A stretch of 64,000 nucleotides of DNA from Parcubacteria group bacterium Greene0714_7. Its GTDB lineage: Bacteria > Patescibacteriota > Minisyncoccia > Phycocordibacterales > Phycocordibacteraceae. The stretch covers positions 28,283 to 92,282 of the forward strand of contig VMHB01000003.1 in the NCBI GenBank assembly GCA_007378985.1. The letters run 5' to 3'. Shown piece by piece: positions 1 through 64,000 of the stretch (the stretch's first letter is position 1; each line of letters starts with the position of its first letter). The position numbers and the translations under genes are program-made. The notes under the pieces are model-generated. The model was not told where the DNA came from. It made no database searches and saw nothing but the letters and a program-made list of their open reading frames with translations.

Positions 1-520
1 TGGTAATGCCATCAAAGCTTTTTGCGTAGATGCCGTTCACTAGTCCTGCTAAAGCAAAGATCATGCTAGAGAGGATGAGGAAGAGTAAAATTACAAAAGG
101 ATGCATGAGAGGGGGAAGCGCGAAGAATACTGACACAGCAAGAACGAGGAGTCCCACTAAAATGCCACGCACCATTCCTCCAGCAACAAATCCACCAATG
201 ATGACCCATGGTGGAGTTGGAGAGACAAGAATTTCATCGATATTTCGTGAGAAGAACTTTGCCTGAAAGAATGTTGATGCGGTATTAGTGAATGCGTTTG
301 TTACCACGGCAAGCAGAACAAGCCCTGGGATAATGAAGTGTATATATGAAACACCGTTAAAATCTCCAAGCTGAGATCCAATAATGGTGCCGAATACTAA
401 AAAGTAAAGGACTGAAGTAACGATAGATGGAAGAAATGTTTGTGGCCATATTCGAAAGATTCGTACGACATCTTTACGGAGGATCGTGTAAAAGGATGTC
501 CAAGTGCTTTTGAGTGGCAT
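1..520 (-). CDS. ABC-2 type transporter permease, N-terminal part; the 3' end runs beyond the window start
   Basis: Minus-strand ATG at 518-520 lies 1 nt after the ATPase stop. The translation MPLKSTWTSFYTILRKDVVRIFRIW... is polytopic and hydrophobic, typical of an ABC-2 permease coupled to the upstream ATPase. Confidence 0.7.
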   Translation of the reverse strand, partial: MPLKSTWTSFYTILRKDVVRIFRIWPQTFLPSIVTSVLYFLVFGTIIGSQLGDFNGVSYIHFIIPGLVLLAVVTNAFTNTASTFFQAKFFSRNIDEILVSPTPPWVIIGGFVAGGMVRGILVGLLVLAVSVFFALPPLMHPFVILLFLILSSMIFALAGLVNGIYAKSFDGIT

Positions 521-521
521 G

Positions 522-1298
522 TTAATTTTGCGTGAGTTTAATGAATACTTCTTCAAGTTTTCCTGCGCGGTACGCACCATCTTTAGGATCATTGTCGTCA
601 TGCATAGCAAGAATTTCAGACATAGTTCCTGAGGCAACAATGGAGCCTTTGTTTATTATGGCAACATGTTTGCAAAGTTGCTCTGCTTCTTCAAGGTAGT
701 GTGTTGTTAAAAGAATAGTTACCCCTTTTGCGGTTAGACCTTTTAAGTACTCCCACATGCTACGGCGAAGTTCAACGTCAACGCCCGCTGTTGGTTCATC
801 GAGAATCAAAAACTTTGGTTCATGCACGAGCGCGCGTGCAATCATGAGGCGTCTCTTCATTCCGCCAGAGAGCGTCATGGCACGCTGATCTCTTTTTTCA
901 TGGAGTCCAAGATCTTTCAATAACTTTTCAGCTCGTGGAATAGCAATAGAGCGGGGAATACCGTAATAGCCAGCTTGATTCACTATAATGTCGAACGGTT
1001 TTTCAAATGGATTGAAATTTACTTCCTGCCCCACGAGTCCAATGTGAGTTTTTGCTTGCTCGGGGTTTGTGGTGATGTCGTCACCAAAAACTTTTACCTC
1101 ACCACTCGTCTTGTTTACGAGCCCTGTGACAATACCAATGATGGTTGTTTTACCTGCCCCGTTTGGACCCAAAAGTGCAAAGAAATCGCCCGTGGGAATA
1201 GTGAGAGAAACACCGCTGAGTGCTACCGTTCCGCTCGCGTAGGTTTTTGTGAGATTATTGATAGTAAGCGCTGGTTCGTCCATATTGGTGATTTTCAT
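522..1298 (-). CDS. ABC transporter ATP-binding protein
   Basis: Walker A motif LLGPNGAGKTT, ABC signature LSGGMKRRL and Walker B motif FLILDEP are present. Confidence 0.9.
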   Translation of the reverse strand: MKITNMDEPALTINNLTKTYASGTVALSGVSLTIPTGDFFALLGPNGAGKTTIIGIVTGLVNKTSGEVKVFGDDITTNPEQAKTHIGLVGQEVNFNPFEKPFDIIVNQAGYYGIPRSIAIPRAEKLLKDLGLHEKRDQRAMTLSGGMKRRLMIARALVHEPKFLILDEPTAGVDVELRRSMWEYLKGLTAKGVTILLTTHYLEEAEQLCKHVAIINKGSIVASGTMSEILAMHDDNDPKDGAYRAGKLEEVFIKLTQN

Positions 1299-1330
1299 TA
1301 CTGTAACATAGCTATTTTGTTCTCTCCGGA

Positions 1331-1372
1331 CTGTATAGTTTAATTTAACGAACGTTAAATTAAACTATACAG
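1331..1372. repeat. 42-bp perfect palindrome CTGTATAGTTTAATTTAACG-aa-CGTTAAATTAAACTATACAG in the divergent promoter region between the ABC transporter and the methyltransferase
   Basis: Perfect inverted repeat, paralogous to 33936-33984. Confidence 0.6.
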
Positions 1373-1449
1373 AATGTCATGTACTTATGAGGAGACAAAA
1401 CATCCCGTTCATATGTTTTTTCATTTAATTATTTCCAGATGTCTACCAA

Positions 1450-2442
1450 TTGGTGCATTCATGGGGTAGCATGGAGGAAATGTTACACAGCATATTGACG
1501 ACAAAGCCTTCTAAAGATTATGAACTTCTTGACTCTGGTTGGGAAGAGAAGCTCGAAAGGTATGGGAACATAGTGCTGGCTCGGCCTGACCCGCAGGCAT
1601 TGTGGGAGAAGCGTTTAGGAGATGAGGAATGGAAGCGAGCAGACGCATGGTATGAACGCAAAGCAAAGGGTGGCGACTGGCATTTTAAAAAGATTGTCTC
1701 TCCTAACACTCGTCCTTCGAGTACTCAGGACATGAGTGTTTCTGCTTCGCAGATTGGAAGAAACACTGAGCAGTCAGTGTTTCTTCCCAAAGAATGGCAG
1801 ATTGAACTCGGTGGGCTGAATTTTATTATTCGCCCTACTTCTTTCAAGCACACCGGCCTTTTCCCAGAGCAGGTTCCTAACTGGCAATGGGTTCAACAGA
1901 AGTTGGCAGAAAGCAGTGAGCAGAAAGCAGTCAAAGTTTTGAATCTTTTCGCCTATACCGGAGGGGCAACGCTCGCTGCCGCAAAAGCTGGTGCGCAAGT
2001 TACACATGTTGATGCTTCAAAAACTGCAATCGAATGGGCAAAGGCGAATGCAAAACTTTCTGGTTTGAATGAAAAACCAATTCGTTGGGTTACGGAGGAT
2101 GTAATGAAGTTTGTTGAGAGGGAAGTGAAACGAAAGAATACATATGACGCAATTATTATGGATCCTCCTGCTTTTGGTCATGGACCAAAAGATGAATTGT
2201 GGAAAATTGAGGAGAACTTTCTAATGCTTATGAAGCTCTGTAAAGCACTTCTGTCAGACAAGCCTATATTCATACTGGTGAGCGGATACGCTGCGGGGTA
2301 TTCATCGCTTGCGTTTGCACACAACCTAGAATCAATTATTGAAAAAAATGGCGGAGGTGTGGAAGTAGGAGAATTAACTATTGAAGAGTCGAGTAGCGGA
2401 CGTCTATTGCCTGCAGGAATTTTTGCGAGGTGGTCTAATTAA
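1450..2442 (+). CDS. class I SAM-dependent RNA methyltransferase (RlmI/YccW-like)
   Basis: LNLFAYTGG SAM-binding motif and an IIMDPPAFG (DPPxF) catalytic motif. Confidence 0.7.
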   Translation: MVHSWGSMEEMLHSILTTKPSKDYELLDSGWEEKLERYGNIVLARPDPQALWEKRLGDEEWKRADAWYERKAKGGDWHFKKIVSPNTRPSSTQDMSVSASQIGRNTEQSVFLPKEWQIELGGLNFIIRPTSFKHTGLFPEQVPNWQWVQQKLAESSEQKAVKVLNLFAYTGGATLAAAKAGAQVTHVDASKTAIEWAKANAKLSGLNEKPIRWVTEDVMKFVEREVKRKNTYDAIIMDPPAFGHGPKDELWKIEENFLMLMKLCKALLSDKPIFILVSGYAAGYSSLAFAHNLESIIEKNGGGVEVGELTIEESSSGRLLPAGIFARWSN

Positions 2443-2540
2443 AACGTTGATTCACGATACAAGATTCATGATTCAAGAATAAACTCCCAAGCTAGAAATC
2501 CTGAATCCTGAATCCTGATTCTTGAATCTATTTATTTTAT

Positions 2541-3944
2541 TTAAAAAAGTTTTGCGGTTGGGAGCGAATGAATCTCGCTAGTACGTTCTTTAATATCTAT
2601 TGGATATTCGCCAGTGAAGCATGAAGTGCAGAACATGTCGGGATGTAAGCCTGTTGCACGAATCAAGCCGTCATATGAAAGAAAGTGTAATCGTGTTGCA
2701 CCAAGGTATTCTCGTATTTCTTCAGGTGTTTTTTGTGCGCCAATGAGCTCTTTTTGGGTTGGTGTATCAATACCGTAAAAATCAGGAAATCGTACAGGAG
2801 GTGAGCTGACGAGGAAGTTTACTTCTTTCGCTCCTGCTTCGAAAAGCATTTGCACAATTTGCCTAGAAGTTGTCCCGCGAACTATTGAGTCATCTATGAC
2901 CACAACCTTCTTCCCTTTGATGACCTCTGGTAGTGGGGTGAGTTTTATTTTTACGCCCTGCTCACGAATATGTTGTTCTGGTTGAATGAATGTGCGGTGT
3001 ATATAGCGATTTTTTATGAGCCCTGTTTCAAGCGGAATCCCCAATGCTTGAGAGTAGCCTATCGCAACGGGCATTGCTGTTTCTGGAACTGGAATAATCA
3101 CATCAGCGTCTAATGGAAACTCTTTCGCAAGTTCAATACCAAAGTTTTTACGAACACCATAGACTGACTTGCCAAGAAGTACTGAGTCTGGCCGTGCAAA
3201 ATACACGAATTCGAATATATCAAGCTTTTGAATGCCCATCGCAATTTGCACAGAACGCATACCGCTCTCGTTTACTATAATCATTTCTCCCGGGGCTACA
3301 TCACGGAGTTCCTCGGCTCCAATGGGATGGAATGCGCATGTTTCCGATGAAAAAACAAACCCACCATTTAAGGTACCTATAGAGAGTGGACGAATACCGT
3401 AATTATCTCTGATGGCGACGAGGTTATGTTTATCCATTAATAGAATAGAAAATGCCCCTGTAAGGAGGGGAAATGTTTTTGGGACAGCGTCTTCTAGAGT
3501 AGAACCTTCGCGCATATGGACCGCAATGGCCTCTGCAATCATTTCAGAGTCAGAAAGTGTTTTGTAGGCAATGTTTTTTGAAGCAAGGAAATTCTCAAGA
3601 AGAGTAGTTGAAGGAATGTTGCCGTTATGTACTAAGGTGAGACCAACATCTTCTATATGTGTAGGTTGCGAGTGTTTGAGCTGTGAAGATTTTGAAGTTG
3701 AGTAGCGGTTATGTCCAACAGCAATGTGACCTACGAGGCGTTGAATGTCTTTTTCGGCAAATGCTTGAGCGACGAGGCCCATTTTTTTATGACAGAAAAT
3801 AGTTTCTCCGTTTGATGTGGCAATCCCAGAGCTTTCTTGACCTCGATGCTGTAAGGCGTAGAGTCCGAAGAAGGTGAGACGCGCAGCCTCCATTCCTTTC
3901 CCATAAACTCCAAAAACGCCACACTTTTCTCCTAAGTCAGACAT
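2541..3944 (-). CDS. purF: amidophosphoribosyltransferase
   Basis: N-terminal Cys nucleophile (MSDLGEKCGVFGVYG) and the PRPP-binding motif VVVIDDSIVRGTTS. Confidence 0.9.
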   Translation of the reverse strand: MSDLGEKCGVFGVYGKGMEAARLTFFGLYALQHRGQESSGIATSNGETIFCHKKMGLVAQAFAEKDIQRLVGHIAVGHNRYSTSKSSQLKHSQPTHIEDVGLTLVHNGNIPSTTLLENFLASKNIAYKTLSDSEMIAEAIAVHMREGSTLEDAVPKTFPLLTGAFSILLMDKHNLVAIRDNYGIRPLSIGTLNGGFVFSSETCAFHPIGAEELRDVAPGEMIIVNESGMRSVQIAMGIQKLDIFEFVYFARPDSVLLGKSVYGVRKNFGIELAKEFPLDADVIIPVPETAMPVAIGYSQALGIPLETGLIKNRYIHRTFIQPEQHIREQGVKIKLTPLPEVIKGKKVVVIDDSIVRGTTSRQIVQMLFEAGAKEVNFLVSSPPVRFPDFYGIDTPTQKELIGAQKTPEEIREYLGATRLHFLSYDGLIRATGLHPDMFCTSCFTGEYPIDIKERTSEIHSLPTAKLF

Positions 3945-4069
3945 TAATCAAAGTGTAACATAGGTGAGTTTGGGAATGAAAGATTAATCATTTTTTTCTA
4001 AGAGAATTCAAGGTATCATTGAATAAGTAAACCCGTTGGCGGTATTTTTCCTGAAATAATTTCTACTGC

Positions 4070-5155
4070 ATGAAGAAACTCATTATAGTCACTGACGCTT
4101 GGGCGCCACAGGTGAATGGAGTGGTAACGCTCTTTGAGCGAACTATTCCATATCTTAAAGAGCGTGATTTCGAAGTTACTGTTGTGCATCCAGGACTTTT
4201 TATTGCGTTCCCATTTCCGCTGTACCCAGAAATCTCTATGACATTTTTTCCTGATAGGAAAATGAAAAAGATATTTGATTCAGTTCAGCCAGACTATGTG
4301 CATATTGCAACTGAGTGGACACTAGGGCTTTCAGCTCGATCATTGCTAAAGGGGAGAGGTATTGCATTCACTACCTCATATCACACCAATTTTCCCCGAT
4401 ACCTTCCTCATTACATATTTGGGGGGACACTGCTTGCCGTTTTTTCTCGAGTGTACATGTCTTGGTTTCATAGTAGCGCTGAGGCGGTTATGGCAAGTAA
4501 TGATACTTTAAAGGCCGAGCTCGAGGCGCATAATTTTAAGAATGTTGTTCTATGGCCACCAGGTATTGATACTACTGTTTTCAAGCCAAATGAAGAAAAG
4601 AGAGCAGAGGTAAAATTTCCTCACCCGGTGTTTGTATATTTTGGAAGAATTGCAAAAGAGAAAAGTGTTGAGGAATTTTTGAGCATGGAACTTCCTGGTA
4701 CAAAACTGGTGATAGGGGATGGGCCAGAGCGAAAAAAATTGGAACGAAGGCATGGCAAGAAAAATGTATTTCTTGGTTACAAGCGAGGGCAGGAGCTCAT
4801 CGACATTCTCTCAGCGTCTGATGTTTTTGTTTTCCCTTCGCGTACTGAAACATTTGGTCTAGTGGTGCTTGAGGCACTTGCATGCGGTCTTCCTGTTGCC
4901 GCACACGATGTTATGGGGCCAAAGGATGTTATTGAAAATGGAGTTGATGGATTTTTGAGCGATGATCTCACTGAGGCTGCTAAAAAATGTTTAACACTCT
5001 CGCGAGAGAAGTGTCGTGAAAAAGCACTTACATTTTCGTGGGAACATTCAGCTGATATGTTTGCGGGCAATGTTGAGCGTTATGTAGGTGCAAATGCTCC
5101 TGTAGTTAATTTGCGCACCCAGCTCAAGAAGCTTGTTTCTAAGGTCTTTAATTAA
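4070..5155 (+). CDS. glycosyltransferase family 4
   Basis: GT4 C-terminal motif EALACGLPVAAHDVMGPKDVIENGVDGFL. Confidence 0.8.
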   Translation: MKKLIIVTDAWAPQVNGVVTLFERTIPYLKERDFEVTVVHPGLFIAFPFPLYPEISMTFFPDRKMKKIFDSVQPDYVHIATEWTLGLSARSLLKGRGIAFTTSYHTNFPRYLPHYIFGGTLLAVFSRVYMSWFHSSAEAVMASNDTLKAELEAHNFKNVVLWPPGIDTTVFKPNEEKRAEVKFPHPVFVYFGRIAKEKSVEEFLSMELPGTKLVIGDGPERKKLERRHGKKNVFLGYKRGQELIDILSASDVFVFPSRTETFGLVVLEALACGLPVAAHDVMGPKDVIENGVDGFLSDDLTEAAKKCLTLSREKCREKALTFSWEHSADMFAGNVERYVGANAPVVNLRTQLKKLVSKVFN

Positions 5156-5184
5156 AGTCGTTAGGGGAGGAGTGTATAACTTCC

Positions 5185-5214
5185 TTGCACGGCGAACGTT
5201 CGTTCGCTTATACT
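5185..5214 (+). promoter_or_regulatory. lexA promoter (TTGCAC-N18-TATACT) with a Cheo-type LexA box CGAACGTTCGTTCG (5193-5206) in the spacer; the transcript is probably leaderless
   Basis: A GAAC-N4-GTTC palindrome sits between the -35 and -10 hexamers, and the ATG at 5221 lies 7 nt after the -10. Confidence 0.55.
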
Positions 5215-5220
5215 GTGTAA

Positions 5221-5787
5221 ATGGATACTTCATATTTGAGAGAGATTCTCCAATTTTATAGGTCTCGTTGGCGCATGCCTTCGTATGCCGAAATAATGGA
5301 TATCACGGGTCTGCGTTCCAAGGATTCTGTATTCAAATTGGTTGAGCGTTTAGTGCGCCGAGGGCAGTTAAAGAAAGACCGCCGAGGGCGTCTTATCCCT
5401 ACAACGGTCTTGGGAGAAATAAAAATCTTAGGTCTTGTAGAAGCCGGCATGCCTGCAACTGCTGAAGAGGAGGTACTTGATAGTATTTCGTTAGATGACT
5501 ATCTTATTCGCGATCGTGAACAGACGTATCTGTTGCGGGTGAAAGGCGACTCTATGAAAGATGCGGGCATTGTGGAAGGCGACATGGTTATTGCAGAGCG
5601 AGCAACTGTCGCAAAAGAAGGGGAGATAGTCATTGCTGAAGTTGATGGTGGATGGACGATGAAATATTTCCGAATGAAAAAGGGTAAGCCATATTTGGAG
5701 CCAGCAAATACTGCCTACAAACCAATTTATCCTGAAGACGAACTCACTATCGCCGCTGTGGTTCGTGGCGTGATTAGAAAATATTAA
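5221..5787 (+). CDS. lexA: LexA repressor
   Basis: N-terminal wHTH plus S24 peptidase motifs (VKGDSMKDAGIVEGDMV... and a Lys in MKYFRMKKGK). Confidence 0.85.
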   Translation: MDTSYLREILQFYRSRWRMPSYAEIMDITGLRSKDSVFKLVERLVRRGQLKKDRRGRLIPTTVLGEIKILGLVEAGMPATAEEEVLDSISLDDYLIRDREQTYLLRVKGDSMKDAGIVEGDMVIAERATVAKEGEIVIAEVDGGWTMKYFRMKKGKPYLEPANTAYKPIYPEDELTIAAVVRGVIRKY

Positions 5788-5909
5788 AGAACATTCTAAA
5801 ATCTTCACCTGCTTTGTTGCTCGCTCCGCTCCTCCATCGCCATATACTGAATATGGCTCGGTACGGTGCTCACTCGCGCCTCGCATCTGAAGATTTTAGA
5901 AAGTTCTCA

Positions 5910-6299
5910 TCACTCATCATCTCTTGAGCGACGTGTCACGCCTTTCCCGTCTGGAAGCGCTCCCATTTCTTTCAGGATTTGGGGAATCATCGCTTTCGTC
6001 TTAGGGGTACGGTCAGCGCTCTCTTCTGCCTGCAATAGGACATCTTCATATGCAAAGCGCGCAGATGCTATACGGCCAGCCTGTAATCGAAGTCGGGCAT
6101 CTTGCAAGTTGTGTGCAAACCATGCTTCTTCGCGTTCTGGTCCCCATTCGGGATATGTTTTGTCGAGTTCCACAATCTGTTGGTCAAGCCACGCAAGATA
6201 TATCAAGCACTCCCTAAGAGTTTTCTGTTCAATGTTCAAAAGATCAGCAAGAGCTTGCCCGTTAGTTATTTCTTCTCGCCTCGTGAGACCCTCTGCCAT
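5910..6299 (-). CDS. hypothetical protein, second gene of a two-gene operon
   Basis: Its start lies 3 nt after the stop of the upstream ORF. No motif recognised. Confidence 0.5.
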   Translation of the reverse strand: MAEGLTRREEITNGQALADLLNIEQKTLRECLIYLAWLDQQIVELDKTYPEWGPEREEAWFAHNLQDARLRLQAGRIASARFAYEDVLLQAEESADRTPKTKAMIPQILKEMGALPDGKGVTRRSRDDE

Positions 6300-6302
6300 T
6301 TT

Positions 6303-6608
6303 TTAATCTATTAGTTTTGGTTCGGCTTCTAGTGGTCTCTTCTTTGGTGTGATGTTGTAGTTTTCGTGGAGGTATTGGAGGTTGTGACGTAGGCGTGCAA
6401 TCTGCATTTCAGCGATTTTCATTGCCTCGTCTTTTTCTTCAAGTTTATTTGCTGTTTCTTCAACAAAACCAAGTAAGGTTGAGAGCATTGCAAAGTAATC
6501 GCCATTTTCGACGTGGAAAATAAATTGCTTTAATTGTAGCGCTTCATCTTGGGAATCATCAAGAATGAGAATATTTGTTTGGCTGTCGGGAAATTGTAGT
6601 TCGCTCAT
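6303..6608 (-). CDS. hypothetical protein, first gene of a two-gene operon
   Basis: Complete ORF whose ATG sits about 12 nt from the MITE-like element. No motif recognised. Confidence 0.5.
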   Translation of the reverse strand: MSELQFPDSQTNILILDDSQDEALQLKQFIFHVENGDYFAMLSTLLGFVEETANKLEEKDEAMKIAEMQIARLRHNLQYLHENYNITPKKRPLEAEPKLID

Positions 6609-6622
6609 GAGCGGGTAGTATA

Positions 6623-6718
6623 CCCCATGAGATAATATGTTCGTGTGGAAAAGGATAGAATTTTTATCACATCAAAATTTTCGCTAATGCGTATTCTCTG
6701 ATCTGCTATCTCACGGGG
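6623..6718. mobile_element. MITE-like element copy 1 (96 bp): TIRs CCCCATGAGATAA / CTATCTCACGGGG, flanked by TATA direct repeats at 6619-6622 and 6719-6722
   Basis: The terminal inverted repeats match those of copy 2 at 24030-24124. The interior is diverged, and 4-bp direct repeats are present at both loci. Confidence 0.55.
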
Positions 6719-6773
6719 TATACATGCAACAAAAAATAACCAATCCTATATGTATCCACATCTCTGCATTTTT

Positions 6774-6808
6774 ATATATCCCTAATTCGCACGAATTAGG
6801 GATATATA
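6774..6808 (-). terminator. 16-bp perfect hairpin ATATATCCCTAATTCG/CGAATTAGGGATATAT downstream of the 6853-7479(-) gene
   Basis: Perfect inverted repeat adjacent to a T/A-rich tract. Confidence 0.5.
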
Positions 6809-6852
6809 AATCATAATTGAAGAATAGGTCGTGGTGTTGCTCAGTGTGTTTT

Positions 6853-7479
6853 CTATGTTCTTTTATTTTTCTTATTCCACTCACGAAGGTTGCCAGCAGT
6901 CCTCTCCATTTTGTCTGCAGGGCGGATGTGTTTTTTATTTTCCCTTGGTAGAAGTGAAAAATGTGGCAAGGTATCTAAATGTTCATCGAGGTACCACAAA
7001 TCTTCCTCTGCGGTAACCCAAGCGGTGCCGAGTCGTTTCAAATTAAGTGGTTTTGAATAACTTCGGAGCATCTTGAGTCCGTTCTCATCGAGAAACCATT
7101 CGTGAAAGTAGGAGAGTGCGAGTTCACGAAGTGTTTTGTATATAGGGTCTCGAAAACGAAGTACTGCATGATTTGTTTTTGAAATTGCCCCCCAATAACC
7201 ATTTTTTTTATAGAGAGCAACAATATGGTCATCATCCTCGGGAGCTGCAGTAAGGTCCATAAGGAGGGGTTCTTCACCATTGATCCACAGTGCCGTAGCT
7301 GCTAAGAGCGCTCCTTCAATGCAGTGTGCTTTTTTCTCACGAAGTACCCTTCGTGGCGACATATGTGTTTCTCCTTTCTTTTCGTAGTTGATAGGAAGGG
7401 TATCTAAAAAATCCTGAATCTTAATTGGAGTTGAGAGTTTTTTTAAGGTGGCGAGTTCCTGCTTTGTAAGGTCAAACAT
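6853..7479 (-). CDS. transglutaminase-like/papain-fold cysteine peptidase superfamily protein (putative)
   Basis: AHCIEGALLAA (Cys) and DDDHIVALY (His) resemble the Cys-His core of transglutaminase-like domains. Confidence 0.4.
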   Translation of the reverse strand: MFDLTKQELATLKKLSTPIKIQDFLDTLPINYEKKGETHMSPRRVLREKKAHCIEGALLAATALWINGEEPLLMDLTAAPEDDDHIVALYKKNGYWGAISKTNHAVLRFRDPIYKTLRELALSYFHEWFLDENGLKMLRSYSKPLNLKRLGTAWVTAEEDLWYLDEHLDTLPHFSLLPRENKKHIRPADKMERTAGNLREWNKKNKRT

Positions 7480-7497
7480 ACTTCTCCAGTATAAAGG

Positions 7498-8748
7498 GTG
7501 ATTTGCTATACTCTTTTGATGTCAGTTGTAAAAACAAGGCGAGTTCTACCTATACTTTTCGTTACATTACTTCTCGACATGATCGGCATCGGGATGATAT
7601 TTCCTATTATTCCTATCATTCTGACTGATCCTTCGTCACCCTCGTTTCTTCTTCATGGATTTGGCACGAGCGCGCAGTACCTCATTGCAGGTTTGCTCAC
7701 TGGCATTTTTGGACTCATGCAGTTCATAGCAGCGCCGATCCTCGGAGAATTTTCTGATGCGTATGGGCGGAAGCGCTTACTCACATTTGGTGTTGGTGTA
7801 CTCGCCGTTGCTCAACTTATGTTTGGCTTCGCCATTGTCATTGGTTCATTGCCACTTCTTTTCTTGTCTCGTGCAGTCGCAGGGCTTGCCGCCGCTAATT
7901 TTTCAATAGCCCAAGCCGCTATTGCTGATGTAACCGAACCGAAGGACAGAGCAAAGAACTTTGGGCTCGTTGGTGCAGCATTTGGTCTCGGGTTTATCAT
8001 TGGTCCTATTCTTGGAGGTTGGATTTTACATCTCACAGGGTTTGCTTCTGCGCCTTTTTGGCTTGCGGGCGCGCTTGGTGTTGTGAATTTGATGTTTATT
8101 TCTCTATTCTTTCCTGAAACAAGAAAGGGAGATGGTTCTCATGATTTCCATTTTCTTAAAGGTGTTCGGAACATTCAAACTGCGTTTAGAGATGTAGATG
8201 CGCGTCCCGTGTATCTTTCATCATTTTTGCTTCAGCTTGGTTTTGGATTCTTTACGGCATTCATTGGAATATTGCTAGTAAGTCGTTTTGGATTTACTGC
8301 GAGCGCAGTCGGTATATTTTTTGGTATTACTGGAGCATGGATTATATTCACGCAAGTAGTCGTGCTCCGTATTGTTACAAAACAATATAATGAGCGAGCA
8401 ATTCTCCGCGTATCGCTTATTTTGGTTGGAGCAGCTATTTTTGCGTATGGGTTTGTACCCTCTGCGTCGCTCTTATATGTAGTATTACCATTGCTTGCTG
8501 TAGGTAATGGGCTTTCTGTTGCAAATCTCGCAGCTCTTATAAGTAAGGGAGTGTCAGGTGAAAAGCAGGGTGCAGCAATGGGAATTAACGGCTCACTTCA
8601 AGCTCTGGCACAAGGAGTGGCTCCTGTGGTTGCAGGCGTTGGTGCTGGCTTTTTTGGCCTTCAGATGCCCTTTGTTGTAGGTATGGTTCTGGCGCTGTTT
8701 GCATGGGCAGTTTTATTTGTTTTGCCGAAGCACCTCGTTGTTACTTAA
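7498..8748 (+). CDS. MFS transporter
   Basis: Twelve predicted TM segments and the MFS motif A GEFSDAYGRKRLL. Confidence 0.85.
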   Translation: MICYTLLMSVVKTRRVLPILFVTLLLDMIGIGMIFPIIPIILTDPSSPSFLLHGFGTSAQYLIAGLLTGIFGLMQFIAAPILGEFSDAYGRKRLLTFGVGVLAVAQLMFGFAIVIGSLPLLFLSRAVAGLAAANFSIAQAAIADVTEPKDRAKNFGLVGAAFGLGFIIGPILGGWILHLTGFASAPFWLAGALGVVNLMFISLFFPETRKGDGSHDFHFLKGVRNIQTAFRDVDARPVYLSSFLLQLGFGFFTAFIGILLVSRFGFTASAVGIFFGITGAWIIFTQVVVLRIVTKQYNERAILRVSLILVGAAIFAYGFVPSASLLYVVLPLLAVGNGLSVANLAALISKGVSGEKQGAAMGINGSLQALAQGVAPVVAGVGAGFFGLQMPFVVGMVLALFAWAVLFVLPKHLVVT

Positions 8749-8839
8749 CTGTGAGGTGAGTGGTATGATTCCCGTGTCCCTTTTTCATATTTATTTAAAA
8801 GCTGGAACCTGGAACCTATAACCTGAAAGCTGATTTATT

Positions 8840-9802
8840 ATGGACAGAAACTTAGCTCTTGAATTCGTGCGAGTAACTGAAGCTGCTGCTGTTGCTTCAG
8901 GACATTGGATTGGTAAGGGCGACAAACTCAAAGCTGATGGTGCAGCAGTTGATGCGATGCGCACTGCATTTAATGAAATTAATTTTACTGGGCGTGTTGT
9001 TATTGGAGAGGGAAGTAAAGACGAAGCCCCAGAGCTGTATACAGGTGAGAAACTAGGTAAAGGAGGGAAGCCAGTCTTGGATATTGCAGTTGATCCGCTT
9101 GAATGCACCGATAGCGTGGCATACGGAAGATACAACGCACTCTCTGTTATTGTGGCTGGCCCCAAAGGCACATTGCTTGGAGCGCCTGACACCTATATGG
9201 AGAAGATTGCGGTAGGACCAAAAGCTCGAAAAGTAATTCGTCTTGACGCCAGTGTGTCGGTGAATATTAAAAAAGTTGCAAAAGCACTTGGTAAAAAGGT
9301 AGGTGATATTACTGTCGTTGTTCTTGATAGGGAGAGGCATACGCAACTTATAAAAGAAATTCGTGCATCTGGTGCCAGGGTTCGTCTTATTACTGATGGT
9401 GATGTTGCGGGTGCCATTGCGCCATCAATGTTTGATTCCGGAATCGACATTCTTATGGGTATTGGCGCTTCTGCTGAGTCAGTACTTGCCGCCGCCGCCG
9501 TTAAAGCACTTGGCGGAGAATTGTTATGTAGATTTAAATCAAAAGATGAACATCAGAGAAATTTAGTTAAAAAAGCAGGTTTGAATGAAAAGAAAATTTA
9601 TAGCACTAACGATTTAGTGAAGAGTGATGATTTCACCTTTACTGCAACAGGTGTCATTGATGGTCCGCTTTTGGATGGCGTTCGCTTCACGAAGAGTAAA
9701 GCGGTTACGCACTCATTAGTCATTCGTGGAAAGTCAGGCACGGTGCGTTACATGACAACGCACCATAGGCGTGACCCACGAGGAGATTTTTATTCATCAT
9801 AA
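8840..9802 (+). CDS. glpX: fructose-1,6-bisphosphatase class II
   Basis: Canonical GlpX N-terminus MDRNLALEFVRVTEAAAVASGHWIGKGDK. Confidence 0.9.
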   Translation: MDRNLALEFVRVTEAAAVASGHWIGKGDKLKADGAAVDAMRTAFNEINFTGRVVIGEGSKDEAPELYTGEKLGKGGKPVLDIAVDPLECTDSVAYGRYNALSVIVAGPKGTLLGAPDTYMEKIAVGPKARKVIRLDASVSVNIKKVAKALGKKVGDITVVVLDRERHTQLIKEIRASGARVRLITDGDVAGAIAPSMFDSGIDILMGIGASAESVLAAAAVKALGGELLCRFKSKDEHQRNLVKKAGLNEKKIYSTNDLVKSDDFTFTATGVIDGPLLDGVRFTKSKAVTHSLVIRGKSGTVRYMTTHHRRDPRGDFYSS

Positions 9803-9820
9803 AAAGTAACTTTTTAACAT

Positions 9821-10834
9821 ATGCTTATAGACGAAACACGAGCAAAATTAAAAGAAACAGCACTTGCTATGGTTGCTCCCAGTAAAGGGATTCTCGCAGC
9901 GGACGAGAGTTTTGGAAATATTAATAAGAAGTTTGAGAAACTCGGTATTCCAGTAACCGAAGATAATCGCCGAGCATATCGTGAGATGTTATTTACTGCA
10001 CCAGATATAGGCAAGTATATTTCTGGTGTCATTTTATTTGATGAAACTATTCGGCAAAATGCTTCAGACGGGCGTACTTTAGTGAAAGTATTGAACGACA
10101 GTGGTGTGATTGCGGGTATTAAGGTTGACGAAGGAGTAGAGAAGATTGGTGATACCGCTGAAACAGTAACTAAAGGATTGGAGGGATTGAAGGCAAGACT
10201 TCCTGAATATGTAGCGCTCGGAGCACGCTTTGCAAAATGGCGGGGCGTTATCACTATCGGAGAGGGTATACCAACAGATAGTGCGATTCGAGAGAATGCA
10301 AAACAACTCGCCTCGTACGCACTCCTGTGTCAGGAAGTAGGAATAGTTCCTATCGTTGAGCCTGAAGTATTGATGGATTGGTCAAACACACAGGAGGTGT
10401 GTCGAGCAGTTACGGAACGCACACTCAAAGCCGTTTTTGAAGAATTGAATAATGCCGGTGTGGCGATTGAAGGAATGATTCTGAAACCAAATATGATCGT
10501 CCCTGGAAAGGAGAGCGGTGTTGTGGCAACACCCGAAGAAGTTGCTAAAGCAACCACTGAATTATTTAAGCAGATACTTCCATTAAATCTCCCTGGTGTG
10601 GTATTTCTCTCCGGAGGTCAGAGTGAGATAGAGGCAACAGCAAATCTTGATGCCATGAATAAGCTGGGGAGCTTTCCTTGGAAGCTTTCGTTCTCCTATG
10701 GTCGGGCACTTCAGGCAAGTGCGTTGAAACTCTGGGCTGGAAAAGCTGAGAATGTGGCTTCTGCACAGGAGGTATTCATTAAGCGTGCTCATATGAACTC
10801 ACTCGCAACTCTCGGGCAGTACACGGGAGAATAG
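9821..10834 (+). CDS. fructose-bisphosphate aldolase class I
   Basis: ILAADESFG active-site region and overall class I FBA architecture. Confidence 0.85.
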   Translation: MLIDETRAKLKETALAMVAPSKGILAADESFGNINKKFEKLGIPVTEDNRRAYREMLFTAPDIGKYISGVILFDETIRQNASDGRTLVKVLNDSGVIAGIKVDEGVEKIGDTAETVTKGLEGLKARLPEYVALGARFAKWRGVITIGEGIPTDSAIRENAKQLASYALLCQEVGIVPIVEPEVLMDWSNTQEVCRAVTERTLKAVFEELNNAGVAIEGMILKPNMIVPGKESGVVATPEEVAKATTELFKQILPLNLPGVVFLSGGQSEIEATANLDAMNKLGSFPWKLSFSYGRALQASALKLWAGKAENVASAQEVFIKRAHMNSLATLGQYTGE

Positions 10835-10861
10835 GAGTATAATTAAGGGAGCTTTATAAGA

Positions 10862-11143
10862 TTGTATATATCTATCTTTATGACACAGCTTAATCCTAAA
10901 AAAACAGCACTTGCTCTCGGCGTCTTCTTTGGGGGCGTTCATGTTCTTTGGTCAGCACTGGTAGCACTCGGGGTAGCACAAGCAGTGCTTGATTTTATTT
11001 TCTGGCTACACATGATCCGTGCGGTGTATCTTGTAGACACCTTTAATCTCGTCGCTTCGCTCTCCTTGGTGCTCATGACTTTTGTGATGGGTGCGGTAGT
11101 TGGATTTATTTTCGCAAAAATCTGGAATTGGCTTCATCGGTAA
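10862..11143 (+). CDS. small membrane protein, hypothetical
   Basis: Two or three predicted TM helices. Confidence 0.5.
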   Translation: MYISIFMTQLNPKKTALALGVFFGGVHVLWSALVALGVAQAVLDFIFWLHMIRAVYLVDTFNLVASLSLVLMTFVMGAVVGFIFAKIWNWLHR

Positions 11144-11155
11144 TACAAATCATTC

Positions 11156-11680
11156 GTGAGCAATCTAAAACATTCATCTCATCATGAAAGAGTGTCGCGT
11201 AGGCGAACTGCGATTCAAAGTTTTAAGGCACGGGCAAATGCTAAAAGAAATCTAGCCGATAAGATCGCGGATTGGTTAACCGAATCGTTCGGCACTGTTT
11301 TTTTCCTTGGGCTCAATGGAATTTTCTTTTTGTTTTGGATTACATGGAATTCTGGCGTTTTACCAAATATTCCAGTTGGCGATCCTTTTCCCTTCGGTCT
11401 TCTCACTATGGTAGTGTCACTCGAAGCGATTTTTCTTGCCATCGTTGTTCTTATATCTCAAAACCGTGAAACTAAAATTGCCGAACTTCGGGAAGAGGTG
11501 GAACTCTATATCAACACATACGCTGAAAGTGAAATTACAAAGCTGATTTACCTACAGACACTTCTTCTTGAAAAGAGCGGTATTGATATTTCCAAAGACA
11601 CAGAGCTACAGGAAATGCTAAAGACACTCGAGAGCGATGCAATAGAAGATGAATTGCAAAGGCAGTTGGCAAAAGATTGA
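11156..11680 (+). CDS. DUF1003 family membrane protein
   Basis: FGTVFFLGLNGIFFLFWITWN...PFPFGLLTMVVSLEAIFLAIVVLISQNR is typical of DUF1003. Confidence 0.6.
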   Translation: MSNLKHSSHHERVSRRRTAIQSFKARANAKRNLADKIADWLTESFGTVFFLGLNGIFFLFWITWNSGVLPNIPVGDPFPFGLLTMVVSLEAIFLAIVVLISQNRETKIAELREEVELYINTYAESEITKLIYLQTLLLEKSGIDISKDTELQEMLKTLESDAIEDELQRQLAKD

Positions 11681-11954
11681 GAGGGAAGGGAGGTAGGCGC
11701 ACGGGCTGGCTCTGGCGTAAATGCCTATTTTGGGTAGAATAGTGAGACATTCTGTGGTTAGCATTATTGCTTAGTTCCACAGAATTAAAGTTGTTTAACA
11801 ACATATTCCGCCGAGCGCATGGTTTTAAGAAAAACCATGCTTTCTCCGACGGCACTCGGACAATATGAAAGCATGCTTTCATATTGCTCCTCGCTTGTCG
11901 TAGGAGCTCAATTCTTGAGCTCCGGCGGAAACAAAGTGGGTAGAGCCCACGTAT

Positions 11955-12246
11955 TCCGCGGTAGCTCAATGGTAGAGCAGCTCCCTGTCCAAAGGCAGCC
12001 TTCCCGAGGAATCGGGATTGAAAAACGAGGTGAATTCGGGGAAACCCTAATCCTATAAAAGGATGGGCAATCCCGAGCCAAGCTCTGACGATTTGTTGGA
12101 GAAGGCGTAGAGACTATCCCGAAAGGGAGTAGGCCGAAAGGTCGAAGCGCCTCGCATCCAGATCGGATGATGATATAGTCCACGCCCTTCGTAATAGGGG
12201 ATCACGTGTAAGGAGTTGGTTGTAGGTTCGAGTCCTACCCGCGGAG
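11955..12246 (+). tRNA. tRNA-Asn(GUU) interrupted by a group I intron (intron 11989-12208). Exons are 11955-11988 and 12209-12246, and the spliced anticodon loop is CUGUUAA.
   Basis: 5' exon: acceptor TCCGCGG, D-arm GCTC/AATGGTA/GAGC, anticodon stem GCTCC, loop CTGT, then the intron. 3' exon: TAA, GGAGT, variable loop TGGTT, T-arm GTAGG-TTCGAGT-CCTAC, acceptor CCGCGGA, discriminator G. The intron has a P1 in which exon CUGU pairs with GGCAG (U35.G), GAAA tetraloops (GGGGAAACCC, TCCCGAAAGGGA, GGCCGAAAGGTC), the R element AGAGACTA, the S element GATATAGTCC, and a terminal G. Confidence 0.75.
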
Positions 12247-12254
12247 CTTGATAG

Positions 12255-12285
12255 AAAAAACTCTCCACTTTGGGGAGTTTTTTGT
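12255..12285 (+). terminator. rho-independent terminator after tRNA-Asn (CTCTCC...GGGGAG followed by a T-run)
   Basis: A hairpin with a T7 run and an upstream A-run, so it looks bidirectional. Confidence 0.6.
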
Positions 12286-12323
12286 ATCACTAGCACTGCG
12301 TGTGTATGGACTCGAACCGCGGG

Positions 12324-12377
12324 CCGCAGGGAGCGAAGAGCGACCGTAGGTTTCGAGCATAGCAATGCGAGAGGCGA
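12324..12377 (+). repeat. conserved element X copy A (CCGCAGGGAGCGAAGAGCGACCGTAGGTTTCGAG...GAGAGGCGA), followed by the tRNA-Asn 3'-end fragment GAGTCCTACCCGCGGAGC and a terminator
   Basis: Near-identical 34-nt core plus a similar 22-nt tail at 63026-63081. Both copies are flanked by tRNA-derived fragments. Confidence 0.5.
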
Positions 12378-12574
12378 GTCCTACCCGCGGAGCCGAGAGA
12401 GAAAATGAATCCCGCCTTGTTGGCGGGTTTTTCCTCAAGATGACTGGTCACCATTTCTCGAGAACACTTAGTATTTTACGATGAAGGAGTACAATACTTA
12501 GTGACTCGTGACCGAGTCTACCCGCGGGGCTAGGTGGATTGGTGTAATCAACTTATCTCAGTTAAAAATAATCT

Positions 12575-13579
12575 ATGAATCTTAAATACGAAATAAAGCC
12601 AGAGAACCTAAAGGTTCTTGAAATAAAACAAATAACTTTAAACAAAGATAAGTTTGGAGCGTTGACTTTTGATAAAGCATATCCAAAACTTCACGAGATC
12701 AGGAAGATGTTGGTTGAGTTCGAAGAACTTGGCTATGTTGATTTGCTTACGAGCGATGAAGTTAACGAGGTTAATAGTCTCAAGAGCCAACTACTGCATT
12801 ATGTCCAAAGAGTCAACGACTTGAATCCGGAGACAGATGCCACTTTCAACATAAATGTTAGAGATAGTTTGGAGAATGAGATAGATAACTTCTGCAAGGG
12901 TGCAACTAAACAACTTCGTGCAAACTTAGTTTTCTTAAGACAGGAGGCTGCTCGGAAGAGTACGGATCAACAATCTCTTGCTGAAGAACAAAAAGCTGCG
13001 ACTCAAGCTCGAAAACAGACGGAGGAGACGTTAAATCTACTGCAACAGAAGCTAGAGAAGCTCAACGAACGTGAACAACAGCTTGAAACTACATCAGGCA
13101 AGGTGGGTGCTAAAGCACTTGCAATTCATTTCAATACAGAGACCATTCTATATCAGGGTCGCGCGGACGGATGGTTTAAGGCTGTTGTAATTTCGTATTT
13201 ACTGTTGGTCGTGCTTACTTTAGGAATTGTGGCTTACTACACTTGGTGGCACCAAGGGGGTTGGGCAGCATTAACGTGGCAAGAAGGAACGGCAAAGTTA
13301 GCACTTCTTGCTGTCTCTTGGTACGCAGTCTCTTTCTTCATTCGTAGTTATAACGTTAATTCTCATTTGGCAGCGGTGAACCGTCACCGCACTGCCGTTG
13401 CAGGAACACTTGAAGATTTTCTAGCTTCAAATCCATCAGCTACGGGAGAAATGTTACAAAATGGAACTGATGCCATGTTTAAACACGCAGCAATAGGATT
13501 CATTACTAAGGCGGAAAAAGACTCGGGTAATCCTCTATTGGAGATTGTAAATAAGATCACAAATCCGAAACCCGATTAG
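12575..13579 (+). CDS. hypothetical coiled-coil membrane protein (N-terminal ~190-aa coiled-coil-rich region, two TM helices, C-terminal domain)
   Basis: No recognisable catalytic motif. Lower GC than flanking genes. Located in the tRNA-linked islet. Confidence 0.6.
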   Translation: MNLKYEIKPENLKVLEIKQITLNKDKFGALTFDKAYPKLHEIRKMLVEFEELGYVDLLTSDEVNEVNSLKSQLLHYVQRVNDLNPETDATFNINVRDSLENEIDNFCKGATKQLRANLVFLRQEAARKSTDQQSLAEEQKAATQARKQTEETLNLLQQKLEKLNEREQQLETTSGKVGAKALAIHFNTETILYQGRADGWFKAVVISYLLLVVLTLGIVAYYTWWHQGGWAALTWQEGTAKLALLAVSWYAVSFFIRSYNVNSHLAAVNRHRTAVAGTLEDFLASNPSATGEMLQNGTDAMFKHAAIGFITKAEKDSGNPLLEIVNKITNPKPD

Positions 13580-13672
13580 TGTTCAAACTGACCAACCTCC
13601 ACCCAAAACGTTCCGTCAAAATTTCAAAAAAATCCTTGTGGGGCTTGAAAGTAGAAAGTTCACGACCTGACT

Positions 13673-13810
13673 GGGGAGTCGAGAGAGAAAATGAATCCCG
13701 CCTTGTTGGCGGGTTTTTCATTTTTCTTGAGGCGACTGCGGGAAAGCTTTGCGCAAGAAACAAAGCCTACAAGCGGAGCATGGACCCGAAATCGGGACTG
13801 TCCCCATTTC
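13673..13810 (+). repeat. left copy of a ~130-bp repeat bracketing the R-M module (GGGGAGTCGAGAGAGAAAATGAATCCCGCCTTGTTGGCGGGTTTTT...CAAGCGGAGC...CCCGAAATCGGGACTG), which includes a terminator hairpin
   Basis: Matches 16376-16610 and, in part, 12375-12431. Confidence 0.6.
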
Positions 13811-13932
13811 CATTCTCTCAACCTTTTGAGAGAACAGTATCAACGGAGTTACCGTATTTAGTTTGAAAATCATTTTCCGTTTTCATCTCATCTGTTATCC
13901 ACATTATTGCATAGATAGCACTCTGGGTAAAT

Positions 13933-15129
13933 ATGCTATCATATAGTCACAGTAAGAACATTGATGTGAACAAACAACTTTTAGTACGAAACATCCCAAC
14001 AGAGGTCGGCGACTGGATTGAGCAAGAGCGCAAGCAGCGCAATATGTCGCAACAGGAGTTTGTACTTTCAATGCTCAAAGTCGCATCAGAAGAAAAAGAA
14101 AAAACGCTTCCATTTCATACCGAGCGTCTTTTTCCGAAACCGAACGTTCCAACTACTTTTACATTTATTGACCTCTTTGCTGGGATTGGAGGTTTCAGAA
14201 TAGCTCTTGAAAAACTTGGTGGTGAATGTGTTTATACCTCTGAATGGGATAAGTATTCCCAGAAAACTTACAAGGCGTGGTTTGGAGAGATGCCTGCTGG
14301 TGACATCAGAAAAGTGAAGCCAGCAGACATTCCTAATCACGATGTATTGGCGGCTGGTTTTCCTTGTCAGCCATTTTCGCTCGCTGGAGTTTCAAAGAAA
14401 AAGAGTTTGGGTTTGGAGCACGGTTTCAAAGATAAAAATCAGGGCAATCTTTTCTTCTATCTCGCCACGATTATTCAGGCAAAAAAACCATCAGTACTTT
14501 TCTTGGAGAACGTAAAAAATCTGCAATCACACGATGGAGGTAAAACGTGGGCTGTCATAATGAACACACTGAAAGACCTTGGATATATCACATTTACTCG
14601 TGTATATGATGCAGCGCATTGGGTTCCACAGCATCGTGAGCGCATTTTTATTATCGCTTTCAAGAAGTCAATGTTTGGAGACAATCCTGATTTCACATTC
14701 CCAGAACCACCGCCACTCAAGTCAAAGCTCAAGGAGATTTTGGAGAAAAAGCCTGACACGAAGTACACACTGACAAACCATTTGTGGCAGTATTTGCAAA
14801 ACTATGCCCGGCGTCATCGGGAAAAGGGAAATGGTTTTGGTTTTGGTATTGCTGACCCGAATGGCATTACCAGAACGTTGAGCGCCCGTTATTACAAAGA
14901 TGGTTCTGAAATCCTGATTGAACAGAAGGAGGGCAAGTCACCACGCCGTCTAACACCGCAGGAGTGCGCCAAACTGATGGGTTTTCCAAAAGAGTGCAAA
15001 GTAGTAGTATCTGATACACAAGCGTACAGGCAATTTGGCAATGCGGTGGTCGTGCCAGCAGTTGAGGCAACGGCAGCCCAAATGGTCAAAACTTTCCTTG
15101 CAAAGAAAGCCAAGCGCAAAGCAAAATAA
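13933..15129 (+). CDS. DNA (cytosine-5)-methyltransferase, Dcm/M.EcoRII family, with an N-terminal ~55-aa extension that may be a regulatory HTH
   Basis: Motif I FIDLFAGIGG, motif IV GFPCQPFSLAG, motif VI ENV, motif VIII QHRER and motif X QFGNAV. Long stretches such as TRTLSARYYKDGSEILI and RRLTPQECAKLMGF closely resemble M.EcoRII/Dcm (CCWGG), as recalled from memory. Confidence 0.85.
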   Translation: MLSYSHSKNIDVNKQLLVRNIPTEVGDWIEQERKQRNMSQQEFVLSMLKVASEEKEKTLPFHTERLFPKPNVPTTFTFIDLFAGIGGFRIALEKLGGECVYTSEWDKYSQKTYKAWFGEMPAGDIRKVKPADIPNHDVLAAGFPCQPFSLAGVSKKKSLGLEHGFKDKNQGNLFFYLATIIQAKKPSVLFLENVKNLQSHDGGKTWAVIMNTLKDLGYITFTRVYDAAHWVPQHRERIFIIAFKKSMFGDNPDFTFPEPPPLKSKLKEILEKKPDTKYTLTNHLWQYLQNYARRHREKGNGFGFGIADPNGITRTLSARYYKDGSEILIEQKEGKSPRRLTPQECAKLMGFPKECKVVVSDTQAYRQFGNAVVVPAVEATAAQMVKTFLAKKAKRKAK

Positions 15130-15130
15130 A

Positions 15131-16294
15131 ATGGCATCACCACTTACCGAAAAAGCAATCAGTGAAGCGGTACAGCACGGAAACGCGCTGTTGAAGTTCA
15201 TCTCACCAAACGACACAGGTGCAACGGGAGCGCATCAATCGGGCTTTTACTTGCCTAAATCTGCTTGGGAGATTTTTACTCCTAACGGACCAACAAAAGG
15301 CGAAAACTCCAAGCATCCCGTCAATATTGAATGGCACGATGGTAGAGTCACAGAGTCAGTAGTAACTTGGTACGGTCAAGGTACTCGTTCAGAGTATCGT
15401 CTAACTCGCTTTGGTAAGGATTTTCCATTTCTTATACCTGATACAGTCGGAGACTTGTTGATGCTGGTCCCAACAAGTAGAAACGATTTCAACGCATACG
15501 TTTTTGACCAAGAAGATGACATTGAAGAAGTTATGGCTGCTTTGGGTGTACAGCCATTTGAACATTGGTCTATTTACAAAAACGGTATTGCACAAATTGA
15601 AGATACTGATGCGTGTTTGGAAAAACAATTTCAAGAGTTCGCAAAAGCGCTTGATAAGTTTCCAAAGACCGATGTGTTTTCAAACGCAACACACAAAATG
15701 CTTGAGCACTGTGTTCGTGAACTTGCAAAACAACCTTTTGATACAAAACTAATGGAGTATTACTCAACAGAATACAAACTTTTTCAGGTAGTTGAGAGAC
15801 AAATCTGCCAGACGGAAATCAGCCGACTTTTCAAGGACGTTGATGATTTTCTACACACCGCAGCAAGTATTATGAACCGACGTAAATCACGAGCAGGACA
15901 TTCGCTTGAGAACCACGTTGATAGCATATTTACCGAAGCAAATCTGGCTCACGAAATGCAACCGCGAGTAGATGGCAAACCAGACATTATCTTCCCAAGC
16001 AAAGAAGCATATTTGGACCCTTTATATCCAACAGAGAAACTCATTGTGATGGGAGTAAAAACAACTTGCAAAGATAGATGGCGACAGGTTTTGAATGAAG
16101 GTAAACGAGTCAAAGGAAAGCATATCCTTACCCTCCAACCAAGTATTTCTTCAAATCAACTAACTGAAATGTACGAAGCAGGAGTGACGCTGGTTGTGCC
16201 ACGCAAACTCCAAGCGGATTATCCGAAAGACAGCCCGCTAACCATCCTTACTGTTGAAGATTTCATTGAGCAAGCGAAGAAACTGATTGCTTAA
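15131..16294 (+). CDS. EcoRII-like type IIE restriction endonuclease (N-terminal EcoRII-N/B3-like effector domain plus a putative PD-(D/E)xK C-terminal domain)
   Basis: The N-terminus FISPNDTGATGAHQSGFYLP matches the EcoRII N-domain signature (..SANDTGATGGHQVGLYIP), as recalled from memory. The ATG lies 1 nt after the MTase stop. The C-terminal region GKPDIIFP...IVMGVKTTCK is a candidate catalytic core. The ORF-track start at 15035 overlaps the MTase gene and is probably spurious. Confidence 0.65.
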   Translation: MASPLTEKAISEAVQHGNALLKFISPNDTGATGAHQSGFYLPKSAWEIFTPNGPTKGENSKHPVNIEWHDGRVTESVVTWYGQGTRSEYRLTRFGKDFPFLIPDTVGDLLMLVPTSRNDFNAYVFDQEDDIEEVMAALGVQPFEHWSIYKNGIAQIEDTDACLEKQFQEFAKALDKFPKTDVFSNATHKMLEHCVRELAKQPFDTKLMEYYSTEYKLFQVVERQICQTEISRLFKDVDDFLHTAASIMNRRKSRAGHSLENHVDSIFTEANLAHEMQPRVDGKPDIIFPSKEAYLDPLYPTEKLIVMGVKTTCKDRWRQVLNEGKRVKGKHILTLQPSISSNQLTEMYEAGVTLVVPRKLQADYPKDSPLTILTVEDFIEQAKKLIA

Positions 16295-16350
16295 ACGACG
16301 GCTGACTCGGAAAAGTCAGGGATATAGAAGTAACAGCTTTCATTCATAAA

Positions 16351-16375
16351 GTAGGTTCGAGTCCTACCCGCGGAG
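16351..16375 (+). repeat. 25-bp direct repeat of the tRNA-Asn 3' end (GTAGGTTCGAGTCCTACCCGCGGAG), the att-like right boundary of the islet
   Basis: Identical to 12222-12246. Confidence 0.7.
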
Positions 16376-16610
16376 CCGAGAGAGAAAATGAATCCCGCCT
16401 TGTTGGCGGGTTTTTCTGTGCAACTAACACGGCTTGCAAGCGGAGCATCGCCCTACATAGGGCGTTTTGTATTTTCTTAGACTGCGACCGTGGGGAAGCT
16501 TTTGTGTAGCTCAACAAAAGCTTGCAAGCGGAGCCGAGAAGTTGTCGTAGGGAAGCCATGTGCAACTAACACGGCTTGCAAGCGGAGCTAGGTCCGAAAT
16601 CGTGACTAAT
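16376..16610 (+). repeat. right copy of the ~130-bp repeat plus an array of degenerate CAAGCGGAGC-ending fragments and small hairpins
   Basis: Terminator AAAATGAATCCCGCCTTGTTGGCGGGTTTTT. TGTGCAACTAACACGGCTTGCAAGCGGAGC occurs twice (16418 and 16558). GGTCCGAAATCGTGACT matches 13787. Confidence 0.55.
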
Positions 16611-16647
16611 AATATTTTTTTCCAATATAGGCTATACTCTTATTGAT

Positions 16648-17154
16648 ATGAAAAAAGTAGAGGTAATCTTGGAAAAGCTTATATTCGCAAGCCGTTGGCT
16701 ACAAGCACCACTCTATGTTGGGTTGGTTTTGGGCGGTGTCCTGTATTCATACAAATTTTTCACCGAACTCCTTCACTTATTTATTGAGATAGGTCATATA
16801 TCTGAGTCGGTATTAATGCTCGGCATACTTACCCTTATTGACTTCACTATGGTAGCCAACCTTCTTATTATGGTTATCATCGGTGGTTACTCAACCTTCG
16901 TAAGTCGACTTGAAATTGACACTCATAAAGACAAGCCTGAGTGGTTGTCAAAGGTAGATGCGGGAACGCTTAAAGTTAAATTAGCAGGTGCGCTCGTTGG
17001 CATATCAGGAATCCACTTGTTGCAAATTTTTATAAACATCGAAAATCAAAATCTCAATAATGTGATGTGGCAAGTTATCATTCATGTCGTATTCCTTTTC
17101 TCTTCGATAATGCTTGCTTATTCGGAAAAGATTTTACATAGTAGGCACTCATAA
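16648..17154 (+). CDS. UPF0114/YqhA family membrane protein
   Basis: N-terminus KLIFASRWLQAPLYVGLVLGG is typical of YqhA. Confidence 0.65.
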   Translation: MKKVEVILEKLIFASRWLQAPLYVGLVLGGVLYSYKFFTELLHLFIEIGHISESVLMLGILTLIDFTMVANLLIMVIIGGYSTFVSRLEIDTHKDKPEWLSKVDAGTLKVKLAGALVGISGIHLLQIFINIENQNLNNVMWQVIIHVVFLFSSIMLAYSEKILHSRHS

Positions 17155-17353
17155 AAGGAACTGCTTTGCCAACAGGCTTTAACCTCATCCAGTAAGTGGA
17201 GCCCCGCCTTATTTTGTTCGGATGCTCCGCAGGTAACTAAGGTTGCCTGCGTTCGCATCCTCGGAAATGAATCCCGATACAAGATTGGGATTCATTTCGC
17301 TCGAACGCTCCGCAGGTAGTACAATAAGGCATACTCACTAATAAAAAATACAT

Positions 17354-17479
17354 ATGGGAAATAACAGCCACGGCGTAAGTTCACTCAAGAAACACAAAAG
17401 TCCTCATAAAACTGCAAAACGCCTTGCGGCAAAGAAAGTGATGCTCGCCACAAAAGCAAGCAAAAAGAAAAGAAAGTAA
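17354..17479 (+). CDS. small, highly basic 41-aa protein (MGNNSHGVSSLKKHKSPHKTAKRLAAKKVMLATKASKKKRK). Unannotated because it is under 60 aa.
   Basis: Intact ATG-to-TAA ORF in an otherwise empty 400-bp intergenic gap, preceded by strong hairpins. No SD sequence. Confidence 0.3.
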   Translation: MGNNSHGVSSLKKHKSPHKTAKRLAAKKVMLATKASKKKRK

Positions 17480-17572
17480 CCCGCGTTCGTTCCAATGACG
17501 AATGAGTTAATCTAAACTCCTTTTTATATCTCTAGGTATTAATAGAGCTTTGTTCAGAGTATAATTCTTTCT

Positions 17573-19213
17573 ATGAACAGCGTTTTTTTGGAGCTTGCCA
17601 TTATGCTTTCTGTCGCTTGTGTTATTGGATACACAGCAATGCGATTTCGACTTCCTTTGGTTATGGCGTATCTCTTAGCTGGAGTGGCGCTTTCTGCATA
17701 TAATCTTTCTGATTCAGTTGTCTTACACACTCTTCCTGAAATAGGTATAGCATTCGTGTTGTTTTTGATTGGGATGGAGCTCAATTTGAGTGAGATTCGC
17801 TCTCTAGGGCGCCCTATTATCGTAGCGACGCTTTTCCAAATTGTAGTCTCTTCTGTCGCCGGTTTTGCGTTGGCAACGTTTTTTGGTTTCTCTGGAACTG
17901 AGGCGGCAATCTTAGGCATCTCGCTCGCGTTCGCTTCGACGATTGTTATCGCTAAGATGCTTTCTGAAAGACGCGATACAGCATCTTTATATGGGAAACT
18001 TTCCATCGGCATTCTCCTTGTGGAAGACCTCGTTGCCATTATCGTGATGGTTGCTATAACTGGAAATCTTATTTCTTTCGGGTGGAGCACTGCAATTCTT
18101 ATGCCCCTCCTTATATTTACGGTTAAGGCAATAGCTTTGATTAGTGCAGCGTTCCTCATATCTCGTTTCGTACTGCCGTTCCTGTTTAATAAGATGGCGA
18201 AGTCTGTCGAGTTATTGTTCCTCGCCGCTATTACATGGTGCTTTATCTTTACCTCCGTTGCGGTTTTGGCTGGCTTTTCGGTTGTCATCGGTGCATTTTT
18301 GGCAGGTGTTGCACTCGCTTCTTCCCCGTATCAGATTCAGATTCAGGCCAAAGTAAAACCGATCAGAGATTTCTTTGTTGCATTATTCTTCATATATATC
18401 GGCTCCCAAGTTGACCTTGCGGGCATCACAAACTCTCTGCCGATAATCTTCGGATTCACCGCGCTCGCTCTTTTTATGAAACCATTTGCATATCTGGTTG
18501 GTTTAAGTTTCTTCAAATTCCGCAAACACACTCTTTTCCAGACGTCTCTAAACATGACGCAGGTATCCGAGTTCTCTCTGATTGTTGTCCTGTTGGCCGT
18601 CGAACATGGTTTCGCCTCGGAGTCCGCACTTGCAATTATTGCCGGCTCTGCTGTGCTTTCTATAATCTTCTCGTCAACACTTATGAATCATTCTGAGTCT
18701 ATCTACACATTCATGAAACCCTTCGTCGCACGATTCCAGAGAAAAGAAGCGGTTGATGTATTGCCCGATGCGATTCTTCCACCGCTGTCTGGACATGTTG
18801 TCGTTGTTGGTGCCGACAGGGTGGGCACCGTAGTCATAGAGTATTTGAAAAAGGCGAAGATAGAAGTGCTCGTTCTTGACTATAATCCTACGGCGGTGCG
18901 ACGCCTGCGTGCACAAGGCTACCATGCGCTCTATGGCGATGTGAGTGACTCTGAAATACTGGCGAACCTGCAGCTCAATACGGCCCATCTCATTATTTCA
19001 ACAGCAGGTGGGACAAGAGACAACCTCGCACTTCTTGATGCCTGTCGGATAAGTAATGTGAAGGCGCAAATCGTGGTGCGTACCGACGAAGCCGATCAGG
19101 AGCAAGTACTTCGAGATGCCGGTGCTGACTATGTCATTTTCCCGGAGCGTGTATCCGGCGACTTTCTTGTTTCAAAACTCGAAGATGAATGGCCGAACTT
19201 ACATTTTTCCTGA
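17573..19213 (+). CDS. cation:proton antiporter (CPA2/Kef-type) with a C-terminal RCK/TrkA-N domain
   Basis: Twelve to thirteen TM segments, then the Rossmann motif VVVVGADRVGTVVIEYLKKAKIEVLVLD. Confidence 0.85.
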   Translation: MNSVFLELAIMLSVACVIGYTAMRFRLPLVMAYLLAGVALSAYNLSDSVVLHTLPEIGIAFVLFLIGMELNLSEIRSLGRPIIVATLFQIVVSSVAGFALATFFGFSGTEAAILGISLAFASTIVIAKMLSERRDTASLYGKLSIGILLVEDLVAIIVMVAITGNLISFGWSTAILMPLLIFTVKAIALISAAFLISRFVLPFLFNKMAKSVELLFLAAITWCFIFTSVAVLAGFSVVIGAFLAGVALASSPYQIQIQAKVKPIRDFFVALFFIYIGSQVDLAGITNSLPIIFGFTALALFMKPFAYLVGLSFFKFRKHTLFQTSLNMTQVSEFSLIVVLLAVEHGFASESALAIIAGSAVLSIIFSSTLMNHSESIYTFMKPFVARFQRKEAVDVLPDAILPPLSGHVVVVGADRVGTVVIEYLKKAKIEVLVLDYNPTAVRRLRAQGYHALYGDVSDSEILANLQLNTAHLIISTAGGTRDNLALLDACRISNVKAQIVVRTDEADQEQVLRDAGADYVIFPERVSGDFLVSKLEDEWPNLHFS

Positions 19214-19508
19214 TATATCAGCAAGGATGTACTTCATCGCTTGTGTTACTAATACGGTCTCTAGGTGAAGCGAAATACACCTATTGACATTTCCGTTCAA
19301 TCATGTAACAATAATATTTACGGAAGGAGTGCTAAAAAATGTGGAGGTAGTGAATACTTGTGCATGTGTGAAGCTGGCCTGTGTCCTTTGCGATAAGTTT
19401 TTCTTGAAAAAGAAAAGATCGGAGCGCCTTAACTTAAGAGGTACTTTTTTTCCTAGATGTGAATTCGGGAAAGGTTTCTATAAGTGACGGCGCATGCACA
19501 GGTTGCAT

Positions 19509-19536
19509 TTGACAGGCTACACGTTGAGAGTATAGT
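19509..19536 (+). promoter_or_regulatory. sigma70-like promoter TTGACA-N16-TATAGT upstream of the 19608 gene
   Basis: Consensus hexamers about 70 nt upstream of the ATG. Confidence 0.45.
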
Positions 19537-19607
19537 ACCTCCTTAACAAAAAACCGTGAAAATTATAATTCACATTAATTAATATAAGCGATTACCGCAC
19601 GATCATT

Positions 19608-20174
19608 ATGTCTGCACTAGAAGGATTTCATACTACTAATGGTGAAGTTTATGGGGGACGAAGAGAGAACCGCTTCGGACGAGCTGAAAGTATTGCATTG
19701 CCGTTAGAGCGCTTTTCTGCAGGAAGGGAGGCGCATAGTTTGGTTTGGAAACCAAGAGAAACTAATGGAGTAAATAATTACCAGCAGACATCCTTTGGGA
19801 TGCGTGAAGCTTCAGACGGTACAGCACGCGTTATTGGTGCGACTGTCGATCTTGGATTAACGCCAGTTCATGGTTTAGTTCGTGTTGGTGCAACTATGAT
19901 GTCGGAAATGGAAAAGGCAAAGAAGATGTATGTCGGTGGTCTGGTGACGCTGATTTCTGAATGGCAAAGTCCATGGGGAAGAGTTGGGGCGCAGTTTATG
20001 ACGCCAGTCATTGCGGGTGCTTTTGTAGCTGCAGCTGTGCAGGGTGTCGTCTTGGGAGGAATTAAAGGAACGTACGGGTTACTCAAAGATAAGGCGCACT
20101 CATTCGTCAACCACTTAGGGGGTAGTGGACCGACATACTTCCAATCTGCTGCAGTAGCTTACGTTAACGAATAA
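19608..20174 (+). CDS. hypothetical protein with a C-terminal glycine-zipper-like hydrophobic segment
   Basis: TPVIAGAFVAAAVQGVVLGGIKG. No catalytic motif. Confidence 0.5.
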   Translation: MSALEGFHTTNGEVYGGRRENRFGRAESIALPLERFSAGREAHSLVWKPRETNGVNNYQQTSFGMREASDGTARVIGATVDLGLTPVHGLVRVGATMMSEMEKAKKMYVGGLVTLISEWQSPWGRVGAQFMTPVIAGAFVAAAVQGVVLGGIKGTYGLLKDKAHSFVNHLGGSGPTYFQSAAVAYVNE

Positions 20175-20225
20175 GTAGAGGAAGCTTTCTTGCAGGGGGC
20201 GGTAGTTGATCTCATGTATAAAAGA

Positions 20226-20260
20226 AAATAAAAACCCGCCAGAATGGCGGGTTTTTATTT
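20226..20260 (+). terminator. rho-independent terminator AAAAACCCGCCAGAATGGCGGGTTTTT
   Basis: GC-rich stem followed by a T-run; bidirectional. Confidence 0.8.
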
Positions 20261-20295
20261 TCTTTTGCTCTGACTGCTTGAGGTAGAATAAAAGT

Positions 20296-20727
20296 ATGAA
20301 CAAAGTAAGTGCTAAGTCAGGTAGAAGAGAACTAGAACCTAAGGCACCAGCAGACATTGTAAAAGTTATCAGGACGAGTTCGAAAGTGCAGATGTTGTGG
20401 GGTAGCCTTACGCCAATCGCACGAAGAGATTTTATTAGTTGGATAGAGTCGGCAAAACAAGTTGAGACGCGCAAACGTCGAGCCCTGAGTATTCCCTCAA
20501 GGCTCCTCTCTGGAAAAAGGCGTCCTTGCTGTTATACGCTCGTGCCAATGAATCTCTACAAAGCTCTGGGAGCAAGTCCTAAGGCAAAGGCTACTTGGGG
20601 TAGCCTTACACCTAATGAGCGGAGAGATTTTGTAAGTTGGGTAGAGAAAGCTACAGAATCAGAAGCGCGCGGGCTTCAAATTATGAAAGCCTGCCAGATG
20701 CTTGCGAAAGGGAAGCGACGTCCTTGA
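20296..20727 (+). CDS. tandem YdeI/OmdA-domain protein
   Basis: The OmdA-like motif W-SLTP--RRDF-SW-E-A occurs twice, and the C-terminus is LAKGKRRP. Confidence 0.6.
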   Translation: MNKVSAKSGRRELEPKAPADIVKVIRTSSKVQMLWGSLTPIARRDFISWIESAKQVETRKRRALSIPSRLLSGKRRPCCYTLVPMNLYKALGASPKAKATWGSLTPNERRDFVSWVEKATESEARGLQIMKACQMLAKGKRRP

Positions 20728-20797
20728 TTTTTATTTGCTGAGGTCGTCACTCAATGGACAAAGAGACTATTTTGTTTTATATTAACAGACAGAAGTC

Positions 20798-22216
20798 ATG
20801 ATCAAACAAACAAAAATAGTTGCAACACTCGGGCCTGCGAGCACCAACCCAAAGGTTATTGAGGCAATGATTAATGCAGGCATGAATGTTGCTCGCATTA
20901 ACTTTTCACACGGCGACCACGCTGAACATGGAGAGCGGATAGATAATGCGCGGAGTGCTGCTGCTGTAACGGGTCAGTCCATCGCCATTCTTCAAGACCT
21001 TTGTGGTCCTAAGATTCGCATCGGTGATTTTTCTGAAGGCACAGTTGAGCTTAAAGCAGGTGATGCATTTACCATCACTACTCGGAAAGTAGTGGGGGAT
21101 AAAGAAATTGTTTCAGTAAGCCTCTCGTCTCTACCTTCTTGCGTTCAGGCTGGCATGAACATCATGCTTGAGGATGGTAAGTACATACTCAAGGTAGTGA
21201 AGGTTGAGGGAACAGATATTCACACAAAGGTAGTTGCAGGTGGTCATATTCGAAGTCGCCGAGGCGTGAATGTTCCAGGAGCAATGCTCCCTATTGGTGC
21301 CATGACCGCAAAAGACAAAAGCGATCTCGCATTTGGGCTCACGAAGAATGTCGACATGGTGGCACTTTCCTTTGTGCAGACCGCAAAAGATATTACTGAT
21401 CTTCGTAAGATTCTCATTAAAGCTAAAAGCAATGCTCTCATTATTGCAAAGATTGAAACGCAATCCGCGATAGACAATTTAGATGAAATTGTTGCGGTGA
21501 CAGACGGCATTATGATTGCTCGCGGTGATTTGGCAGTAGAAGTTCCCAAAGAGGATGTACCGCTTCTCCAAAAGAGAATGATTCGTATGTGCAGGAAGCT
21601 TGGTAAACCAGTTATCACTGCAACACAGATGCTTGACTCAATGACTGAAAGTCCCGTGCCAACACGTGCTGAAGTTGCCGATGTTGCGAATGCTGTTTTT
21701 GATGGAACAGATGCCGTGATGCTCTCACAAGAGTCTGCTGTAGGTGATGATCCTGCGCTCGTTGTCCGTACCATGGCAAGTATTGCAATGCGCGCAGAGA
21801 CAAGTGATTTCTATAGAGAAACGATGGAGAAACGCCGTCCTATGAATGAAGTGACGACAACTGATGTCACTACGCTCTCTGCGACGTATGACGCGCATCT
21901 CCTTGGTGCAAAAGCGATTGTTGCACTCACTGAAACAGGGAGTACGGCCCGCATGCTCTCAAGGCACAAACCACATCTGCCTATTATTGCGCTTACTCCA
22001 CATAACATAGTGGCTCACCAGCTCAGTGTTTCGTTTGGCATTATTCCTATTTTTGATAGGAGTAGAGTTACACAATTTGAAGAAGCTGTTGTATTAGCAA
22101 AGCGTATCCTTATTGAACAAAAGTGTGCCAAGAAAGGAGATACCTTTATACTTGTTGCTGGTCTCCCATTCGGGACTACGGGGAGTACTAATACCTGCAG
22201 TATTCAAGTTGTGTAG
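20798..22216 (+). CDS. pyk: pyruvate kinase
   Basis: MIKQTKIVATLGPAS... and the full-length pyruvate kinase architecture. Confidence 0.9.
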   Translation: MIKQTKIVATLGPASTNPKVIEAMINAGMNVARINFSHGDHAEHGERIDNARSAAAVTGQSIAILQDLCGPKIRIGDFSEGTVELKAGDAFTITTRKVVGDKEIVSVSLSSLPSCVQAGMNIMLEDGKYILKVVKVEGTDIHTKVVAGGHIRSRRGVNVPGAMLPIGAMTAKDKSDLAFGLTKNVDMVALSFVQTAKDITDLRKILIKAKSNALIIAKIETQSAIDNLDEIVAVTDGIMIARGDLAVEVPKEDVPLLQKRMIRMCRKLGKPVITATQMLDSMTESPVPTRAEVADVANAVFDGTDAVMLSQESAVGDDPALVVRTMASIAMRAETSDFYRETMEKRRPMNEVTTTDVTTLSATYDAHLLGAKAIVALTETGSTARMLSRHKPHLPIIALTPHNIVAHQLSVSFGIIPIFDRSRVTQFEEAVVLAKRILIEQKCAKKGDTFILVAGLPFGTTGSTNTCSIQVV

Positions 22217-22363
22217 TTATGAATTATAAGCAGTTCAGGCATGATTCTTAAAGATATTTAAGCTCACAGGCTTGTTTTTTTTAAGGCCGTACTTTAGTTG
22301 GCTGTACATGATTAAATATCTGCTATTATTAGCGTACATTTAACGAGTTCATTCAAAGGTTCT

Positions 22364-22765
22364 ATGTTCAATGAATTTAAGGCATTTTTACTGCGAGGCA
22401 ATGTTGTCGATTTGGCAGTCGGTGTCGTGGTGGGAGCAGCCTTTGGAAGTATCGTGACTGCTTTAGTGGCTGACCTACTTACCCCCTTTATAGCTGCAAT
22501 TGCAAAAGTTCCTGATTTTGGCGGATTAGTGTTTACCTTGAACGGTAGTCAATTTAAATACGGCCATTTTATCAATACTCTTATATCATTCATTCTTGTG
22601 GCTGGTTCAGTATTTTTCTTTGTGGTTAAGCCGATGAATGTACTCAGCGCGCATGCGCTTAAAGACACGCCAGCTGATCCTGCAACAAAAAAATGCCCAG
22701 AGTGTCTCTCGAAGATACCTGCAAGCGCGCGTCGTTGTGCGTTCTGCACCCAAGTACTTTCTTAA
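22364..22765 (+). CDS. mscL: large-conductance mechanosensitive channel MscL with a C-terminal CxxC...CxxC zinc-ribbon tail
   Basis: RGNVVDLAVGVVVGAAFG matches TM1 of MscL. The C-terminus is KKCPECLSKIPASARRCAFC. Confidence 0.8.
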   Translation: MFNEFKAFLLRGNVVDLAVGVVVGAAFGSIVTALVADLLTPFIAAIAKVPDFGGLVFTLNGSQFKYGHFINTLISFILVAGSVFFFVVKPMNVLSAHALKDTPADPATKKCPECLSKIPASARRCAFCTQVLS

Positions 22766-22774
22766 TTTTTCTAT

Positions 22775-23104
22775 ATGGTTACCGAAGGTCCACAAGATAA
22801 TGCTACTGAAAGAGGTTTTGAAAGCATACTTACTCGAGAGCAAGTGCTTTCAAAACTTAGTACCTATTGCGAAAACCCTACAATATTAAAAGAATTACGT
22901 GACAAAGATGGAATATATCTCCTAGAGGTTAGAGGGACTCGGAAAATAGAAAAGGACATTGCTGAGTATATTTACCAGAGAAAAGGCACATTTCCGAATG
23001 GAAGTGATTCATCAGTGACCAGTATTATGGTTGTAGATGATGGAGGGTGGGCGGAGAATATAGCGGAGTATGACTCTGTAACAAGAAAATGGGTCATAAT
23101 GTAA
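22775..23104 (+). CDS. hypothetical protein
   Basis: ORF only. Confidence 0.4.
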   Translation: MVTEGPQDNATERGFESILTREQVLSKLSTYCENPTILKELRDKDGIYLLEVRGTRKIEKDIAEYIYQRKGTFPNGSDSSVTSIMVVDDGGWAENIAEYDSVTRKWVIM

Positions 23105-23108
23105 ATAT

Positions 23109-23672
23109 ATGAATAAAAAAACACTCATCAGTTTTATTGTCGTTATTGCTGTAGCAATCGTAGCTGTTTTCTTTTTTACAAGAAGTAGCAATGAAGCAGT
23201 GCCTACAGTGCCCGCACAAGATCTTACTGTCTTTGATGGGAAAAATACTCACTTTACGATTGAAGGAAATGAAGTTGTTTTAGTACAGGGTACTTCAGAG
23301 GTGTCTATAGTGCCAGGTTCTGCTTCAAAGGTGACAACACGCTATTTTGGAAACGAATCGAAGGGTGATTTGAATGGGGATGGTATGGATGATGTTGCTT
23401 TTCTTATCACACAAGACACTGGAGGTAGTGGACTCTTTTACTATGTCGTTGTCGCACTCAAAACTGCTGACGGGTACAAAACCACGAATGCGTTTTTGGT
23501 AGGAGACAGGATTGCACCACAAACTACAGAAATACACGCTGATTCAAAAGAGCTTTATGTAAATTTTGCTGAGCGGAAGGAGGGCGAACCTATGACTGCA
23601 CGACCATCAGTTGGCGTAACGCTTTTTCTAAAAGTGACTCCTGAAGGAGTACTGGAAGGATTAATGAAATAG
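23109..23672 (+). CDS. hypothetical protein with an N-terminal signal anchor (secreted or membrane-anchored)
   Basis: MNKKTLISFIVVIAVAIVAVFFF. Confidence 0.5.
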   Translation: MNKKTLISFIVVIAVAIVAVFFFTRSSNEAVPTVPAQDLTVFDGKNTHFTIEGNEVVLVQGTSEVSIVPGSASKVTTRYFGNESKGDLNGDGMDDVAFLITQDTGGSGLFYYVVVALKTADGYKTTNAFLVGDRIAPQTTEIHADSKELYVNFAERKEGEPMTARPSVGVTLFLKVTPEGVLEGLMK

Positions 23673-23716
23673 ATGCTTAAATCACTGTGCGCTGAGTGGA
23701 GTAATAACTTATTTCT

Positions 23717-23968
23717 TCATTTTTTTCTGTACTGTTGCCATGCGAGCAAAAGCCACGTTGCCGTAACTAAGATTGAAGCAACTGTGGAACTCCACAGACC
23801 AAGGGTGGCATAGACAACACTAAAAACTCCAAGAACGGTGCCCGTGAGCAGGCTCGAAGAAAGCGCGGGTTTGTCTTTTCCAAATACAGAAGGAAGAAGG
23901 GCAATAACAAAAATATATTGACCAATCGAGAGAACAATATCTTGCCAGTGCATAGGTGAATTATACAT
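23717..23968 (-). CDS. small membrane protein, hypothetical
   Basis: Two TM helices. AAGGA SD 9 nt upstream of the ATG. Confidence 0.5.
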   Translation of the reverse strand: MYNSPMHWQDIVLSIGQYIFVIALLPSVFGKDKPALSSSLLTGTVLGVFSVVYATLGLWSSTVASILVTATWLLLAWQQYRKK

Positions 23969-24029
23969 TCTTAAATTCCTTAATGAATTGAAACCAAAAG
24001 AGATTTGGTGTGGTTTAGTGTGTAATACA

Positions 24030-24124
24030 CCCCATGAGATAACATATCTGTATCAAGAGGTGTAAATATTCTAACCATCAAATTGTATTGTAGTCGTTAT
24101 ATCTTGAGCTACTATCTCACGGGG
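24030..24124. mobile_element. MITE-like element copy 2 (95 bp), with the same TIRs as copy 1, flanked by TACA direct repeats at 24026-24029 and 24125-24128
   Basis: TIRs are identical to the 6623-6718 copy. The interior is about 50-60% similar. TSD is present. Confidence 0.55.
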
Positions 24125-24129
24125 TACAT

Positions 24130-24651
24130 ATGTCCTATAAAGCTGTCACGAAAACTCTAACCTATCAAACGAAGCATCGTTTAGAATTTATTAACATTAC
24201 TCCCGAAGTTGATTTATTTGTTGCAGATTCAGGAGTGCAAACAGGCACACTTGCACTTCAGACACACCATACGACCTGTGGTTTATGGGTGAATGAGGAC
24301 GAACCAAATTTAATTGGGCCATCCTCAACCCTTGGGTATATACCCGATTTGCAAAGAGTTCTTGACCGCTTTGCACATCCTGCTGAAACGTATGGCCACA
24401 ATGATATTCGTGATGTAAATAATCCTGAAGGGAAGCGCCACACGCATCTGTGTGTACCTGACGAGAATGGGGTGAGCCAAGAGTGCGTTAATGGGCATGC
24501 CCATGCCCAAGGTTTGATTATCCCGAGTTATCTGACGCTTATTATTGAGCGGGGGCAGGTAATTAGGGGAGTGTGGCAACAGATTCTTTTAGTTGAGCTT
24601 GACCACGACCGCACCCGTACACTTACCATGTTAGCCCAGGGTGAGGTTTAA
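24130..24651 (+). CDS. YjbQ/UPF0047 family protein (secondary thiamine-phosphate synthase-like)
   Basis: HHTTCGLWVNEDE and GHAHAQG motifs. Confidence 0.75.
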   Translation: MSYKAVTKTLTYQTKHRLEFINITPEVDLFVADSGVQTGTLALQTHHTTCGLWVNEDEPNLIGPSSTLGYIPDLQRVLDRFAHPAETYGHNDIRDVNNPEGKRHTHLCVPDENGVSQECVNGHAHAQGLIIPSYLTLIIERGQVIRGVWQQILLVELDHDRTRTLTMLAQGEV

Positions 24652-24656
24652 ATAGT

Positions 24657-25274
24657 TTGAGTATCAGAACCTCCTCTAGAGGTATTGTTAGCAGAAATGC
24701 TTCAGAAAAGTGTGAAATAATACATTGCATGAATATACATGCTCTGAAAAATAAAAAAATAGTATATAGCATAGTAGTGTTGGTTTTTGTTAGTGCGCTC
24801 GGTTTCTTTGCCCATCAACAATTATTGAACATACACCGTGAGGTCATCGTACAAATGGTTTCAAAGCATGCACATGCATGGCAGACAGGAGATGAGCAAT
24901 TGTTGGCGTCGCTGTTGCATGAAAATGTGGTTTTTGCGTATCCCGGAAGACGATTGAATAAGGAGCAGACACTCGAAGATTTGCGGTTTTTTAGGGATGC
25001 ATATACGGATACAAAAGTGTACATCAACACTATTGTTGTTAATGGGGATGATGTTGCCGTTGAGTGGCAGTTTGCCACAACAAAGAAAATAACTGGCAAA
25101 CGCGAGGTGGTGAGTGATGCAATAATTGCTAAAGTTCAGAATGGAAAATTTATTATTTGGAAAGAATATTTGGATGGACGCGTGAAAGGTCTTCAGGCAG
25201 AAGGCGCTCTAGAATTTGAAGAGGGCGATGAGCCATTCCCTTGGCCACATAAAATAGAGGTTAGATCTCTCTAA
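24657..25274 (+). CDS. SnoaL/NTF2-like domain protein with an N-terminal TM anchor
   Basis: The TM segment IVYSIVVLVFVSALGFF is followed by an NTF2-like fold signature (WQTGD...VEWQF). Confidence 0.45.
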   Translation: MSIRTSSRGIVSRNASEKCEIIHCMNIHALKNKKIVYSIVVLVFVSALGFFAHQQLLNIHREVIVQMVSKHAHAWQTGDEQLLASLLHENVVFAYPGRRLNKEQTLEDLRFFRDAYTDTKVYINTIVVNGDDVAVEWQFATTKKITGKREVVSDAIIAKVQNGKFIIWKEYLDGRVKGLQAEGALEFEEGDEPFPWPHKIEVRSL

Positions 25275-26443
25275 TGCGTCTTATGTCTAACGGGATGAAA
25301 AAAGCTCTAGTAGTCTTCGGGTCAGTAATTATATGCGCACTTTTGGCAGTAACTGTTTATTTTATACCTATTCTTAGAGGGGAATGTTACAAAGTTCCTG
25401 ATTATCTGAAACCTATCGCAGGCTCACAAGGGTATCGCATCTGGTCTGGCGACATACTCAAAAGTTTTGACCACAAAAACCGACCTGTGTGTGTGCCACA
25501 AGGTTGGGAAGCTGTTGGTGCCATAGAGACTGGCGCTGGATGGGCGAAATTTGAGACAAATTTGACGGGCGTTCTTATTCGCTCCGATGCATTCACACTA
25601 CAGAGTATTCAGCCGAAACACAGCATATATAGGGTAGATATTTTATATCCCGTAACCACAACAGAAAGTTCAATACAACGGTATGTTGCCATTATTGAAA
25701 ATGCGTTCAATCGCACAGGGAAATTGTTTAATGATGCTCCTAAAGAACAACGAGTTCCACATGTGGTTCTTATTACTGCAGGCCTTGCCGGAAATGCAGA
25801 CGAAGATGCTACACATGTGTATCCAGACCCAAGCGCAAGAGTTAGTGCTTTCGTGCGCACATCAGATAGTCTTCGCGGAGAGGAACTCTTCATTCACGCA
25901 GTAATGCACCTTTACAACAGGCATCAGAATGGCGCACTACCTTATCAAAAGTTACAGTCGCCCTTTACAGAAGAAGATTGGCAGGAGGTTGAGGCTACTT
26001 GGGCAGAAACAGCATTTACTACTTCTGCGGAGCAATCAGGGCGTATTGTGTATCTCTATGGTGTTCATACAGCACTCAGAACTGGAAACTTTTCACTTAT
26101 AAAAGAAGCGCCTTTTAATAATCAAAAAGCCTTTGAGAAAATTAGGCAAAGTGTGATTGTTGCGCCGGGTTCTCCGAACCTCGATTATCAATATGGACAT
26201 TACGTGCTCGCCCCACTTTCGATGCTTGCGGTTGATGGTATGTTGCAGGAGTCACGCGCTGGTACTGGTGTAGAAAAAATTCTTACTGATATTCATGCAG
26301 GGAAAGCCAGTAACTTCTTTGATGAGCTTCAAAAAACCCTTTCAAAGGAAGACGTTCAACGTGCTCGGGGCTGGTTTGAAGGGAGAGAGACCATACCGAC
26401 TAGTGTAATCAATTTGGTCGTTGCTTCTTATAAATCTCAGTAA
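25274..26443 (+). CDS. hypothetical membrane-anchored protein
   Basis: N-terminal TM segment. No motif recognised. Confidence 0.45.
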   Translation: MRLMSNGMKKALVVFGSVIICALLAVTVYFIPILRGECYKVPDYLKPIAGSQGYRIWSGDILKSFDHKNRPVCVPQGWEAVGAIETGAGWAKFETNLTGVLIRSDAFTLQSIQPKHSIYRVDILYPVTTTESSIQRYVAIIENAFNRTGKLFNDAPKEQRVPHVVLITAGLAGNADEDATHVYPDPSARVSAFVRTSDSLRGEELFIHAVMHLYNRHQNGALPYQKLQSPFTEEDWQEVEATWAETAFTTSAEQSGRIVYLYGVHTALRTGNFSLIKEAPFNNQKAFEKIRQSVIVAPGSPNLDYQYGHYVLAPLSMLAVDGMLQESRAGTGVEKILTDIHAGKASNFFDELQKTLSKEDVQRARGWFEGRETIPTSVINLVVASYKSQ

Positions 26444-26478
26444 TTGCATCTCTATTCTAGAGGGTGGGGAATTAGAGT

Positions 26479-26886
26479 ATGGGTATTCGTGATAGAATCG
26501 ACACTACCGCTATGAATGCCACCGATGTATATCGAGAGTTAAAGACAAGGTCTATAGGGGCATCTCGCATTTTTCATCGAGAGCTACTGATTGTGGATTC
26601 TACAGTTTTTGATGAATACGAAGTACATTTTGTGAAAGTTTTTCACGCACTCAACAGAAAAACAAACTATAGAACGCCAGGGACATTTAGACACATTCAC
26701 GCAATAAAATCAGGTTCCTTAGTTGAGATTCACTATGATTTTGGAAACCTTAACAAATTTTTTGTTATGGCTGTTCCGCATTTCTTTTTAGACATGGTGC
26801 CTTATTTTTTATATCACCTAATTACATTTAGAAAGCCATACAGTATTGATGTGCAAATTCTTGAATCACAAATACATAAAACATAA
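26479..26886 (+). CDS. hypothetical protein
   Basis: ORF only. Confidence 0.4.
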   Translation: MGIRDRIDTTAMNATDVYRELKTRSIGASRIFHRELLIVDSTVFDEYEVHFVKVFHALNRKTNYRTPGTFRHIHAIKSGSLVEIHYDFGNLNKFFVMAVPHFFLDMVPYFLYHLITFRKPYSIDVQILESQIHKT

Positions 26887-27293
26887 GCTCCGTCAGGAGA
26901 TTTTTTAAAAAGTTTTTTCTAAAATCTATTTTAGTCCGTCGAGTTGATTTACCGTAGACCACTGAGTGTCTGTCTTTTCATTCACTTGTGTAGTGCTATT
27001 TGCTACAGTTGCCAGTTCTTCAAGGTAGAGCTCTTTTTCGCGAGCCATCCGCTTTCTTATGCCGAAGAGGTCAAACATAGTTTTGTGTTATTGGAATACG
27101 GCAAGTATGGCATTCACGATAGGTGTGAGAAGTGAAAGAATGAATAGGATGAGGTTTATAAAAAATTGAACTATTTGCACAATGAGAGAAAAAAACTGTT
27201 GAAATAACTGTACGAAATCCATGGTGTATAGATTATTTTAATAAAGTAGCCACATATGTCACTTTATGAAAATAATGATATCACGCTTATTTT

Positions 27294-28076
27294 TTAGAGC
27301 ATGATGTCTGTAAAGAGAGCGAATGCGGGTATATCATTGAACACTCTTGCGGGTGTTTCCGCGTATGTCCCACTCTGGGCTAGTGTGCGTTCAAGGGCTG
27401 GTTGTTTGCTAATTCCGGTTACATAGCCCACTCCTCCTGTAATGTGTTTGCGTAGAAAAGGTAGTGTAGCGGTCGCTCTTAAGGGTATTGGATTTTTACC
27501 ACGAGCATCGTACCCAACGACAGCCCTCCTTTCGTCTTCAAAAAGTATATCGAACATGCCAGGGTCTTCTGCGTACGGCATGATGCCTGCTGTATGGCCG
27601 TCAGCTCCCATGCCGAATGTTGCGAGTATATGTCCTGTTGGATTTTCCTCAATCCATTTCCTCCACGCCTGCTCCATAGTGGTTGCTAGTGTCTCGACTC
27701 TTTCAAATCGCATACTTGTATCAATGGCACGCGCGCCTCTTGCTGTTGTGTTTTTAAAGAAACTTGTTTCCTTCAGGGTTGCAAAATTATTTTCTTTTGG
27801 ATTTTTCGTAAATCGCTCATCTAAAACACCAAGTGTAAGGTTGGATGTGTTTTCAGGTAAGGTGACATGCATAAGGATTCCAAGGGCAGAGCCACTCGAA
27901 AAAAGAATCAAAGCAGGTTCGCTCTCCATTTTCATGAGTAGGGAAGAGAAGTACGCACCAGCTTTCTGTTTCAATACCTCCTCGTTTAGGTTCCTGATTA
28001 TTTCCATGTTTTTTAATCCTATCATTTTCTTTCTGTATCCATATATACTAGTGAGATTATGAAACTTGGGTCTCAA
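27294..28076 (-). CDS. pgl: 6-phosphogluconolactonase
   Basis: The GMGADGHTAGIMP signature of the 6PGL/NagB family. Confidence 0.8.
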   Translation of the reverse strand: MRPKFHNLTSIYGYRKKMIGLKNMEIIRNLNEEVLKQKAGAYFSSLLMKMESEPALILFSSGSALGILMHVTLPENTSNLTLGVLDERFTKNPKENNFATLKETSFFKNTTARGARAIDTSMRFERVETLATTMEQAWRKWIEENPTGHILATFGMGADGHTAGIMPYAEDPGMFDILFEDERRAVVGYDARGKNPIPLRATATLPFLRKHITGGVGYVTGISKQPALERTLAQSGTYAETPARVFNDIPAFALFTDIML

Positions 28077-28949
28077 CGCATTGGCGATTTATGCATTCTT
28101 TCTGAAGCGGTTTTATGGGGAGCTTTCCCTGTTATTACGATTCTTTCTTTCACCTCGCTCACACCGCTAGTGTCTCTGGGTTGGAGTACTCTTCTGGCAT
28201 CTGTTGTGTTCGGCGTTCTACTTACTGTGCGTGGAAAATGGTCAGATGTATGGAATCCTCGCGCAATGAAAGATGTACTTCTTACCGCATTTGTTTTAGG
28301 TTTCCTTTACTACATACTTTTCTTTTTTGGTTTGCAGTATACGAGCGCAGGGAACGCAAGCATTATTGCATTGTCGGAATTATTTTTTAGTTACTGTTTT
28401 TTTCATTTATTTAGAAAAGAACATATCCCACCAGTCCACCTTATTGGAGCTGTGTTAATGATTTTTGCCGCAGGAGTAATTCTCTATCCTAATATACACG
28501 CATTCCAAATAGGGGATCTTCTTATTCTTGGAGCATCCTTGATTGCACCCTTCGGTAATTTATTACAAAGAAGGGCAAGGAGGGAAGTATCTAGTGAAAG
28601 CATTATGTTTGTTCGTAGTGTTGTTACAACTGTCGCAGTTTTTTGCCTTGCGTATGCCTTCGGCACAAATCCTCTCAGTATTAATTTTGATGGTGGAATC
28701 TTATGGGTTCTTTTGATTAACGGTATTTTTCTCTTTGGATTTAGCAAAATTCTTTGGATAGAGGGTATACACCGTATTAGTGTCACGAAGGCAAACGCCC
28801 TAGCAAGTCTTTCGCCTCTCGTTACATTAATCCTTGCCTATGTACTTTTGAATACAGTCCCAACCGTATGGCAAGTTTTTGCATTCGTACCTATGTTTTT
28901 AGGTGTGTTGTTATTGAGTCAGCATAAACAAAAAACACCCGCACTGTAG
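28059..28949 (+). CDS. DMT (EamA-like) family transporter
   Basis: Ten TM helices in a two-domain EamA arrangement. The terminator CACCCGCACTGTAGGTGCGGGTGTTTTTT overlaps the stop codon. Confidence 0.75.
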   Translation: MKLGSQRIGDLCILSEAVLWGAFPVITILSFTSLTPLVSLGWSTLLASVVFGVLLTVRGKWSDVWNPRAMKDVLLTAFVLGFLYYILFFFGLQYTSAGNASIIALSELFFSYCFFHLFRKEHIPPVHLIGAVLMIFAAGVILYPNIHAFQIGDLLILGASLIAPFGNLLQRRARREVSSESIMFVRSVVTTVAVFCLAYAFGTNPLSINFDGGILWVLLINGIFLFGFSKILWIEGIHRISVTKANALASLSPLVTLILAYVLLNTVPTVWQVFAFVPMFLGVLLLSQHKQKTPAL

Positions 28950-28973
28950 GTGCGGGTGTTTTTTGAGTTAAAA

Positions 28974-29136
28974 ACTATTTTGCCTTGCCGAGAATCTTGT
29001 ACATACCCGTACTACATACGGTGCAGGTACCTTTCATGGCACGGCGGTCTCCGGTTTTACCCATAGCGACCTCCTCAGCGTCCTTCATTTCACGCTTCTC
29101 TTTACACTTAACGCAATATCCTATAACTGGCTCCAT
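28974..29136 (-). pseudogene. small CxxC...CxxC zinc-ribbon protein gene (about 53 aa, DUF5679-like), disrupted by a +1 frameshift in a T4/A4 run at ~29097-29100
   Basis: Frame 1 reads MEPVIGYCVKCKREA then a stop. Downstream frame reads MKDAEEVAMGKTGDRRAMKGTCTVCSTGMYKILGKAK. Removing one A restores ...CVKCKEKREMKDA..., giving four Cys residues. Confidence 0.5.
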
Positions 29137-29209
29137 AGTGTGGTATTTATTAAATAATTATACTCATTCATAGTATCATGGGCGCAAGGTATACGGTCTT
29201 ACTCGTATA

Positions 29210-30079
29210 ATGAACCCTCTTTTTTACAAAAGACTTATGAAAGAAGCCACTTTTATAGAAAAAATACACAATCGCTGGTCGCAGGTTGGCATGATCTGTG
29301 TTGGCCTCGATCCCGATTTTTCACAAATCCCCGATATTCTCAAGGCAGAAAATTCATCAATTGAAGAGGTTCTTTTTGCATTCAATAGAGAAATTATAGA
29401 TGCCACCGCTGATCTTGTGTGCGCGTATAAGCCAAATGTGGCATTTTATGAAGCACATGGAGAAGCCGGAGCACGAGCCCTTGCGCGAACAGTGGCACAC
29501 ATCAAGGATGCGTATGCAGAAATTCCAATTATCTTAGATGCAAAGCGAGCTGATATTGGTAATACCAACCTTTACTATGTAAAGGCTGTTTTTGATGAAC
29601 TTGGAGCGGACGCTATTACTATCCATCCATATCTAGGAAAAGAAGCAGTTCAACCATTTCTTGATCGTAAAGATAAGGGGGTTATTGTTTTGGTGAAAAC
29701 TTCAAATTCGGGAGGAGAAGAATTTCAAAATTTAAAAGTTACTGATTCTGGAGAGCCACTCTACAGGGTGGTAGCAAGAAATATCGCAAGCTCATGGAAT
29801 GCAAATGAAAACTGTAGTGTAGTGGTTGGTGCGACCTATCCTGAAGAACTTGCCGAGGTGCGATCCGTTATTGGCGACATGCCCATTTTGATTCCGGGAG
29901 TTGGGGCGCAAGGTGGAGATATTCAAAAGACAGTCATGGCAGGAAAAGACAGCAAGGGTTTTGGAATGATGATTAGTGCATCAAGAAGTATTATCTTTGC
30001 ATCGAGCGGAGCTGATTTTGCACAAGCTTCACGAAAAGCAACAGAGAGTCTTAGTGTAGAGATTGGTGCTGTCAATTAA
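29210..30079 (+). CDS. pyrF: orotidine 5'-phosphate decarboxylase (type 2)
   Basis: ICVGLDPD and ILDAKRADIGNT motifs. Confidence 0.85.
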   Translation: MNPLFYKRLMKEATFIEKIHNRWSQVGMICVGLDPDFSQIPDILKAENSSIEEVLFAFNREIIDATADLVCAYKPNVAFYEAHGEAGARALARTVAHIKDAYAEIPIILDAKRADIGNTNLYYVKAVFDELGADAITIHPYLGKEAVQPFLDRKDKGVIVLVKTSNSGGEEFQNLKVTDSGEPLYRVVARNIASSWNANENCSVVVGATYPEELAEVRSVIGDMPILIPGVGAQGGDIQKTVMAGKDSKGFGMMISASRSIIFASSGADFAQASRKATESLSVEIGAVN

Positions 30080-30198
30080 AGGCGGTTTTTTAGATGGGTT
30101 CTAGTAAGAGACTGTGTGGTCGAGCGTCTTAGTATGTAGGTCTGAATGACAGGCCGTTAATTCTAAAAGACACGCAGTATGCGTGCACACATAAAAAT

Positions 30199-30957
30199 AT
30201 GTACACTATCTCTAAAAGTTTCGCCCTCGTAGTGCCAGTGACACTACTCGTTCTCGGTTCCTTATTTATTAGCCCTTTTCTTGCTTCGGCAAATGGGAAT
30301 GAAGGTAATAAGAAGTCAGGTCCACATGCGGTTGGCTCAACTCTTGAGATTCGTATCGAAGATAATAATTCGGTGCTTGTTCGCGGGGCAAAAGTCACTG
30401 CCGTATCTGGTTCAGTGATTAGTGCAGAGACCGCTTTTGGTGCAACAGTACTCTCGTGGACTGTTCGTACAAATGCAAGTACTGTCTTTACGCATCGTGC
30501 TGATGGATCGTCGTCACTCTCAACGATTTCCCCTGGTGACTACGTGAGTTTCAGAGGGGTCCTCAACACAGGAACCTCAGGACTAACCGTAGACGCTAAG
30601 TCTGTTAAAGATTGGTCGCGTTCTGTACAGATAGAAAATACCCGAGCATTTAACGGTAGTGTGCAAAGTATTGACACAGCGAATATGAAATTCGTACTGG
30701 ATAGCAGGGGTGTTGAAGGTCTTATTACTGTAAAGCTTGCAACAAGTTCCGTAATTACTAACGGCGATGTTGCTTTTGCTTTCGCAAATATCAAAGTGGC
30801 TGATCAAGCGAAGGTTTCAGGTACCTACGACAGCACTACAAAGGTTCTCACTGCTACAAAGGTTGTGATAGTTCGAGAGGATACAAATGGTCGAAGAATA
30901 TTCAAAGAAAGAATACAGTCTTTCAAGGATCGCTTCCATTTCAATTTCTGGAAGTAA
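30199..30957 (+). CDS. secreted protein with two repeated beta-rich domains, hypothetical
   Basis: Signal peptide. An internal duplication of an approximately 80-aa module. Confidence 0.45.
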   Translation: MYTISKSFALVVPVTLLVLGSLFISPFLASANGNEGNKKSGPHAVGSTLEIRIEDNNSVLVRGAKVTAVSGSVISAETAFGATVLSWTVRTNASTVFTHRADGSSSLSTISPGDYVSFRGVLNTGTSGLTVDAKSVKDWSRSVQIENTRAFNGSVQSIDTANMKFVLDSRGVEGLITVKLATSSVITNGDVAFAFANIKVADQAKVSGTYDSTTKVLTATKVVIVREDTNGRRIFKERIQSFKDRFHFNFWK

Positions 30958-30978
30958 CAAGTCTGGGATCCCTAAACC

Positions 30979-31019
30979 AAAAACCGAGCAGGTCGCATCA
31001 GCGACCTGCTCGGTTTTTT
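30979..31019 (+). terminator. rho-independent terminator CCGAGCAGGTCGC-ATCA-GCGACCTGCTCGGTTTTTT
   Basis: Perfect 13-bp stem with a T-run; bidirectional. Confidence 0.85.
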
Positions 31020-31051
31020 GCATAGAAAGGTTACAATAAACCAATCGCCCT

Positions 31052-31531
31052 ATGTTAAAAATCACCAGCACACGTTTTGAAGAAAATGCGCTCATTCCTG
31101 CTCTCTATACCTGTGATGGAGAAAATAAAAGTCCTGCGCTTTCTATCACTGGTGTGCCAGAATCCGCAAAGTCGCTCGTACTTATTGTGGATGATCCTGA
31201 TATTCCAGAGGTTGTGAAAAGTGCTATCGGTACAGACGTTTTTGATCACTGGATAGTATGTAATATACCGCCCCCATTGATAGGTGAAGTGATAGAAATT
31301 CCTGACGGTGTAACTCCTCCGGGCGTTCAGGGAAACAACACTCGTGGTGTTTCTTCATACATGGGGCCATGTCCACCTGATCGTGAGCATAGGTATTTCT
31401 TCAAGCTCTTCGCACTTGACCAGATGCTTCCGTTTACTCGGGGAGCAACACGCCGAGATGTGGAGCAGGCAATGCAAGGGCACGTTTTAGAGTCTACCCA
31501 ACTTATTGCTCGTTATGATCGGAAGAAGTAA
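31052..31531 (+). CDS. YbhB/YbcL-type PEBP family protein
   Basis: LVLIVDDPDIPE...FDHWIVCNIPP, a PEBP signature. Confidence 0.8.
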   Translation: MLKITSTRFEENALIPALYTCDGENKSPALSITGVPESAKSLVLIVDDPDIPEVVKSAIGTDVFDHWIVCNIPPPLIGEVIEIPDGVTPPGVQGNNTRGVSSYMGPCPPDREHRYFFKLFALDQMLPFTRGATRRDVEQAMQGHVLESTQLIARYDRKK

Positions 31532-31802
31532 GCAGAAAGCAGTGCGCAGTTTAAAGAAAGAGGCAGTTGATGCTCCGTTCTCGATTCGTGTTCGTGTGAC
31601 TCCAAAAAGTAAACGTGAGTTCGTTACGACAGGGAAAGGTGGGGCATTTGAAGTCAGTGTTAAGGAGCCGGCTAAGGACAATCGAGCAAACGTGAGAGTC
31701 TGCCAGCTAATTGCGGAACATCTTGGTGTACCAAGGAAAAACGTGATTATCACGAAAGGTTCTGAGTCCCGTAGTAAGATGATATTAGTTTATAAGAGAT
31801 AA
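31506..31802 (+). CDS. DUF167/YggU family protein
   Basis: VRVTPKSKREFV...NVRVCQLIAEHLGVPRKNVIITKGSESRSK. Confidence 0.65.
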   Translation: MLVMIGRSKQKAVRSLKKEAVDAPFSIRVRVTPKSKREFVTTGKGGAFEVSVKEPAKDNRANVRVCQLIAEHLGVPRKNVIITKGSESRSKMILVYKR

Positions 31803-31811
31803 CCTGGAAGT

Positions 31812-32183
31812 ATGCACATAAATCTCAAAGCCACCGGTTCAGTAGTTTTAACGGAAGAGCTCCGTGAGTTTGTTGCGGAAAAGGTGCGTAAAATTGAACA
31901 TCTTCTCGATTCTAAAGATACGAGCACGATGGCGGATATAGAACTTGCTACAACTACACGCGGACAAAAAACCGGTGATGTATTTCGTGCCGAAATCAAT
32001 TTGCAGTTTGCTGGTGGTTTTGTGCGTGCGGAAGCGATAGAAGAAACACTCCATCACGCAGTTGAAGTAGCAGTTGAAGAAGCACGACGGGAAATCCGAA
32101 AAACTTTCGGGCGTAAGCGCACGCTCATGCGCCGTGGTGCTACAAAAATAAAAGATTTTTTCCGAGGGTTTGGAGGTTCATGA
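31812..32183 (+). CDS. hpf: ribosome hibernation promoting factor / RaiA
   Basis: YfiA/HPF fold signature (INLKATG..., FRAEINLQFAGG). Confidence 0.75.
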   Translation: MHINLKATGSVVLTEELREFVAEKVRKIEHLLDSKDTSTMADIELATTTRGQKTGDVFRAEINLQFAGGFVRAEAIEETLHHAVEVAVEEARREIRKTFGRKRTLMRRGATKIKDFFRGFGGS

Positions 32184-33505
32184 AAGACGAGATTATTTCT
32201 CTCTATTCTGCTCACATTACTGAGCAAAAACAAAAGGTGTTAGATATTCTTTCTGTTTCAGGATTTGATGCGCTTATTATTTATTCCGGCACTCCGCTTC
32301 GATACTATGCCGATGACCAAGATGCGCCGTTTCGTGCGTACCCGCATTTTGCACACTTCGCACCTTTAAATGAAGTAGGTAGTTTTCTTTTAATTCAAAA
32401 AGGGACTAAACCTCTTTTGGTTCGTGTTAAGCCTGATGATTATTGGCATGAGCAAATCTCTCTCGCCGAGTCTTTCTGGATTTCCGATTTCGAGTTCATT
32501 GAAGTATCTTCTCCTGACTCCGCATGGAAAGAACTAAATGTTCGACTTACGAAATCGAACATAAAAAGTTTTCTGTATATGGGGGATAATCCAGCTGAAG
32601 CGAAGGTGCACGGGGTTGATGAAAAAGCGATAAACCCAGACGAACTTATTGCTCGCTTGGATACGGAGAGGAGCTATAAAACCCCATATGAGATTGCTTG
32701 TATTAGCGAGGCGAATAGGATTGCGTCGGAGGGACACAAGAGTGCTCATGAGGTATTTCTTGGTGGTGCATCAGAGCTTGAAATTCATCAGGCGTATATG
32801 AAAGCAGTGGGAGGTGTGGAGTATGAGTTGCCCTATGAAACTATTGTGGCTCTTAATGAAAAAGGTTCAATTCTCCACTACCAAGGAAAACGAAAAGAAC
32901 CAAAAAGTGGCAAGTCGCTTTTACTGGATGCAGGTGCAAGATATCTGGGTTATGCATCAGACATAACGCGCACATATGTGGCACCCGATGCCGACCCTCT
33001 TTTTGTTGAACTTCTTGCTGGAGTTGAAAAAATACAACAGGAACTTTGCGGTCTCGTAAAACCAGGACTTTCTTTTGCTGACTTACAAAAAGAAACACAC
33101 CTCAAAATTGGAGACTTACTTTTTTCGTTCGGTATTTTTAAAATTGACGGGAAAGAAGCTTCCGAACTCGGGCTAACTAAAGTCTTTTTTCCGCATGGTG
33201 TAGGACATATGCTCGGACTCCAAGTGCATGATGTTGGGGGAGTAAAGAGAGATTCAAAAGATACGCCAGATACGAAAAATTTGCGAACGAAGGGAGTTGT
33301 GGAAGTAGGGCAGGTGTTTACCATAGAGCCAGGTGTGTATTTCATTGAAATGTTGCTTCGTCCACATAGAAGCGGTGATACTGCAAAACACTTCAACTGG
33401 GAGCTTATTGACCGCCTCGCGCCTTACGGTGGAGTGCGCATAGAAGATGATGTGTTGGTGACAGAAAATGGTATTCGAAATCTCACTAGAGAATATCTTA
33501 GCTAA
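32180..33505 (+). CDS. Xaa-Pro aminopeptidase/dipeptidase (M24B)
   Basis: HGVGHMLGLQVHDVGG, and metal ligands in M24 order. Confidence 0.85.
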   Translation: MKDEIISLYSAHITEQKQKVLDILSVSGFDALIIYSGTPLRYYADDQDAPFRAYPHFAHFAPLNEVGSFLLIQKGTKPLLVRVKPDDYWHEQISLAESFWISDFEFIEVSSPDSAWKELNVRLTKSNIKSFLYMGDNPAEAKVHGVDEKAINPDELIARLDTERSYKTPYEIACISEANRIASEGHKSAHEVFLGGASELEIHQAYMKAVGGVEYELPYETIVALNEKGSILHYQGKRKEPKSGKSLLLDAGARYLGYASDITRTYVAPDADPLFVELLAGVEKIQQELCGLVKPGLSFADLQKETHLKIGDLLFSFGIFKIDGKEASELGLTKVFFPHGVGHMLGLQVHDVGGVKRDSKDTPDTKNLRTKGVVEVGQVFTIEPGVYFIEMLLRPHRSGDTAKHFNWELIDRLAPYGGVRIEDDVLVTENGIRNLTREYLS

Positions 33506-33527
33506 GATATATATTAAAACTGACTGT

Positions 33528-33555
33528 TTGACACTCATCTTAGTCAAGGTATAAT
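33528..33555 (+). promoter_or_regulatory. consensus sigma70 promoter TTGACA-N16-TATAAT driving the small ORF 33584-33751 (55 aa)
   Basis: Perfect hexamers. An AAAGG SD lies 15 nt upstream of the ATG at 33584. Confidence 0.5.
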
Positions 33556-33935
33556 ATTTTATTAAAGGCTAACACTACAAAATATGTCTAACGAAGGAAA
33601 TCCCGCAAGTACAGAATGGCACTACATCACGACTGATACGGCCGACAAGGCTGTAGAAATTAAAAAAAGATTACACCTCCATCCAGGTCAAAAAGCACGA
33701 ATACATGAGGTGAGTGCAACAGAATTTGAAATCTTGATCACAGACAAGTAGTTTGATTTTTATATAACAAAAATATGGGAGAGGGAAAGAAAGAAAAAGT
33801 ACCCAGTCCAACTACGCTCAATCCATTTGATCCAAGCCTTGATCCAGAAGTTGCAGACAAAATAGCCACGCTTTTCATAGCATTAGTACGACGCCAAGGA
33901 AGCTCCTATCATCCTCAAGGCGGTAAACATCGAAA

Positions 33936-33984
33936 AACCCCTGTATAGTATAATTTAACGGTCGTTAAATTATACTATACAGGG
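33936..33984. repeat. 49-bp perfect palindrome CCCCTGTATAGTATAATTTAACG-gtc-CGTTAAATTATACTATACAGGGG. Flanked by an A-run and a T-run, so a candidate bidirectional terminator. It has a paralog at 1331-1372.
   Basis: Perfect inverted repeat, about 90% identical to the 1331-1372 palindrome. Confidence 0.6.
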
Positions 33985-34017
33985 GTTTTAGTTTCAGAAC
34001 ATGAAAGGTAGCTGAAA

Positions 34018-34881
34018 TTATGAACGTAGAAAGTCTGCGTAGTCCATTTCTTTTTTTCCTTCAGGGATGATGCGAGTGGGTGTGAATGCACCAGCTTCAT
34101 ATTTTGCATCTATTATTTTTATCCGTGCTTCTTTTCCATTGCGTGTCACAAAAAAATATGTGCCTGGCCAACCTTCGTATGCGCAGAACTTAAGGTAGTT
34201 TTGGTAGGCATCGGCCGTGAGATCAATAAGCCCATCTTCTTTTTTTAGTTTAGGAGTGAAGGTAGCTTCTGTATGGTTTTGTGCCTCTGCCTTGAGTGAA
34301 CCGTCGACAACGAGTGGAATAGATTCCGCAAGAAGCTTTCCACCTTCGTGCCACAACAAATCTTCAACCATGTTTCTCCTAAACGGCCATGGTTCTGGAG
34401 TAATAGAAGCTTGTGCAAGTATTGGGCCGTGGTCAGTTTCTTCATCAAGAAGAATAATGGATACACCTATTTCCTTTGCGTCAGTCAGTATTTGGCTTTC
34501 AATAGGGGACGGGCCACGAAACTTTGGTAATAGTGATGGATGCACGTTTAAGGTTCCATACTTTGGAATCGCGAGAAGCGCAGATGGAAGGAGTTTTCCA
34601 TACCCCGCAACAATAAATATGTCCCACTCACTGTTTAAAATAATGTCCGCAGCAGGATCTGAAAAATCTAAACGTTCAGGTTGAAGCACATCAATGCTTC
34701 TTTCTTCACCCCACACTTTTACTGGGGACGTTTTCATGAGGAGTCCTCTATCGGCTGGTTTATCTGGAACGGTCACAATGAGTGCAGGGAGTATTCCAGC
34801 ACTCTCAAGTTCATCAAGTACAAATGTTGAAAAAGAGGGAGTTCCAAAAAATACTATTCGTAATTTACTTTTCTGTGCCAT
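34018..34881 (-). CDS. fmt: methionyl-tRNA formyltransferase
   Basis: KLRIVFFGTPSFS and the formyltransferase core. Confidence 0.9.
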   Translation of the reverse strand: MAQKSKLRIVFFGTPSFSTFVLDELESAGILPALIVTVPDKPADRGLLMKTSPVKVWGEERSIDVLQPERLDFSDPAADIILNSEWDIFIVAGYGKLLPSALLAIPKYGTLNVHPSLLPKFRGPSPIESQILTDAKEIGVSIILLDEETDHGPILAQASITPEPWPFRRNMVEDLLWHEGGKLLAESIPLVVDGSLKAEAQNHTEATFTPKLKKEDGLIDLTADAYQNYLKFCAYEGWPGTYFFVTRNGKEARIKIIDAKYEAGAFTPTRIIPEGKKEMDYADFLRS

Positions 34882-34908
34882 GCAATTAATTGTATTGATG
34901 CGGTGTTT

Positions 34909-35433
34909 CTATTTTTCTTCTTTTGCTTTCAGCACCTCCACTGCTTTATCTACATAGAGGATTCCTTCAAGATGATCTGTCTCATGCTGGAATATTTGCG
35001 CAAGTAGCCCACTACCACCTCGTTCAAAGTGAATACCTTCTTCATCGTAGGCTCGCACCGTTGCTTGAAGAGAGCGCTTTATGGTCCCATGAAACCCTGG
35101 TACTGAAAGACATGCCTCATCAAGGAGTTCTTTTTTCCTCGAAATTTTTACTATCTTAGGATTAATGAATGCATAGTCGGCGTCATCATCTGGTTTGAGG
35201 GCGATATCGTTCCTGTCTTTGCTTTCAAGAACAAATCCTCGTACGACGAAGATACGATAGGGAATACCTATTTGATTTGCAGCTATTGCAACGCCATGTG
35301 AAGTACTTCGAAGCGAGCGAGACATGCGGTGCAAAATATCTCGGAGTTCCGCAGTTCCAAAAAGACTTTTTGGAACCTCTTTCATTTTTTGTTTAAGGAT
35401 TTTCGCTCCTTTGAGAACAATTGGATCGATCAT
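34909..35433 (-). CDS. def: peptide deformylase
   Basis: EACLSVPG and QHETDHLEG motifs. Confidence 0.9.
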   Translation of the reverse strand: MIDPIVLKGAKILKQKMKEVPKSLFGTAELRDILHRMSRSLRSTSHGVAIAANQIGIPYRIFVVRGFVLESKDRNDIALKPDDDADYAFINPKIVKISRKKELLDEACLSVPGFHGTIKRSLQATVRAYDEEGIHFERGGSGLLAQIFQHETDHLEGILYVDKAVEVLKAKEEK

Positions 35434-35460
35434 GTTAGATTTTGTTACGAGCGAAGCGAG

Positions 35461-35736
35461 TTAGGAAATCTTACACCCTGTTAAATACGATTTGAGGCGA
35501 CTATGTAAGAATAACTTGCCGTGGTGAGTTTTCAAGTAGCGCTCCCTTTTCATTGCATCCCGACGATCCAGGCACGCCTCGGAGTAAATGAGCGTAAACG
35601 GTTTGCGATCTCGTGTTGAACCTACTCGTCCTTTTTGGTGCGCCTCAAATCGTCCTTTCAAATCTTCACTATATCCCGTATAGAATTTGCCATCTTTCTT
35701 TGATCGGAGCACGTATACATAGCAGAACGTAATCAT
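35461..35736 (-). CDS. GIY-YIG nuclease superfamily protein (UPF0213)
   Basis: FCYVYVL...GKFYTGYSEDLKGRFEAH. Confidence 0.8.
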   Translation of the reverse strand: MITFCYVYVLRSKKDGKFYTGYSEDLKGRFEAHQKGRVGSTRDRKPFTLIYSEACLDRRDAMKRERYLKTHHGKLFLHSRLKSYLTGCKIS

Positions 35737-35794
35737 GATTTGAAAGGATTTAACGGGGTTAACAAAAATATAGTCGCTTACGCTTCTTATTTTT

Positions 35795-37726
35795 CTAAAC
35801 TATCTCATCAGGATCTACGGTTACCTCTATGTTAGGAGGTAATGCGCGGATACGCTCGGTGAGCGTGGTATTTGGCCATTCGCGCCGCGGAATACGTATG
35901 ACTGCGCGAGCACTCCATTCATTCTTTCCAATCGCTATAGGAGGAAGGGGTCCGACTAAATCAGTGTCAGAAAACATTTCTGTTATAGCTAGGCTTGTTT
36001 TTTCTACACTCACTTTTGTGCCTTTCCATAGGAGTCCTATAAAGGTAGTGAATGGTGGGTATCCGTATTGTTCGCGCTCTCTAATGTCTGAACGATAAAA
36101 ATCAGCAGGATTTCCAGAGGCAAAAGTTTTCATTACCTCACTGTCTGGTTTTCGTGTTTCTACAATAAACTGTAACTCAGCATGTTCTTGAAGATAAAAT
36201 AGTATGGAAAGAGTGTGTTCGTGTGCCCGCCATGCAGTGATGGAGAGCATACTGTCGAGTGAAGCAACGGCTACAATTTCTACTGGCTTTTTTAGATAGG
36301 GAAGCATTCTCTCAGTGCCGATGAGTATGGCGCCTTCTGTAGAGAAAAATTCTTCTGCGAGTTTTTTCGCTGTGCGATGTGTGGGAGCGCTATCTTTTGT
36401 GAATGTGATGAGTGGAGAGTCAGGGAATGCTTTTGCAAGTTCATCGGCAACTCGCTCAACTCCAATACCTAAGGTCACCAAGTTCCACCCCCTGCATGTT
36501 TTGCAAGGTGTTTCCGATGGTAAAGTCGCGCCACTTCGGTGCGACATGAACTGATTACCGTCTGCAGTTTTATGAAGAACCATCGGCACCCCCGTATGAG
36601 GGTCAGTTACTGGAGTGCCACAATCATTGCATACAGTGAGAGGGGCAATGCCACGCCTCGCTGCAAAAACAACTGCACGACCACCGCGAAGTATTTTGCG
36701 ATGTATCTTTTCTTTTGTGTCATCAGTAAGGGCGGTAAAAACACGCCTGACTTTTTTTGATGTTTGCTCCAAGGGTATTTCTTTTGTTCTGGTATCAATA
36801 ATATTCACCTGTGCAGTACCGCTTGGTCGTATTTGGGATCTCGCTAACTCGTCCATCTCATGTGCATCTACTCGGTAGCGTGTTTCTATGCGAAGAGGGA
36901 AGTCTGCAAGTATGAGTCGCGCGCCCATTCTTCTGCAGAGGGATTCCGCGCATCTGCGTACATCTACATGAGGCCTGGAAAATCCTCGGTATCCACGCGC
37001 ACTCTCACGTTCAACAACTATTGTGCCAATGTTCACGCGTGGTGCAGAAAGTGCGAAGGCAGTTCCAATGATGAGCACTGGTTTTGTGTCGGTACTGCAT
37101 CGATTCCATGCTTCAATTATTTTTTTCTTACTTACTTCACTGGTAAGTAGAAGTACATGGTCTTCAATTCCACGCTTCAAATTTTCTTCCATCTGTTCTG
37201 CCTCAATAACCGTAGGTACTATAATCATGACCGATTCACCGCGAGCAAATGATTCTCGAGCAAGATTTCTATAAGTTCGAACACGTTCTTCTTTTTCAGC
37301 TTGCAAGACCAAAAGATCTGCGCGCACGACAGGCTCGGTTTCGAGATTAAGCTCAGCTGTTGGCTCAAGAACGGCTTCGAGTTTATTGGAAGCGGTCAAA
37401 ATTACTTGTGATGTAAGCGTTGCAAACATAACGCTCTCATGTACCCCATGCCAGAGCGCCGCATCTTTCACCGCCGCAACAAATGCACTCGTGACAATGC
37501 GTTTCGGTTTTGTTTTTGGTGATATTTTCTTTAATGAAAAATCAGCACTACGAAGATCGAGTTTTTCTTCACGCGCATCTCGGCTCTCAATAACAAGCGC
37601 AGGGAGTGATCTATTACGAACGGAGACAGTTACTATCATGCCTGCAGGTATAGCGTCACGAGAAAAAAATGTTAGGTGATCCCGAAAAACCCCTCGTGCT
37701 ATGGGCATGACACGGACGATGAACAT
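35795..37726 (-). CDS. priA: primosomal protein N' (PriA helicase)
   Basis: DEAD-like helicase motifs plus the Cys4 zinc-binding region CNDCGTP...CKTCRG. Confidence 0.85.
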   Translation of the reverse strand: MFIVRVMPIARGVFRDHLTFFSRDAIPAGMIVTVSVRNRSLPALVIESRDAREEKLDLRSADFSLKKISPKTKPKRIVTSAFVAAVKDAALWHGVHESVMFATLTSQVILTASNKLEAVLEPTAELNLETEPVVRADLLVLQAEKEERVRTYRNLARESFARGESVMIIVPTVIEAEQMEENLKRGIEDHVLLLTSEVSKKKIIEAWNRCSTDTKPVLIIGTAFALSAPRVNIGTIVVERESARGYRGFSRPHVDVRRCAESLCRRMGARLILADFPLRIETRYRVDAHEMDELARSQIRPSGTAQVNIIDTRTKEIPLEQTSKKVRRVFTALTDDTKEKIHRKILRGGRAVVFAARRGIAPLTVCNDCGTPVTDPHTGVPMVLHKTADGNQFMSHRSGATLPSETPCKTCRGWNLVTLGIGVERVADELAKAFPDSPLITFTKDSAPTHRTAKKLAEEFFSTEGAILIGTERMLPYLKKPVEIVAVASLDSMLSITAWRAHEHTLSILFYLQEHAELQFIVETRKPDSEVMKTFASGNPADFYRSDIREREQYGYPPFTTFIGLLWKGTKVSVEKTSLAITEMFSDTDLVGPLPPIAIGKNEWSARAVIRIPRREWPNTTLTERIRALPPNIEVTVDPDEIV

Positions 37727-37961
37727 ATTAGTAGCTTACCGCCAAGCGAGGTAAGGGGAAAGAGTCCTTCTCTTTCCCGAGTGAGCGTAGGCGGAAAAAT
37801 CGTTTCGAGTTTATAGCTTTTAGGTGCTAGGTGCTAGCTTTTAAGAAGTTTAAGCTAGCACCTAAAACCTAGTATGATCCCTTCGGATCCGACGAAGCGT
37901 CGCCTAGCACCTAGTCTCTGCATCTAGAACCTGAAAGCTGACTTAATGTACAATAGAGCCA

Positions 37962-39236
37962 ATGACATCAAAAAATGTGTTCACTATCGAAGGTCTGGCA
38001 GGAAAGAAAACCCTTAAGGGCTCTATTCCTGTGTATGGTGCAAAAAATAATGTTCTAAAGGTCATGGCGGCAGCCATTCTCATTGAGGGGGAGTCAAAGT
38101 TTACCAATGTTCCAAACATTGCAGATGTTACTTCACTCGGTCGGATACTTGAGGGCTTGGGCGCGTTTGTTACTCACAAAGGTAGTGAGCTTACAGTAAG
38201 CGCAAAGGGTTTGTCAGGAAGTGTTTTGGATCCCGTACTCGCAAAATCAATGCGTGCTTCGATTGTGCTCATTGGGCCCTTGCTCGCACGTCTAGGAAGC
38301 GTCACATTCCCTCATCCGGGGGGTGATGTGATTGGGGAGAGGCCTATTGATATTTTTATTTCTGGCTTTCAAAAGCTCGGTGCTAGTTATTTGGAAAGTG
38401 GAGATTCGTACACACTCTCAGCACCAAACGGTATTTCTGGCGGGGAAATATTTTTCAGGATTGTTTCAGTAACGGCAACAGAGACATTCATGATGGCAGC
38501 ACCTTTGGCAAAAGCTCCGATTACTTTAAAAAATTGTGCGATGGAGCCAGAGATTGTTGCTCTCGCTGAATTTTTAAAATCATGCGGTGCAAATATTGAA
38601 GGAGCAGGTACTCCAACCATTATTATTCATCCCTCAACTCTTACTCAACCAACATCGGCATTTGCCATAGTGCCTGACCGCATTGAAGCAGCAACTTTTC
38701 TTGCTCTCGGTGCAATTGCAGGCGAAGAGCTTACTGTCACCGGTGTTATTTCAGAACATTTAGATGCAGTGCTTGAAATTCTTCACATGATGGGTGCCAT
38801 GCTTACTGTAGGAAAAGATTCAATTACTATCCGAGCACCTCAAACTCTCAATTCGGTAAAGTTACGTACGCACGAATACCCAGGTTTTCCAACAGATGCT
38901 CAAGCTCCTATGATGGTGGCTCTTACTCAGGCTGAAGGAGAGAGTACTGTGGTAGAAACTATTTTTAATGGTCGCTTAAACTACACAACCGAGCTTGTGA
39001 GTATGGGTGCAAAAATTGCCGTGGTGAATCCACATCGCGCCACAGTGAAAGGCAAAACTCCACTCAAAGCACGCGATATTGATGGGCCCGATATTCGCGC
39101 TGGTTTGGCATACATCCTTGCCGCTGCTATTGCTGACGGCACATCGCATGTTGGTAATGCTCACTTGATGGACAGAGGATATGAGGCAATAGAAAAACGC
39201 CTTGCAGGCGTTGGATTGAAAATTACGAGATCGTAA
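37962..39236 (+). CDS. murA: UDP-N-acetylglucosamine 1-carboxyvinyltransferase
   Basis: Full-length EPT fold with typical MurA motifs. Confidence 0.9.
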   Translation: MTSKNVFTIEGLAGKKTLKGSIPVYGAKNNVLKVMAAAILIEGESKFTNVPNIADVTSLGRILEGLGAFVTHKGSELTVSAKGLSGSVLDPVLAKSMRASIVLIGPLLARLGSVTFPHPGGDVIGERPIDIFISGFQKLGASYLESGDSYTLSAPNGISGGEIFFRIVSVTATETFMMAAPLAKAPITLKNCAMEPEIVALAEFLKSCGANIEGAGTPTIIIHPSTLTQPTSAFAIVPDRIEAATFLALGAIAGEELTVTGVISEHLDAVLEILHMMGAMLTVGKDSITIRAPQTLNSVKLRTHEYPGFPTDAQAPMMVALTQAEGESTVVETIFNGRLNYTTELVSMGAKIAVVNPHRATVKGKTPLKARDIDGPDIRAGLAYILAAAIADGTSHVGNAHLMDRGYEAIEKRLAGVGLKITRS

Positions 39237-39245
39237 TTAAGTTTT

Positions 39246-39689
39246 TTATTTTTTCCCAGTAGCAAATTCTACTAATTTTACTCCACCAATTACAGCACTA
39301 GTCCCTAATACTAGTAGAGCCAACAGTGGAGCCGAAAGAGCAGCGACGCCGGTAGTAACCATGCCGGAAATGATTACTGTGTCGATAGTCATTCCTCCAA
39401 TAAATGCCAACACTCCCGTTGGTAGTGCGATGAAGCGAAGTAGTCCGTGTCCAGCACTACCAAGGATATTTCTTTCTTTAGGGCCACCAGTTCTTGAGCT
39501 AACAAAAATAACTGATGGTTCTTGACGGGGAAAGTGTGACACACGGGTACCTACAGGCTGACCACTCGTGCGAGGAAGGGTTTTGAGTGTTGGAACTTCT
39601 AGTTGACGCTCAACAAAAGCTCCACGAGGGTGTGAATCTACCTCTTCCAAAAGTCCTCCCGATAGTCTCTCTGACTTAGGTTGAGCCAT
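39246..39689 (-). CDS. hypothetical membrane protein (two TM helices)
   Basis: ORF plus hydrophobic segments. Confidence 0.45.
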   Translation of the reverse strand: MAQPKSERLSGGLLEEVDSHPRGAFVERQLEVPTLKTLPRTSGQPVGTRVSHFPRQEPSVIFVSSRTGGPKERNILGSAGHGLLRFIALPTGVLAFIGGMTIDTVIISGMVTTGVAALSAPLLALLVLGTSAVIGGVKLVEFATGKK

Positions 39690-39691
39690 GT

Positions 39692-39925
39692 CTATTGCTT
39701 TACAAATTGAACAAGTGCTTTAAGAAATTTTCCTCCCCATTTTACAGACCAAGGTCCAGCGGGTTCTGTTTGATCCCACAAATCTTGTTTGTCATCGCCG
39801 TCTACCTGCTCAGGAGTACGAGCTTTCAGTTGACTATTTTTGTCGTACACCCCAGGAGCCAAAGGCATTTCGTCATGGTCCTTGTGTAGAGGTCTTTCTC
39901 CGCCAATGAGATTTAAAAACCGCAT
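39692..39925 (-). CDS. hypothetical small protein
   Basis: ORF. In frame with the upstream ORF and separated from it by one TAA codon. Confidence 0.4.
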   Translation of the reverse strand: MRFLNLIGGERPLHKDHDEMPLAPGVYDKNSQLKARTPEQVDGDDKQDLWDQTEPAGPWSVKWGGKFLKALVQFVKQ

Positions 39926-39928
39926 AGT

Positions 39929-40249
39929 TTAGTGTTTATTCTTTTTCTGAGCTCGCTTCACCATCCATCCTAAAAGTAGACCGATGAAAGCTTCACCCCA
40001 ACCGCTTTTCTTTGACGGTGTAGCTTCAGGGTGTTCGGCATCAGGTTCATATCGTGGACTCCATCCTTTCGGTTCGTAGCTGTATCGAGGTTGCGCATCA
40101 GCGTCAGGGTGTGTTCCCCACAAATGCAAATCGTCCCACATGGCTGAAAGCGAGTTTGTTTCTGCTACTGGTACTTCTATGTGTCCATCAAAAGCCATAT
40201 TTTTTTTGTTTATTCCACTAAGCGCGATTGAACAAATACTGTACTCCAA
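39929..40249 (-). CDS. hypothetical small protein with a C-terminal TM segment
   Basis: ORF. Confidence 0.4.
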   Translation of the reverse strand: MEYSICSIALSGINKKNMAFDGHIEVPVAETNSLSAMWDDLHLWGTHPDADAQPRYSYEPKGWSPRYEPDAEHPEATPSKKSGWGEAFIGLLLGWMVKRAQKKNKH

Positions 40250-40252
40250 TAG

Positions 40253-41296
40253 ATGTGTTTGTCAAGTGCTCATTTGTACGCCTCATCTGCTACAATTATT
40301 CGCCATGTCATTCTTTGCACCACAACTACATTGGTGTATGTGCCAGGATATGGCGTTGTTTTAAATGAGCCATCTGTTGTTGCCGTGTCAGTCCATGATC
40401 GAAAAATTTTGGCAATCGGCTCTGAAGCAAAAGAGATGGTAGGCAGAACTCCTGACTCAATAATTGCGTATCGCCCCATGAAAGATGGTGTCATTGCTGA
40501 TTACCGTGTTACGGAAGCAATGCTCCGCTACTACATTAAAAAATCGTTAGGAGCATGGAATCTTTTTAAACCCGATGTAATTGTTTCTGTTCCTGCAGGA
40601 GTTACTTCAACAGAGAGACGAGCTGTCGTTGAAGCGGGACTTAAAGCGGGTGCTCGAAATGCGTATGTTATTAAGGAGCCAATTCTTGCAGCCATTGGTG
40701 CAGGTATTCCTATTCATGAACCCCGAGGGCACATGATTGCCGATGTTGGTGGAGGCACTATTGACGTTGCGGTTATTTCACTCGGAGGTATCGTCGCTTC
40801 TACTTCGGTGAAATGTGCAGGAAATCGCATTGATCAGGCAATTGCAGACTACATAAAGAAAACCTACAATCTCGCTATTGGCGATAAGACGGCTGAAGAT
40901 ATTAAAATCGGCATTGGTTCTGCAGTGCCTGTTGAAGAAGAGTTATCGATGGCAATCAAAGGACGCGACTTATTGTCGGGACTTCCGCGAACCGCAACAG
41001 TTTCAACCAATGAAATTGTACGGGCAATCTCTCGAGAGCTTAGAGAGATGATAAAAGCAATACGAACAGTACTTCAAGAAACTCCACCAGAGCTTGCCGC
41101 CGACATCATCGACAAAGGAATTATTATGACTGGTGGCACATCACAACTTCGTCACTTACCAGAATTGGTATTTCGCCGCACCGGCGTAAGTGCAGTGCTT
41201 GCAGAAGAGGCAGCGTTCTGTGTTGCAAAAGGTACCGGCATTGCCCTCGACCATTTGGAGACCTACAAGAAAACAATGACTACGAAGCGTAGATAA
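40253..41296 (+). CDS. mreB: MreB-like actin homolog paralog, non-canonical: the phosphate-1 motif is degenerate
   Basis: Strong MreB similarity overall (LVYVPGYGVVLNEPSVVAV, GRTP, DVGGGT). Where IDLGTANT is expected the sequence reads ILCTTTT, and no alternative frame encodes DLGT. Confidence 0.7.
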   Translation: MCLSSAHLYASSATIIRHVILCTTTTLVYVPGYGVVLNEPSVVAVSVHDRKILAIGSEAKEMVGRTPDSIIAYRPMKDGVIADYRVTEAMLRYYIKKSLGAWNLFKPDVIVSVPAGVTSTERRAVVEAGLKAGARNAYVIKEPILAAIGAGIPIHEPRGHMIADVGGGTIDVAVISLGGIVASTSVKCAGNRIDQAIADYIKKTYNLAIGDKTAEDIKIGIGSAVPVEEELSMAIKGRDLLSGLPRTATVSTNEIVRAISRELREMIKAIRTVLQETPPELAADIIDKGIIMTGGTSQLRHLPELVFRRTGVSAVLAEEAAFCVAKGTGIALDHLETYKKTMTTKRR

Positions 41297-41318
41297 GTGT
41301 AAATGCTAGTATTCACAC

Positions 41319-42008
41319 ATGAAAGTATCTGAACTCGCTCATACGAAAGAAATGCATCATGCGTACCTTGTTGTAGGAAATGCAGGCAAAGGAGCTTCTG
41401 AAGTTTTGGCAATGCTGGAAACTAGAGGGGTGAAGACTGCAGGAAACCCTGATGTGCTCGTGCTTTCTTTCACAGAGCTTTCCGTTGATAACGCTCGTGA
41501 AATTTCTTCCTACGCTTCCCTGAAGCCACTTAAAGACTGGAAATATTTAATTGTTACATTTAGTCGTGCAACGACCGAGGCTCAAAATGCGCTTCTCAAG
41601 GTTGTTGAAGAGGCTACAGGCAACACAATTTTCTTTTTTTCAATTGATGCACTAGGGCATGTGTTGCCAACGCTTCAATCTAGAGCCGTTGCGGTGTCAG
41701 TGTCTGATGCGCACATGCTTTCTGATGATGAGGACGCAAAGAAAGAGGCAAGGGAATTTTTATCTGCAACTTTCGAGGAGCGTTTAAAAATGGTGGAGAA
41801 AATAGCTGGCTACATCACAAAGACCCAAGATCGTACACCAGTTCGAGCCTTCGCAAAAGAATTGTTAGAGCAGGTACATACAAAAGGCGCTTCGCCTCAA
41901 GCACTTCGAGACCTCCTTGATGCACAAGGATACATGCGCCAGCAAGGCTCATCAGTGAAAGCCGTTCTCGGGCACCTTGCCGTCACTCTCCCTCGTACCC
42001 GCATTTAA
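41319..42008 (+). CDS. holB: DNA polymerase III delta' subunit-like protein (short)
   Basis: QNALLKVVEE and PTLQSRA motifs. Confidence 0.6.
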   Translation: MKVSELAHTKEMHHAYLVVGNAGKGASEVLAMLETRGVKTAGNPDVLVLSFTELSVDNAREISSYASLKPLKDWKYLIVTFSRATTEAQNALLKVVEEATGNTIFFFSIDALGHVLPTLQSRAVAVSVSDAHMLSDDEDAKKEAREFLSATFEERLKMVEKIAGYITKTQDRTPVRAFAKELLEQVHTKGASPQALRDLLDAQGYMRQQGSSVKAVLGHLAVTLPRTRI

Positions 42009-42096
42009 GAAACTCACTAAAACCTGCGCCTAAAACTGACTAAACTAAAATGTGCTAAACCCGGGTTTAGCACAAAAGCTGAAAGCTCTTTGTAGT

Positions 42097-43242
42097 TTAG
42101 ATATAAATACGTTTTATGAGAGGGTTCAGGCGAGTGAGGAATTCGTACGTTGATGCGTTCATTGAGTCTGCAACGTCTTCCGCTTTCAGTTCATCTTTGC
42201 CATCTTTACCGATAATGGTTGCAATGCTTCCAACTTTTACATTTTTAATTCCCGTTACATCAACTGAAATCATGTCCATTGAAACTCGCCCCAAAACTTT
42301 TGCACGCTTTCCGTTTATAAGCACAAACCCATACGATGAGAGTGCACGAGAAAATCCATGCCAGTAGCCAATAGGGCATACAGCAACGGTACTCGCTCGT
42401 TTCAAGGTTTCCGTTGAGTCATAGCCAATCTTACTTCCTTTTGGAAGTTTTTTTACTTCAGAGACGACTGCTTTCCAAGACAGGATTGGTTTGAGTGTGT
42501 ATTTTTTTTTAAGAAATTTCTTTGTTTTCTCATCTGGCCAGATGCCATAGAACCCGATACCGATTCTCACCATGTCAAAGTGCGATTCAGGAAAAACGAG
42601 CGTGGGGCCCGTTGCAGCAGTATGAAGAATTGGATGTACTCCAAGTATATGAAATTCTTTCACCCATGTATCAAATTCCCCGAGTTGTTTTTTGGTGTAG
42701 AGAGGATGGAGAGGGTCTTTCCCTTGTGCAAAGTGTGTGAAGAGACCTTCAACGACGACGCGTTTTGTTTTTTTATTCCACTCCAAAAATTTACGAACCT
42801 CTGTAAGATCATCAAGAGTAAATCCCTGACGATGTAGCCCCGTATCTACTTTTATATGAATTTTAAGTGGCCGTTTAAATGTTTCTTTTTGAAGCTGGTG
42901 TAATTGCGTGATGCTTGAAACAGCAACACGTATATCATGAACCGCCGCATCTTTTATGCGCACATGGAGTGTATGGCCCAATACAAGAATAGGACATCGT
43001 ATGCCATTTTTTCTGAGCGATAATCCTTCAACGATAGAATCCACTGCAATGTAATCAACGCCGAGCACTTCAACTTCTTTTGAGAAATCGATATGTGAAT
43101 GTCCGTAGGCATTTGATTTCACCACCGAGAGTAATTTAGTGGTTTTAGGTATGAGAGAGCGGAAGAGCTTGTAGTTGTGCTTTATGGCACGGCGGTCTAT
43201 TTCAATCCATGTGCGAAGCCCCTTGTGATTCACTGTTGTCAT
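42097..43242 (-). CDS. alr: alanine racemase
   Basis: PLP-binding motif VVKSNAYGHSH. Confidence 0.85.
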   Translation of the reverse strand: MTTVNHKGLRTWIEIDRRAIKHNYKLFRSLIPKTTKLLSVVKSNAYGHSHIDFSKEVEVLGVDYIAVDSIVEGLSLRKNGIRCPILVLGHTLHVRIKDAAVHDIRVAVSSITQLHQLQKETFKRPLKIHIKVDTGLHRQGFTLDDLTEVRKFLEWNKKTKRVVVEGLFTHFAQGKDPLHPLYTKKQLGEFDTWVKEFHILGVHPILHTAATGPTLVFPESHFDMVRIGIGFYGIWPDEKTKKFLKKKYTLKPILSWKAVVSEVKKLPKGSKIGYDSTETLKRASTVAVCPIGYWHGFSRALSSYGFVLINGKRAKVLGRVSMDMISVDVTGIKNVKVGSIATIIGKDGKDELKAEDVADSMNASTYEFLTRLNPLIKRIYI

Positions 43243-43279
43243 ACTATCTATATTCTAACACTGTGCGCTCTCAGGAAGT

Positions 43280-43834
43280 TTGGTACAATTGCTTTATATG
43301 TACGATTTGAATGTATTCAAAAAAACAGCACTTGAGAAAGTCGATTGGCTACTCACCGAAGTATCAAGTCTCCGTACGGGACGGGCAACACCAACATTAC
43401 TGGATGGTATTTTTATTGAAGTGTATGGCTCTCGGATGAAGTTGAATCAGGTTGCAAATATCACCATTGAAGATGCGCGCACCTTATATGTAAGTCCGTG
43501 GGATAGAGAGCAAGTGAAAGCTATCGAAAAGGCTATAACACTAGAAGATTTAGGTGTTTCAGTAGGTTCTGACGACAAGGGGATTCGCGTATCATTTCCG
43601 ATGCTTACCGAAGAGCGCAGACATCAGTTGATTAAATTAGTGCGAGGGAAACTTGAAGAAGCACGCATTCAACTTCGAGCCCTCAGAACAAAAGCAATTT
43701 CCGATATCGAAAAGGATGAATCAAGTGAGGATGAGGTGAAGCGTCTTAAAGCAGAAGTCCAAAAGGTCGTTGACGAAGTAAATGGGAAACTCGAAGTTGC
43801 TACCGAGAAGAAAGAGGAAGAACTTAGCCACTAG
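43280..43834 (+). CDS. frr: ribosome recycling factor
   Basis: RRF signature (TGRATPTLLDGIFIEVYGS...). Confidence 0.9.
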   Translation: MVQLLYMYDLNVFKKTALEKVDWLLTEVSSLRTGRATPTLLDGIFIEVYGSRMKLNQVANITIEDARTLYVSPWDREQVKAIEKAITLEDLGVSVGSDDKGIRVSFPMLTEERRHQLIKLVRGKLEEARIQLRALRTKAISDIEKDESSEDEVKRLKAEVQKVVDEVNGKLEVATEKKEEELSH

Positions 43835-43852
43835 GGTTTAGGGTATAGGGAA

Positions 43853-44212
43853 ATGCAAACCTATAAAGATCTGACCGTATGGCAGAAAAGCATAGCGCTG
43901 GTGACGCAGATTTATTTACTCACTGAAGGTTTTCCTAAGAGTGAGTTGTTTGGTCTTACGAGTCAGATACGTCGTTCAGCAGTCTCTATTCCAGCTAATC
44001 TTGCGGAAGGCTATGCAAGAAAGCATCGAAAAGAATATGTGCAATTTGTTCGCGTCGCTTACGGGTCTGGCGCAGAACTCGAAACCCATTTAATAATCAG
44101 CAAAAATCTCAAATTGGCAGATTCGTCGCAGATTCAAGAAATTCAGGATATGCTTGATGAAGTTATGCGGATGCTTAACAAATTAATTTCCTCCCTAGTG
44201 GCTAAACCCTAA
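43853..44212 (+). CDS. four-helix-bundle protein (23S rRNA intervening-sequence protein family)
   Basis: YKDLTVWQKS...ANLAEGYARK. Confidence 0.75.
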   Translation: MQTYKDLTVWQKSIALVTQIYLLTEGFPKSELFGLTSQIRRSAVSIPANLAEGYARKHRKEYVQFVRVAYGSGAELETHLIISKNLKLADSSQIQEIQDMLDEVMRMLNKLISSLVAKP

Positions 44213-44225
44213 ACCCTATTGGCTT

Positions 44226-45294
44226 ATGTCTGTATTGATCTTCATCATCATGCTCGTTGCCCTCATTGTGGGGCATGAATTCGGACACTTAATTGTGGCT
44301 GCCAGAATTCGGTCTTGGCTTTCCTCCAAAATTGTGGGGGAAGAAAATTGGAGAAACGGAATACACAATTAATGCACTGCCGTTTGGTGGTTTCGTAAAG
44401 ATTGTTGGTGAAGACGATGCCGGTTTAGATGATCCTCGAGCATTTGCGAAGCGTCCAAAAATTCTGCAAGCTGCAACACTTTTTGCGGGGCCATTTTCTA
44501 ATCTTGTTTTAGGTTTAATTCTTTCTACCAGTGCACTCATGGTAGGTATCCCTGCGCTCGTTGGAGATACAGAGAATGCAAAGTATATACAGGATCCGCA
44601 TGTACGAGCAGTACAGGTACTTGCCAGTAGCCCCGCATTCAATGCGGGCATCAAAGCAGGCGATGAAATTGTTTCCGTCTCCTCAAATAGTGTTGAAACA
44701 AAAATAGAGAAACCTGAAGATGTTCTTACTGCCATAGAGGATGCAGAGGGCCCCATTACAGTTGGTGTTCTTCGAAACAATGTTCAGCAAGATTTCACCA
44801 TTACACCCCTTAAAGGTCTTGATTCTAAAAACCCTGAACGATTAGTCATTGGTATTGCGCCCGCACTTGTGGGCACGCTCTCGCTACCTATTGAGAAAGC
44901 TTTTGTTGCAGGAGTTACCGATACCATTACTCAAACAAAGGGAATCATAATTGGGCTAGGGACACTTATTAGTCAGGCGTTTACATTGTCTGCGGATATC
45001 TCAAATATTACGGGGCCGGTTGGCATTGTGTCACTTGTTGGAGATGCTAGCGGGTTTGGCTTGGGTTCCGTTCTTTCTCTCGCAGCGTTAATTTCAATGA
45101 ACTTGGCAATTGTGAACTTGCTTCCGTTTCCAGCTCTTGATGGCGGACGATTAGCACTCCTCTGTATTGAAACAATCTCTCGACGCAAGATTCCTGCACG
45201 AGTTTCTGATGTTGTAAATGTCGCTGGTTTCGCCGTGCTTATTCTTCTCATGCTCGCGGTTACAGCGCACGATATCTTTCGTCTAATTCAGTAA
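44226..45294 (+). pseudogene. rseP: RIP metalloprotease RseP/RasP homolog that appears frameshifted: the HEFGH zinc motif is in one frame (44226-44372) and the remainder (EFGLGFPPKLW...GGFVKIVGEDD, PDZ, LDGG) is in the +1 frame from 44293
   Basis: MSVLIFIIMLVALIVGHEFGHLIVAAR in frame 0. From 44293 the +1 frame reads WLPEFGLGFPPKLWGKKIGETEYTINALPFGGFVKIVGEDD. The junction is at the second GAATTCGG, ~44304-44312. Confidence 0.6.
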
Positions 45295-45302
45295 CTTTTT
45301 GT

Positions 45303-45352
45303 TTCCTCAAAACATTCCAACATTCTCAAGAATGTTGGAATGTTTTGAGGAA
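45303..45352. repeat. 22-bp-stem perfect hairpin TTCCTCAAAACATTCCAACATTCT-caa-GAATGTTGGAATGTTTTGAGGAA downstream of rseP
   Basis: Perfect inverted repeat without a T-run, so either a stability element or an atypical terminator. Confidence 0.5.
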
Positions 45353-45355
45353 CTG

Positions 45356-45384
45356 TTGACGGTTAGCTTTTATAGGTTTATAAT
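45356..45384 (+). promoter_or_regulatory. consensus sigma70 promoter TTGACG-N17-TATAAT for the pro operon leader
   Basis: Perfect -10 and near-perfect -35 with a 17-nt spacer, about 250 nt upstream of the proA ATG. Confidence 0.65.
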
Positions 45385-45391
45385 ACTTTGA

Positions 45392-45597
45392 GTTGAATAA
45401 AAGCACTTGAGTCTGGTACCCAGCCAGACAAGCTGCGCACGAAATTCCACGGTGGATATAAGTGCGACGGAAAAGGAAACCGTAAAAAATACCTAAAGCG
45501 TGTCAGCCGAAAGGCAGGAGCGCTAAGAACAAAGAAGGGTGGTACCGCGATATTTTCGCCCCTCATTCCCGAAAGGGAGTGAGGGGCATTTATTTTG
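45392..45597 (+). ncRNA. T-box riboswitch leader (probably tRNA-Pro-responsive): Stem I ~45403-45466, T-box sequence AGGGTGGTACCGCG (45536-45549), antiterminator, and the terminator CCCCTCA...TGAGGGG with a T-run (45559-45597)
   Basis: Canonical T-box sequence with the UGGU bulge. The A1/A2 helices (AGGG/CCCT and GCG/CGC) overlap the 5' strand of the terminator. The downstream genes are proA-proC-proB-(csaA)-proS. Confidence 0.7.
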
Positions 45598-45633
45598 CCC
45601 AAACACAAGAATATTATTCTAAAAAAATTACAT

Positions 45634-46866
45634 ATGAAAAATAATCTCAAGCAAATACGCAAAGCCTCACTCTTGCTCGCAGGAGCAAATGAGGCTTCGC
45701 GTAATAAATTTTTACGGCTTCTCACTTTAGAAGTAAAGAAAAATAAAAAGAAAATATTGGAAGCGAACGCTACTGATATGGCTCGCGCCAGAGCCGGCAC
45801 TCTTTCCTCCGCTTTCATTGAACGACTTCACCTTGATGAAAAAGGCTTAGAGCACATAGTTGAAAAGCTTCGTGGTGTAGAAAAACTCCAAAGTGGGCTT
45901 GGTGAAGTTATAGAACAAAGAAAAGGTTTCAAGGGATTGCTTTTCAAGAAGGTGCGCACTCCGCTCGGGGTTTTGATGATTATTTACGAAGCAAGACCAG
46001 AAGTAACCATAGATGTTGTTGCATTAGGAATAAAGTCTGGGAATGCCGTCATCGTGAAAGGTGGCTCCGAAGCGCTCTCTACCAATAGGGCGCTCTATGA
46101 ATGCATACGCACCGCTTTGAAAAAATCACACTTACCTGAGGATTCTGTTCATTTTATAGCAACATCTGATCGCAGAGTTACCAATGATTTCTTGAAGCAA
46201 AATGACTTCATTGATTTGGTTATTGCTCGTGGTGGTTACAAGATGGTAAAAGCGGTAATGAGCGCTTCAACAATTCCAGTCCTTGCTCATGCTGCTGGTG
46301 GAGCGAGAATATACGTAGACAAGAGCGCAGATCTCCATAGTGCAGAAAAGATACTGGTGAATGCAAAAATCACGAAACCTTCAGCGTGCAATTCTCTAGA
46401 CACTATTGTGGTGCACAAGGGCATTGCGAAGAAATTTGTCCCGAAGATAGTAGAAGTAATGGAGCGAGTGGGAGTCACTGTCCTTGGAGATGCTGAATCA
46501 AAAGAGTATGCAAAAGTGAAGAGCGCAGTTTCAGCAGATTGGGATACTGAATTTCTTGCGCTCACTGTAGCTATTAAAATAGTAAAAGACGCTGAAGAAG
46601 CTGGTCAGTTTGTGAATGAGTACAGTAAACAGCATTCAGAAGGAATTATTGCAAAAAATAAAAAGGTCGTGCGTGAATTCGTGAACTCCATTGATGCGGC
46701 GGCTGTCTTCATCAACTGCTCGCCAAGGCTTCATGATGGCTATGTATTCGGTCTTGGCTCTGAAATGGGAATCTCTACGGGAAAGTTGCACGCAAGGGGA
46801 CCTGTAGGGCTTAAAGAATTAACAACCTATAAATGGGAAGTGTATGGAAAAGGTCAAATCCGTTAA
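45634..46866 (+). CDS. proA: gamma-glutamyl phosphate reductase
   Basis: Aldehyde dehydrogenase-like ProA motifs (GNAVIVKGGSEA...). The start is taken as the first ATG after the leader terminator; the ORF track begins at 45595. Confidence 0.85.
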   Translation: MKNNLKQIRKASLLLAGANEASRNKFLRLLTLEVKKNKKKILEANATDMARARAGTLSSAFIERLHLDEKGLEHIVEKLRGVEKLQSGLGEVIEQRKGFKGLLFKKVRTPLGVLMIIYEARPEVTIDVVALGIKSGNAVIVKGGSEALSTNRALYECIRTALKKSHLPEDSVHFIATSDRRVTNDFLKQNDFIDLVIARGGYKMVKAVMSASTIPVLAHAAGGARIYVDKSADLHSAEKILVNAKITKPSACNSLDTIVVHKGIAKKFVPKIVEVMERVGVTVLGDAESKEYAKVKSAVSADWDTEFLALTVAIKIVKDAEEAGQFVNEYSKQHSEGIIAKNKKVVREFVNSIDAAAVFINCSPRLHDGYVFGLGSEMGISTGKLHARGPVGLKELTTYKWEVYGKGQIR

Positions 46867-47662
46867 GAAAAAAATAACCATCGTTGGCGGAGGTCATATT
46901 GGTCTCGCGCTCGCCATGGGGTTAGTGCGAAGTGGTGCGGTGAAGGGTTCTCAGTTGACGGTGAGTAGTCGGCGTCTCTCGAAAATTCAGCACCTGAAAA
47001 AAATTGGCATTGCTGTCACTGACGACAATGCTTCTGCTGTGGCTCATGCTGATTGGGTATTCCTTGCGGTGAAGCCGAAGCTTGTTGGTAGTGTGCTTGC
47101 GGGTCTACAGGGTTCCATAAAAAAGCAATTAATTATTTCGCTTGCCGCAGGAGTCACTATTAAGAAACTCAAAAGCTACGCTCCGAACGTGGGTACTTTC
47201 GCACGAATTATGCCCAACATTCCAATAGCTCATATGAGCGGAGTTGTGGGTCTTTTTGCAGGAACGATATCCAAAACGAATCATGCAGAGTTGAAGGAAA
47301 TGCTTCAGGTATTGGGGTTTGTATTGCAGGTGAAAGACGAACGCGAGCTTGAAATGCTCACGGTAGTGTCAGGTTCCGGTCCTGCGACAGTGTCCTTCTT
47401 CATTGACGCACTTGCGCATGCCGGTCGAGAGTTAGGTCTATCACAGAGCACGGCAGATGCTCTTGCAAAGAATACGTTCAAAGGCACCAGCGCGTACATG
47501 GATGTAGAAAATGTTTCAGCAGAAAGCCTTATGAATTCCGTAGCAACAAAGGGAGGGCTTACTGAAGCGATACTGGGGAGTTTAAAGGAAAGTAGTGTGC
47601 GAAGAAGTATCGCTCGAGCGTTGAAAGTTGGGTATGTGAAAATAAAAAAACTGAGAAATTAA
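46844..47662 (+). CDS. proC: pyrroline-5-carboxylate reductase
   Basis: ITIVGGGHIGLALAMGL Rossmann motif and P5CR architecture. Confidence 0.8.
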   Translation: MEKVKSVKKKITIVGGGHIGLALAMGLVRSGAVKGSQLTVSSRRLSKIQHLKKIGIAVTDDNASAVAHADWVFLAVKPKLVGSVLAGLQGSIKKQLIISLAAGVTIKKLKSYAPNVGTFARIMPNIPIAHMSGVVGLFAGTISKTNHAELKEMLQVLGFVLQVKDERELEMLTVVSGSGPATVSFFIDALAHAGRELGLSQSTADALAKNTFKGTSAYMDVENVSAESLMNSVATKGGLTEAILGSLKESSVRRSIARALKVGYVKIKKLRN

Positions 47663-47675
47663 TCTGGTCTCTCGT

Positions 47676-48737
47676 ATGTATAAAAGAATCGTGATTAAAA
47701 TAGGAACCGGAGTCATAACAGAACATGATTGCCTCGAGGAGAGTGTCGTTCGCGATCTCGTACGCCAAGTGGTGGCACTTCGCGAGCGAGGTATTGAAAC
47801 AGTAATAGTGAGCTCGGGTGCTGTTGCGACGGGGCGTAGTCTCCTATCGTCTTTGAGCGGATCTGAAGATGGCGCGCATAGGCAGGTGTATGCGGCTGTC
47901 GGGCAAATAGGTTTGATGTCCCTCTACAGTAAGATTTTTTCCGAACACAGGTATGCTTCAGCGCAAGTCTTGGTCACAAAAGAAGATTTCAGGGACAAGA
48001 ATCATTATGCGAGCATGAAAAGGTGCTTCGAGAATCTTCTCCGAGAGCGCATTGTGCCTATTGTGAATGAAAACGACGTCATCGCACGGCACGAACTTTC
48101 ATTCAGCGACAACGATGAGCTTGCTGGGCTTGTTGCATCACAAATAAATGCGGATCTTGTGGTTATGCTTTCGAGTGTCGACGGCATACTTGAAGGTGTT
48201 GGCACAGCAGGACCGGTGATAGCCGAGGTCACGCCTGAGAATGCAGAATCGCTTGCGCTTCATGTAACGGAAGCAAAATCAGTAGGCGGGCGAGGAGGAA
48301 TGAAAAGGAAATTTGAAATAGCGAAGAGGCTCATGGCGCAAGGAATTGAAGTGTTTGTAGGAAATGGTAGAGAAAGAGATGTTCTCATTGCGGTAGTAGA
48401 AGGAGACCTTTTGGGGACCCGCTTCATTCCTGACCGCAAGCTCTCTGCAATAAAACGCCGGTTATCTAACTCAGAAGGTCTTTCTGCGGGTGCCGCCTAC
48501 GTGGATGCACGTGCGGAGGAAGTGCTCCTCTCAGGCGGGTTCGTGAGTCTGCTTCCTGTGGGTATCACAAAAATTGAAGGAAACTTCAAAAAGGGAGATG
48601 TTATTGAAATTAGGAACTCTGCGAAAAAGAAAATCGGCTCAGGCATCGCGCAATATGATGCTACAAAAGCGGTGGAGAATTGCGGCAAGAAAGGAGCGAA
48701 AGCACTGGTGCACTATGATTATCTCTTTATTGGCTGA
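47676..48737 (+). CDS. proB: glutamate 5-kinase with a C-terminal PUA domain
   Basis: Amino-acid kinase fold (IVIKIGTGVIT...) followed by a PUA-like C-terminus. Confidence 0.85.
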   Translation: MYKRIVIKIGTGVITEHDCLEESVVRDLVRQVVALRERGIETVIVSSGAVATGRSLLSSLSGSEDGAHRQVYAAVGQIGLMSLYSKIFSEHRYASAQVLVTKEDFRDKNHYASMKRCFENLLRERIVPIVNENDVIARHELSFSDNDELAGLVASQINADLVVMLSSVDGILEGVGTAGPVIAEVTPENAESLALHVTEAKSVGGRGGMKRKFEIAKRLMAQGIEVFVGNGRERDVLIAVVEGDLLGTRFIPDRKLSAIKRRLSNSEGLSAGAAYVDARAEEVLLSGGFVSLLPVGITKIEGNFKKGDVIEIRNSAKKKIGSGIAQYDATKAVENCGKKGAKALVHYDYLFIG

Positions 48738-48774
48738 GCTAAAACAGCATTAGAAAATTAAATTAATTTTTTTT

Positions 48775-49110
48775 ATGGCAACTATAGATGATTTGGGAAT
48801 TGTAGATATTAGGGTTGGAAAAATTATTGAAGTGTTTGATTTTCCCGAAGCAAGAAAGCCTGCGTATAAGTTGACCATTGATTTTGGATCTGATATTGGC
48901 ATCAAACATTCATCCGCACAGCTTGTGAAACATCACACAAAAGAAGAACTTCTCGGCAAGAAGGTTCTTGGTGTAGTCAATTTTCCTCCTCGGCAAATTG
49001 GACCTTTTGTTTCAGAGTGTTTGACGCTCGGTGTGCCCGATTCAGAGGGGCAGGCAATTCTTGTTGTCCCAAGCAATGATTCTGCCATTGTTGGCGGAAA
49101 GCTCTTTTAG
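48775..49110 (+). CDS. csaA: tRNA-binding protein (CsaA/Trbp111-like OB-fold)
   Basis: DIRVGKIIEV...LGVVNFPPRQIGPFVSE, a Myf-domain signature. Confidence 0.7.
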   Translation: MATIDDLGIVDIRVGKIIEVFDFPEARKPAYKLTIDFGSDIGIKHSSAQLVKHHTKEELLGKKVLGVVNFPPRQIGPFVSECLTLGVPDSEGQAILVVPSNDSAIVGGKLF

Positions 49111-49127
49111 GCTGTACTATTTCGAGA

Positions 49128-50381
49128 ATGAAGCAGTCACATCTCTTTACTAAAACCCGCAAGGATGCCCCAAAAGATGAGGTTTCCGAGAATGCTCAGC
49201 TTCTAATTCGAGGTGGCTACATTCACAAGGAAATGGCTGGTGTGTACGATTTACTTCCACTCGGACTTCGTGTTTTTAAAAAAATTGAAAACATTATTCG
49301 AGAGGAAATGAATGCACTTGGCGGGCAGGAAGTTTCTTTTTCTGTTTTGCAGAATCCAGAACTCTGGAAGGCGACTGATCGCTGGGACGATAAAAAAATA
49401 GATAATTGGTTTAAGACTGAACTGAAATCAGGAGGGGAGCTTGGACTTTCTTTTACGCATGAAGAACCAATCACAAAAGCGGTTGCCATGCAGGTATCGA
49501 GCTACCGTGATTTACCTCGATATGTGTACCACTTTCAGTCAAAGTTTCGAAACGAACTTCGCACCAAATCCGGCATCATGCGTGGGCGCGAGTTTGTGAT
49601 GAAAGATTTATATTCATTTTGTCGCTCAGAAGAAGAGCTCGATGCATTTTATAAAGAGGTGGGTATCGCCTATGAAAATATATTCCGTCGTGTTGGCTTG
49701 GGTGATATTACCTACCTCACATTTGCATCGGGCGGAGTATTTTCAAAATTCAGTCATGAGTTCCAAACGGTTTCAACTGCAGGTGAAGACACTATATATA
49801 TAGACACGGAAAAGCGGATTGCAGTGAACGATGAAGTCATGACAGAGGAAGTGCTTGAAGAGCTCTCGCTTGATCGCAATAAGTTGGTAGAAGCAAAATC
49901 TATCGAAGTGGGTAACATCTTTAAACTCGGCACGAAGTACGCTGATGCTCTTGGTCTCAAATACAAAGACAAAGACGGGAAAGATGCCGAGGTACACATG
50001 GGCTCATACGGCATAGGTGTAGGACGACTTCTCGGCACCGTGGTGGAAGTATTGTGCGATGAGAAGGGAATTGTCTGGCCTGCTTCTATTGCACCCTTCG
50101 ATGTTCATCTTGTTGAGCTCTCACAAGGGGATGAAAAAATACGAGGCCTAGCTGATTCTTTATATGAAGAACTTCAAGCTGTTGGTGTTGAGGTTTTGTA
50201 CGATGAGCGAGATACGCGCGCGGGAGAGAAATTTGCAGACTCAGATCTTTTAGGTATGCCATACCGCATAGTGGTAGGACGACAGTCAACCGAAGATTCA
50301 TTTGAAATTGTGAGACGCGTTGATGGGCTAAAAAAGACGGTATCAAAACGGGCACTGTTAACTCAAAATTATGGCTTTTAA
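49128..50381 (+). CDS. proS: proline--tRNA ligase (short form lacking an editing insertion)
   Basis: Class II motifs with a ProRS-specific N-terminus (LLIRGGYIHKEMAGVYDLLPLGLRVFKKIE). Confidence 0.8.
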   Translation: MKQSHLFTKTRKDAPKDEVSENAQLLIRGGYIHKEMAGVYDLLPLGLRVFKKIENIIREEMNALGGQEVSFSVLQNPELWKATDRWDDKKIDNWFKTELKSGGELGLSFTHEEPITKAVAMQVSSYRDLPRYVYHFQSKFRNELRTKSGIMRGREFVMKDLYSFCRSEEELDAFYKEVGIAYENIFRRVGLGDITYLTFASGGVFSKFSHEFQTVSTAGEDTIYIDTEKRIAVNDEVMTEEVLEELSLDRNKLVEAKSIEVGNIFKLGTKYADALGLKYKDKDGKDAEVHMGSYGIGVGRLLGTVVEVLCDEKGIVWPASIAPFDVHLVELSQGDEKIRGLADSLYEELQAVGVEVLYDERDTRAGEKFADSDLLGMPYRIVVGRQSTEDSFEIVRRVDGLKKTVSKRALLTQNYGF

Positions 50382-51355
50382 ATTACCGCGAAAAATAGCA
50401 GAGCGGTTCTCAAAGGATATTGGTATTGATCTCGGTACCGCGACAAGTGGTTGCTGTGGGAGCTTCCGCGAGAGACATGATAGGGAGGACCCCGACACAC
50501 ATCACTGCCATTAGGCCTCTCGTTGAGGGTGTTATTTCTGATTTCGAAGTGACCGAAGAAATGCTTACCTATCTGATTCAAAAAGCACAAACGGAGAAAA
50601 TGCTCTTAGGTCCCCGTGTTGTTATTGGTGTTCCTTCAGGTATTACCAATGTAGAAATTCGCGCTGTCAGAGATGCCGCAAAAAATGCTGGTGCGAGGGA
50701 AGTGTTAATTATTGAAGAGCCTATGGCTGCAGCTTTGGGCGCACGGCTTCCTGTTGAGAGCGCTGTGGGGACAATGCTCGTGGACATTGGTGGAGGTACT
50801 ACCGACATCGCGCTCATGTCACTCGGTGGAATAGTCCGTGCAAAGAATATTCGAATCGCGGGAGATGTTTTGAATGATGATATTGCGAGTTACATTCGTA
50901 GCGAATTCAAAATTTTAATTGGTGAGCGCACCGCTGAGGATGTAAAAGTTGCAGTTGGTTCAGCAATCAAGTTACCAGTGGCACTAGAGACACACATTCG
51001 AGGTCGTGATTTAGTGACGGGACTTCCCCGTGAAATTGTTATTACTGATGCAGATATACGAGAAGCCACTGGCTCCTCTATTATTTCGATTGTTGAAGCG
51101 ATAAAAGAAGTTATTGAAACAGCCCCTCCTGAAGTGGTCTCTGATGTGATGCGTCTCGGTATTTTCCTTACGGGTGGGGGTGCGCTCCTCCGAGGGCTTC
51201 CTGAACTTTTGGCATCAGAGCTTAAGGTACCTATTCATGTAGTCGATGACCCACTCACTACGGTTGTTCGTGGGACCGGCATTGTGCTCGAAGATGTTGA
51301 AAAATATCGCGCAGTATTAGTCGATGACGATGATGGTGTACTCGCGGGGTTCTAA
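50371..51355 (+). pseudogene. mreB: MreB homolog (head of the mreBCD-mrdA cluster) with an N-terminal frameshift or deletion: the DIGIDLGTAT phosphate-1 motif is encoded from the ATG at 50371 in one frame, and the remaining ~300 aa from 50420 in the +1 frame; about 25-30 aa are missing between them
   Basis: Frame A reads MAFKLPRKIAERFSKDIGIDLGTATSGCCGSF... and reaches a stop at ~50512. Frame B reads (TTG)VLISVPRQVVAVGASARDMIGRTP... through the canonical MreB C-terminus. Confidence 0.6.
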
Positions 51356-52055
51356 AACACGACTCCATTTTCTTACTGGCGTTAGCTCGAACATCGGTTC
51401 GTTCATGAGGGGAATTGTGGCAAATGTTGTAGCTCCTCGCGCAAAGGCCGATGAGTATAGTGCACTGTCGAAAAATGCACTCATCGCTCGCCTCAATATT
51501 GCCGATGCTGAATTGAAGCGCACGCACTATCAAGCGCTTTTATATAGTCTCTTAGCGAATGAAAATGCATCGCTTCGTGAGTCGGTGAGCGCAGTGGCAA
51601 CTCCCCATGGCGTTACCGCTCGTGTTATTGCGAGACCTCCTCGAACAAATTACGACACACTCCTCATTGATGTAGGGAAATCGGGCGGTATCAATGAAAA
51701 TGATGTGGCCATATATCAAGGTGTGGTGCTTGGGCGCATTAGTGCTGTTGATAGCAATAGTGCGACAGTGACTTTGTTTTCAAGTTCAGGTGTTTCGCAT
51801 GATGTCATTCTCGGCGATCCACGTGCGGTTGCAGTAGCTAAAGGTTTGGGCGGTGGCGCGTTTGAAGTTTCTGTCCCCCAAGGTGTAAAAGTTGCAATAG
51901 GAGATTCAGTACGATTTCCTGCAACTGAGTCGCTTGTTGCTGGCGTTGTTCAAAGTATTTCTGCCGAGGTACGTGATGTATCTCAAATAATACGATTCAC
52001 CATTCCATTTTCATTTTCTGAACTTGATTTTATTCGAATTATTCCTACCCGATGA
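51324..52055 (+). CDS. mreC: rod shape-determining protein MreC
   Basis: Position after mreB, an N-terminal TM and coiled coil, and a beta-rich C-terminal domain. Confidence 0.65.
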   Translation: MTMMVYSRGSKTRLHFLTGVSSNIGSFMRGIVANVVAPRAKADEYSALSKNALIARLNIADAELKRTHYQALLYSLLANENASLRESVSAVATPHGVTARVIARPPRTNYDTLLIDVGKSGGINENDVAIYQGVVLGRISAVDSNSATVTLFSSSGVSHDVILGDPRAVAVAKGLGGGAFEVSVPQGVKVAIGDSVRFPATESLVAGVVQSISAEVRDVSQIIRFTIPFSFSELDFIRIIPTR

Positions 52056-52309
52056 TTGCCCGCATAGGACTGAGTGTGGCGTTTTTCGCGAGTGTGTTTT
52101 TCTGTCCTTGGTGGCTCACTGTAGCTTTGGGTATTCTTTTGCTTTCACTTTTTGAAGCCAGCGTACTCGTCATTATTGGGGGTATCTGTATGGATTTAGT
52201 TTTTGGTGCACCAATGGTTCCATTTGGAGGATTTCAGTATCTCTACACAGCACTTTTTTTCATGCTCGTTATATTTTCATGGTATCTTCACCGAACTCTT
52301 TCAGAATAA
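52052..52309 (+). CDS. mreD: rod shape-determining protein MreD (short)
   Basis: Small polytopic membrane protein positioned between mreC and mrdA. Confidence 0.5.
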   Translation: MIARIGLSVAFFASVFFCPWWLTVALGILLLSLFEASVLVIIGGICMDLVFGAPMVPFGGFQYLYTALFFMLVIFSWYLHRTLSE

Positions 52310-52318
52310 AATAGTAGT

Positions 52319-53916
52319 ATGACTATATTTCGTCGCATTTTTAATCGAAAAAAACGATATCAGGAAATTGAACCTGACGAAATTCTTATTGATGCAGCAA
52401 ACCTGCCTGCGTTCGATACCTCTAGACTTGAAGGAAGAATTGAGAGGCCTGTAGGTACTTCCGTATTCACTGGTTTTTTTTCTATTGTCTTGCTTGTTGG
52501 GGTCATATTTATAGGAGCACTGATTAATTTACAGATTGTCCAATATCAATCTTTATCTGCGCGCGCTGAAGCCAATCGACTTGCACATTCAGTAATTATT
52601 GCTGACCGTGGTCTTATTCTTGATCGTACTGGAGTAGTCTTGGCAGGTAATACAGCAGGAATATCAGAAACACTCGCTTCTTCAACGACAAAAAAAGATG
52701 CGCCTCTCGGCCTTTTTGCAACAAGGAAATATCCTTTTGGTTCTTCTGCGTCAGTGTTGGTGGGGTATGTGTCATATCCAAAAGCGGATCAAAATGGGTA
52801 TTGGTACCAAGATCACACGGCAGGTGTTGTTGGAGTTGAGTCTTTGTATGATGAGGCACTCTCTGGGACGAACGGTCTCAGTATTGCTGAAACAGATGCA
52901 TCGGGAAATGTGGTTTCAGGCAGTATGGTGCGCACCGCAAAGACTGGGAGTGACATTCGTCTTTCCATTGATGCAGGTCTTCAAAAGGCAATGCATGAAG
53001 CCATTGCACATCGGTCTGAGGAGTCAAAATGGCGTGGTGGTTCTGGTGTAATTATGGATGTACAAACAGGGGAGCTCTTAGCGGTAGTGAGTTATCCGTC
53101 GTTTGATCCTGAAGTTATGTCGAGCGGTTCACCTAAAGATGCTGTTGCAAAATTTTATCGACTGGATCAATTTCCATTCCCAATCCGTATGATCCTTCTA
53201 AGCCCTCTGTCTTTAAAGATTGGAAAGCACACGGGTGGGTTGATATTCGCAAGGCGCTCTCAGTGTCGTCTGATGTTTATTTCTACGCGATAGGTGGCGG
53301 GTATCAAGACCAAGTGGGACTTGGTATTGCAACAATTGATAAGTACATGCGTATGTTTGGTTTTGGAAAAGAAACAGGTGTACCAATGTCAGGTGAAGAA
53401 TTTGGTACAGTTCCAGACCCAGAGTGGAAAGCAAACATGTTTGATGGAGAGCGGTGGTTTCTTGGAAACACATACCACACAGCAATTGGGCAGTACGGCT
53501 TCCAGGTAACGGTGATGCAGTTAGTTCGGAGCACTGCAGCGATTGCAAACGATGGAATGTTAATTACACCAGTGATTGAAGCAGGACAAAATGGATTACA
53601 TACAAATGTCGCAGTAAGTTCTAGTAACTTAGAGGTTGTTCGGGAAGGTATGCGACTCGCTGTTACGGAAGGCTTGGCGCAAGCGCTTGCAGTTCCCGGT
53701 GTGCGTGCCGCTGCAAAGACAGGGACTGCAGAAGTTGGCGCGCGTAAAGAATCCATCAACTCACTTGTTGTTGGATTCTTCCCCTATGAGAGTCCTAAGT
53801 ATGCATTTGCGGTGGTGATGGAACGCGCAAAGGCAGGCACACCGCAAGGGGCACCTGCGGTGATGGGAGAAGTGCTTCGTTTTATTGTTAGTGAAAGACC
53901 AGAGATGGTGAAGTAG
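52319..53916 (+). pseudogene. mrdA: penicillin-binding protein 2 (mrdA) split by a frameshift near 53165-53185 into ORFs 52319-53293 and 53263-53916
   Basis: ORF1 carries the N-terminal and dimerisation domains up to ...SYPSFDPEVMSSGSPKDAVAKFY. The other frame continues ...IPNPYDPSKPSVFKDWKAHGWVDIRKALSVSSDVYFY... with SxxK (SVFK), SSD-type and KTGTA motifs. The junction lies in a ttt/ccc-rich stretch. Confidence 0.6.
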
Positions 53917-54033
53917 GTTTCAGGTGCCAGCTTTCAGCTTTCAGGTGACACCTCATCAGATCCACAAGGACTACAGAAAAGGAGAGCAGAGATAGGATTT
54001 TTTCTATCTAAAATATGTTCTAATTCGTGGGCA

Positions 54034-54567
54034 TTGCGTATTTTTGCAATGCCACTTACAATATCGCATACCACTATGAAAGCACGTACAAAAGGTGATC
54101 AATCAGAAGAACAAAATCTTCTTTCTCAGGAAAAATTTGATGAATTAAAGTTGGAGCTCGAGCGTTTAGTTACCGTTGCAAGAAGAGAAATCGCAGAAGG
54201 CCTTGAGTACGCACGCTCTCTTGGCGACCTTTCAGAGAATGCTGAATATCAGGCAGCGCGTGAACTGCAAGCAGCGACGGAAGAGCGCATTCGCAGGCTC
54301 GAGCACATCATAAAATCAGCGGTCATTATTTCAGAAAAGAAAAAAGGAGTTGCAGGTTTTGGCTCAACAGTTACGATTCGCAAAAAAGGTGACAAAGGCG
54401 AGCATGCATACACCATTGTAGGAAGTGAGGAAGCAGATATGCGTCAGCACAAGATTTCTCACCTCTCGCCACTCGGTGAAGCCATGATGAACAAAAAGAA
54501 GGGTGAGACATTTACATTCTCAACTCCAAGCGGAAGACAGGAGTACACGGTTATTGAGATTTCTTAA
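54034..54567 (+). CDS. greA: transcription elongation factor GreA
   Basis: Coiled-coil N-domain plus FKBP-like C-domain motifs. The true start is probably the ATG at ~54079. Confidence 0.85.
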   Translation: MRIFAMPLTISHTTMKARTKGDQSEEQNLLSQEKFDELKLELERLVTVARREIAEGLEYARSLGDLSENAEYQAARELQAATEERIRRLEHIIKSAVIISEKKKGVAGFGSTVTIRKKGDKGEHAYTIVGSEEADMRQHKISHLSPLGEAMMNKKKGETFTFSTPSGRQEYTVIEIS

Positions 54568-54826
54568 GTCCATGGGCATAGAACAAAGTCACGGGACCTT
54601 CTACATTACGGGCGTTGAAGTAACGAAGGCTGAAACAGCAGGAGGAATAGACGGCTTTCCACGCTGGACTAAAGCGGGATGGAAGAAAAGACAGCAGGAA
54701 AAATTAGATAGAGAAGCAAAGAGCCGAAAGAAAAATTAGCTTTCTTAAATAATTTAGGCATTCTTATTCTCCCTACCTTGGGAGAATTTTCTTGTATATC
54801 AAGCTTCTTTAGCTTAGGATTGACTG

Positions 54827-56419
54827 ATGTTCTGGCTTGATAGGGTATACGAACAACTAGAGGGTTCGCTCAAGGAAAAAATAGCGTCAGGCAACACGCT
54901 TACGGTTCGTGATGAAAAAACATCATCTGGTCGTGTGCATGTAGGCTCCATGCGCGCACTCGCACTTCACGCCGCACTTTCAGAACGACTTACAGAAGCG
55001 GGTGTTCCAAACATTTTTAAATACGAAATAAACGACTTCGACCCAATGGATGGTCTTCCTGTCTACTTGGACGCATCGGTGTACACCGAGCACATGGGAA
55101 AACCACTCTTGCATGTCCCATCTCCTGATCCGTCGGCAGAAAACTTTGCTGAATATTTTGCAAACGAATACAGAGAGGCTATTCATGATGCTGGTTTTAC
55201 TCCAGAGTTTTATCGCGCAAGTGAGTTGTATCTTTCAGGACGGATGAATGGAGTTATTCGTACCGCACTTGAGAAAGCACTACTCATTCGCCAAATCTAT
55301 AAAGAAATTTCAGGAGCAGAGCGCGCCGACACATGGCTTCCAATTTCAATCATTTGCGAGCAGTGCGGGAAAGTAGGTACAACGAAAGCAACTCTGTTTG
55401 ACGGAGAAAAAGTCACCTACGCCTGTTATCCCACTGCCGTGAAGTGGGCAGTTGGATGTGGGTACAAAGGAGAAGTGTCTCCGTTTGATGGCAAAGCAAA
55501 ATTGCCATGGAAGGTTGAATGGGCTGCAAAATGGAAAGTGATGGGCGTTGATGTTGAGGGTGGCGGTAAAGATCACTACTCTAAAGGGGGTGCGAGAGAT
55601 GTTGCGCGCCGTATTTCGGAGGAAGTGTTCGAATACCCTGAACCCTTCGGTGTATCAAATGAATTCTTTTTAGTGGGAGGCAAAAAAATGTCTTCCTCAA
55701 AAGGTGCAGGATCCTCGGCACGTGAGATTGTTGATCTTTTGCCTCCGCAAATATTTAGACTTGCACTTTTTGGCAAGGATATGAATCAGCAAATTAACTT
55801 TGATCCAGCTGGTGACACTATTCCAGTGTTATTTGATACCTATGACACTCTTGCGGAGAAGTACTGGTCAGGAATTGTTGATGATGATTCACGATTATTT
55901 GAATATATTCACTCGCCATCTGAGCGTGCGGTGCTCAAAAGTAGAAAGCGATTTCTCCCGAGATTCTCGCAAGTAGCATTCCTTGTGCAGATGCCACACC
56001 TTGATTTGGAGTCTGAAATGCTCCGCTTAAAGGGAGAAGCAATAACTCCACTCGATAGAGAAGAGCTAGAGCTTCGAGCTAAGTACGCCAAGATTTGGCT
56101 GGAGAAATCAGCCTCTGATGAATTTAAATTTTTGCTTTCAATAGATAGTGTTCCTGAATCTGCAAAGAATTTGTCTCTCGAGCAGAAGAGTACGCTAGTG
56201 GAATTGCTCACTTTCATAGAGAGTCATGAGAAGCTTGATGGTTTAGCACTCCACACAGAAATTCATGAGATACGAAAGCGACACGCCATAGAACCTAAAG
56301 CTTTCTTCGGGGCAATCTATCAAGCGTTCTTAGGGAAAGACCATGGCCCTAAAGTGGGGTGGTTCCTTAGTGTTTTGGATAGGGAATTCGTGATTTCCCG
56401 CCTCAAAGAGGTTTCTTGA
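54827..56419 (+). CDS. lysK: lysine--tRNA ligase, class I
   Basis: HIGH-like motif SGRVHVGSMR and the KMSSSKG (KMSKS) motif. Length and architecture fit class I LysRS. Confidence 0.75.
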   Translation: MFWLDRVYEQLEGSLKEKIASGNTLTVRDEKTSSGRVHVGSMRALALHAALSERLTEAGVPNIFKYEINDFDPMDGLPVYLDASVYTEHMGKPLLHVPSPDPSAENFAEYFANEYREAIHDAGFTPEFYRASELYLSGRMNGVIRTALEKALLIRQIYKEISGAERADTWLPISIICEQCGKVGTTKATLFDGEKVTYACYPTAVKWAVGCGYKGEVSPFDGKAKLPWKVEWAAKWKVMGVDVEGGGKDHYSKGGARDVARRISEEVFEYPEPFGVSNEFFLVGGKKMSSSKGAGSSAREIVDLLPPQIFRLALFGKDMNQQINFDPAGDTIPVLFDTYDTLAEKYWSGIVDDDSRLFEYIHSPSERAVLKSRKRFLPRFSQVAFLVQMPHLDLESEMLRLKGEAITPLDREELELRAKYAKIWLEKSASDEFKFLLSIDSVPESAKNLSLEQKSTLVELLTFIESHEKLDGLALHTEIHEIRKRHAIEPKAFFGAIYQAFLGKDHGPKVGWFLSVLDREFVISRLKEVS

Positions 56420-56467
56420 TATCGGCGGATAGTAGAATTACTATGTTTTTATTCAAATAAAAAAACT

Positions 56468-56626
56468 ATGGCGAGAATAGAAAGAGCAGAAAGAATACCT
56501 GAGCCGGATCATTCAGTTCCTGGACATTTCGTTGTTCCAAAGGGGGAAAGGGAGGATGTAGTACATCCGCTAAGAGTAGGAGATGTCATTCCGGGGCATG
56601 TAATCGTGAAGGATCCTGAAGTGTAG
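56468..56626 (+). CDS. small hypothetical ORF (52 aa)
   Basis: Intact ORF between lysK and a strong terminator. Below the ORF-track cutoff. Confidence 0.25.
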   Translation: MARIERAERIPEPDHSVPGHFVVPKGEREDVVHPLRVGDVIPGHVIVKDPEV

Positions 56627-56673
56627 GAGTACCAAGCAAACCTTAGTCCTCAAAATAGTTATTAAGAAAATCT

Positions 56674-56703
56674 AAAATCCCCACCAACGGTGGGGATTTT
56701 TTG
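56674..56703 (+). terminator. rho-independent terminator ATCCCCACC-aacg-GTGGGGAT with a T-run
   Basis: Perfect stem with a T6 run. Confidence 0.8.
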
Positions 56704-56748
56704 TTACCTGAAAGCTGGCACCTGGCACCTAAAACCTAGTTGTTCCAA

Positions 56749-56821
56749 GTGGGGATAAGTAAACATAAAGTGGGGCAGGGTGGCATATAATACGAAGTAA
56801 GTGGGACAAAGTGGCATATAA
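56749..56821 (+). promoter_or_regulatory. mraZ promoter region with MraZ-box direct repeats (GTGGG/GTGGC at 56749, 56770, 56780, 56801, 56811) and duplicated -10-like TATAAT/TATAAG elements
   Basis: GTGG[GC] repeats with spacings of 10 and 21 nt (about 10.5-bp phasing) immediately upstream of mraZ. The 30-nt unit AAGTGGG..GTGGCATATAA occurs twice in tandem. Confidence 0.6.
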
Positions 56822-56851
56822 GTTTTGAGCCACAAAATCCCCTTTATTTTC

Positions 56852-57286
56852 ATGCTCATTGGCGAATACCAGCACACGCTTGATCCAAAAAAACGCCTTT
56901 CACTTCCGGCTCGCTTTCGTAAAGAACTTGGTAAGACCGTTATCGTTACTCGAGGACTCGACCACTGTCTTTTTGTTTTCTCAGTAACATCATGGAAAAA
57001 ACTTGCAGAGAAGTTTAGTCAGCTTTCTATAGGCTCATCTGATACACGAGGTTTTAATCGCTTCGTGCTTGCAGGCGCAGTAGAAGCTGATGTTGATTCT
57101 GCAGGACGCATTCTTATTCCTGATTATCTGAAAGATTTTGCAACTCTTAAAACTGATGTCGTACTTGCCGGTGTGAATGACCGAATTGAAGTTTGGGATA
57201 AGAAACGCTGGGCATCCTACAAAGAGCAGATTGAGTCGCAGGGAGACGCGATGGCTGCGAAGCTCGGGGAGATTGGTGTCATATAA
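56852..57286 (+). CDS. mraZ: transcriptional regulator MraZ
   Basis: MLIGEYQHTLDPKKRLSLPARFR... with two DxxxR-containing halves. The ATG at 56852 is preferred over the TTG at 56825 used by the ORF track. Confidence 0.85.
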   Translation: MLIGEYQHTLDPKKRLSLPARFRKELGKTVIVTRGLDHCLFVFSVTSWKKLAEKFSQLSIGSSDTRGFNRFVLAGAVEADVDSAGRILIPDYLKDFATLKTDVVLAGVNDRIEVWDKKRWASYKEQIESQGDAMAAKLGEIGVI

Positions 57287-57331
57287 AAGCTTTCAGGTTA
57301 CAGCTTTCGGCTTCCAGCTTTAAGAAAAAAA

Positions 57332-58255
57332 ATGAAAAAAACAGATACAGCAATCAAAGAAATAAAACACGAAACGGTTCTTTTGGATGAAACCGTTGAT
57401 GGATTGCTATTGAAGGCAGGAGCGACTGCGATAGATGCAACGGTAGGAACGGGAGGACACTCTGAAAAGATTTCAAAGATATTGGGTAAGAAGGGAACAC
57501 TGCTCGTTCTTGATCTTGATGAAAACTCTTTAACTCGCTCCCGTGAGCGTCTCTCCGATGCACCAGGGAAAGTTATGTATGTACAAGGAAATTTTCGTAA
57601 CATCAAATCTCTCGCAGAGAGTGCTGGTATTACTAACCCTGCAGGGATTGTATTTGATTTAGGGTGGCATTCAGAACAACTTGATGCTGGTCGAGGGCTT
57701 TCATTTAAAAGTGATGAACCACTCTTGATGACACTCGGCTCTGGTGACGAGCATCTCTATACCGCAAAGGACATCATTAAAGATTGGGATGAAGAAGAGA
57801 TTGCACGAATCATCAAAGAATACGGAGAAGAGAAATTTTCAGGACGCATTGCTCGCGTCATTGTTGAAGAAAGAAGAAAGCAGAGTATTGATACTGCAAA
57901 ACAGCTCGCAGACATAATTTCTTCGGCTGTCCCTAGTTTTTACAGAAATGGGAAGATTCATCCCGCAACAAGAACATTCCAAGCACTTCGTATCGCAGTG
58001 AATGATGAACTTGGCGCTCTTACAGAAGCACTCAAAGAAGCGCTCGATCTTTTGGCTCCTAATGGAAGACTTGCGGTCATTTCATTTCATAGCCTTGAAG
58101 ACAGAATTGTGAAGCACGCATTTCGACAAGCCGAAGATGCTGATATTGGTGTCCGAATTACCAAAAAACCCATTGTGCCGAGTGAGGCGGAGAGGAAAAA
58201 GAATCCTCGCGCCAGAAGTGCCAAGCTTAGAATTTTTGAAAAAAACAAAAAATAA
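57332..58255 (+). CDS. rsmH: 16S rRNA (cytosine1402-N4)-methyltransferase
   Basis: DATVGTGGHS and FDLGWHSEQLD motifs. Confidence 0.9.
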   Translation: MKKTDTAIKEIKHETVLLDETVDGLLLKAGATAIDATVGTGGHSEKISKILGKKGTLLVLDLDENSLTRSRERLSDAPGKVMYVQGNFRNIKSLAESAGITNPAGIVFDLGWHSEQLDAGRGLSFKSDEPLLMTLGSGDEHLYTAKDIIKDWDEEEIARIIKEYGEEKFSGRIARVIVEERRKQSIDTAKQLADIISSAVPSFYRNGKIHPATRTFQALRIAVNDELGALTEALKEALDLLAPNGRLAVISFHSLEDRIVKHAFRQAEDADIGVRITKKPIVPSEAERKKNPRARSAKLRIFEKNKK

Positions 58256-58259
58256 AACC

Positions 58260-58637
58260 ATGAACAAAAACCGAAACACCAAAAAAGTATCAGAACATCA
58301 AGGTTCACTGCCATTTTCTAGAAACACCCACTCGGGAATATTGGCGTATGCAAATGTATTTGAACGTCGCACAGTAGTAGTGTTTGGTGTCGCATTCCTT
58401 CTTTTGTCGGTCCTCTACATTTATTTCATGATTTCATCAGTAGTGCATGTCGCTGCCCGCCAAGAGCTTGTTCGGTCTGCTTCGCGCGCATCTGCAGAAG
58501 TTGCGACTCTTGAGACTGCGTATCTATCAAAAACACAAACCATTACTGAGCCGTACGCTCGCTCACTTGGCTTTGTATCTGTGCGTGATCGCTCTTTTGT
58601 GAGCAAGGCAAGTGTGGCGTTTAAAGATGCAAGATAA
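58260..58637 (+). CDS. ftsL: cell division protein FtsL-like (single TM plus coiled coil)
   Basis: Position between rsmH and ftsI. The TM segment is VVVFGVAFLLLSVLYIYFMI. Confidence 0.6.
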   Translation: MNKNRNTKKVSEHQGSLPFSRNTHSGILAYANVFERRTVVVFGVAFLLLSVLYIYFMISSVVHVAARQELVRSASRASAEVATLETAYLSKTQTITEPYARSLGFVSVRDRSFVSKASVAFKDAR

Positions 58638-58755
58638 TGTAGTAGCTTCCAGCTTCCAGCTTCCAGCTTCCAGGTGCCAGCTTTTGCATTCAAAGCTGAA
58701 AGCTGACAGCTGAAACCTGACAGCTAATAGTTGCTTCATACGCTAGAATACAAAG

Positions 58756-60495
58756 ATGTCCGCTAAGTCCAACTTCGCTTTTCGTATACGCATTATCGCT
58801 GGTTTTATTCTATTGATTGCGTTAGTGCTTTTGGTACGCTTGTATTTTTTACAAGTGGTTCACGGCAAAGAGTATCGCCTAAAGGCAGAAAGTCAGTATG
58901 TGCAACAAAGCACTAACCAAATTGACCGAGGTACTATCTTTTTCACTTCTCGTGATGGTTCGCTTATTTCGGCGGCAACCATCGCAGCGGGGAACACTAT
59001 TGTTATTAATCCCTCACGGCTTGGAGATCCAGAAAGTGTCTACCCTGCTTTAAAAAAATTATTGCCCGACCTTGATGAATCAGTATTTCTTGAAAAAGCT
59101 CGAAAGAAAGACAGTGTGTATGCTGAAATAGCCAAGCAGGTAACACCAGAGGTTGGGGTTGCTATCTCTGCGTTAAAAATAACGGGAGTGCAGGTACTTG
59201 CTTCACACTGGCGTTTTTACCCTGGGCGTGTTCTTGCCGCGCAATCTATTGGCTTTTTGGGTTTTGGTGCTGATGGTAAAAGTGTTGCGGGGCAATACGG
59301 TTTGGAACGCTATTACAATGGCGCACTGTCCCGCTCAGACGGAGGACTGTATGTAAACTTTTTTGCGGATCTCTTTACAAACATTCGTGCAAAATTTTCT
59401 CCTGACACAGTAGAGCCGGGTGCTGATTTAGTCACCTCAATTGAACCATCAGTACAGCAATTTCTTGAAGATGCTTTGAAAAAATATGATGAGGCGTGGA
59501 ACTCTGACACGGTTGGCGGAATTATTATGGATCCAAAAACTGGTGCCATTATTGCAATGGCATCACGCCCAGGGTTTGATTTGAATGATTTTAAAAATGC
59601 AGACCCAAATGCATTCGCGAACCCCTTGGTTGAGCGTGTGTATGAATTTGGCTCCACTATGAAGCCTATAACCATGGCTGCAGGAATTGATTCAGGTGCG
59701 GTTACTCCTACTACCACTTACAACGACAAGGGGTTCCTCGTCTTGGATGGACTGCGCATTAATAACTACGACCATAAAGCACGTGGAGTAGTGTCTATGC
59801 AGGAGGTGTTGAATCAGTCGCTCAATACTGGTGTTTCATTTGTGGTTGCTAGAATGGGCACTGCAAAATTTGCCGGTTATTTAGAAAAATTTGGCATTGC
59901 GAGCGAAACAGGGATTGACCTTCCTAATGAAGCCTCGCCACTTGTGAGCAACCTTAAAAGTCCTCGTGCCGTTGAATATGCAACTGCCTCGTTCGGGCAG
60001 GGTATTGCAATTTCTCCCATCGCTATGACTCGAGCACTCGCTACGCTTGCAAATGGTGGGGTAGTGCCTGCACCGCATGTTGGTGTTGAGCTTCGCTATG
60101 GTGGAGGTATAACTAAAAAACTCGGATGGAGTCCCCCTATGCAAGCAATAAGTAAAGAGAGTGATGAAGCCATTACACGAATGTTGGTAACGGTAGTAGA
60201 TGACGCTCTTCAGGGTGGAAAAATAAAAATGGCCGACTACAGCATTGCCGCAAAAACGGGAACGGCGCAGGTTGCCCGTCCTGACGCCCGCGGGTACTAC
60301 GCCGACCGCTACCTCCACTCATTTTTTGGCTACTTCCCAGCCTACAATCCAAAGTTTCTCGTCTTCTTTTTTGCGGTGTATCCTAAGGGAGCACAGTACG
60401 CTTCAGAGACGTGGACATTGCCCTTTATGAATACTGTGCATTTTCTTATAAACTATTACGAGATCCCTCCTGACCGTGCACAAACTGGAGGATGA
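58756..60495 (+). CDS. ftsI: peptidoglycan D,D-transpeptidase FtsI (PBP3-type)
   Basis: STMKP (SxxK), SLN(T) and KTGTA motifs, with an N-terminal TM. Confidence 0.85.
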   Translation: MSAKSNFAFRIRIIAGFILLIALVLLVRLYFLQVVHGKEYRLKAESQYVQQSTNQIDRGTIFFTSRDGSLISAATIAAGNTIVINPSRLGDPESVYPALKKLLPDLDESVFLEKARKKDSVYAEIAKQVTPEVGVAISALKITGVQVLASHWRFYPGRVLAAQSIGFLGFGADGKSVAGQYGLERYYNGALSRSDGGLYVNFFADLFTNIRAKFSPDTVEPGADLVTSIEPSVQQFLEDALKKYDEAWNSDTVGGIIMDPKTGAIIAMASRPGFDLNDFKNADPNAFANPLVERVYEFGSTMKPITMAAGIDSGAVTPTTTYNDKGFLVLDGLRINNYDHKARGVVSMQEVLNQSLNTGVSFVVARMGTAKFAGYLEKFGIASETGIDLPNEASPLVSNLKSPRAVEYATASFGQGIAISPIAMTRALATLANGGVVPAPHVGVELRYGGGITKKLGWSPPMQAISKESDEAITRMLVTVVDDALQGGKIKMADYSIAAKTGTAQVARPDARGYYADRYLHSFFGYFPAYNPKFLVFFFAVYPKGAQYASETWTLPFMNTVHFLINYYEIPPDRAQTGG

Positions 60496-60506
60496 CTTAG
60501 GTCTAA

Positions 60507-61811
60507 TTGACTATGGGAAATCTAAAAGAACTTTTTCGCCAAGTAATAGTATTCCTGCTCACGCTTGAGGCAAAACTTGTACTTCGGAAGCATCGTCCAA
60601 AAATAATTGCCGTAACAGGGAGTGTGGGTAAAACCTCTGCAAAAGATGCCATTTATACAGCGCTCTCTAAATCATTTTTTGTACGAAGGAGTGAAAAGAG
60701 TTTTAATGGCGACATCGGTGTTCCTCTAACGGTGCTTGGTGTTCGGAATGGTTGGTCTAATGTATTCCAGTGGATAAGAAACCTCATAGACGGTATTTCG
60801 CTTCTTATCCTCACCACTCCGTATCCAAAGTGGTTAATAGTTGAGGTGGGGGCAGACAGGCCAGGCGACATAACCAAGTCTCTTTCATGGTTAAAGCCTG
60901 ACGTTGTGGTTGCAACGAGATTTCCTGAGATTTCTGTACATGTTGAATTTTACGCTTCTCCAGAAGATGTAATTAAAGAAGAACTCGCTCCTGTGGGATG
61001 GCTCCAATCTGGTGGAATCTTTGTTTTCAATGAAGACGATGAGCGGGCTGAGGGTGCGCCTACGGCGTCAGGAGTTACTCGTCTTTCTTTCGGTTTTGGA
61101 GAGGGTGCAAATTTGAAAGCGGAAAATCTTCGCGCAACAAGCGAGGATAGCATGCCAAGCGGAATTTCTTTTGATATCACCTATGGTGATGAGAAGGTAA
61201 CGGTATCCATTCCAAATGTTGCTGGTCGCTCTCATGTGTACTCAGTACTCGCAGGTATTGCCGTTGCGCTTAGTGTTGGAGTTTCACTTGAAGAAGCAAC
61301 AGGGGCGTTTCAAAAACATGAAACCCCTTCGGGCAGAATGCGTTTAATAAAAGGCATGCGGGATTCGGTGATTATTGATGACACCTATAATGCTTCTCCC
61401 GCAGCGATGGAGGAAGCACTCATAGCTCTTGGTGATATTCCACGGACAGGTCGTCGTATTGCAGTCCTCGCAGATATGCTTGAGCTTGGAGGTTTTTCAG
61501 TCATTGAACATAATCGCATTGGTGCGCTTGTTGCAGAGTCAGCAGACATACTGGTAACGGTAGGTGTGCGTACAAAAGGCATTGCAGAAGGTGCTCGTTC
61601 CTCAGGTATGGCTGAAAACATGATTATTGAATGCGAGAGAGGGTCTGATGCCTCAACCGAACTTCTATCTCTTATTCAATCAGGCGATGTAATCCTCGTT
61701 AAAGGCTCGCAATCGATGCGCATGGAGAGGGTAGTGAAGTCCTTGATGACTGAACCCGAAAAAGCAAAAGATCTATTAGTACGTCAAGACGCTGAGTGGA
61801 GCATTCGATAA
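60507..61811 (+). CDS. murF: UDP-N-acetylmuramoyl-tripeptide--D-alanyl-D-alanine ligase (Mur ligase family)
   Basis: The ATP-binding motif IAVTGSVGKTS and a Mur ligase C-domain. Confidence 0.75.
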   Translation: MTMGNLKELFRQVIVFLLTLEAKLVLRKHRPKIIAVTGSVGKTSAKDAIYTALSKSFFVRRSEKSFNGDIGVPLTVLGVRNGWSNVFQWIRNLIDGISLLILTTPYPKWLIVEVGADRPGDITKSLSWLKPDVVVATRFPEISVHVEFYASPEDVIKEELAPVGWLQSGGIFVFNEDDERAEGAPTASGVTRLSFGFGEGANLKAENLRATSEDSMPSGISFDITYGDEKVTVSIPNVAGRSHVYSVLAGIAVALSVGVSLEEATGAFQKHETPSGRMRLIKGMRDSVIIDDTYNASPAAMEEALIALGDIPRTGRRIAVLADMLELGGFSVIEHNRIGALVAESADILVTVGVRTKGIAEGARSSGMAENMIIECERGSDASTELLSLIQSGDVILVKGSQSMRMERVVKSLMTEPEKAKDLLVRQDAEWSIR

Positions 61812-61821
61812 TTATTTAAGT

Positions 61822-62622
61822 ATGTCTGATATTTCTTTAGAAAAATTAGAAGTAATCGTTCGTGGCGCTGGCGATATTGCGCTCCAATATTTTGGAAAAA
61901 TAACAGATGCAGACAGAAGCATTAAAGATGACGGCTCGCTTCTTACGGTTGCTGATCTTGCCGTGAACACCTACATTCTCGACGCTCTCCGAAAAGAGTT
62001 TCCCGAGTATCCAATTTTGAGCGAAGAGGTGAAAGGTATGCCAGAGGGGAATTCAATGTGGATTGTTGACCCTATTGATGGCACTAAAAACTTTTCGAGC
62101 GGTAACCCCTACTTCGCTATTTCAATCGGGCTTATTGTAGACGGAGTGCCTGAGGTTGGCGTGGTGTACTCTCCCGCTGAAAATAAACTCTATAGTGGTA
62201 AGCGAGGAGGCGGTGCATTTTTAAACGGTAAACAAATATCAGTTTCCTCATGTGAGTCTATGCAGTGCGCACACATTCTTTTGGATACAGGAGCAAGTGA
62301 ACAAACGCTTCGCATGCATGGTGCGATTAGAGAAGGATGTACTGAAACTGGGGCTGTTGTTGAATCAAAAATGGCAGCAAGCTTGGAAATCTGCGCTGTA
62401 GCATCAGGAGAGAGTGATGCAATGGCACATCGTGGACTCAAGGCGTGGGATATCGCAGGAGGAATGGTAATTGCACTAGAAGCCAGTGCACGGATTACCG
62501 ATCTCGTTGGTGCAGAAAAAGATATGTTTAAAGGTGGCATTGTTGTTTCAACACCACACATACACGAACCCATTGTAGAAATCACAGGAAAAGTTTTTGC
62601 AACCGAGCTCGCAAGAGGTTGA
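61822..62622 (+). CDS. inositol monophosphatase family protein
   Basis: WIVDPIDGTKNF motif. Confidence 0.8.
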   Translation: MSDISLEKLEVIVRGAGDIALQYFGKITDADRSIKDDGSLLTVADLAVNTYILDALRKEFPEYPILSEEVKGMPEGNSMWIVDPIDGTKNFSSGNPYFAISIGLIVDGVPEVGVVYSPAENKLYSGKRGGGAFLNGKQISVSSCESMQCAHILLDTGASEQTLRMHGAIREGCTETGAVVESKMAASLEICAVASGESDAMAHRGLKAWDIAGGMVIALEASARITDLVGAEKDMFKGGIVVSTPHIHEPIVEITGKVFATELARG

Positions 62623-62687
62623 GAAAAGCTCTTGGATGCTGTATTTTAAGCTGAAAGCTGGCACCTGAAAGCTGTAAGCTAATAAAA

Positions 62688-62759
62688 GGCCCTATCGTCT
62701 AACGGTTAGGACACATCCTTCTCAAGGATGGAATCGGGGTTCGATTCCCCGTGGGGTCA
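62688..62759 (+). tRNA. tRNA-Glu(CUC)
   Basis: Cloverleaf: acceptor GGCCCTA/TGGGGTC, D-arm GTCT-AACGGTTA-GGAC, anticodon stem CATCC/GGATG with loop TTCTCAA, T-arm CGGGG-TTCGATT-CCCCG, discriminator A. CCA is not encoded. Confidence 0.8.
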
Positions 62760-62800
62760 CAAACTAGAAAACAAGCCCTTAGTCAGGCTTTTTTCAGTTT

Positions 62801-62846
62801 GTGACCCCAAGCACGAGAATGGTTTCTCGTGCGACGGGGAATCGAA
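62801..62846 (-). repeat. inverted partial copy of the tRNA-Glu 3' end (TTCGATTCCCCGT...GGGGTCAC), interrupted by a 25-nt perfect hairpin (GCACGAGAA..TTCTCGTGC)
   Basis: It is the reverse complement of tRNA-Glu positions ~54-73 plus the downstream ACAAACT, forming a large palindrome around the tRNA terminator. Confidence 0.6.
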
Positions 62847-63025
62847 GCGCGGAACGATGTTTTTCGTTGCGAAAAACCGTGAGCGGGGCCTGCGACCGAG
62901 CCGAACATGGGTGAGGTGAGAGTTGTAGGCAATTCCCGTGGGGACTGGGAATCGAACTGCGGGCTCCCGATTTCTTAGGTTGTAATCAACCTCTAGAAAT
63001 CGCAGTGCACTAAATTTATTGTTGC

Positions 63026-63081
63026 CCGCAGGGAGCGAAGAGCGACCGTAGGTTTCGAGTCGTAGCAACGACGAGAGGCGA
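63026..63081 (+). repeat. conserved element X copy B
   Basis: CCGCAGGGAGCGAAGAGCGACCGTAGGTTTCGAG is identical to 12324-12357. The tail TCGTAGCAACGACGAGAGGCGA resembles CATAGCAATGCGAGAGGCGA. It is followed by a tRNA-Glu-like fragment, ATTCCCCGTTGTGC. Confidence 0.5.
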
Positions 63082-63171
63082 TTCCCCGTTGTGCTTAAGA
63101 AATGGTGGCTGACCCCCCCATTTCAGCATTTCCCATTGACTCAAACCTATTTCTATTGGATTCTGTAAGTA

Positions 63172-64000
63172 ATGGTTATCATCTCCACCAAAGGAGAATA
63201 TCGAAAGGAAAATACAAGCACTAAAGAAGTCTTTTACTACAGGGATCCAAAAGAGGGAATTGATGTTAAATCACGCGAAGTCTATAAGCGTAAACCTCTA
63301 GAGATTCATTTTCCTTTTGATCGTAAAGGAGGGCAGAAATATAAATTTATCGATAGAGTGGAATTTCATGGAATTTCCCCAACAGCTGTACCTGGGGTTT
63401 TTACTGCCACGAATTTCGGATTAGGTTTTACTAAAAATCTTAGTCCGGCAATCTATCAACTTGATAAAGTGCCTCGAATTACAAAAGTAATTATTTCTCC
63501 TACCGAAAGTTCAAAAATTCAAGGTGATGCAGCAATTTTCAATACAATTGATCTAAATGAAATTTTTAAATGGATTAAACCTCTCAAAGAGTCCCAGTCT
63601 GCAGAACTAAAGAAAACCGCCAACAATTCTTTAGCAAAGATATACCCTTCCAGTTTTACTAAAAACATAGCACGTTACACGAAAGGGGAGTTGAGTCTTT
63701 TCATTAAAAATAAACAAGTTGAGCCCGCTCAGCTGTCTGACGAAGATGTAGGAAATGCCTTGAAGCTGATCCCTGAAAAAGTGAGTGTTGAAAGCATACT
63801 CTACAAAGCAGAGGAAAAAATTAATTTCATTAAACTGAAATCTGTTAGAAAGCGTTTTGAGAAATTAATCAATCAGAAAACGCAATCAAAATCGTTTGAG
63901 GAAAGGTGTCAGAAATTCTTTTCTCAGAATAGTTGGATATTTTCTAATATTCTTTCTGTCCCCGTAGCTTTGTATTTGAAAAAAGCTTACGTGGGAGGAA
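63172..64000 (+). CDS. hypothetical protein, partial (runs off the window end), AT-rich; possible DUF4263/Shedu-like N-terminal region
   Basis: ATG at 63172 with an open frame to 64000 (276+ aa). It is absent from the ORF track because no stop lies within the window. Near the end, ERCQKFFSQNSWIFS resembles the E..Q.F...NPWLFG segment that precedes the nuclease core in DUF4263 proteins; this is a weak pattern match. Confidence 0.5.
   Translation, partial: MVIISTKGEYRKENTSTKEVFYYRDPKEGIDVKSREVYKRKPLEIHFPFDRKGGQKYKFIDRVEFHGISPTAVPGVFTATNFGLGFTKNLSPAIYQLDKVPRITKVIISPTESSKIQGDAAIFNTIDLNEIFKWIKPLKESQSAELKKTANNSLAKIYPSSFTKNIARYTKGELSLFIKNKQVEPAQLSDEDVGNALKLIPEKVSVESILYKAEEKINFIKLKSVRKRFEKLINQKTQSKSFEERCQKFFSQNSWIFSNILSVPVALYLKKAYVGG

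Follow-up and report, generated by a model that had tools for sequence, protein, structure and literature searches.

The window (the whole 64-kb stretch of DNA that was analysed), which belongs to a Kaiserbacteria-like genome of the Patescibacteria, contains two elements of 95-96 bp with common 13-nt arms, and in this the sequence-only reading proved accurate in both sequence and position. The elements and the genes beside them are as follows.

6303..6608, minus strand: 101-aa gene; the -10-like TATACT box 8 nt 5' of its ATG is the target of copy 1
6619..6622, no strand: left 4-bp direct repeat of copy 1, TATA
6623..6718, no strand: copy 1 of the short element, 96 bp, arms at 6623-6635 and 6706-6718
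6719..6722, no strand: right 4-bp direct repeat of copy 1, TATA
24026..24029, no strand: left 4-bp direct repeat of copy 2, TACA
24030..24124, no strand: copy 2 of the short element, 95 bp, arms at 24030-24042 and 24112-24124
24125..24128, no strand: right 4-bp direct repeat of copy 2, TACA, 1 nt 5' of the yjbQ ATG at 24130
24130..24651, plus strand: yjbQ-family gene (PF01894), starting 5 nt beyond copy 2

Copy 1 has the structure gTATA-CCCCATGAGATAA-70 nt-CTATCTCACGGGG-TATAc, with a GC content of 33% in its interior, and copy 2 has the structure aTACA-CCCCATGAGATAA-69 nt-CTATCTCACGGGG-TACAt. Of the 13 arm positions 11 are complementary, all but positions 5 and 13 (A versus G); the A/G difference between the arms that had been remarked upon earlier is indeed alike in both copies. 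Taken together with its flanks, copy 1 forms a 17-nt inverted repeat that is 94% complementary. When up to two mismatches are allowed, the only arm matches in the window are the four that belong to copies 1 and 2. A given 13-mer is expected to recur in 64 kb about 0.002 times, and the recurrence of two different 13-mers at equal spacing (82-83 nt) rules out chance. A gapped alignment gives 64% identity between the interiors, shuffled sequence gives 51 +/- 3%, and none of 500 shuffles matched the score; the two copies are therefore diverged relatives rather than unrelated DNA between conserved ends. Both are noncoding, a six-frame HMM search having found neither a conserved ORF nor a GIY-YIG remnant in them.

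Copy 1 has a perfect hairpin (6771-6810) on one side and, 14 nt away on the other, the start codon of the minus-strand 101-aa gene. The intergenic region that contains copy 2 separates two divergent genes, whose ATGs are 61 nt (minus strand, 23968) and 5 nt (yjbQ, 24130) from the element. The earlier placement of both copies directly 5' of minus-strand genes needs correcting for copy 2, which is much nearer to the plus-strand yjbQ (5 versus 61 nt). The hairpin just upstream of copy 1 is a palindrome with 19-nt arms (TTTATATATCCCTAATTCG tg CGAATTAGGGATATATAAA) and belongs to about 70 nt that are absent from the related locus L266.

Empty sites in related genomes

Syntenic loci of close relatives were reached through homologues of the flanking proteins. 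For copy 2, the relatives L252, L253 and L254 (YjbQ 96% identical, DNA 93.4% identical) have an empty site with a single TACA, ..GGTTTAGTGTGGAG-TACA-TATGTCC.. (GGAG-TACA-TATG), where the window has ..TACA-[95 bp]-TACA-TATGTCC. For copy 1, L266, whose flanking protein is 93% identical, has an empty site with a single TATA, ..TTTTTGTAGCATG-TATA-CTACCCACTCATG.. (GCATG-TATA-CTACCC), where the window has TATA-[96 bp]-TATA; once the window flanks are joined and one TATA is removed, they align to L266 without a gap. The single tetranucleotide of the relatives means that each window copy consists of the element plus a 4-bp direct repeat, and the suggestion that these repeats are target-site duplications is upheld by the empty TACA and TATA sites. 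On these comparisons, both window copies are real insertions. A third element, flanked by TATA/TATA and located 13 nt 5' of an ATG, is found in L253-L255, and L256 is probably its empty GTATACT site.

The TATACT box, followed after 7-8 nt by ATG, is conserved before the 101-aa gene in L266, L267 and L268. Within the window's own lineage, copy 1 is fixed in six contigs in one orientation throughout. The orientation of copy 1 does not vary among six strains, which rules out an inverton.

The same region shows other differences in gene content. The 129-aa gene (5910-6299, minus strand) and an adjacent 120-bp inverted repeat, with 25-nt arms at 5788-5812 and 5883-5907 placed 70 nt apart, are missing as a block (5788-6302) in L261, L264, L266 and L268, in which lexA directly follows the 101-aa gene. 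Window positions 5788-6302 are thus a second insertion/deletion polymorphism with a long-spaced inverted repeat. In L267 (3193-3942) and L268 (3194-3940), relatives at 84-88% protein identity, radC separates the 101-aa gene from the 208-aa gene; neither L266 nor the window lineage has radC there.

A family of short elements in several phyla

We scanned one genome per species with the pattern CCCCRTGAGATA-N55-85-TATCTCAYGGGG; at least 118 stretches matched, and 135 elements were analysed. The earlier proposal of a MITE-like family is well supported, as more than 118 stretches of other genomes carry 12-nt arms at this spacing, often several per genome. Copies 1 and 2 are most likely MITEs in the operational sense of the term. 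Among the matches listed are Patescibacteria (Kaiserbacteria, Saccharibacteria, Nomurabacteria and Paceibacterota) as well as Planctomycetota, Verrucomicrobiota, Omnitrophota, Ignavibacteriota, Bacteroidota, KSB1 and Nitrospiraceae. A few of the matches listed come from MAGs labelled proteobacteria, and two of these 'proteobacterial' matches, L063 and L098, may be mis-binned Patescibacteria contigs or the result of very recent transfer. The element interiors of L063 (3051-3146, in a MAG labelled Alphaproteobacteria) and L084 (1680-1775, in a Saccharibacteria MAG) are 100% identical. The scan of viral contigs with the short pattern gave 0 matches.

The 135 elements among the matches listed cluster tightly in length (93-98 bp). 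A position-by-position profile of 132 of them has no conserved interior base; the informative positions are confined to gTATA-arm..arm-TATAct in Patescibacteria or TTYA-arm..arm-TRAA in other phyla. An exact 4-nt direct repeat surrounds 53 of the 135 (a 5-nt repeat, 4 of 135), and 16 of the 4-nt repeats among the matches listed are the non-palindromic TGTA, TACA, TCTA or TAGA. Some MAGs, for example VMGC01, CAYPGH01 and CAYGFN01, have five or more short elements each, and several genomes have families of copies that are 82-100% identical. Tandem arrays also occur, in which neighbours have one tetranucleotide in common; the junctions read GGGG-NNNN-CCCC, where NNNN is TATA, TACA, TCTA, TGTA, TGAA or TTCA. 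Judged from these arrangements and the empty sites, the 95-bp element moves as a unit whose ends are flanked by 4-nt direct repeats.

The genes that adjoin the short elements are unrelated to one another. The ATGs of long ORFs pointing away from the element peak 12-17 nt from its ends (37 of 270 ends, with a background of about 0.7 per nt), and upstream ORFs often end at a TGA or TAA within an arm.

A GIY-YIG unit with the same arms

The same arms are found at a wider spacing in L071 and L115, about 260 nt apart around an ORF of 84-86 aa. Pfam identifies the encoded protein as a GIY-YIG domain (PF01541; E=2e-16 and 5e-17, both passing the cut-off), and the right arm forms its last four codons, TAT CTC ACG GGG (YLTG), as it does in many other GIY-YIG units of about 280 bp. 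A metagenome scan for canonical arms spaced 245-275 nt gave at least 120 stretches, and the ratios that follow refer to the 120 listed. GIY-YIG similarity is enclosed by 117 of these arm pairs, with ORFs of 84-90 aa in a whole unit of about 280 bp, and the remaining three are tandem short elements. Intact ORFs ending in YL[TM]G number 78 of the 120, the first flanking bases giving the stop codon. Among 80 proteins, the columns of the catalytic motif (Y.Y, Y.G, R, H, E) are conserved. The nearest solved relatives are the UPF0213 proteins PDB 1zg2 (E=6e-8) and 1ywl (E=2e-3), and homologues of the GIY-YIG protein fall into 6,024 clusters at 50% identity (E<=1e-3).

Across about 260 listed loci, no gene other than GIY-YIG was found between the arms, which otherwise enclose short elements. 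The search for an IS or transposase with matching ends thus gave a divided answer: a coding partner exists, but what it encodes is a GIY-YIG nuclease instead of a classical transposase. No TnpA was present in the loci examined, and no long-range arm pairs able to bound an IS were found; the arms of L009 sit among ATP-synthase genes. In that Omnitrophota MAG (2100-4400), a GIY-YIG gene and solitary or short-loop arm hairpins lie at gene junctions of the ATP-synthase operon (atpC .. atpE-GIY-atpF-atpA). GIY-YIG genes adjoin short elements in L052, L066, L071 and L009. L067, a short element of 85 bp, retains coding sequence for the final 24 residues of the GIY-YIG protein and is the sole short element in which the six-frame HMM search found a GIY-YIG remnant. 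Patescibacteria-type GIY-YIG units with TATA/TATA flanks are seen in L229, L141 and L164; when the window copies were compared with the subterminal 35 nt of such units, no similarity was found past the arms. Nine pairs of metagenomic units are 88-97% identical, yet their 200-nt flanks are unrelated on both sides.

The window has a diverged GIY-YIG unit of its own.

35434..35800, minus strand: conserved resident GIY-YIG unit, approximate extent from the alignment and gene contexts
35461..35736, minus strand: 91-aa GIY-YIG gene between priA and def, ending in ..SYLTGCKIS (tblastn; Pfam PF01541, E=2e-16; PDB 1zg2, E=6e-8)
35476..35486, minus strand: 3' arm of the unit, ATTTAACAGGG, within the YLTG codons and pairing with the 5' arm
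35748..35758, minus strand: 5' arm of the unit, CCCCGTTAAAT, 11 nt 5' of the ATG

The resident arms differ from the canonical ones at 3 of 12 positions, and two of the changes are compensatory, G-C pairs having become T-A and A-T. L239 and L240 also have the resident block of about 365 bp, together with its non-coding ends, there with thyA and dcd on either side, and the arms CCCYGTTAAAT/ATTTAACAGGG are common to these and to the window unit. The thyA-dcd pair, which would be the empty site for the L239-type unit, does not occur in the window, nor does a GIY-YIG unit with canonical arms anywhere in its 64 kb. In L104 the arm variant AGCCCGTTAGAGA/TCTCTAACGGGCT is a perfect 13-nt repeat. The inverted repeat of these diverged units (window, L239/L240 and L104) is kept by compensatory changes. 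On sequence grounds, then, the arms are shared by and co-evolve with the GIY-YIG gene, and the same unit occurs in unrelated contexts.

Target sites of the type-A units

The GIY-YIG units that we call type A have the flanks TTCA/TAAA. They lie directly 5' of a host TAAAG, whose AA completes their stop codon. No direct repeat was found around them at offsets 0-6. At least 27 of the 120 listed units split genes for tyrosine recombinases (IntI/Xer-like) exactly between LLGH and KDVSTTMIYTHV (the LLGH/KDV site); the loci include L119, L125, L127, L128, L134, L139, L165, L172 and L175, together with L201, L204, L213, L218, L231, L233, L234, L238 and others. The filled site reads CAT TCA[unit]TAA AGA C and the uninterrupted one CAT AAA GAC, the latter also being present within the same contigs. 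Other type-A units occur at VRDG/KG and G/KDVDF of tyrosine-recombinase-type genes, always 5' of the host TAAAG.

Three further GIY-YIG units (L207, 4768-5045; L215, 1420-1698; L150, 4257-4534) abut ..GGGG/AGGAAAGTCCG and adjoin sub-threshold matches to RNase P RNA (RF00010, E 1e-13 to 1e-15). These units appear to be inserted in rnpB, with their arms in place of the P3 stem.

The retained arm mismatch and the hairpin

At arm position 5, the 135 short elements listed have the combinations G/C (52), G/T (46) and A/C (37), and A/T is never seen. Position 5 is mixed, with A in one arm and G in the other, in 43 of the 53 members of the direct-repeat class. Intact type-A units show flank pairs of TTCA/TAAA (56) and TTTA/TGAA (15), and Watson-Crick combinations in 10. 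One stem position is therefore retained as a transition mismatch across both the short elements and the type-A units. The G.U version is not biased to the transcribed strand (10 versus 6, p=0.45). A retained mismatch with no such bias favours a role at the level of DNA, for example in telling two ends or strands apart, and speaks against a role in an RNA hairpin.

Could the elements nonetheless be primarily regulatory or structural parts of the host genome, such as an RNA leader, a stabiliser hairpin or a paired operator/promoter cassette for the downstream genes? Several observations agree with this. Hairpin folding is strong (z = -2.2 to -6.9), many start codons lie 12-17 nt from element ends beside TATAcT, copy 1 is fixed within its lineage, and the replacement of the P3 stem of RNase P RNA by a GIY-YIG unit in three contigs means that the stem is tolerated in RNA. 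Against it, relatives have no element at either site and yet keep the same TATACT or start context, the interior is unconserved, the orientation to transcription is unbiased, and the adjoining genes are mutually unrelated. Rfam 15 gave no covariance-model match to the window at gathering score, and none to 6560-6780 up to E=10. Simple scans of both copies detected nothing resembling a sigma-70-type promoter or a terminator, whether at the ends or inside, with counts not above those of shuffles. We consider a primarily host-regulatory function very improbable. The structured 5' leader with a selected G.U pair that had been proposed earlier is not borne out, given the absence of an Rfam match (E<=10), of a conserved interior position and of a transcribed-strand bias. 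A promoter role, also proposed, is possible, and as insertions lie in or beside -10-like TATA boxes 12-17 nt 5' of start codons, secondary effects on expression are likely.

Discussion

We suggest that copies 1 and 2 are probably a non-autonomous mobile element of 95-96 bp, mobilised by the arm-recognising GIY-YIG nuclease of the 280-bp units (approximate size), the short elements most likely being the non-autonomous partners of this GIY-YIG mini-element. The element has two inverted arms of 12-17 nt, (gTATA)CCCCRTGAGATA / TATCTCAYGGGG(TATAc), with roughly 71 nt of unconstrained DNA between them. It inserts at TNNA, with a preference for the TATA in -10-like boxes that precede start codons by a few bases. 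In our model, the arms would be recognised by the nuclease, probably acting as a dimer where two ends abut or are synapsed across a 4-nt spacer; two ends that abut form a 28-bp palindrome with a spacer of 4 nt, on which a dimeric nuclease could plausibly act. The nuclease would then make staggered cuts, 4 nt apart, in element ends and target, after which ligation or repair by the host would finish the move, leaving the tetranucleotide on both sides. Short elements could thus be mobilised in trans. That the GIY-YIG protein is the mobilising enzyme, and that it acts by cut-and-join chemistry, we infer from the arms and their gene. We know of no GIY-YIG enzyme that transposes DNA; these enzymes hydrolyse DNA and do not carry out strand transfer, and for this reason we put forward GIY-YIG-driven transposition as a hypothesis only. 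The type-A units, which have TTCA/TAAA flanks and no direct repeat, mean that a single simple mechanism does not yet cover the whole family.

The main rival is that the short elements are MITEs moved by a conventional transposase (DDE or other), the GIY-YIG mini-genes being passengers or a second non-autonomous class. A 4-bp duplication of fixed length is what DDE transposases typically leave, strand transfer is not known for GIY-YIG nucleases, and the interiors of the short elements are unrelated to the GIY-YIG units, all of which would fit such an explanation. The arm pairs, however, enclose nothing but GIY-YIG or short elements at the roughly 260 loci, the right arm of type-A units lies inside the GIY-YIG frame, and in diverged members the arms co-vary with the gene. 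An arm within the frame that also co-varies with it is hard to explain if another protein reads the arms, and we therefore regard a conventional transposase as unlikely. Still less probable, and the least so of the explanations considered, is that the elements are not transposed at all and serve a site-specific recombinase as attC-type or invertible-switch recombination sites. Their conserved imperfect inverted ends, variable centre, length of about 95 bp and retained mismatch do resemble attC, and some type-A units are located within tyrosine-recombinase genes. The ends CCCCRTGAGATA ... TATCTCAYGGGG, however, do not contain the attC core RYYYAAC / GTTRRRY, the window copies lie outside cassette arrays, and the recombinase genes are interrupted by the units and not partnered with them.

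Taken by themselves, the window copies are ordinary MITEs; what is unusual is their link to a minimal GIY-YIG unit with identical ends across phyla. GIY-YIG units and short elements are spread over Patescibacteria, PVC phyla, FCB phyla and others, with 12 nt of their ends identical. Such identity from Patescibacteria to Planctomycetota implies that spread has often been horizontal and that protein-DNA recognition is under tight constraint. One study counts GIY-YIG genes among those passed from Patescibacteria to other bacteria (PMC12455944). We propose, tentatively and at somewhat under even odds, that the arms mark an undescribed class of prokaryotic mobile DNA, in which autonomous units of about 280 bp encoding a single GIY-YIG nuclease of about 86 aa, with its final four codons also serving as one terminal repeat, are accompanied by non-autonomous derivatives of about 95 bp. 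We found no description of these elements in the literature covered, which did not extend to subscription journals, so that an earlier description is possible.

The closest parallels in form are Correia/NEMIS elements (Neisseria), RUP and ERIC. Like the elements described here, they are about 100 bp long with terminal inverted repeats and a short AT-rich target duplication, are multicopy, sit in intergenic DNA next to gene starts and give hairpin-forming transcripts. Correia elements have outward -10-like ends, and no transposase is known for them. The present elements differ from all three in having arms that are identical over at least eight phyla around an unconserved interior, and in that their sole coding relative has a GIY-YIG nuclease and not a transposase. 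IS200/IS605 elements and their PATE/MITE derivatives are alike in very small size, hairpin-forming ends and tandem insertion, and the type-A units resemble them further in sitting beside a specific short target with no duplication; here, in contrast, there is no HUH transposase, the repeats are terminal rather than subterminal, and Patescibacteria-type copies have 4-nt direct repeats. The REPIN/RAYT system (PMC2817692) also combines a palindromic doublet of about 100 bp, dispersed in intergenic DNA, with a single small gene between the same repeats in inverted orientation. In our case, the gene between the repeats encodes a GIY-YIG protein and not an HUH/Y1 (RAYT) transposase, there is a 4-nt direct repeat, the right repeat is inside the coding sequence, and the distribution is across phyla, unlike the one vertically inherited copy per genome of RAYT.

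Two groups of GIY-YIG proteins are also relevant. The seg genes of phage T4 encode free-standing GIY-YIG homing endonucleases (PMC2330249, PMC2988022) and are alike in being small, selfish and site-preferring, with insertion between or into conserved host genes, as seen here for type-A units 5' of TAAAG, including at LLGH/KDV. Seg proteins, unlike the present ones, are larger and have DNA-binding domains; their genes have neither terminal inverted repeats nor non-autonomous derivatives, and spread by gene conversion between homologous loci, whereas the units described here occupy many unrelated sites. The UPF0213 / YhbQ-YazA proteins (PDB 1zg2, 1ywl) have the same size and the same single GIY-YIG domain; they are annotated as hypothetical, and we found no report of mobility, a YLTG terminus or a flanking inverted repeat for them.

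MITEs are commonplace, and it is normally a DDE or HUH transposase that mobilises them. Should movement be driven by the nuclease itself, no autonomous transposable element smaller than the GIY-YIG units would be known, and these units would be the first DNA transposons to rely on a GIY-YIG enzyme. Confirmation would add a new enzymatic class to DNA transposition, explain the many orphan 'GIY-YIG nuclease family protein' genes in streamlined genomes, and provide a very small sequence-specific nuclease and site pair that could be used as a tool. There is also a consequence for gene calling in candidate-phyla genomes, which is affected by elements that lie in -10 boxes, supply stop codons and interrupt integrase genes and RNase P RNA.

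Other features of the window

A group I intron is present at 11899-12250 (RF00028, 64.6 bits). It appears to split the anticodon loop of a tRNA, with exons TCCGCGGTAGCTCAATGGTAGAGCAGCTCC.. and ..GGAGTTGGTTGTAGGTTCGAGTCCTACCCGCGGA; ARAGORN did not call this split tRNA. Two perfect palindromes, at 33934-33989 and 1331-1372, have a common 20-nt arm, CTGTATAGTWTAATTTAACG. The palindrome at 33934-33989 is embedded in AAAACCCC..GGGGTTTT, downstream of fmt, and the pair may represent a repeated family of terminator-like hairpins.

Follow-up and report, generated by a model that had tools for sequence, protein, structure and literature searches.

A tRNA-Asn(GUU) gene of a Paceibacterota-like lineage interrupted by a group I intron of an already known class

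Introduction

The tRNA-Asn(GUU) gene at 11955-12246 (+) of the window, by which we mean the whole stretch of 64,000 nucleotides that was analysed, carries a 220-nt group I intron between U35 and U36. This intron is real and belongs to an already known class, which it matches on every feature testable here. Very probably, it represents an IA-like, ORF-less and self-splicing element of 220 nt that interrupts the tRNA-Asn(GUU) of a Paceibacterota-like lineage of Patescibacteria at U35/U36 and is passively inherited by it.

The class is documented in two sources. In a purely computational study, Williams (2020, bioRxiv 10.1101/2020.01.27.920355) expanded the four classical bacterial tRNA/site combinations to 21, that is by 17 new ones, which according to PMC13011429 include 'Asn.4Ug'. 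Asn.4Ug agrees with the window intron in its tRNA-Asn host, its anticodon-loop position 4 (after U35), the U at -1 and the omega G. Nakagawa, Amikura, Omae and Suzuki (mSystems 2026, PMC13011429) described 15 tRNA-Asn(GUU) introns at 35/36 in 95 complete Patescibacteria genomes, reporting that this insertion site is enriched in the phylum and that nearly all of the introns belong to subgroup IA. For a tRNA-Asn intron of Saccharimonadia, the same authors demonstrated GTP-dependent self-splicing in vitro, sequenced the ligated exons, which placed the excision at 35/36, and found that mutation of the omega-G to C blocks exon ligation (PMC13011429).

The initial annotation of the locus had considered a tRNA-Asn host to be unreported and the intron to be notable for a CPR lineage. 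The first claim is superseded by 'Asn.4Ug' (Williams 2020) and by the 15 published tRNA-Asn(GUU) introns of Patescibacteria (PMC13011429). The second falls as well, since the reported enrichment of the site in Patescibacteria makes the intron expected for the lineage rather than notable.

Compared with the published tRNA-Asn 35/36 introns of Patescibacteria (PMC13011429), the window intron shares the phylum, the host tRNA, the site, the GCAG guide, the U35.G wobble, the ...UG|UAA 3' junction, the core elements and the miscall as Thr(UGU) by ARAGORN, and like most of them it has no HEG. The validated Saccharimonadia precursor and the window gene are 78% identical over aligned columns, with the same P1 guide, the same core and the same ...GUG|UAA. 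Their inserts between P7 and P3' differ, the window having the two hairpins P7.1/P7.2 and the validated intron one longer element. The exact intron and exon strings of the window, and its Paceibacterota-like lineage, had no match in the portion of the PMC13011429 supplementary tables that was compared.

The split gene and its relatives

The 5' exon (TCCGCGGTAGCTCAATGGTAGAGCAGCTCCCTGT, 11955-11988, +) comprises the 5' strand of the acceptor stem, the D arm, the 5' strand of the anticodon stem and the loop nucleotides C32 U33 G34 U35. After the intron (11989-12208, +), the 3' exon (TAAGGAGT...CCGCGGA-G, 12209-12246, +), which is the same in intron-less alleles, supplies U36 A37 A38, the 3' strand of the anticodon stem, the variable loop, the T arm and the 3' strand of the acceptor stem, up to the discriminator base G73 (12246); CCA is not encoded. 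Once joined, the exons form a canonical cloverleaf called tRNA-Asn(gtt) by ARAGORN, in agreement with the tRNA-Asn halves and the 220-nt intron initially placed at the same coordinates. In default mode the program misses the split gene. The only other tRNA gene that it detects in the 64-kb window is a tRNA-Glu, and no second tRNA-Asn was found there.

Two metagenome-assembled genomes (MAGs) provide close comparisons. Positions 17308-19111 of the window are 95.6% identical, over a flank of 1.8 kb, to a Ca. Paceibacterota MAG (L060, JBBAAE010000006.1), and positions 17212-20083 match a Patescibacteria MAG (L078, SCTS01000005.1) at 77% identity over 2.9 kb. The initial annotation had raised the possibility of a CPR-like genome, and these matches show that it belongs to Patescibacteria. 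In both MAGs the tRNA exons are the same and the intron, of 221 nt, is 99% identical to that of the window; their loci reach 64.2 bits (L060) and 68 bits (L078) against the Rfam model RF00028.

The neighbouring genes in the window, whose GC content is 44%, encode an MFS transporter, GlpX and a class I aldolase. Taken alone, these genes and the GC content gave the impression of a genome outside CPR, which the matches to L060 and L078 prove wrong. Directly 3' of the tRNA, an inverted repeat named I2 (12249-12289, +), with 19-nt arms that are 89% complementary, is followed by a T run. Judging from sequence, the repeat and T run are probably the terminator of the tRNA transcription unit; a strict terminator scan made no call at 12249-12289. 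Upstream of the tRNA, four consecutive hairpins occupy 11815-11952 and include a perfect 26-nt palindrome (11861-11886). This region is about 90% conserved in L060 over most of its length (from 11820), and its hairpins matched no Rfam family.

Structure and subgroup of the intron

A covariance search with Rfam Intron_gpI (RF00028), the check proposed with the initial annotation, gave a match of 64.6 bits, above the gathering score of 50 (E=4.2e-14 for the 64-kb window). The start of this match at 11899 is an artefact, because the model assigns an unrelated upstream hairpin (11903-11924) to P1/P2 and treats the 5' half of the tRNA as an insertion; the true intron start is 11989. The 13-helix structure comprises a complete P1-P9 with the P3/P7 pseudoknot, P7.1/P7.2, P9.0 and a terminal G. 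It was written on the window sequence and tested on an alignment (A1, MAFFT) of 56 homologs less than 88% identical to one another. Standard pairs account for 92.1% of 3371 cells, a share that drops to 34-46% once the partners are shifted by 1-3 columns. Changes on both sides affect 36 of the 62 pairs, and the observed covariation score was reached by none of 500 shuffles. Compensatory changes are present in P2, P3, P4, P5, P6, P6a, P8, P9.0 and P9. No variation is seen in P7 or in the four exon-guide pairs of P1, which thus carry no covariation evidence either way. The minimum free energy (MFE) fold of the window intron alone recovers every nested helix (z=-2.6).

All helices are given on the plus strand. 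In P1 (11985-11998), exon nucleotides C32-U35 (11985-11988) pair with the guide GCAG (11995-11998), four pairs that are invariant in 56 of 56 sequences, and an extra pair, C11989-G11994, closes a CAAA loop. This corresponds to the 4-bp P1 with a U.G at the splice site of the earlier description, the wobble being U35.G11995. The P2 hairpin (12002-12017; 6 bp, GGAA loop) is 96.7% paired with both-side changes in six of six pairs. P3 joins 12026-12032 to 12148-12154 through 7 bp that are 99% paired, three of them compensated. In P4 (12036-12041/12071-12076), pairing reaches 100% and a single pair shows compensation from G-C to A-U; P5 (12045-12047/12065-12067) is 88% paired, and P5a (12050-12054/12060-12064) comes from the MFE fold. 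Pairing is likewise 100% in P6 (12077-12079/12104-12106), where a CG to GC swap occurs in 16 sequences, and 97.8% in P6a (12083-12086/12098-12101), with all four pairs compensated. The P8 hairpin (12155-12169; 5 bp) is 93.5% paired with four of five pairs compensated.

Towards the 3' end, P9.0 (12182-12184/12205-12207; 91.7% paired, three of three pairs compensated) encloses P9 (12185-12189/12196-12200; GUAA loop, 91.3% paired, four of five compensated). This covarying 3-bp P9.0 precedes the omega-G, G12208, which is the last base of the intron and the terminal G already pointed out in the initial annotation. That every resolved homolog ends in G is true by construction, as the junction search tested only ends in G; the validated published homolog likewise ends in G (PMC13011429).

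The six pairs of P7, presumed to be the guanosine-binding helix, are 100% paired and invariant. Its 5' strand (12110-12116) consists of G12110, a bulged A12111 and GACUA (12112-12116) within the AGAGACUA element, and its 3' strand UAGUCC (12176-12181) lies in the GAUAUAGUCC element, forming the pseudoknot across P3. P7 is part of the universally conserved group I core. The R and S elements noted earlier are both present in the intron, as AGAGACTA at 12109-12116 and GATATAGTCC at 12172-12181.

Between P7 and P3' lies an insert of 29 nt with two GAAA-capped hairpins (12117-12143), namely P7.1 (UCCC-GAAA-GGGA, 12117-12128) and P7.2 (GGCC-GAAA-GGUC, 12132-12143). Both are found in the MFE fold and have compensatory variants in the alignment, the homologs showing UCCC/GGGA, GAGC/GCUC and UCUC/GAGA. 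Pairing of P7.1/P7.2 in the MAFFT alignment is as low as 61-66% because the insert varies in length. When the insert was folded separately, two hairpins were obtained in 40 of the 77 anchored Asn introns, including that of the window, and a single hairpin in 35. Two of the three GAAA hairpins first reported are thus genuine tetraloops, those of P7.1 and P7.2, whereas the third, GGGGAAACCC, belongs to P4/J4-5/P5 and is no hairpin. Further GNRA loops cap P2 (GGAA) and P9 (GUAA).

Extra helices between P7 and P3' are an IA trait in the Michel-Westhof classification, where P7.1/P7.2 are found in phage IA introns, and to our knowledge they are absent from IC3 in that scheme. As modelled, the P7.1/P7.2 hairpins fit an IA-like intron. 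The phage IA introns (T4 td/nrdB/sunY, Twort), which likewise carry extra P7.1/P7.2 between P7 and P3', reside in protein-coding genes and often include a homing endonuclease ORF, whereas the window intron lies in a tRNA and contains no ORF. The ORFs that overlap it on the minus strand had no Pfam match, hence no homing endonuclease.

The P4-P6 sequence, AAUUCGGGGAAACC...GAGCCAAGC...GUAGAGACUA, recalls IC3 tRNA introns such as that of Azoarcus. It could accordingly be proposed that a classical tRNA intron of the IC3 type (Azoarcus/Anabaena type) moved to a new tRNA, a scenario that we find hardly credible. Classical IC3 introns occur mainly in Cyanobacteriota and Pseudomonadota, in tRNA-Leu UAA at 34/35, tRNA-fMet at 33/34, and tRNA-Arg CCU and tRNA-Ile CAU at 36/37, and they have no P7.1/P7.2; the window intron has both hairpins between P7 and P3' and sits in tRNA-Asn at 35/36. 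Published subgroup models class homologous Asn 35/36 introns as IA1/IA2, the labels given in Table S5 of PMC13011429 to homologs of Bipolaricaulota, Cyanobacteriota and Nitrospirota. Of the 28 introns at 35/36, 25 are IA (PMC13011429). An IC3 assignment from the P4-P6 sequence is ruled out by P7.1/P7.2 together with these published calls for homologs.

A functional or a decayed intron

The IA-like intron of the window has a short P1. Its anticodon stem ends in CC, which limits the pairing with the guide GCAGCC to four exon bases, and one intron pair is added. Most homologs have six exon pairs (GGCUGU with GCAGCY), as do the published tRNA-Asn 35/36 introns of Patescibacteria (PMC13011429); exon positions -5/-6, which are paired in most homologs, are unpaired in the window (CC opposite CC). 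In the Paceibacterota lineage, splicing may proceed with an exon-guide helix of 4 bp, which would be unusually short, and rely on the tRNA body to align the exons. No convincing P10 was recognised in the sequence when the 3' exon was compared with the P1 loop.

A P1 of four exon pairs could also be the mark of a decayed intron that no longer splices, leaving a tRNA pseudogene whose role is taken by an intron-less tRNA-Asn at another place in the genome. The view of the genome is limited to the 64-kb window, island-like insertions in which the tRNA end is duplicated adjoin the locus, and in one relative (L163, described below) an intact intron-less gene stands beside a truncated intron-bearing fragment, all of which would suit such a decay. 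Against it, the core helices and the family-invariant core nucleotides are all intact in the window, and the two exons, complete in themselves, have the same sequence as intron-less genes that look functional. The intron also remains 99% identical in L060 and L078 even though the flanks of L078 are only 77% identical. Because of this difference, sequence conservation argues that the intron is functional and under purifying selection, and we consider its decay very improbable.

Splice junction and proposed splicing

The intron ends in ...CACGUG, and junctions after U35 or after U33 both give a U at -1, an omega G and a perfect cloverleaf. Splicing after U33, with the intron ending at G12206, would produce tRNA-Thr(UGU), and ARAGORN -i indeed reports Thr(tgt) with an intron at 32-33 in its own numbering. 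This outcome is very unlikely in view of the guide and of intron-less alleles. The GCAG guide, located 4-14 nt into the intron in most homologs and about 30 nt in a few, places a G opposite U35 (wobble) and an A opposite U33 (Watson-Crick) in all 88 resolved homologs, so that the obligatory U.G wobble marks the 35/36 junction. A metagenome scan for an uninterrupted anticodon arm with either anticodon (TAGAGCAGCTCCCTKKTAAGGAGTTGG) returned at least 120 contigs. Among the matches listed, 89 have GUU, 31 are unrelated tRNA-Lys(UUU) with the same stem, and none has UGU; at least 19 intron-less contigs are identical to the Asn-spliced exons of the window and the next base (73 nt). The pair U1-A72 and the base G73, which we take to be features of bacterial tRNA-Asn as in E. 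coli tRNA-Asn, also speak against tRNA-Thr. From the wobble and the intron-less alleles, we infer that the ambiguity is resolved in favour of Asn(GUU) at 35/36, which was the junction preferred from the outset.

The same two-base ambiguity, with a miscall as Thr(UGU) 33/34 by ARAGORN/tFind, has been described; for a homolog, the sequence of the ligated exons settled the matter and refuted the miscall (PMC13011429). For the occasional confusion of Asn.4Ug with Thr.2Ug, that article cites the Williams 2020 preprint.

From the anatomy of the intron and established group I chemistry, the following pathway can be proposed. The precursor would be transcribed and the intron would fold into P1-P9, the guide GCAG pairing with exon C32-U35 and thereby presenting the U35.G wobble. 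An exogenous guanosine in P7 would attack the phosphodiester after U35. G12208, positioned by P9.0, would next enter the G site, and the 3' OH set free on U35 would attack after G12208, joining ...CUGU to UAA... and restoring the CUGUUAA loop. Without a homing endonuclease, the intron would behave as an inherited passive element, which some close relatives possess and others with the same tRNA lack.

Distribution of the intron family

The species-representative genomes of GTDB were scanned with the motif CTGT-N38-68-GGTGAATTCNGGGAA-N60-90-AGAGACTA, derived from the window and published homologs and therefore strict and biased by design. At least 119 loci were detected. Among the matches listed, at least 76 are tRNA-Asn(GUU) and at least 11 tRNA-Tyr(GUA), all with the intron at 35/36; the junction script left 31 of the 119 listed genome loci, and 12 of 13 viral loci, without a tRNA assignment (incomplete loci, imperfect anticodon stems). 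About one fifth of the at least 119 listed species genomes are labelled CPR. The other labels among the matches listed include Nitrospirota, Omnitrophota, Acidobacteriota/Aminicenantes, Binatia, Planctomycetota, Elusimicrobia, Clostridia, Bacteroidota and Proteobacteria. Perhaps the Asn/Tyr 35/36 family is much commoner outside Patescibacteria than the published complete-genome survey suggested, a tentative reading that we would not yet favour.

The insert between P7 and P3' is missing from 8 of the 11 tRNA-Tyr introns among the matches listed. These tRNA-Tyr(GUA) loci without P7.1/P7.2 (L015, L043, L047, L051, L057, L094, L105 and L118) are labelled Omnitrophota in six cases, Patescibacteria group for L043 and Planctomycetia for L118. 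Their introns have the GCAG guide and the 35/36 site and are shorter, with 190-223 nt. The Omnitrophota tRNA-Tyr branch may have lost P7.1/P7.2. Only the distribution, with at least 119 species genomes and this Omnitrophota branch devoid of P7.1/P7.2, can be called mildly new.

The family motif also occurs in 13 contigs of IMG/VR that are labelled viral (L240-L252), of which L241, from a 543-kb UViG, is alone resolved as an intron-containing tRNA-Asn. For the other 12, phage tRNAs, prophage flanks and mis-assigned CPR contigs are all conceivable. A tRNA-Asn of the family with its intron was also found on a 15-kb contig labelled 'MAG: Klebsiella pneumoniae' (L042, CAMBFS010000088.1). This contig has most likely been mis-binned, and the intron would then not come from an enterobacterium.

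Implications for annotation

The locus adds one more member to a published intron class, in the phylum of its reported enrichment. Its tRNA-Asn is either missed (ARAGORN default) or called tRNA-Thr(UGU) (ARAGORN intron mode), and automated annotation would report a tRNA-Asn as absent or a tRNA-Thr as extra. A tRNA-Asn reported as absent leads in turn to an underestimation of genome completeness, a consequence of missed intron-containing tRNAs already raised in PMC13011429. The family alignment (A1) and its covariation-supported structure are usable as a seed for a dedicated covariance model.

Apparent insertions at the 3' end of the tRNA gene

The last 19-26 nt of the tRNA-Asn (12229-12247) recur as exact copies at 12375-12393 and 16350-16376 and as a degenerate copy at 12512-12530. 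Direct repeats of about 57 nt, terminator hairpin included, are found at 12375-12432 and 16358-16415, and the flank beyond them resembles the L060 flank directly 3' of its tRNA. This resemblance and the duplicated tRNA end suggest, at the sequence level, that the 12247-16358 interval was inserted at the 3' end of the tRNA, in one or several events accompanied by att-like duplications.

Besides a 334-aa ORF with a weak PADLOC match to LeoBC (E=1e-4) and no Pfam match, and an ORF of 95 aa, the cargo of this island (12575-16294) comprises a type II restriction-modification module. It consists of a Dcm-type C5 cytosine methyltransferase (13933-15129) together with an EcoRII-like restriction endonuclease (15035-16294). 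No integrase was seen within 12247-16358. The counterpart interval of L060 is similar in length and not similar in sequence.

Related loci were also inspected for an intron-less copy in the same context. In L137 and L177, a DUF1003 gene lies near an intron-less tRNA-Asn in a different orientation, which gives no clean presence/absence comparison. A contig from a Hainich groundwater metagenome (L163:740-1240, -) carries an intact tRNA-Asn without an intron, whose sequence is that of the spliced exons of the window. About 100 nt downstream, it contains a 5'-truncated tRNA-Asn copy (from the D arm) with a diverged group I intron, which scores 43 bits against RF00028, below the cutoff. This truncated copy may have been left behind by a replacement or integration event at tRNA-Asn.

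Downstream of the island in the window, three further short repeats ending in ...GCTTGCAAGCGGAGC are present at 16430-16590, and GTGCAACTAACACG precedes two of them. All three resemble additional degenerate remnants of the tRNA end or att sequence.

Follow-up and report, generated by a model that had tools for sequence, protein, structure and literature searches.

A strain-variable restriction-modification islet behind tRNA-Asn in an uncultured Patescibacteria bacterium

In Dehalococcoides, tandem genomic islands at ssrA were integrated by large serine recombinases (LSRs) of the CcrB-like kind (McMurdie et al. 2011, PMC3146451). These islands have a reverse-strand integrase beside attL and insert in the T loop, and the members that have no integrase are called cis-mobilizable elements (CIMEs; PMC3146451). 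Both CIMEs and site-specific accretion were described in Pavlovic 2004 and in Bellanger 2011 (reviewed in PMC5704250). Restriction-modification (R-M) genes are also known from insertions that duplicate a long target (Nobusato 2000; Furuta, Abe and Kobayashi 2010, PMC2853133). Four criteria have been given for these: R and M are both inside, the insert is shorter than 20 kb, the duplication is longer than 30 bp and present once in the empty locus, and mobility genes are absent (PMC2853133).

We analyzed a 64-kb stretch of DNA (the window) from an uncultured Patescibacteria bacterium. Behind its tRNA-Asn gene is a strain-variable islet of about 4 kb that carries an R-M pair and a membrane protein, and it is an ordinary sort of genomic islet. 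The order in the window is the tRNA, a mini-element that we call X, a module with the open reading frame ORF334, a module with the methylase (M) and EcoRII, and then yqhA. Other loci used for comparison have L numbers. The features are:

11955..12247, + strand: tRNA-Asn(GUU), exon 1 at 11955-11988 and exon 2 at 12209-12247, split in the anticodon after GU
11989..12208, + strand: group I intron, 220 nt (Rfam RF00028, 64.6 bits against a gathering score of 50, E = 4.6e-15)
12222..12247, + strand: F0, functional tRNA 3' end (T arm and acceptor 3' strand), the reference repeat copy
12248..12393, + strand: X, mini-insertion of 146 nt, absent from L007/L008 and present in L018; its parts are the bidirectional terminator term1 (12249-12289), an inverted copy of the tRNA 3' end (12290-12315), a conserved core (12312-12377) and F1, a 19-nt direct copy of the tRNA 3' end (12375-12393)
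12375..12433, + strand: R_a, left long direct repeat (F1, CGAGAGAG and term2), 100% identical to 16358-16416
12434..16416, + strand: strain-variable unit, 3,983 nt, spanning the ORF334 module, R_b, both R-M genes and the right-hand repeat
12497..12527, + strand: F2, located upstream of ORF334, a small palindrome GACTCG..CGAGTC and then a degenerate tRNA-Asn 3' end TACCCGCGGGGC
12575..13579, + strand: ORF334, 334-aa coiled-coil protein, all-alpha, predicted to have two transmembrane helices
13645..13802, + strand: R_b, diverged (~85%) copy of the whole tRNA-trailer module, with a decayed tRNA 3' end, term2 at 100%, hairpin unit U1* and CCGAAATCGGGACTG
13933..15129, + strand: C5 cytosine DNA methyltransferase with a 75-aa N-terminal extension (PF00145, 1.1e-86; PADLOC type II MTase)
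15131..16294, + strand: EcoRII-type restriction endonuclease, EcoRII-N and EcoRII-C (PF09019, 7e-58; PF09217, 2.5e-22)
16351..16376, + strand: F4, exact 26-nt copy of the tRNA-Asn 3' end
16351..16608, + strand: R_c, right copy of the trailer module, comprising F4, term2 (16378-16415), U1, which lacks its 5' part in the window (16417-16446), term3 (16447-16470), U2 (16471-16534), U3 (16535-16588) and TAGGTCCGAAATCGTGACT (16589-16607)
16648..17154, + strand: yqhA (UPF0114), the first conserved gene past the array, syntenic in L018, L011, L012 and L013

The tRNA-Asn of the window is genuine. ARAGORN misses it because the 220-nt group I intron splits the anticodon. This intron is polymorphic between strains: in L007, L008 and L018 position 11988 is joined straight to 12209 (BLAST), and ARAGORN calls the intron-less alleles as tRNA-Asn(GTT) at 10795-10867 of L018 and 811-884 of L007.

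Our results partly support a preliminary description of this locus, and all of the repeats that it listed are present, far above chance expectation. The direct repeat of the tRNA 3' end, given there as 25 nt, is exact and really 26 nt long (GTAGGTTCGAGTCCTACCCGCGGAGC, at 12222-12247 and 16351-16376, with 0 expected in shuffles). What had been seen as a partial third copy at 12375-12431 is a 59-nt repeat (12375-12433), 100% identical to 16358-16416 and 86% identical to 13661-13719. There are exactly four exact copies of CAAGCGGAGC in the window, one at 13770 and three (16437, 16525 and 16579) inside the stretch 16418-16590 where stacked fragments had been noticed, and CCGAAATCG(G/T)GACT is found at 13786 and 16594. 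Repeats of about 130 bp had been said to bracket the R-M pair. They exist, but the right one (16376-16610) is one unit copy plus a 142-nt internal expansion, which is flanked by 39-nt repeats and is found in the window, L011, L012 and L017, while only one U unit is present in L013 and L018.

At the end of each module is a copy of the tRNA-Asn 3' end, followed by one of the tRNA's trailer, made up of CGAGAGAG, term2 and a hairpin unit that ends in GCAAGCGGAGC. The tRNA-3'-end-like sequence is exactly before CGAGAGAG in every module, the diverged ones and the different cassette of L013 included. R_a, R_b and R_c align over about 150 nt, through CCGAAATCGNGACT. Generic terminators, which had been raised as an alternative, do not account for these repeats: we found none elsewhere in the window or at the other loci compared, all three exact copies of the 38-nt terminator GAGAGAGAAAATGAATCCCGCCTTGTTGGCGGGTTTTT in the 64-kb window are at this locus, and term2 was absent from IMG/VR and JGI metagenomes in exact-pattern scans.

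The block of ORF334, M and EcoRII is absent from the sister genome L018 (~96% nt identity) and from strain L013, and both keep a single repeat copy, so we consider the block to be a strain-variable indel. L018 is thus the cargo-free relative that had been proposed as a check. The first suggestion of a horizontally variable islet at a tRNA-linked hotspot for integration is supported, and the locus has the look of accumulated or decayed insertions. The proposed limits of 12247-16375 have to be moved: the varying unit is 12434-16416, and its bounds are set by the 59-nt repeat (in four other assemblies, 119 nt) and not by the true tRNA end. The longer version arises where R_a runs 60 nt further, through hairpin unit U1, as in L014, L015, L017 and L011, and it is also found in L001. 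The window's two junctions beside term2 differ from four other assemblies by deletions of 65 nt and 30 nt. The empty site was also predicted incorrectly as tRNA-Asn followed directly by yqhA, since L018 keeps the terminator, X and one repeat copy between them. In ERZ27284376 the variable unit is a contig of its own (L014) with identical 119-nt ends, which is the k-mer length of the assembler and no proof of excision. The indel may have gone in either direction, as insertion and repeat-mediated deletion both fit.

X is more than the degenerate tRNA fragment that it was first taken for. It is a separate insertion, older than the cargo block, with its own 19-nt target repeat. The 99.4%-identical L007/L008 lack it (CGAGAG comes directly after the tRNA), and it is present in the islet-free L018. 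A covariance model located X at 12294-12401 with 110 bits. Related copies are behind tRNA-Asn, Glu and Arg in several genomes, with arms that match each tRNA. Seven copies are known, with a conserved core and modest covariation (4 pairs), and X is a previously undescribed small conserved element.

The cargo is defensive, with an EcoRII-type enzyme, a C5 methylase and a membrane coiled-coil protein that accompanies restriction genes in related elements. The R-M pair had been assigned to the EcoRII/Dcm type, and this is borne out by the PF00145 methylase and the PF09019/PF09217 endonuclease: the EcoRII N- and C-terminal domains are both there, the C5 methylase is adjacent and the order is M then R, although this methylase has an uncharacterised 75-aa N-terminal extension. 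We infer CCWGG specificity from family membership only. EcoRII homologues with 81-95% identity are paired with the same methylase at unrelated loci of other genomes, where we found no such repeats and no long duplications, so the pair can move by other routes. ORF334 is, as described earlier, a coiled-coil membrane protein that matches no Pfam or PHROGs family, and its AlphaFold2 model (pLDDT 77) had no fold match in a structure search. Of its 59 homologues, we compared the contexts in L031, L032 and L034/L035. The L031 module has its own tRNA-like direct repeats of about 50 nt; the downstream one is homologous to window 13585-13680, which overlaps R_b, and the counterpart of F2 upstream of the ORF334 homologue contains AGGTTCGAGACCT.

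In sibling strains an LSR element is located at exactly the same tRNA-Asn. In L007/L008 a convergent gene abuts this tRNA and runs antisense into it, and its product matches the recombinase and zinc-ribbon domains of LSRs (homologues of PF07508/PF13408, with E-values down to 3e-62). In other Patescibacteria, genes homologous to LSRs overlap tRNA 3' ends, namely those of tRNA-Asn, Leu, Trp and Glu, and the tRNA-Asn site of L037 that corresponds to this one holds an element of conjugative type (TrwB, Replic_Relax).

We lean towards reading the islet as a tandem array, decayed and non-autonomous (CIME-like), that was built at a tRNA hotspot for integration and is now gained or lost through its long repeats. 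LSR-driven elements would have integrated at the tRNA 3' end, and each integration would have restored the tRNA and pushed the old 3' end distally. Recombinase modules would have been lost later, leaving att-flanked, cis-mobilizable cargo blocks. The 4-kb block would now come and go whole by recombination between the identical 59-119-nt flanking repeats, driven by a recombinase in trans or by RecA-type homologous recombination after DNA uptake. The sequences themselves show the anatomy of the repeats, the empty site, the other occupants of this tRNA and the associations of the cargo; from these we infer the order of events and the making of the junctions by a serine recombinase. Five direct copies of the tRNA-Asn 3' end within 4.2 kb (12222, 12375, 12508, 13661 and 16351) speak for this reading, as do the exact locus-specific repeats, the empty sites of L018 and L013, the LSR gene at this tRNA in L007/L008, the LSR homologues at other tRNA 3' ends, the L037 element, and the ORF334 homologues that are cargo of intact LSR islands beside SRA-HNH, Mrr and methylase genes (L031, L034/L035), with the repeats of the L031 module. 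The first 7 nt of F4 (GTAGGTT) match the T stem of the true tRNA and the X-linked left copy has no match there, so F4 derives from a genuine tRNA-Asn 3' end, in the manner of an attR. Several observations go against the preferred reading. The preliminary description had noticed no integrase gene, and we also found no recombinase ORF in the islet and no LSR in the whole window (tblastn). The GC content of the islet, a suggested check, is 0.38-0.48 and no different from the flanks. The left repeat copy is behind X and outside the functional tRNA, and the R-M pair has its other routes. The identical repeat sequence (59-119 nt) far exceeds an LSR att site, with about 100 nt of it being tRNA trailer.

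The likeness to the Dehalococcoides islands is one of architecture and does not imply orthology of the Patescibacteria LSRs to DsiB/CcrB. In both, a tRNA-like gene is targeted at its 3' end or T loop, the recombinase gene is on the reverse strand beside attL (as in L007, L030 and L034), the boundaries are short direct repeats of the 3' end, and some of the tandem islands have no integration module and are read as cis-mobilizable. The target here, however, is tRNA-Asn and not tmRNA, the islet is 4 kb with 59-119-nt flanking repeats that include the trailer, and no recombinase was found in the available sequence of the window genome. The architecture also matches the accretion/CIME model (PMC5704250): the islet and other elements are lined up in tandem at the target gene's 3' end, and related autonomous elements share the site. 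In contrast to that model, the repeats are much longer than att cores, and the neighboring module is no ICE or IME but X, which is non-coding and 146 nt long.

Since the repeats extend about 100 nt past the tRNA, which is not typical of simple att sites, long target duplication or homologous recombination is a serious alternative and the main rival, although we consider it unlikely. The cargo would have entered without a site-specific recombinase, and the tRNA fragments would merely be part of the duplicated target. Either a tRNA-trailer target of ~120-150 nt was duplicated on both sides, or a piece of DNA with one copy of the segment recombined in a Campbell-like manner or by double crossover after natural uptake. 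All four features of Furuta et al. (PMC2853133) are found here: R and M both inside, an insert below 20 kb, a duplicated target longer than 30 bp that is single in the empty genome, and no mobility gene. The complete identity of the repeats well past the tRNA, the ~150-nt alignments, the left copy outside the functional tRNA and a homologue of the competence protein DprA in one related Patescibacteria locus also favor it. However, the right copy is more tRNA-like than the left and is not a simple duplicate of the left target because of its 7 extra tRNA-matching nt. The duplicated segment starts with a tRNA 3' end, every module (the L013 cassette included) ends in this way before CGAGAGAG, and the insert adds a gene outside the R-M pair and a third, diverged target copy inside. 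The use of the same tRNA by LSR elements in sibling strains and the R-M homologues without long duplications elsewhere also count against it.

It is improbable, in our judgment, that X and the U hairpins are a new recombination platform, in which they would act as folded-DNA or RNA recombination sites, analogous to a CTX/IMEX hairpin attP or integron attC, and would serve a host or trans-acting recombinase in capturing defence cassettes without promoters behind tRNA genes. IMEX and CTX-phi elements without an integrase reportedly stack in tandem at one chromosomal site, dif, and two inverted target-like arms with a spacer between them form the attP. The likeness is an analogy only: our array has no integrase, and X has two inverted tRNA-matched arms around a conserved structured spacer behind several tRNAs. 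The U stems vary in sequence before an invariant GCAAGCGGAGC, the junctions recur exactly after it, and the same module precedes every cassette. The target here is a tRNA T arm and not dif, though, and we saw no sign of Xer or single-stranded DNA playing a part. Few X copies with modest covariation are known, U units are known from this single locus, the big L037 element is bounded by a separate degenerate tRNA fragment and not X, and we identified no recombinase candidate. Fossil att sites are a simpler reading that covers most features.

An assembly or binning artefact, with a repeat-caused mis-join bringing in the islet from elsewhere or from another organism, is very improbable: the ERZ27284376 locus is indeed broken at the repeats into three contigs (L001, L014, L011) and the window has its deletions beside term2, but L017 independently links EcoRII, F4, the trailer and yqhA, L014 and L015 link the U1 end to the ORF334 module, in L001 DUF1003 is joined to the tRNA, to X and to the repeat, overlaps between contigs are exact, and the base composition equals that of the flanks.

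The block behind tRNA-Asn is an integrase-less islet in a tRNA-linked tandem array, which is a known type of thing, and on its own it leaves current concepts unchanged. All of the sequence features listed in the preliminary description, including the repeats, the terminator and the reading frames, are present. The exact direct repeat of the tRNA-Asn 3' end, which had been given as 25 nt, is there as well, but it is 26 nt long.

Features at the tRNA-Asn locus (window coordinates).
11989-12208, group I intron in tRNA-Asn(GUU)
12222-12247, first exact copy of the 26-mer GTAGGTTCGAGTCCTACCCGCGGAGC
12248-12393, X element
12375-12433, left copy of a 59-nt repeat
12434-16416, strain-variable islet
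12575-13579, ORF334, a 334-aa protein without a family
13661-13719, a further copy of the 59-nt repeat, at 86%
13933-15129, C5 methylase
15131-16294, EcoRII-type endonuclease
16351-16376, second exact copy of the 26-mer (26/26)
16358-16416, right copy of the 59-nt repeat, identical to the left
16648-17154, yqhA/UPF0114, beyond the islet

The 26-mer has no third copy in the 64 kb, and shuffles give an expectation of 0. A 38-mer that contains the terminator occurs as three exact copies, at this locus only, so the concern that these repeats are generic terminators was not borne out within the window; CAAGCGGAGC (four exact copies) is confined to the locus too. We also ruled out generic REP-like repeats as an explanation for the hairpin units, as there are none in the rest of the window. 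Exact-pattern scans with the terminator, term2, gave 0 matches in IMG/VR and 0 in JGI metagenomes. GC content, which had been suggested as a check, does not set the region apart (0.38-0.48 in the islet versus 0.39-0.47 outside).

By alignment, the array consists of three copies of one module of about 150 nt, in which a tRNA-Asn 3' fragment is followed by CGAGAGAG, term2, a hairpin with GCAAGCGGAGC at its end, and finally (N)GG(N)CCGAAATCGNGACT.

Direct copies of the tRNA-Asn 3' end (F0-F4) and copies of the tRNA-trailer module (R_a-R_c).
F0, functional tRNA-Asn 3' end
F1, 19/19 copy
F2, copy of about 17/19, within a small palindrome
F3, decayed copy
F4, 26/26 copy
R_a, before ORF334
R_b, before the restriction-modification (R-M) pair, about 85% identical
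R_c, before yqhA, with an internal 142-nt expansion between 39-nt repeats

The repeat begins with 19-26 nt of the tRNA-Asn 3' end, and its right copy is 7 nt more tRNA-like than its left copy. F4 starts with GTAGGTT, which is the true T-stem sequence, while F1 has CGAGAGG there, from the X element. A genuine tRNA-Asn 3' end is therefore the source of the right repeat, which was not copied from the left one.

Among species representatives, the nearest is Candidatus Paceibacterota Gw_Eff_bin_311 (L018, the sister genome, about 96% nucleotide identity). Its order is an intron-less tRNA-Asn, the terminator, an X element, one copy of the 59-nt repeat with one hairpin unit, and yqhA; window positions 12434-16416 and 16417-16549 are missing. 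Strain L013 also has a single repeat copy and no R-M pair, and the 142-nt expansion of R_c is not present in either genome. Since both have a single repeat copy and no cargo, the block is a real presence/absence polymorphism. The empty site that had been predicted, with tRNA-Asn directly followed by yqhA, was thus found as far as the cargo is concerned, but in L018 a terminator, X and one repeat still come before yqhA. Similarly, the islet limits first proposed (12247-16375) enclose a variable block that is bounded by repeats, but the boundaries are the 59/119-nt repeat behind the X element, rather than the functional tRNA end. In L013, a 234-bp segment (53-290) that encodes a 47-aa Cys-rich peptide stands in place of the X core, and at the end of this cassette a tRNA-3'-like sequence lies exactly before (C)AAGAGAG-term2.

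As described earlier, the islet has no integrase: there is no recombinase among its three real ORFs, and tblastn with homologues of large serine recombinases (LSRs) found none in the 64-kb window. In strains L007/L008 (99.4% identical upstream), the sequence behind an intron-less tRNA-Asn is CGAGAG, and next comes a convergent gene whose product matches LSR recombinase and zinc-ribbon domains (homologues carry PF07508/PF13408, E down to 3e-62). This LSR-type reading frame enters tRNA-Asn antisense, and we found the same layout at other tRNA genes.

LSR genes that run antisense into a tRNA 3' end (compared contigs).
L007 785-1462, tRNA-Asn
L029 10001-11158, tRNA-Leu
L030 10001-10975, tRNA-Asn
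L034 12265-13728 (also L035), tRNA-Trp

The C-terminal peptides of LSR homologues indicate overlap with tRNA-Glu and with intron-containing tRNA-Asn as well. Several of the copies that abut tRNAs have no N-terminal resolvase domain and appear to have decayed in place. A search up to 10 kb from the decayed LSR genes of L029 and L030 turned up no displaced fragments of tRNAs, and the LSR crossover could not be placed from the tRNA-Trp trailers of L029 and L034 because these are too diverged.

The best-supported explanation is serial LSR-type integration at the tRNA-Asn 3' end, followed by loss of the recombinase, with att-flanked cargo left behind. LSR-type elements would integrate serially and site-specifically at this 3' end, their recombinase modules would then be lost, and the cargo would remain between att sites. 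Polymorphism of the 4-kb unit would need only recombination between the identical 59-119-nt repeats, which could be site-specific in trans or homologous. This corresponds to the accretion model of cis-mobilizable elements (CIMEs; PMC5704250). The islet is flanked by repeats that are putative att sites, it has no integration or transfer genes, and in L007/L008 an autonomous element of LSR type sits at the same tRNA-Asn. There is also a close correspondence with the tandem ssrA islands of Dehalococcoides, in which the LSR gene is on the reverse strand adjoining attL, insertion is in the T loop, and some members are integrase-less (PMC3146451).

A purely site-specific account does not sit easily with repeats that are long and run into the trailer, or with a left copy that lies behind X. 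These properties fit the R-M "insertion with long target duplication" of PMC2853133, so we keep that as the main rival, and we consider it rather unlikely. The islet has both R and M inside an insert of less than 20 kb, has no mobility gene, and has a duplication of more than 30 bp that is single-copy at the empty locus, all as described for such insertions. However, the duplicated sequence starts with the tRNA-Asn 3' end, and the right copy is the more tRNA-like of the two. Finding an attR in which a tRNA-like arm is joined to AGAAAATGAATCCC would favour a site-specific origin of the junctions between the F copies and CGAGAGAG. The original idea of a decayed or non-autonomous element, or of accumulated insertions, is thus partly supported, with long target duplication as its chief competitor.

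The genomes of Patescibacteria (CPR) are tiny, and how defence genes are acquired and shuffled in them is poorly understood. Compared strain by strain, this locus presents a tRNA gene's 3' end as a landing pad, with a serine-recombinase element, an islet with R-M and membrane-protein genes, a small-ORF cassette and a 146-nt non-coding element as alternative occupants. If serial integration with recombinase loss is correct, cargo persists after the recombinase is gone. The locus also provides candidate recombinases and att-like sequences for testing.

We consider an assembly artefact unlikely, since each junction was seen in at least one independent assembly; L017, for example, independently confirms the junction from the R-M pair through the trailer to yqhA. 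In four independent short-read assemblies (L014, L015, L017, L011) the repeat reaches 119 nt: 19 nt from the tRNA end, then CGAGAGAG-terminator, then hairpin unit U1 of 60 nt. Compared to these, the window is short by 65 nt at the left junction (12433/12434) and by 30 nt at the right (16416/16417), with both gaps in U1 and beginning directly after term2. The gaps reflect either genuine variation or a local collapse in the assembly. The locus in ERZ27284376 comes as three contigs that break at the repeats and share exact overlaps of 119 nt, equal to the k-mer used. The identical ends of contig L014 are also of k-mer length and are no evidence for or against a circular form.

ORF334 has 59 homologues, and those with an organism name are mostly from candidate-phyla (Patescibacteria-type) bacteria. 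A protein of "Parcubacteria group bacterium Greene0714_7" matches it at 100% identity; the genome of the window is a Patescibacteria/Parcubacteria MAG. In contigs L034/L035, the homologue belongs to an island delimited by tRNA-Trp and an intact LSR of 487 aa, and it adjoins SRA-HNH and Mrr-type restriction genes. In L031 it is near a 447-aa LSR and a ParB-methylase, and the module is flanked by its own imperfect direct repeat of about 50 nt (76% identity), which contains AGGTTCGAGACCT; of the two copies, the downstream one has its homologue in window 13585-13680, F3 included. In L032 it adjoins a LexA-methylase fusion, and about 5 kb away (1603-3016) there is a diversity-generating retroelement (bAvd and reverse transcriptase). 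Predictions for ORF334 itself give an all-alpha protein that has two membrane helices and a long coiled coil; the AlphaFold2 model is likewise all-alpha (pLDDT 77, pTM 0.39). It has no Pfam or PHROGs family, only weak coiled-coil matches in PADLOC (NNH7 was sub-threshold in two distant homologues), only SNARE/IncA-type coiled coils in a PDB profile search (E 0.016 or worse), and nothing in the PDB by Foldseek at E <= 0.001.

The R-M pair is of EcoRII type, with PF09217, PF09019 and the adjacent PF00145 all far above cut-offs. M-EcoRII homologues (81-95% identity) are found at unrelated chromosomal loci, where the similarity is confined to the coding region and no flanking repeats were found (L041, L043, L045), and therefore the pair can move by other routes. 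Phage and plasmid collections gave similarity to methylase motifs only. The methylase has a 75-aa N-terminal extension (13933-14157) ahead of the first C5-MTase motif, with no Pfam family. DNA-binding or autoregulatory N-terminal domains are described for some EcoRII/SsoII-type methylases, and this extension may be one. CCWGG, the presumed target of the pair, reaches 0.46 of its Markov expectation across the window, with zero sites in 12000-17000; GGWCC and CCSGG are also rare. We rejected this depletion as a sign of long residence: it is equally strong in the islet-free L018 (0.41), so it is uninformative.

ARAGORN made no tRNA call at the tRNA-Asn locus of the window because of the 220-nt group I intron (Rfam RF00028, 64.6 bits versus a gathering score of 50), which interrupts the anticodon loop. 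The intron is missing from L007, L008 and L018 (96-99% identical); the intron-less alleles, from the sister genome and a sibling strain, join 11988 to 12209, and there ARAGORN calls tRNA-Asn(GTT). The antisense peptide of P0002, an LSR homologue, points to an intron-containing tRNA-Asn in another Patescibacteria genome. Just 5' of the tRNA, a 194-bp segment (11759-11952) is not in L003, L005, L007 or L008 and includes a stretch that resembles the tRNA's 5' part (AGCTCAATTCTTGAGC versus AGCTCAATGGTAGAGC). The upstream spacer of L006 instead has a 116-aa ORF with a weak, sub-threshold match to HNH endonucleases.

Of everything seen here, the X element most deserves follow-up. It had been described as a degenerate tRNA fragment, and it does bear copies of the tRNA end, but it is an insertion of its own with a conserved core. 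L007/L008 lack X, which identifies it as inserted DNA, 146 nt long and duplicating 19 nt of the tRNA end. Its core of about 60-70 nt is nearly invariant in seven copies.

Copies of the X element.
Window 12248-12393, tRNA-Asn
Window 62934-63105, tRNA-Glu, with a 62-nt insert
L018 10916-11023, tRNA-Asn
L039 4613-4726 (also L040), tRNA-Asn of another species
L037 8122-8235
L038 8312-8425, tRNA-Arg
L036 474-587

Every copy has the same layout: the tRNA, a bidirectional terminator, an inverted copy of that tRNA's T loop/3' end, the core, and a direct copy of the same tRNA's 3' end that begins in the T loop. The arms match the tRNA sequence of each species. When the copies are folded as a three-way junction, 91% of cells are paired, versus 31-37% with the partners slid; double-sided changes occur in four pairs, and one AGCA-loop hairpin holds three of these. 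A covariance model run over 384 kb of sequence found only the copies used to build it, and an exact-pattern scan of IMG/VR with the core gave 0 matches. X has no space for its own promoter. L037 has a conjugative-type element (TrwB, Replic_Relax) situated between X and the tRNA side.

No Rfam family reached its gathering score, and this includes the best match, the c-di-GMP-II-GCG riboswitch (20.4 bits versus 47.9), which we rejected. We also rejected a tRNA or tmRNA gene (no ARAGORN call), and a TnpB/IscB guide RNA or IS110 bridge RNA, as there is no cognate protein gene nearby and the core is so short. X may be a structured RNA, a miniature integrative element or a fossilised end of larger elements; as a conserved non-coding element matched to its tRNA, it could represent a structured RNA not described before or a novel kind of miniature integrative element.

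The most far-reaching reading is that X (core TCGAACYGCGGGYCGCAGGGAGCGAAGAGCGACCGTAGGTTTCG.G-hairpin-CG.GAGGCGA) is an undescribed family of tRNA-targeting miniature mobile elements of about 146 nt, and that together with the GCAAGCGGAGC-ending hairpin units it marks a platform for stacking integrase-less defence cassettes with a recombinase supplied in trans. We regard this as speculative and improbable. If it were true, each X would enter the tRNA gene at the T loop, restore its 3' end and contribute a bidirectional terminator, with two inverted arms matched to its own tRNA around the conserved three-way-junction core, and Patescibacteria would be stacking such cassettes behind their tRNA genes.

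At the end of the window (62688-64000), behind tRNA-Glu(CTC) comes a long palindrome built from the gene's 3' end and terminator, and after this come more tRNA-Glu fragments, direct and inverted, and the X copy. After it, an ORF that starts at 63172 and has no Pfam family runs off the window. This region may be a second tRNA-linked islet.
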